Source: Octopus sinensis (taxonomy: Eukaryota). From it: a stretch of 21,616 nt of DNA. How positions within the stretch are numbered: the stretch's first letter is position 1; each line of letters opens with the position of its first letter. The stretch is taken from contig NW_021823667.1 in assembly GCF_006345805.1 (NCBI RefSeq), positions 1-21,616 on the forward strand, written 5' to 3'. Both the position numbers and the translations under genes were made by a program. The notes below the pieces were generated by a model, which worked only from the letters and a program-made list of their open reading frames with translations, searched no databases and was not told the origin of the DNA. Below are positions 1-21,616 of the stretch, in pieces.

Positions 1-239
1 TTTGTACGTACATAAATTATGCAAATTAAGGAATGCATGATGGTGTGATATATACTACATGCATACAGACATAAATATATATATATATATATATATATAC
101 GCCCTCAATCGGAACCATAAATATTCTACAGTACAGGAGAACCATTAGCATTTTTTTATTATATATTGTCAATAACGAAATCATCCAAATATGACAAGAA
201 TTACAAGAAAATTTATAAAACCAACGTAAGAAGGTGGAC

Positions 240-245
<6 letters not shown>

Positions 246-338
<93 letters not shown>

Positions 339-445
339 TATATATATATATATAATGTACAAGTACGCGCACATATCTGTATATATATATGTACACACAC
401 AAACGTGTGTGTGTGTGTCTGTTTGTGTGTGTGTGTGTGTGTGTT
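246..445. repeat. Compound (TA)n/(TG)n microsatellite
   Basis: Dinucleotide runs read directly. The overlapping YIYI/HTHT ORFs are translations of this repeat. Confidence 0.95.
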
Positions 446-734
446 TGTATGTACAATAATCCACCGTAGAATGCGTAAAGCAGAAATGAAAAATGTAACC
501 GTAAATTCAGAAATTTGTCAATCTGAAAAGTAAAGTGCGTCAAATGCATTAACACTAAAAGGTTGTGGCGAAGTCAAAGCTCACACCCTACAAACCCACG
601 TGTGTTCAATATATCTGCTTACACATACATATGTCTATATACATAAATATATATATGTATATAAGAGTGTACGTATGTTTATAGCTCTGCATCTATCTCT
701 TTAAATCTATATCTATTTATACTTATATGTTATG

Positions 735-767
<33 letters not shown>

Positions 768-775
768 TATATATT

Positions 776-813
<38 letters not shown>

Positions 814-850
814 TATATATATATAATATATATATACAATATATAAATCT
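735..850. repeat. Interrupted (TA)n microsatellite
   Basis: Read directly. Confidence 0.95.
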
Positions 851-1778
851 ATATCTACGTATATACGTATATGTACGAACATAATCACAATGTTGGGAAC
901 ACTACCATACCGAATAACATTTATACCCATTTATGCCAATCCTTAATTCCAACGATTTTACATGACCGAGAACCATTGAAGCTGTAATTTATGATTTTTA
1001 TTTGTCTTCTATTCTTTTACCCATTAGTGTAGTAAATGTTTATTATATATTTTCATATTTCTTCCATTCTTTCTCTTATATTTCCCGCTCCGTATTTTTC
1101 TCCATTTTATTCGCAGTTCCTTCTTCTTATTTTTTTTTTCTTTATTGGAATCTCAAAGTTTGATTTTGCTATTCGTTTATATTATAGTTTTCTATTTCCA
1201 TTTTAGAATTTATATAGGTTTTGTGTCTGGTGGATTTTCTTTGTTTCGCTTTATTTATAGAAATTGTTCCATCTTAGTGAAATACTTTGTGTTTGTATAA
1301 ATGAGCGTATGTGTGTTAAAGGGTGGTTTAGTTTGGGCTTTTTTCATGAAATAATTGTTTTGTGCCGGATTAATAATCGTGTGTAAATACACAGACGCAC
1401 ACAGACGCACACACACACACACTCACACACACACACACATTGTCTTATTTATATATACCATTTAGATATAAATGTACTATTGCTAAGAAACATCGATTTA
1501 GTTCCTTTCAAAAATTTTAGAATTTTCTACATAAAAACTTATAAGTACATACAGACACGAAGAGGTACACACACACACACATACACACACACACGCACAT
1601 ACGCACAAACCCATGCACACGCACACTCACTCACATACTCACATATACAAACAAACATTTTTTAGATATTAACTTACACACGAGCAGAAACATCAATACA
1701 ATATTCACAAAGATTTAAATATATGTCCATACACGCCGATATTTCACTTACATTATATATGCGCCCATAGATCTATGG

Positions 1779-1823
<45 letters not shown>

Positions 1824-2444
1824 TATATATGTATATAGCTACATGTATGCATACACGTGTATATACATACACATACATAGAAACACATTGTACGCATGTA
1901 TACACGCATACACACACATATATATATATATAATATATATACAAAGATAAATATACATAGTATATATATATTATGTATGCATATATGTTTGTGTGTTTGT
2001 GTATAATAAATGTATGTGTGTGTGTGTGTGAATCTTTGCTTTACCAATATGATTGTATTTTCGGTATTACTCCGACTACCAGAAGACGTTTCATTGTCGA
2101 GTGTTTTGTGTACCACAAAAATTGAGTTCAACTATTGTCTGAACGAGTTCGAAGTCATCATTCTCAATTCATTCAATACAACGTCGCTACTGTTATTTCA
2201 TCGTCCAAGTTACCCCATCACCAAATCTGCATTAGCAGACACCACACCCTTCGATTTCTATGAACTAGCTTCACCGCTTTGTCTACTGTTTCTATCAATA
2301 TTTCTGACTGTTATAATATAAATTTTCTTTTTGTCTTCCCACTGAGCTTTATTACAAATATTTATTACCTGATATAATATTACAAACATCTCCGCCCAAA
2401 CACGACGATTCTCACACTACAATATATATATATTATATATTATG

Positions 2445-2605
2445 AGAAGCTTGGTCCCAGCCACATGGTTCCGGGTTCAGTCCCACATGAGTCAGCTTGG
2501 GCAAGTGTCTTCTACTATAACCTCGAGCCGACCGAATCCTTGTGAGTGGATTTGGTAGACGAAACTGAAAGAAGGCTGTGACATATATTTGCCTATATAT
2601 ATGTA

Positions 2606-2676
<71 letters not shown>

Positions 2677-2965
2677 CACATATATATATATATGTATATA
2701 TATGTATATTATTATATATATATATATATATAATATATATATATATATATAATATATGTATATACAATATATATGATAATATAAATAATATATGTGTATG
2801 TGCGTGTGTGTGTGCTGTGATGTATATGTGTGTCTCTGTTAGTCCCCATCATCGCCTGACAACCGATATTGATATGCTTATGTCTCCGTAACCTAGCGAT
2901 TCGGCAAAAGAGACTGATAGAATAAGTACTAGGCTTACAAAGAATACGTGCTGGGGACAATTTGT
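2445..2965 (+). mobile_element. tRNA-headed SINE, family A, with an internal microsatellite; both ends trimmed
   Basis: B-box-like GGTTCAGTCCC at ~2475 and body to 2582, then a (TA)/(TG) tract at ~2595-2826, then a 3' module (ATCGCCTGACAACCG...AATAAGTACTAGGCTTACAAAGAAT). Homologous segments occur at 3010, 3661, 4178, 13570 and 17058. Confidence 0.85.
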
Positions 2966-3009
2966 TATATGTATTATTTGTGTGTATTAGAAATATTATG
3001 TTATTTTAT

Positions 3010-3226
3010 TCGTTTACTTGTTTCAGTCATTGAATACGGCCATGCTAGAGCACCACCATTAGTCAAAAGAATCGTCCTTAGGACTCATTGTTTGTAAGCC
3101 TAGTACTTATTCTATCAGTTCTTTTGCCGAACCGCTAGGTTACGGTGACAGAAGCACATCAATATCGGTTGTCAGGCGATTGTGGAGGAGACTAACACAG
3201 ACACACATACACATACACATGAACGT

Positions 3227-3250
<24 letters not shown>
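3010..3250 (-). mobile_element. SINE family A, 3' module (inverted)
   Basis: Reverse complement aligns with 2826-2965 and continues to the family end (GACTGAAACAAGTAAA). A (CA)n tract sits at the internal junction. Confidence 0.88.
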
Positions 3251-3261
<11 letters not shown>

Positions 3262-3274
3262 ATATATATATTTA

Positions 3275-3500
3275 AGGCGGCGAGTTGGCAGAAACGTTAA
3301 CACACCGGGCGAAATACGTTGCCGTATTTCGTCTGCCGTTACGTTCCGAGTTCAAATTCCGCCGAGGTCGACTTTGCCTTTCATCCTTCCGGGGTCGATA
3401 AATTAAGTACCAGTTAAGCACTGGGGTCGATGTAATCGACTTAATCCCTTTGTCTGTCCTTGTTCGTCCCCTCTATGTTTAGCACCTTGTGGGTAGTAAA
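3275..3500 (+). mobile_element. tRNA-headed SINE, family B (Meta/MESC-like core), alternative tail
   Basis: Head GGCGGCGAGTTGGCAGAAACG and B box GAGTTCAAATTCC (3348-3360). Core GGTCGACTTTGCCTTTCATCCTTCCGGGGTCGATAAATTAAGTACCAG recalls the Meta/MESC SINE domain (from memory). The tail matches the array units at 15745-16295. Confidence 0.85.
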
Positions 3501-3589
3501 CATATTCGACTCCTAAACATATACACATATACCTGCGAGGAAGATTCACATTGTTACATAGATTATATATATGTATATATGTATGTTTA

Positions 3590-3646
<57 letters not shown>

Positions 3647-3811
3647 GTATGTATATATATGGCTGAGTGGTAAGAGGCTTGCTTCCCAACCACTTGGTTC
3701 CGGGTTCAGTCCCACTGCGTTGCAGCTTGGGATAGTGTCTTCTACTATAATCTCGAGCCCACCAAATCCATGTCAGCGGATTTGGTAGACGGAAACTTGA
3801 AGAAAGCTGTC

Positions 3812-3845
<34 letters not shown>

Positions 3846-3847
<2 letters not shown>

Positions 3848-4053
3848 TTAGTCCAAACATGAAAACACAAAGAGAAAGCACAACAACGCGAGGACGTGGA
3901 ACAAGTATAGTATTATTGGTTGCTCAGGAAAAAAGGACAGAAGGAGGGTTTAACGTTTCGAGCGGAGCTCTTCGTCGGAAACATAGGAGAAGGAAAGATC
4001 CAAAGAAGGGAAGACGGAGGAAAAATATCGCCAACGGTACACACGTGGTCACA
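3846..4053 (-). mobile_element. Short non-autonomous, probably Penelope-related element inserted in a microsatellite
   Basis: Complex 208-bp block with sharp edges between (TA)n and (CA)n. It contains a hammerhead-like core and has no credible ORF. Confidence 0.6.
3948..3982 (-). ncRNA. Minimal type I hammerhead ribozyme-like motif (variant core)
   Basis: Minus strand reads GUUU-CCGACGA-A-GAGC(UCC)GCUC-GAAACGUU-AAAC. This gives stem I GUUU/AAAC, stem II GAGC/GCUC, a palindromic stem III (AACGUU) and an NUH site GUU. It departs from CUGANGA by U4C and one extra A. Confidence 0.6.
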
Positions 4054-4177
4054 AAAAGACACACACACACAACAAATATATATGTATGTATATATGTATG
4101 TATGTGTGTGTGTGAAACAAGTAAAAGAATGTGGGAACATAATATATATAATTCACACATATAATACATATAACAAA

Positions 4178-4327
4178 TCGTTCCCAGGACTTATTCTTTG
4201 TAAGCCTACTACTTATGCTATCAGTGCCTTTTGCCGAACCGCTAAGATACGGGGTCATAAGCACACCAATAACGGTTCTCAGGCGATGGTGGAGCAGACA
4301 GCCACACATATACATACTCCTGAACAT

Positions 4328-4358
<31 letters not shown>

Positions 4359-4363
4359 CACAT

Positions 4364-4410
<47 letters not shown>

Positions 4411-4427
4411 CGACGGCTTTCTTACAA
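4178..4427 (-). mobile_element. SINE family A fragment (inverted) with internal (CA)/(TA) tract
   Basis: Reverse complement of 4180-4305 aligns with the family A 3' module. ACGACGGCTTTCTT at 4410 is the reversed end of the body. Confidence 0.85.
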
Positions 4428-4530
4428 CCTTTCGGGGTCTACAAAATAAGTACAAGTTGAGCAATGGGGTCGATGTAATCGACTTCACCCCTTCCCGAAA
4501 TTGCTGGCACTGTGCCAAAGTTTGAAATCG
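4428..4530 (+). mobile_element. SINE family B, 3' half with standard tail
   Basis: CCTTTCGGGGTCTACAAAATAAGTAC...GGGGTCGATGTAATCGACTT...GTGCCAAAGTTTGAAA aligns with 15360-15460. Confidence 0.8.
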
Positions 4531-6149
4531 CATTATATCTTTGTTTACAATTTCTGTTTCTCTACTATTTTGTTGTCTTACTTTTCTGTATTAAACTTTT
4601 ATGACCCCAGAAATGTCGTTTCACCCTCCTTTCAAACATTTCACTGACTAAACCGAAGAACTGCTAATGATCACTAAAGTTTTAGTGAATATTTATGGAA
4701 CACTAGCTGAAAGGTATATTAATATGTCTATCAATTTATAAATTACTTTCAAGTTTCAAACTTCTGCAGAACTATAAATATTTCTCAGTTTCCACCGTTG
4801 ATCATATATCATAAAACATTTGAGAATTAGACGCGCAGAAAAATTACGTCAAATTTAACGCAATAAATTTTTAATTCGCATCAAACACGTGCAACAGCAT
4901 TAGAAGAAAATTATACCCAATATTATCATGTCTTTGATGATGATGATGATATATATATATATATATATACATATATATAAAATAGTGTATATTTAAATAC
5001 ATAGAGGATCCACTTATAGAGATTCTACGCGCTAGACAGAACAGCTAAGTTCTATAACCATCAAAAATTGGGGATAAAATTCGACAGGAATATATTTGGA
5101 AATTAAAAGCATTTACCGTCTAGATTCCTGGACCAATTGGTTTCTAATCTTCTTTTAGTGAGTCATAGAGATCTCACAAGGACTGATTTTCGTCAACCGG
5201 AACCAAGCTATCTACACGAGACAAATTAGGTTATCTGTCCCGTGTACATACGACCTAACTTTTCAAATTTTTCTGCGCAGGCGCAGACCATTCCTTGTCT
5301 GCAGTACACCGTCAGCTTTTAACCGAAAATTATCCACGAAAATATGCTATTGGGAAGGACCCCAGTGTGTTGCTCCTTCCTTCTTAAATGAGTAGCCAGA
5401 TATCTCTCGCTTTACTTATAAAGTAAATAACGTGAGCATTGTGGAATTCCTTTGATCATATGACTACAAGGAAACAATTCGGCTGCAACGAAACAGTACG
5501 CTGCATCAATTCATACAAACATATAGAATTCTATATTGTCGATAGGTAAACATTTCATATACATGGATAATACAAAGGTACAATGATTCAAACATATCCA
5601 GTATCTATTTATCAATCGTGTGTATGCCTCAGCAACAGCAAATGCATGAAAAGAATTCCAGACGATATGCATTTCTTTTCAGATTTCGTTCAACATTTTT
5701 TTCAGCTTCACATATGTCCTACAAAATACACATGAATTAATCTGATTTAATTTTAAGCGGACAATATAACGACAAACTGTTAATAATGAAAATTCTCTCC
5801 AGCATTATTATCGAGATAATACTGTCTGAAACAAATCAGTGATTAGTTGTTTATTAGCTAGAGAGAAAGTGGTTAAATATAACATGTTAAATAGAAAAAA
5901 AGAATTCCATGTTCTACTGGCGAAAAACGAATGGCTGTAGATTTATGAAGATGCTTCAATAAATTGGAAGAGGGCTTAGTTTTGGCTATCTTTCAAATAT
6001 CTGGTTATTTCTAAAGTAAAAAAACTCACCTTTTATTGAATATAGCTCCGTTTCACTCCCACCATACATACATATATATATATATATATAATATATATAT
6101 ATATATGGTGGTTGTCTATTTCTTATGCCCTTTACAACAATAGCAGTAA

Positions 6150-6275
6150 TAATATTAATAATAATAATAATAATTGTCATAATCATAATCATAATAATAA
6201 TAATAATAATAATGATAATAATAATAGTAATAATAATAATGATGATGATGATGATGATAATAATAAAAATAAAAT
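6150..6275. repeat. (AAT)n/(GAT)n trinucleotide tract
   Basis: Read directly. Confidence 0.95.
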
Positions 6276-6827
6276 GCCTTGATGCAGTTCAAGGCAGTGG
6301 CTCTCGTGGCTTCTGATCTTAATTGCGTGGAAGTGTTATCATGTACATGTTTTCCCTTGGTATAAACGAAGGGCTACAGCAAATGTTCTGCTCAATACCA
6401 CAGATTTGCTTGTCAGTTATTTGACGTTAACCAGTTGAGCATGTCCCTTAGTGGCTGACAATATGTGCATCTCTGATCAAGAGCAGGAGTAGTGGGAGAG
6501 CATCATAGCCTTGTGTTGAAAGGAATTCTTGAAGGTTTGGATAATTCATCTTTGGAAAAATGGGTGGTTCGTTCAATATCTTTAAACAATCCTTATTCAG
6601 GGACGTTTTGAATGGGATGGGCTACTAAACCAGAAGAAAATTCTAACTGGGCCCCATCCGCAAGGTCATGCGCTGTTTATCTTGATATGAGATCACCATG
6701 TCGCGCACATATGGTTGTGATGCATGAGCCTGGTGACCCTTATCAGACATGAAGTCATGATGGGTGTACTGGGCTTCGTATATTTTACTCCAGTGTCACT
6801 TTGATGGCATGCACTGCTCTCTCACTC
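6276..6827. mobile_element. ~550-bp non-coding interspersed element embedded in an (AAT)/(GAT) microsatellite
   Basis: Complex block, richer in GC than its flanks, with abrupt edges and AAT-family repeats in the same orientation on both sides. No long ORF. It resembles a repeat I recall from octopus DNA (unverified). Confidence 0.6.
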
Positions 6828-6828
6828 A

Positions 6829-6859
<31 letters not shown>

Positions 6860-6908
6860 CGATGATGATGATGATAATAATAATAATAATGACGATAATA
6901 ACAACAGC

Positions 6909-6941
<33 letters not shown>

Positions 6942-6985
6942 AACAACATAAAACAATAATAATAATAATAATAATTAATAATAAT
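6828..6985. repeat. Compound (GAT)n/(AAT)n/(AAC)n tract
   Basis: Read directly. Confidence 0.95.
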
Positions 6986-7247
6986 TCAAACATTTCATGG
7001 CGAATGAATACTAAAGAAATCAATACGTATATTGAAATTAATATGTTTATTCGATTGAAATTAATTTGAATAAAACATTTCTTATTTACATATTTGCAAT
7101 AAATATTTTTTCAATGAAAACAATGGCTAATTATCAAATAATTACAATTGCATCTTTACCTACCTAATACTACCAATAATGGTTATAAGTACTATTTCGG
7201 TATTACCAGCCATATGATAGAGAATATTCTTTGTTATATAAAGTAGC

Positions 7248-7580
7248 GCGGAGGCGCAATGGCCCAGTGGTTAGGGCAGCGGACACGCGCTCATACGATC
7301 GCAGTTTCGATTCCCAGACCGAGCGTTGTGAGTGTTTATTGAGCAAAAATACCTAAAGCTCTACGAGGCCCCGGTAGTGGGTAGTGGTGAATTCTGCTGC
7401 ATTCTTTCACCACAACTTTCTCTCATTCTTTCTTCCTGTTTCTGTTGAACCTGAAAACTATGTTAAGGGTACACGCGTTTATGGAGTGCTCAACCACTTG
7501 CACGCTAATTTCACGAGCAAGTTATTTCTTTGATCAGATCAACTGGAACCCTCGTCGTCGTAACCGACGGAGTGCCAAAA
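7248..7580 (+). mobile_element. tRNA-headed SINE, family C, apparently full length
   Basis: A box TGGCCCAGTGG (7260-7270) and B-box-like GTTTCGATTCC (~7304). The body ends GACGGAGTGCCAAAA. Imperfect TSD candidate TATATAAAGTAGC (7235-7247) / TATATAGTAGC (7581-7591). Confidence 0.75.
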
Positions 7581-7817
7581 TATATAGTAGCCAAAGTAGC
7601 TAAATCAAATAATTAAATAGTCCATCCTTTCGGAGCATGTAGAAACAGAATGAGGCGGTGATACACTGCTAAGTAACCGATGCATCTAGAAGAAATTAAC
7701 ATCTGCCAATGAACCAAATGACACTGTATAACCCATTAAATAGCAACCCTGAATGTGGTACATATTAACAAGGGAGATTTATATTGTTTTAGAGGACGGA
7801 CAAACAGTGCCATTTAA

Positions 7818-8041
7818 TAGGTGAGGTGCTGAATGTTCCTGGGTTTAAAACCTGGGCATCGTGAAAGGCCTGGTTGGAGGCGCAAATTAAGGAGTTCTTT
7901 TACAGGGCTTAGAAAAACTGACAGAGTGCTGGAATACGTGTGTCAATCTGAGAGGGGTATATGTTTAATAAAACATAATTAACTGAATGTTCCTGTATTT
8001 ACTTTTATCCAAAGCCAGGTAATTTTCAGCGACCCCTCGTA
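7818..8041 (+). mobile_element. Internally deleted mariner (MITE-sized) retaining the transposase C-terminus
   Basis: Degenerate TIRs: TAGGTGAGGTGCTGAATGTTCCTGGGTTT versus reverse-complemented right end TACGAGGGGTCGCTGAAAATTACCTGGCTTT, with TA at both ends. Frameshifted translation KAWLEAQIKEFF/TGLEKLTECWNTCVNLRGVYV matches the mariner C-terminus (FF..GI.KL..RW.KC...G.Y). Confidence 0.78.
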
Positions 8042-8679
8042 TATGTACCGAATAGGAATTAACATTTACCATGTGGCCCAGTGTAACACATTAGGTAGTG
8101 CATATTAACTGCAGGACATACATATAATAAGATGAGATTTACGTGCTTTTGGTGGACGTAAATAGAGAGGATGTATGTATAAAGTCAATTAGTAGATGCA
8201 GAGTCAAGCAGTAACACGGCAAAATGGAACTATTTAACACAATACAACAATGCGTAAGAACCAGCGTTAGACAATATAATGCAATGTAAGAAATATGTAA
8301 AAATATAAGAAAATGGCAGAGAAATATAATGCAATAACACGAAATAAATAGTGACAGAATCCAATATAATCGGAAAATGCAACAAGCTGTAGCATTTAGA
8401 ATGCAAAAAAACATATCTAACCAATATCGATCGAAGCTTAACAACGTAACATAATCAATACAAAAAGCAAATATAATGAAAATAGTTTTTGTGGTACGTA
8501 CGTAGAACATAACAATTGCTGGGTGCAAATGTAGAGATTGTTTATTACCTTTGTAAGTACATGTGAATGTTTTGGAATGAATGTACGCATTTGTCTATAC
8601 CAGGTAAGCATCTATCTCAGCAACGAATATATTTTACAGTTTGATATGGAAAAAAACTCATCATACAACCACAGACTTA

Positions 8680-9062
8680 TATTCTCGTGCCGGAGTTAAG
8701 GTTACTTTACAGAAGGCTTTTAGGAATCCATACATTTACCATGCGCTGTACTTGGCACAGCTCCCGAAGATTTCGTTGCTGCAGAAAGGGAAACAAATAA
8801 GTATCTCCACAGGAACCAAAATCTCATTCTCGAAGACTCTGTTACTCCACTTGACATTTGAATTTGATTCAGGTTCCGTAGCTGGAAGACATTAAGAGAC
8901 AACTCAAGTCTGGAGTAGTACTGCAGAGGGGCACGCTGTCAGAAGTGAAGGTGCTAAGGATACAGCGACCGTAGAATACAATATTGGTGAGCAGTCTTCG
9001 CTTACATTTCTTCCGCACTATAGTTGTTCAGCTTGCTGGTGTTGCAGTTGCTCTCCCAGTAA
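8680..9062 (-). mobile_element. Degenerate RTE-clade LINE fragment (region C-terminal to RT)
   Basis: Colinear frameshifted minus-strand peptides FYGRCILSTF, LNVFQLRNLNQI, VKWSNRVFENEIL and LQQRNLRELCQVQRMVNVWIPKSLL*SNLNSGTR. These parallel the RTE pattern (Y.ACVLSTL..LN.FHLR.LRRI..IKWQDRV.N.EVL..RLRW.GHV.RM...RIPK.LLY.EL..G.R). Confidence 0.7.
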
Positions 9063-9077
9063 CAGAATACGTACATA

Positions 9078-9849
9078 AATTTGTTCATTCAGACAGATAT
9101 ACATTTAAAAGAGACAGTGAAATACTCGGAGAAACAACATGCAAACTAATAGCCAGTTTATGTCTTATTTCTATGGAAGACATTACATATATCATTATCA
9201 GCTGCTCAAAAGTGTCATCCAGTAACTACCAACGTATACGACACGACATTGTTGCTAAAGCAATATACAATGCCGATCAAAAAGAGATTACCCTGGAATA
9301 AATACAGGGAAACCCGTTGCAATTGAATAAATATACACGGTTCAGCTCATGGAATATTGGTGCAGCATTCTTATCAAAACTTGTAGTAACATTAGTAACA
9401 TTAGTCAGTTGCAAATATAACAGGCTGGATATCGTCGTTTCTGACAGACATGGAAATATATATACCGTCATAGAGCCCAGCTTCCCTGCTGATGTGATTA
9501 ACTCTTCGAATGTGATTAACTCTGCGATCGTATGGACACTGCTTCGAAAACTCCAGTTTCAATATTCAGATTATAAATTAATACGACTAATAATTGGTGC
9601 ACTTGGTTTTGTTAGTAGATGCCTAACTGAAAATGAAAAACCTAGAATTTTCAGCAATCAACCATCTAATTCACATATTCCAAACACAAACGGTACTGTA
9701 AAATTATGCCAGACTTTTCTTAAATTTAAGGAATGAAATTGTTTTTGTTACTTACATTCTCAAGATGACGGAGCATTGTAACTTTCCTAGAAATCAGGTC
9801 TTTCCTCAGAGGAAGCTTTCAACTAAGTAACAACAGAAAAAGACAAAAC
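9078..9849 (+). mobile_element. 5'-truncated R4/Dong-clade RLE non-LTR retrotransposon relic (copy 1)
   Basis: Decayed CCHC knuckle and RHD motif (LCLISMEDITYIIISCSKVSSSNYQRIRHDIVAK). Restriction-like endonuclease region (NRLDIVVSDRHGNIYTVIEPSFPAD...IIGALG) ending CQTFLKFKE* at 9736, then a ~110-nt 3' UTR. Flanked by the 11-bp direct repeat ATACGTACATA (9067-9077, 9850-9860). Confidence 0.9.
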
Positions 9850-10037
9850 ATACGTACATACATACATACATACATACATACATACATACATACATACATA
9901 CATACATACATGCTTGCATGCATGCATACATACATGCAAGCATACATACATACATACATACATACATACATACATACATACATACATACATACATACATA
10001 AATACATACATACATACATACATACATACATACATAC
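9849..10037 (+). repeat. (CATA)n tetranucleotide array between the two R4-clade elements
   Basis: Read directly; a few CATG variant units. Confidence 0.97.
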
Positions 10038-11751
10038 TATACAGATAGTATAGGCATCTCAGAGGGAATATTCCAAGGAGATAGCCTTTCTGTACTTCTT
10101 TTACTCTTGGCACTGAATCCATTATCATTCCTACTGCAGAAAACAAATGGTTACATGCTAGGATCTTCAACTGCTAGAAATATCAATGTAACTCATAATT
10201 TCTTTGTAGACCAGATTTATGCTAAAGTGTAAAGAAAGTGGAAAAACAGCTGGAATTAATAACAACGTTTTTAGCTGAGAGAAACACGTTCATATTTGGT
10301 TATTGAACGAAATATATCAGTCCTCCAAACCCAAAACCTGTGCATCAACGGTCTCTCTATCTCCCCCATTCCATACAAATAATGTTACTGCAAGTACTTA
10401 GGTATAGCTGAAGATGTATCATATGAAGACACTGTGAATGAAGATAGAGTGACCCGAGAATATTACACCAGACTTAGGAAATCAGAGCAGTGGGAACTTT
10501 CCTCTTACAAGACAGTATCTCACAATGCATCTGTAGTACCATTGGTGATTCAAGCATTTGGAATACTTGATTGGTCTGTAGAGGAAATCCAATCCATAGA
10601 TATCAAAACGCGCAAAATCCTGACAATAACTTAGAACATCCACAGAAATTGTGATGTTGAAAGAGTCTACCTATGAAGAAATGAAGGTGGTAGATGACTG
10701 GGATCAATGCAGACGGCCTTCGAATGACGTATGACATCCTTTAGGCAGCACCTGCTAAACAGCAGCAGGAAAAATAAATATATAAATGCAATGCTGGAAA
10801 GTGAAGTGGGTAACATTTTAGGAGTTGGCTGCGAGCTCCTCAAGAAGCTGGGCTCTCTTACCGCAGAGAAAACCTGGATGGAAAAAAAGACTATGCATGG
10901 GTATGTTGCTCGGAACCTTGAAGAAGACAGAATTGATAGGTACAGCAGCCTCTCTTGGAAACAAGATCACTACATCCCATGATTCTTTGAAGACTATGCG
11001 TTTGCAATCCATGAACAGGAGATTACCCCAAAGTACCTGGTGAGCATGAATGACAGTGACGCTCTCGTAATCCCAAGGTGCAACCGCATGTGTAGGCTAT
11101 GTCATGTTTCTGTGGAAGACATCACGCATGTGATTAGCAGGTGTCCTAAATAAGTTGTCATCACACTACTACCTCCCCATGCGGCATGATATTGTGGCTA
11201 AAATAATTTACAATGCCATCCACATAAAAGACTGTCCTGAACTAAACATAGAAAATCCCTCTATTATGGAATACATTCATAAACACCAACTCAAGGAATC
11301 TTGCTAGGAATATTCCCATAAAAAGACTCTCAAATGTAAGCATAACAGGACAGATGTTGCTGTTTGGGACAGAGGGGCAAAGGTATGTACCATCATAGAG
11401 GTCAGCTGCCCTGCAGATATAAATCTTCAAAATCAAAGAAAAAGAGGATAGCTATGGACAACTATTTCGAAATGTCTACCTTTTGTATTCAGACTATGAA
11501 TTCATGTTCATGCCGATGTTAATTGGAGCAATAGGTTTTGTTAATAAATGTTTAAAGGAGAATATGAATAAACTGGGGTTTTCAGAAAGAGAAATAGACA
11601 CGTAGAACAGTAAATAAATGTAAGACTTTTCTCAAGTTCCAAATGTGAATTTGTCTACGTTAAGTACATCACAAAGATGGAGCCTTGTCTCTTTGTTAGA
11701 AACCAGCTCCCCCCTCAGTGGAAGATTTATAATAATCTAAAAATAGAAGGG
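10038..11751 (+). mobile_element. 5'-truncated R4/Dong-clade RLE non-LTR retrotransposon relic (copy 2): partial RT, CCHC, RLE and 3' UTR; inactivated
   Basis: From 10065, in order: GIFQGDSLSVLLLLLALNPLSFLL, THNFFVD (broken YxDD), CKYLG, FGILDWSVEEIQSIDIKTRKILT, RVYL*RNEGGR*L, MHG, CRLCHVSVEDITHVISRC, RHDIVAK, RTDVAVWDRGAKVCTIIEVSCPAD, IGAIG, CKTFLKFQM*. Many stops and frameshifts. Followed by ACATACATACAT (11752-11763). Confidence 0.93.
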
Positions 11752-11816
11752 ACATACATACATCGGGACATATAAATTTGGTGATGCAATCAACAGAAAT
11801 AGAACTCAAGCCATGA

Positions 11817-11853
<37 letters not shown>

Positions 11854-12007
11854 GGCCTGCTCGCTTAGCCAGCGGGGTGGCGTCATTTGAAGGCTAAAGC
11901 AATACATACATACATACATACATACATACATACACGTATACAGACTTACGTACATACACACATGTTTACATAAACATATACATGCAGGCATATATACATA
12001 TGTATAA

Positions 12008-12197
12008 GGTTTCAAATTTTGGCACAAGGCCAATAGTTTCAGGCGTTGCGTCAGTCCACGAAATCGACCCCAGTATTCAATTGGTAATTATTTTATCGAT
12101 TTAAAACCGTCAAACGCGAACTTGAACTCGGAATATAAAGACGGACGAAATGGCGCTAAGCACTCTGTCCGGCTTGTAACGATCCTCTCTGTTCGCA
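12008..12197 (-). mobile_element. Degenerate SINE family B (inverted)
   Basis: TTTCAAATTTTGGCACAAGGCCA, ATCGACCCCAGT and TTGAACTCGGAA are reverse complements of the family B tail, core and B box. Confidence 0.75.
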
Positions 12198-12344
12198 TTA
12201 CCCCCCCCCCCACACACACACACTCATGCACGTACACGCAGATACTCACAGACATACACGCATATATATATGCATATGTAATGATTGTAATTATGCATAT
12301 GCACTTATGTATATATGTATGTATGTATGTACGTATATATATAT

Positions 12345-12382
<38 letters not shown>

Positions 12383-12881
12383 CGTGTGTGATGCGTGTGT
12401 GGTTGTGAGTTGGTGTATGCGTCTGTATGAGTGCTTTTGTGTTAAAAGTGAAGGAATTATTGACATAATGATAAGATGTGCAGACCGATTGCGCCAAATT
12501 AAATAACCCCACCCTACCCACGCATACCTATAAAACATTAGCTGACTTTTTACAATGCCGCAACTGGCAGAAAATTGAGATAAAATGAATAAATATTACA
12601 GAGTGAAAACTGAACAAAATATTTAATAAAAAAACAAGAAAACAACACTGAAAAATAGTGTAGAAAATAAATATTTGTTGTGTATCGATTAATTTTTTTT
12701 TTCATTTAATATGTACAGCTGTTACTCATTCGATTCTTGGTTTTATATTTCATATCGTCGCGTTTTTGGAATTAGAAATTTTAATTATATTTTCTTCGAA
12801 ATATTGACAAATATTTTGAAAAAGTATGGATGTGTCATGGCAGCACTTGGTTTGTTTTTTTAATTTTTTTTTATCATGTAT

Positions 12882-13090
12882 TTGTTTTACTCATTGGATT
12901 GCGGCCAAGCTGAGTAGAGCTTTTGAAGTGTTTAGACGAACAAATAAACCCCAGTATATAAATTTTTAAAATTTGTATTTTATTCGACTGTTCTCTTATG
13001 TTGGTAGATTCGATTGCAGAGACGTAAGTAAACCAACGCCGGTTGTCATACGGTGGGTTGACAAACACACAGACACAGAAAGACACACAT
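12882..13090 (-). mobile_element. Old, degenerate SINE family A 3' module (inverted)
   Basis: TCATTGGATTGCGGCCA...CCCCAG...CGGTTGTCA...ACAAACACACAGACAC is colinear with 3010-3210 and 17058-17250. Confidence 0.65.
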
Positions 13091-13126
13091 ATTTATGAGA
13101 TTAGGCCCTTTGTCCCCACCACACTT

Positions 13127-13290
13127 GGACAATAACCACACCAAGGATAAATTACCCCTGAGGACAACAGATGATTCAGAAGTTCTTAATATATTGGAGA
13201 GGGGGTAATTAAGCAAGTGGTGAAATTGTACCAGGTGGCAGTTGTCTTCAGGAGGAATTGTCTTAGGGGAATGTAACTGTTCTGATACGT
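13127..13290. mobile_element. Foldback/MITE-like relic made of inverted arrays of a ~15-bp motif
   Basis: Left units GGACAATAACCAC, GGATAAATTACCCC and GGACAAC. Right units in the opposite orientation: GGGGGTAATT, GTGGTGAAATTGTACC, GGTGGCAGTTGTCT and GGAGGAATTGTCT. Confidence 0.5.
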
Positions 13291-13295
13291 ATATT

Positions 13296-13564
<269 letters not shown>

Positions 13565-13569
13565 CGAGA

Positions 13570-13650
13570 GGCTTAGGAGTGGATGTGTGGTAAGTAGCTT
13601 GCTCTTACCAACCACCTGGTTCCGGGTTCAGTCCCACACCGTGGCACCTT
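13570..13650 (+). mobile_element. SINE family A, isolated tRNA-like head
   Basis: GGAGTGGATGTGTGGTAAGTAGCTTGCT...CCAACCACCTGGTTCCGGGTTCAGTCCCAC aligns with 3661-3730. Confidence 0.8.
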
Positions 13651-14021
13651 TTAAATAAAATCGCCTTGTTACTAGAGTATAGCTGTTGCGTTGATTATTA
13701 TTTATTTAATCTAGGATCATATGGAGCAAATTTGGGTAGAGGTTTTCTCTCTGTCATCTTTGCATCTGGTTTGTGTATCAAGAATGTTGATATCGAATGA
13801 TTTCTTCATTATTATTTTCTAATGAAAAATAGTAGCGTCTGATGTGAAGTTCGTTACGATTTCCAGCAGTTTCTGTTAGTCCGTATGTTTTGTTTCTAAC
13901 GTAGTTTTATTTTTAAAGGTGCAATTAATTTCTCTCGTGCTAAGCATTATATCACAGTGATTAATAAAAGAAAATCAGGCGCAGTAGACTGACAATCTTT
14001 GCTACAATATTAAAGGAAATG

Positions 14022-14920
14022 TATTGGGTCATCCCATAAATAATGCGGTATTTTTATATGTTTATTTTTGAAAATTAAGATAATCGAAGCTCTTTTTCAA
14101 TCTAAAATATATTCTCCTTCATTTTCTACAAAACTCTTCCATCTATCTGGTAAACTTGCAAGAGCCCTCTTCCAAAATTCCCTTGTCCGTGACGAAAAAT
14201 AATCCTCCACTACTGTTCTAACCTTATCTCCAGAATTCTTATTTTTTCCGTCCAAATGATTTTGAAGACTGCGGAATAAAGGAGAATCAGATGGGGCAAA
14301 GTCCAGTGAATATTTTAGGTGGGGCATCGTTTCGCATTCAAACTGTTCCAGCCTTTGGAATGTCACCCTCGCATTATCCTGATGCTAGAACACCTTCCAT
14401 CTTGAAACCTAAGAGGGTCGTTTTTCTTCAAGCGCTGATTGGAATGACTGGTTGAATGACCAAATCCAAGCTTCTCTGTTAGTTCTTCAACTGTTATAAT
14501 GGAATTTTGTTCCATTAAGGACGTCCTCGTCGAGATCTACAGGTCTTCCAGGACGAGACTCGTCTTCTAGGCTTGAATTTCCGGCTCGGAATTTCTCGAA
14601 CCACCGTTGACACTTGCTTACGCTTATCGTCCGATCCCCATATACTGCATAAATATTCATCGCAGTTTCCGTTGCGCTGTTGCCTTTATTGAACTCATAA
14701 AGCAAAATATGCCGAATATGCTCCTTTGCCACTTCCATTATAACTTTGAAAAAATAACTGTTACAATCGAACTGCACTCTTCAAAACTTGCACTAAGAAT
14801 AGGACAAGGAAAAATTATTACCTGCTTTTATAGCAAGTTGATGCAGGTAGCTTATCCCGCCCCGTCCGACTTTTAGTTCATGCAATTGAAAAAAAAGCAT
14901 TATTTCTGGGATGAACCATA
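14022..14920 (-). mobile_element. Mariner (Tc1/mariner, DD34D type) transposon with an internal deletion
   Basis: TIRs TATTGGGTCATCCCATAAATAATGC (from 14022) and GCATTATTTCTGGGATGAACCATA (to 14920), with TA at both ends. Transposase remnants lie inside. About 900 bp versus ~1.3 kb for a typical mariner. Confidence 0.93.
14097..14738 (-). pseudogene. Mariner transposase pseudogene
   Basis: N-terminus MEVAKEHIRHILLYEFNKG...WFEKFRAGNSSLEDESRPGRP. Catalytic remnants HQDNA and YSLDFAPSD, C-terminus RWKSFVENEGEYILD*. The WVPHEL motif and first catalytic Asp region are deleted, and frameshifts and stops are present. Confidence 0.92.
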
Positions 14921-15247
14921 GGGATCGGCAGCACTACGTTCGATAAAAAGAAAAGTTTCATTTTTATCGAAAACAAATATTTTGATGTACAAAATGAAAA
15001 GGAATATATGAGTAACTGCAAATCATGTCAAGAACGCTGTCTCGGTCAGAAGATAAATTCAGAACCAACTGATATCATGAGCATAGTCCAGTAATAAGAT
15101 GAATATAAGTCGCACTATTAATGACATAGTGCTTTAGATGTTGCTTTGGGTCCGTAAACCCTTGGGTTACGCGTAAATATTACACGGCGTAATTTAAACC
15201 CCCTTGAATTTGGAGGCTTGATGAAAAGAAACCATTATTTACTCTAA

Positions 15248-15460
15248 GATGGCGAGCTAGATGAATCGTTAGCATGCCGGACAAAATCCTTAGCGACGTT
15301 CAGTTCGTTCTTACGTTCTGAGTTCAGATTCCGTCCAGGTCGACTTTGCCATTCATTATTTCGGTGTCGATAAAATAAGTACCAGTTGAGAACTGGGATC
15401 AATGCAATCAACTTACTCCTCCCTTACAATCGCTGGCCTTCTTCCAAAAATTTGAGACCA
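15248..15460 (+). mobile_element. SINE family B, standard tail
   Basis: GGCGAGCTAG head, CGTTCTGAGTTCAGATTCC, core GGTCGACTTTGCC...GTCGATAAAATAAGTACCAGTTGAG, tail CCAAAAATTTGAGAC. Confidence 0.85.
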
Positions 15461-15477
15461 TTTTAAAGTTTTAGCTA

Positions 15478-15688
15478 AAGGAACGAGCTGGCACAAACGT
15501 TACTGCGTTGAATAAAGCGCTTATTTAAATTTATTTATGTTACTTTCGTTCTGAGTTCAAACCCTGCTGAGGTTAATTTTGTGTTTCATCCTTTCGCTGT
15601 CGATAAATTGAAGTAACAGTCAAGTATTCGGCCGATCGTAACTGACTAACCCCTCCCTCATTGTTGCCCGTGTGTCAAAATTCAAAAC
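15478..15688 (+). mobile_element. SINE family B, degenerate
   Basis: CGAGCTGGCACAAACGTTA head, CGTTCTGAGTTCAAA, TTTCATCCTTTCGCTGTCGATAAA and tail GTGTCAAAATTCAAAAC. Confidence 0.75.
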
Positions 15689-15699
15689 AACAACAACGT

Positions 15700-16432
15700 C
15701 AGTGAGCAGGTAGAAACCTTAGCACGTCGGGCGAAATGCTTAGTGGTATTTCGTCTGCCGTTACGTTCTGAGCTCAAATTCCCCCGAAGTCGACTTTGCC
15801 TTTCATCCTTTCGGGGTCTATTAAGTAAATACCAGTCACGCACTGGGGTCGATGTAATCGACTTAATCCCTTTGTCTGTCCTGTTTGTCCTGTCTGTGTT
15901 TAGCCCCTTGTGGGTAGTAAAGAAATAGGTATTTCGTCTGCCGCTATGTTCTGAGTTCAAATTTCGCCGAGGTTGACTTTGCCTTTCCTTCTTTCGGGGT
16001 CGATTAATTAAGTACCAGACACGCACTGGTGTCGATGTAATCGACTTAATCCTTTTGTCTGTCCTTGTTTGTCCTCTCTGTGTTTAGCCCATTGTGGGTA
16101 GTAAAGAAATAGGTATTTCGTCTGCCGTTACGTTCTGAGTTGAAATTCTGCGGTAGTCGACTTTGCTTTTAATCGTTTGGGGGTCGATTAAATAAGTACC
16201 ATTTATGGACTGGGGTCGATATAATCGACTTCATCCGTTTGTCTGTCCTTGTTTGTCTTGTCTGTGTTTAGCCCCTTGTGGGTAGTAAAGAAATAGGTAT
16301 TTCGTCTGTTGCTACGACTTTGCTTTTCATCGTTTCGGGGTCGATAAATTAAGTACCAGTTGCGTACTGATCGATCCAATCGTCTGGCTCCGCTTCTCCA
16401 AAACTTCGGGTCTTATGCCTAGTGTGGAAAAG
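15700..16432 (+). repeat. SINE-B-derived tandem array: one head, three 183-184-bp units and a final deleted unit with a standard-type tail
   Basis: Units begin GGTATTTCGTCTG at 15745, 15928, 16112 and 16296. The first three end TTGTGGGTAGTAAAGAAATA. Confidence 0.92.
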
Positions 16433-16444
16433 CATTGTGTGCGC

Positions 16445-16562
16445 GTGAGACAACGTACTTAGCAGGATGTCCTCCGGCTCTATACGTTCTGAGTTTACAC
16501 TGACATCAACTTCGCGTTTTATCGATTCAAAATTGCTGTCCTTGTGCGGCAGCTAGAAAAAG
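16445..16562 (+). mobile_element. Deleted SINE family B remnant
   Basis: CTTAGC...TACGTTCTGAGTT...AAATTGCTGTCCTTGTGC...TAGAAA are colinear pieces of family B. Confidence 0.55.
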
Positions 16563-17055
16563 TTATTTACTTTATCTCCAGCAATTACCATTCAAATAAA
16601 TTGTTTTATTTTTAGCGGATAGAAATATATTTCAATAGGGAACATACGCACGACGTTATATATGAAGGACAGGATTTGCGAAAAATCACTTCTCATCCCC
16701 TCAAGTGGATGATGTTAAATAATGTAGCAATTTTTAAAGACAAAATTCTATATTATATCTGCTATTAACCGATTCTGTGAAACGTAATCTACAAATTACA
16801 CGCTGCAGCAATCAAATTTACATCATGCGTGAAATTATTTGTTTTGAATTAATTTCATACCCCTTTATTCCCGTTCAAAATTCTCAAAGTCCCTTACTTT
16901 TGTATAATTCGAAGAGAAACAACGATAGTTTTGATACTAGCTTCTTCTAGAATGATAAGGAAGAGCTTGAAGCGACTAACATGGTTTTGTTTATTTTCAG
17001 ATTCAATCAGATTCAAATCGTTGTTGAAAAATTTACGATCGGGCAGGGGCTTTTA

Positions 17056-17328
17056 CTTTTACTTGTTTCAGTCAGTTGATTGTGGCCATCAACTGCCTTT
17101 AGTTGAGCAAATCGACCCCAGGACTTATTCTTTGTAAGCCTAGTACTTATGCTATCGATCTCTTTTGCCGAACCGCTAAGTTACGGGACATAAACACACC
17201 AGCATCGGTTGTCAAGTGATGTTGGGGGGGGGACACAGACACACAAACGTATACACACACACACACACCAAACGTATACATACACACACATATATAAATA
17301 TATATATATATACGACGGGCTTCTTCAA
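17056..17328 (-). mobile_element. SINE family A (inverted): 3' module, internal microsatellite and end of body
   Basis: TTTACTTGTTTCAGTC...GGACTTATTCTTTGTAAGCCTAGTACTTAT...CGGTTGTCAAG, then (CA)/(TA), then TACGACGGGCTTCTT. Confidence 0.88.
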
Positions 17329-17339
17329 CTATTCCATTT

Positions 17340-17860
17340 TTTGATGTCCACTCTAAGGTGTTTTCCTCCAATTCTAAAAGTCTATTTTGTGGCCAAACTT
17401 GCTGATGTTGTCCATGTGTCAACGATGTTACAACAAGACAACATTTATATCTCCACTCTCAGATTCCTTTTTTTTCAATGATGAGGGCTTATCGAACGTG
17501 GAAAGGGACTTCGTTCATTTCAATTTAGTCCACCACGCAAACACTTTTGCACTGCTCACTAGACAGATGAAAACTGTCTGTTTTGATGATCAAAAGATGG
17601 CAATGGGGTGATCTTTATAGTGTATTTGGCTGCTGAGGTTTTGGAAGCAGTGGATGTATTCTATCAGCTGGTATTTTCTGTTGTCGTTGGCCTAGAAGAC
17701 TTTAATAGGTGAATAGTTTTACCAGGATTGTTGCACCTAGCATCTACGACTTTTACTCTCCAAATCCACAATCATTACTAATATTCTGACATCTCCCTTA
17801 GGTTGTCTGAATCAACATCTCCAAATCCAACCAAACTTACCTTGTGAAAACTTGTTATTT
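17340..17860 (-). mobile_element. Possible very degenerate RTE-like LINE RT fragment
   Basis: Weak colinear minus-strand echoes in different frames: F*AND (FADD-like), FICLVSS (FTYLGS-like) and VDTWTTSAS (ETWT-like). Needs a profile search. Confidence 0.3.
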
Positions 17861-18354
17861 TTTATTTCCAGCATCGTTCTAGAGCTCTTGAACACAACAC
17901 AACACTTTTCACCACTCAACAGAAGTGTAGCTACGTTCGCAATTGTTACTCGGATCACTCACCGATCCTTCTAAATAAGTACTCTGAAGTGAAATTTTTA
18001 ACCATTAAATTAAATAAAATATATTCTTGCACACTATATTTGCATTTAATTGTCTTTTCCTCGTTTTTAATTTGAGCTGTACTTGATTTGATATTCTGTA
18101 ATAACATAAACTATTTCGTACACAATTGTATTTCATTTCGTAGTAGATTTCTACTAATTACAATAACGTTATTTGCGAGATCAACCACTATAATGTGTTG
18201 AGGTCTAATTAAGAATAATCTAATTAGGTGAGCAACGAATTATGCTGACAAACTAATTTACACCGATGTGGGTGTATACATCCATTTATTAAAGTTTACT
18301 GATGTGAAACTTTACTTCTTATTAGTCGACATAAAACTTACTGATATATTTTGT

Positions 18355-18665
18355 ACGTACACATACATACATACATGTATTTGTCTATATATATGTGTGT
18401 GTGTGTGTGTGCGTACGTGTGTGTGTATGTGTGATTTATACAATAGTTGTTGTGTATACATAAATGCACATACAAACACCACGTGCGCACACACACATCT
18501 ACAGAGACAGATACATATATACTTATACATGCATGTATATATATGTATAATATACACATATACATATATATATATATATTTATATATATATAAATATTTT
18601 TGTATATGTATGTGCATACATATGTGTGTATATATATATGTATATGCACACACACACATATATAG
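18355..18665. repeat. Degenerate (TA)/(TG)/(CA) compound microsatellite
   Basis: Read directly. Confidence 0.9.
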
Positions 18666-19094
18666 ATGTATTTGAATCAATATTAATATAAGAAGCAATG
18701 GAACATAAACAAATTACATTTAATACGATACAATAGGAGAACCAGTCTAGAAGAAGCAGAGCAACCAACACACGGCGTTGGCAGCATTACACAATTGATT
18801 TAGCAGCGATAATGAAAATAAACAAGGTAAAATAACAACAATAATATATGACATCTGTGCAACCAGTTAAAATTAGTAGAACGGTGTGAATGGAACTTGA
18901 AAAAATATGGTAACCTGTGAAATAATACAGCTTGATGAATAGTTGTGCAAGTTCGTACTAAATAGATTGTTCTTTGTTGACGAATGATTGTTTTCGTAAT
19001 CGTGTGACGACTGGATTCTTGTGAGATTTCAACTTCTTTTCTTCCCTTGCTTACATATCTTTTCTATTTAGTTGCTTTGTATCTTCCAAACTTT

Positions 19095-19295
19095 TCCCGC
19101 TCTGCTTCTTTCATTTCCTTCTTTCTTTCTTTCTTTCTTTCTTTTTCCTTCTCTTTCTTTTTCTTTTTTATTTCTTTTTGGTTTCGTTTCTTTCTTTCTT
19201 TTCCTTCTCTTCCAACGTTCATGTTTTGGTTGTCTCTTTTTTCGCTTCTTTTTCTTTCTTCTTTTATTTTCCTTCTTTCATTTAATGTTTCTTTT
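19095..19295 (+). repeat. Polypyrimidine (TTTC-like) low-complexity tract
   Basis: Read directly. Confidence 0.85.
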
Positions 19296-19507
19296 GTAAT
19301 TTATGTGGTTATGAAAATACAGTTAAACATTATACAGAACAAGGCACGGCGTTCACATGAATTTCAATGCCTACCAAATTAATATTCATAAAGAAAAGTT
19401 TCAAGTGGCTTCTATGTTTTGGCTTACTGGTCGTCGTTATACTTTATTCAGTTTGGCAAAATTTTTGTTTAATGTGTACAGGAATATATATATGAAAATT
19501 AGGTGTG

Positions 19508-19542
<35 letters not shown>

Positions 19543-19807
19543 CATATATGAATTTGTGTGTAGGAATGTGACAGTATATTTAGAAGGAATGTGTTGAAGA
19601 AGAATTCGAAATAAAGTCTATATTTAATAGTGGGGATAGAGAAGTGTTGTAGAGAGTGTTTATCTGGTTTGATATAGACGCTTCTTCATGTTTGAGCTCA
19701 ATGAGACAGGTATGCATTTCTTGAATTTAGAAGGCGTGTTATTCAAAACGAAGAGATTTTAGAACTAGTTTCTGTTTGTCACACGTGAATGTATGTATGT
19801 ATGTATC

Positions 19808-20144
<337 letters not shown>

Positions 20145-20393
20145 TAAATGAAATAGGGAAGATGGAATATACGAGAATTTATTAATAATCACGGAATTGT
20201 TTTGACACGTCTATCATCGATTCCATTCATATGGGATCAATGCTAGATGTATCGAAACAATTGCCGTGGTTAATAATCATTCTCGTATATTCCATCTCCC
20301 ATCCTTCATTTGTAATATACTTTACGATCGCTGCCGAAAGTGGCTGTGCTTTACCAGTAAGCTACGAGATGTAACCATTCGTTTTATTATCTA

Positions 20394-20397
<4 letters not shown>

Positions 20398-20435
<38 letters not shown>

Positions 20436-20436
20436 G

Positions 20437-20487
<51 letters not shown>
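20398..20487. repeat. (TA)n microsatellite
   Basis: Read directly. Confidence 0.95.
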
Positions 20488-20490
<3 letters not shown>

Positions 20491-21128
20491 TGTGTAGATG
20501 AGCGTGTGATTTTTGTATATCTTGCTTTTATCAATATTATTTCTAACTGTAACCAATTCGGTGATGACGCTGCAGAATTGATTAAATATCCGATAGATCA
20601 TGATATAGCCATCACCTTCAACGAACTTCTAAACTTTTATCAACGTATTTATCTTATTTATCTCGCGTACACATTCACATGCTATCAGTCTTCTGTCAAA
20701 TTCGCATCATGTTTAACTCAAAGAGAACCGTTTCTGACCCTCTGAGATTACTTAAGTAATTTCACTGGCATCTGCTATTAAGTAATTATTATAATTACCA
20801 TACGTTCTGTGTTATTATACACTAACTATAGTAATAACCGCAGCGAATGAAGAACAATGTGTATGTATCATCGAATACTAATCTGGCCTTTATATAATGA
20901 GCCAAAACAGAGGAAGAGCAAAAAGATGATATAAATTTACCTCGAACTTAGAGACGATCGAATAGTAATCAAGCTTGTTAAGGTCTATTTTCGTTCCTCA
21001 ATATCTCCTTTGTAATTTGCCTGCTATGTGTTAATGTACGTATAAATAATTTATCGATGAAAACACGTATGTAATCTAAGATGTACATCTACTTCTAGAT
21101 ACGTATGCACATTCCCCACCTAACCTTT

Positions 21129-21165
21129 CACACACACACACTTACATACAAATGTGTAAATATTT

Positions 21166-21209
<44 letters not shown>

Positions 21210-21357
21210 TTGTGTGTGTGTGTGTGTGGTGTATATACATACACACACACATATATATATATATACATATATATATAATATATATATACATACATTACAT
21301 ACATACATACATATAATACATACATACATACATAATATTATATATATATATATATAT
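21129..21357. repeat. Compound (CA)/(TA)/(TG)/(CATA) microsatellite
   Basis: Read directly. Confidence 0.92.
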
Positions 21358-21616
21358 GAGTTTTTATAGAAATAAATAAAACTATATAAAATGTAAATAA
21401 ATATAAAATGAACATTTAATGTGGTTTTGACTGCTACTTCCAGCATGGTGGTATCTCTTAGATACTCTAAATTATAATTTTAAATAATTTTATATATATA
21501 AGTTATTAAAAATCAAGGAAAAATCCAGGTACATTTCAATAAACCGCTCAGTTTAAACTGAATTTGTTTAGCTATATCCAACACACACCAGTAAATGTAT
21601 GTAGAATGTGCATATA

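Follow-up and report, generated by a model that had tools for sequence, protein, structure and literature searches.

Two broken retrotransposons lie one behind the other in the genome of Octopus sinensis, and both abut arrays of the tetranucleotide CATA. The question raised by this locus is whether such repeats are the place where the lineage inserts, in a fixed orientation, or only a tail that the element carries with it. The window analysed here is the whole 21,616-nucleotide stretch, which is one entire contig (NW_021823667.1) of a 2.7-Gb genome, and the two copies were compared with their relatives in the octopus, in metagenome contigs and in the literature.

Two LINE copies on a shared CATA array

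The preliminary description had reported two clearly different LINEs placed head-to-tail in the same orientation, and this arrangement is confirmed (Table 1). The copies are co-oriented homologues with about 65% DNA identity, belong to two families (B and A), and both contain stops and frameshifts. Copy 1 retains remnants of a zinc knuckle and of a restriction-like endonuclease followed by a 3' UTR, and nothing else; in tblastn it matches residues 969-1156 of P0002, and its best-scoring genomic relative is 69% identical. Its end motif extends past the profile bound to about 9847, so the claim that it ends directly in (CATA)n holds, the array being called as a tandem repeat at 9848-10043 (196 bases, (ACAT)x48.8, period 4, 92% matches). 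Copy 2 starts where this array ends, also as proposed, with GIFQGD from 10065, a CCHC knuckle at about 11091-11144 and an endonuclease core at about 11341-11412, in which the PD motif reads TD. Its relatives are 76-82% identical over their main matches (best 40 of 5450 candidates scored). The CATA run said to follow its 3' end was located as well. A CATA-like 11-mer described at the 5' junction of copy 1 stood in part: CATA is present there, but the copy starts at about 9107 and not just past 9067, and the whole interval between is a decayed array, with a number of in-phase matches reached by 563 of 29,880 background windows (1.9%). A tblastx match upstream of copy 1 (about 9004-9081) was without profile support and was discarded.

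Table 1. Positions of the two LINE copies, the CATA arrays and the 3' UTR motif in the window
Feature	Position	Strand	Basis
Decayed (CATA)n array, 5' junction of copy 1	9067..9106	+	28/40 in-phase CATA matches
Copy 1, family B, old, 5'-truncated LINE	9107..9847	+	Profile B 9107-9839, E 1e-149
(CATA)n array shared by the copies, 3' of copy 1 and 5' of copy 2	9848..10041	+	Tandem repeat
Copy 2, family A, truncated 5' inside the RT	10042..11751	+	Profile bounds
3' UTR motif in copy 2, common to families A and B and the 109-base piece C	11679..11710	+	Predicted hairpin
Short CATA run (ACATACATACAT), 3' junction of copy 2	11752..11763	+	12 bases

The 3' UTR motif folds as a single strand at -10.6 kcal/mol in copy 2; the consensus folds are weak in families A (-0.8) and B (0.0) and reach -7.1 in piece C. 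The modelled hairpin is likely the RNA site bound by the reverse transcriptase. Elsewhere the window contains a non-coding repeat of ~555 bases between TAA-type arrays (6273-6828; 7 matches in 600 kb), a 184-base unit repeated 3.1 times and built from a dispersed SINE-like repeat (15745-16308), and two minus-strand frames (14097-14780) which we take to resemble a broken mariner-type transposase.

Genome searches recovered family A (copy 2), family B (copy 1), a family D with a different 3' region, the 109-base piece C and, apart from these, a young family T. The single lineage first proposed is therefore at least three CATA families in this genome (A, B and D), although all of them fall in one wider clade. 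Matches to A, B, C or D numbered 11, and those to T 7, across 600 kb of evenly spaced DNA, from which we roughly infer tens of thousands of fragments genome-wide. The number of candidates rises from 164 with a 5' query to 2394 with a 3' query, as in ordinary 5' truncation. Family T has intact frames of 1235 residues, about 98% alike, stacked in TAA arrays (L182, L181-L200). No intact copy of the CATA lineage was present among 40 scored genome matches, where every intact frame belonged to the TAA family; all ten best CATA-lineage matches of the protein search contain stops, and a Pfam search of four broken fragments gave no match.

The 3' end of family D contains an internal CATA tract, and about half of the D copies end there, which could be due to internal priming, to later deletion between two arrays or to a composite born of stacking. 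At L171, L173, L235, L241, L248, L259 and other loci, D is often followed by the CATA tract and then by piece C with the A/B 3' motif. Piece C was considered as a separate short element, having CATA 5' flanks in 26/27 cases, and this was rejected: it follows D in 12/25 D copies (by profile), and a D end lies upstream in 16/27 C copies. Because its 5' CATA may be element-encoded, piece C was left out of the targeting count. The 5' part is inverted at L022 and L424, as from twin priming or later inversion.

CATA at the insertion junctions

Family profiles were mapped on 174 loci, of which 156 remained after removal of 7 duplicates and of 11 with a 5' end at the locus edge or unmapped. A junction was scored as CATA when a CATA 8-mer occurred within the 30 bases upstream or the 4 bases inside, and the background was 119,640 windows of 34 bases from the 600 kb of evenly spaced DNA. 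The copies are the best-scoring matches of each search and not a random sample, and they were ranked on element sequence only.

Our results show that 53 of 105 5' junctions carry CATA on the same strand as the element (A 35/61, B 7/19, D 11/25), against a background of 1.5% per strand, and that only 4/105 carry it on the reverse strand as TATG. Both the genome-wide enrichment and the fixed orientation anticipated from the two copies are thus found. The signal decreases with distance, to 12/103 at 120 bases and 4/96 at 500, and it persists when only bases outside the alignment are counted (50/105), when one copy is taken per truncation point (43/86) and among the copies retrieved by a short 3' query (17/24). 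Among the 64 flanks holding any tested microsatellite, CATA accounts for 50, its share in the background being 11.8%. TAA was seen at none of 105 5' junctions and none of 101 3' junctions of families A, B and D; the 5' junctions of family T, used as control in the same genome, gave TAA in 21/24 and CATA in 0/24. The (CA)n repeats are mildly enriched at 5' junctions (11/105), so the target specificity is loose.

Truncation points of family A are spread over profile positions 168 to 3434, which implies that the upstream CATA is not a fixed part of the element, but a target and not a tail; CATA also precedes full-length 5' ends of this family in 18/21. The other 52/105 copies have no CATA at the mapped 5' junction, a share with the target repeat below that of the TAA control, and copy age together with later insertions may be proposed as the explanation.

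The 3' junctions are less informative. CATA follows the element equally often when the 5' flank is CATA (27/41) and when it is not (24/35; Fisher p 1.0), so the element, through its RNA, may contribute to the short 3' run, and the 3' runs fail as the independent evidence of targeting for which they had been taken. Among the 63 copies with a located A/B end, this conserved end is followed by CATA in 29, CACA in 6 and TACA in 5, and a 3' junction fixed in this way supports a defined start of reverse transcription. Where a neighbour lies no more than 300 bases away, it has the same orientation in 22 copies and the opposite one in 3 (p 1.6e-4), in agreement with the suggestion that the lineage piles up in its own target; together, this co-oriented stacking and the strand-specific junction bias support the view that it targets CATA in a fixed orientation. 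When paralogous empty sites were sought for 101 copies of A, B and D, a single clean case emerged: L010 interrupts the microsatellite inside a common repeat, of which 45 paralogues are empty, and 14 of these contain CATA. The remaining matches, in which stacked family members or arrays matched themselves, were rejected. Among 27 copies whose 5' flank is not a repeat, target-site duplications were no more frequent than expected by chance (at least 8 bases in 2, shuffled mean 1.9).

A probable separate branch of the R4/Dong group

Of 80 loci retained from a scan of metagenome contigs, 21 were inspected, each outside element being a single assembled contig. Among the seven closest relatives (38-49% identical to the query), L322 is flanked by CATA on both sides and L323 by CTTA on both sides; CTTA lies at the 5' end of L321 and L325 and at the 3' end of L327, and the other two have no flank. 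More distant relatives are flanked by TAA in 12/14. Targeting by these metagenome elements is judged from their flanks and should be considered putative. In a tree of 83 rows, a branch with 100% SH-aLRT separates 14/14 TAA rows from 21/21 CATA/CTTA rows. In a tree with six distant RTs as outgroup and without named sequences of R4, Bombyx Dong, Rex6, HERO or NeSL, the CATA/CTTA rows and the octopus families form one clade (100/100), grouping, also at 100/100, with TAA-flanked Dong-like elements whose lineages around it are unresolved. This topology suggests that a TAA target may be ancestral to CATA/CTTA. Both the CATA rows and the CTTA rows are divided among branches, so more than one change of target took place inside the clade. 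The clade sits on a separate long branch, is 27-34% identical to TAA-type proteins and includes a 1098-residue Argonauta protein.

Several of the metagenome relatives have intact frames, and that of L322 is 1179 residues long without a break. At least half of its words occur in 16 listed sequencing runs, labelled sediment, biofilter, biofilm and unspecified metagenome, and four public runs cover it at 95% identity or above; contigs of these four runs aligned to L322 contained no truncated junctions, and no relatives were found in the viral contigs searched.

Intact relatives consist of a single ORF with RVT_1 above the cut-off and with CCHC, RHD and PD..E motifs, that is, a reverse transcriptase, a knuckle and a C-terminal restriction-like endonuclease; of this layout, the two copies in the window retain no more than remnants. 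By profile they match R2 proteins from the RT to the C-terminus (E 2e-67), and R2 proteins are also the best match of the predicted fold of L322 (E 3e-35). The N-terminal domain has three predicted helices and aligns with the domain of TAA-flanked elements. Its fold matches are mostly Myb/SANT-like at Z of at most 6.6, which is below the reliable range for helical bundles, with a Foldseek E of 1.7, and it had no Pfam Myb match. In the third helix (L322 residues 61-73), a K/R-x-L-R-x-Q-A pattern was noticed by eye in the CATA/CTTA clade and other patterns in the TAA-type proteins, which makes this helix a candidate specificity site.

The junction counts and the metagenome flanks agree with the R4/Dong trait of insertion into rDNA or microsatellites. 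A Dong in the strict sense, defined by a (TAA)n target, does not describe these families given the absence of TAA at their 5' and 3' junctions, and neither does Waldo, defined by an AP-type endonuclease, since theirs is C-terminal and restriction-like. [quoted passage not shown] As far as these papers (PMC3812793, PMC7998251) describe Dong, DongAg, DongBg and the ostracod Dong, our elements share with them the single ORF, the N-terminal three-helix domain, the RT, the CCHC knuckle and the restriction-like endonuclease, as well as insertion into a microsatellite in one orientation and stacking in the target. They differ in target, (CATA)n or (CTTA)n as opposed to (TAA)n, and in their separate long branch at that level of identity.

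The 5' ends may differ too. Where Bombyx Dong is reported to have a self-cleaving HDV-like 5' ribozyme (PMC3774820), a DPE-like motif, RGWCGTKY, was noticed post hoc in family A ends, with 8/8 bases in 13/20 and 7/8 in six more. L322 matches 8/8, L321 and L323 7/8, L325 6/8 and, by hand count, family D 7/8; these elements share descent. As controls, 1/126 background CATA arrays had 7/8 at that distance, and one TAA control had 7/8. The same sequence is described in PMC1636488 as a downstream element around +29 to +36 in Jockey, Doc, F, G and I, and most family A copies and L322 match it in all eight positions. Unlike in those elements, the motif comes after no more than 13-22 element bases in A, D, L321, L322 and L323, so that +1 would fall in the upstream repeat, which hints at a possible start of transcription inside the target repeat. 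Phase counts in family A were discarded because a pyrimidine-A at +28/+29 is automatic in (CATA)n and hence uninformative, which leaves the motif and its distance as the features that matter. No ribozyme was among the Rfam matches to E 10 on 7 loci, the matches obtained being repeat artefacts, and an HDV-like descriptor found 0/17 family A ends and 0/4 relatives, but also 0/2 TAA-type controls, so that it had no working positive control. Some TAA-flanked Dong-like contigs (L329:84-168 and the starts of L340 and L343) have tRNA-like heads, with an ARAGORN tRNA-Gly in L329 only, suggesting a putative Pol III promoter in some TAA-flanked lineages.

Choice of the insertion site

We consider it probable, at about 0.7, that the window contains two dead copies of a separate R4/Dong-type branch residing in (CATA)n in one orientation, whose protein likely recognises the repeat and nicks the TATG strand so that reverse transcription is primed there. 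This reading is directly supported by the junction bias and its strand, the stacking, the RT-CCHC-endonuclease layout and the single clade with CATA/CTTA relatives; that the protein, and not RNA pairing, would do the recognising is drawn from analogy with known elements.

The strongest alternative accepts the bias as real and ascribes it to RNA-DNA pairing, a loose endonuclease producing an insert only where it nicks at a place at which the CAUA tail pairs with (TATG)n. The independence of the 3' run from the 5' flank would fit, and so would the D copies that end at the internal CATA tract and the low-rate use of (CA)n and other related repeats. Nevertheless, the target class tracks protein phylogeny across a long branch, the third-helix pattern seen by eye differs between the clade and the TAA-type proteins, and R4-clade elements are reported as target-specific (PMC4640811, PMC7998251); we therefore regard pairing alone as an unlikely cause. 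It is far less probable that CATA is an element-encoded tail only, with the 5' association coming from a microsatellite-rich genome or from passive survival near repeats. CATA arrays are common and the 3' run behaves like a tail, but the 35-fold enrichment, the 53 to 4 strand asymmetry, the distance decay, the many truncation points and the lack of CATA at TAA-family junctions of the same genome largely refute this explanation. That truncated copies acquired their 5' CATA afterwards, through deletions joining a 5' CATA head encoded by the element to internal sites, could draw on the full-length copies starting at CATA and on an RNA that, should the DPE-like motif be functional, may begin with some CAUA units; this explanation can be dismissed almost entirely, as it needs dozens of independent deletions each ending exactly at the array, ignores the climb in copy number toward the 3' end typical of ordinary 5' truncation, and leaves the stacking of different families unexplained.

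If the protein does recognise the repeat, the N-terminal three-helix Myb-like domain and the endonuclease would choose the site, as R2/R4 biology leads one to expect. By analogy with R2 and Dong, the TATG strand would be nicked, a few CAUA units at the 3' end of the RNA would probably pair with the nicked strand, and reverse transcription would usually end early, the cDNA being joined to upstream CATA. Every insertion would then be flanked by CATA on both sides and offer a landing place for later copies; in the window, the older copy 1 would have come first and copy 2 later, into the array of copy 1. A wider scenario, which we consider doubtful, is that an old clade switched from TAA to C(A/T)TA, and that the element holds only a downstream promoter element for which the flanking repeat gives the start; only copies in the right repeat would be transcribed, and their RNA would begin with target sequence that could guide 5' joining.

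The type of target is itself already known. WaldoAg1, WaldoAg2 and WaldoFs1 use ACAY microsatellites according to PMC3812793, the same repeat class (ACAT/ACAC) as here, and as Waldo, for which the source paper cited is on the R1 clade, has an AP-type endonuclease and our elements a restriction-like one, the likeness is convergent. (TG)n is the target of Togen, and microsatellites that of some HERO families (PMC4640811). A CATA- or CTTA-specific R4/Dong family was not found in the accessible portions of the literature searched, a search outside which Repbase and Dfam lay; what was available of PMC5035012 and PMC13586686 had nothing on a CATA/CTTA target, and that of PMC11203168 had no term matches. 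Cephalopod genome papers list 'Dong-R4' repeats and, in their accessible text, name no target (PMC13282606, PMC8967140, PMC9115989, PMC10294476). The families described here are probably among the repeats so labelled, and in this genome they make up, next to the young TAA lineage, a second, decayed and deeply separate one.

Here, the counts and the in-genome control demonstrate that the target bias is real and strand-specific, in a branch that stands apart within the known R4/Dong kind. The R4/Dong clade thereby gains a target class, and the 'Dong-R4' label used for cephalopods probably spans two lineages that differ in target. L182 (TAA), L322 (CATA) and L323 (CTTA) provide natural pairs of related proteins for three targets, with an intact example of each, which makes the source of specificity testable, whether it is the N-terminal Myb-like domain, the endonuclease or RNA pairing, and this bears on R2-type insertion tools. 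For the octopus, the stacking of the CATA lineage suggests one source of the co-oriented CATA stacks found in its DNA.
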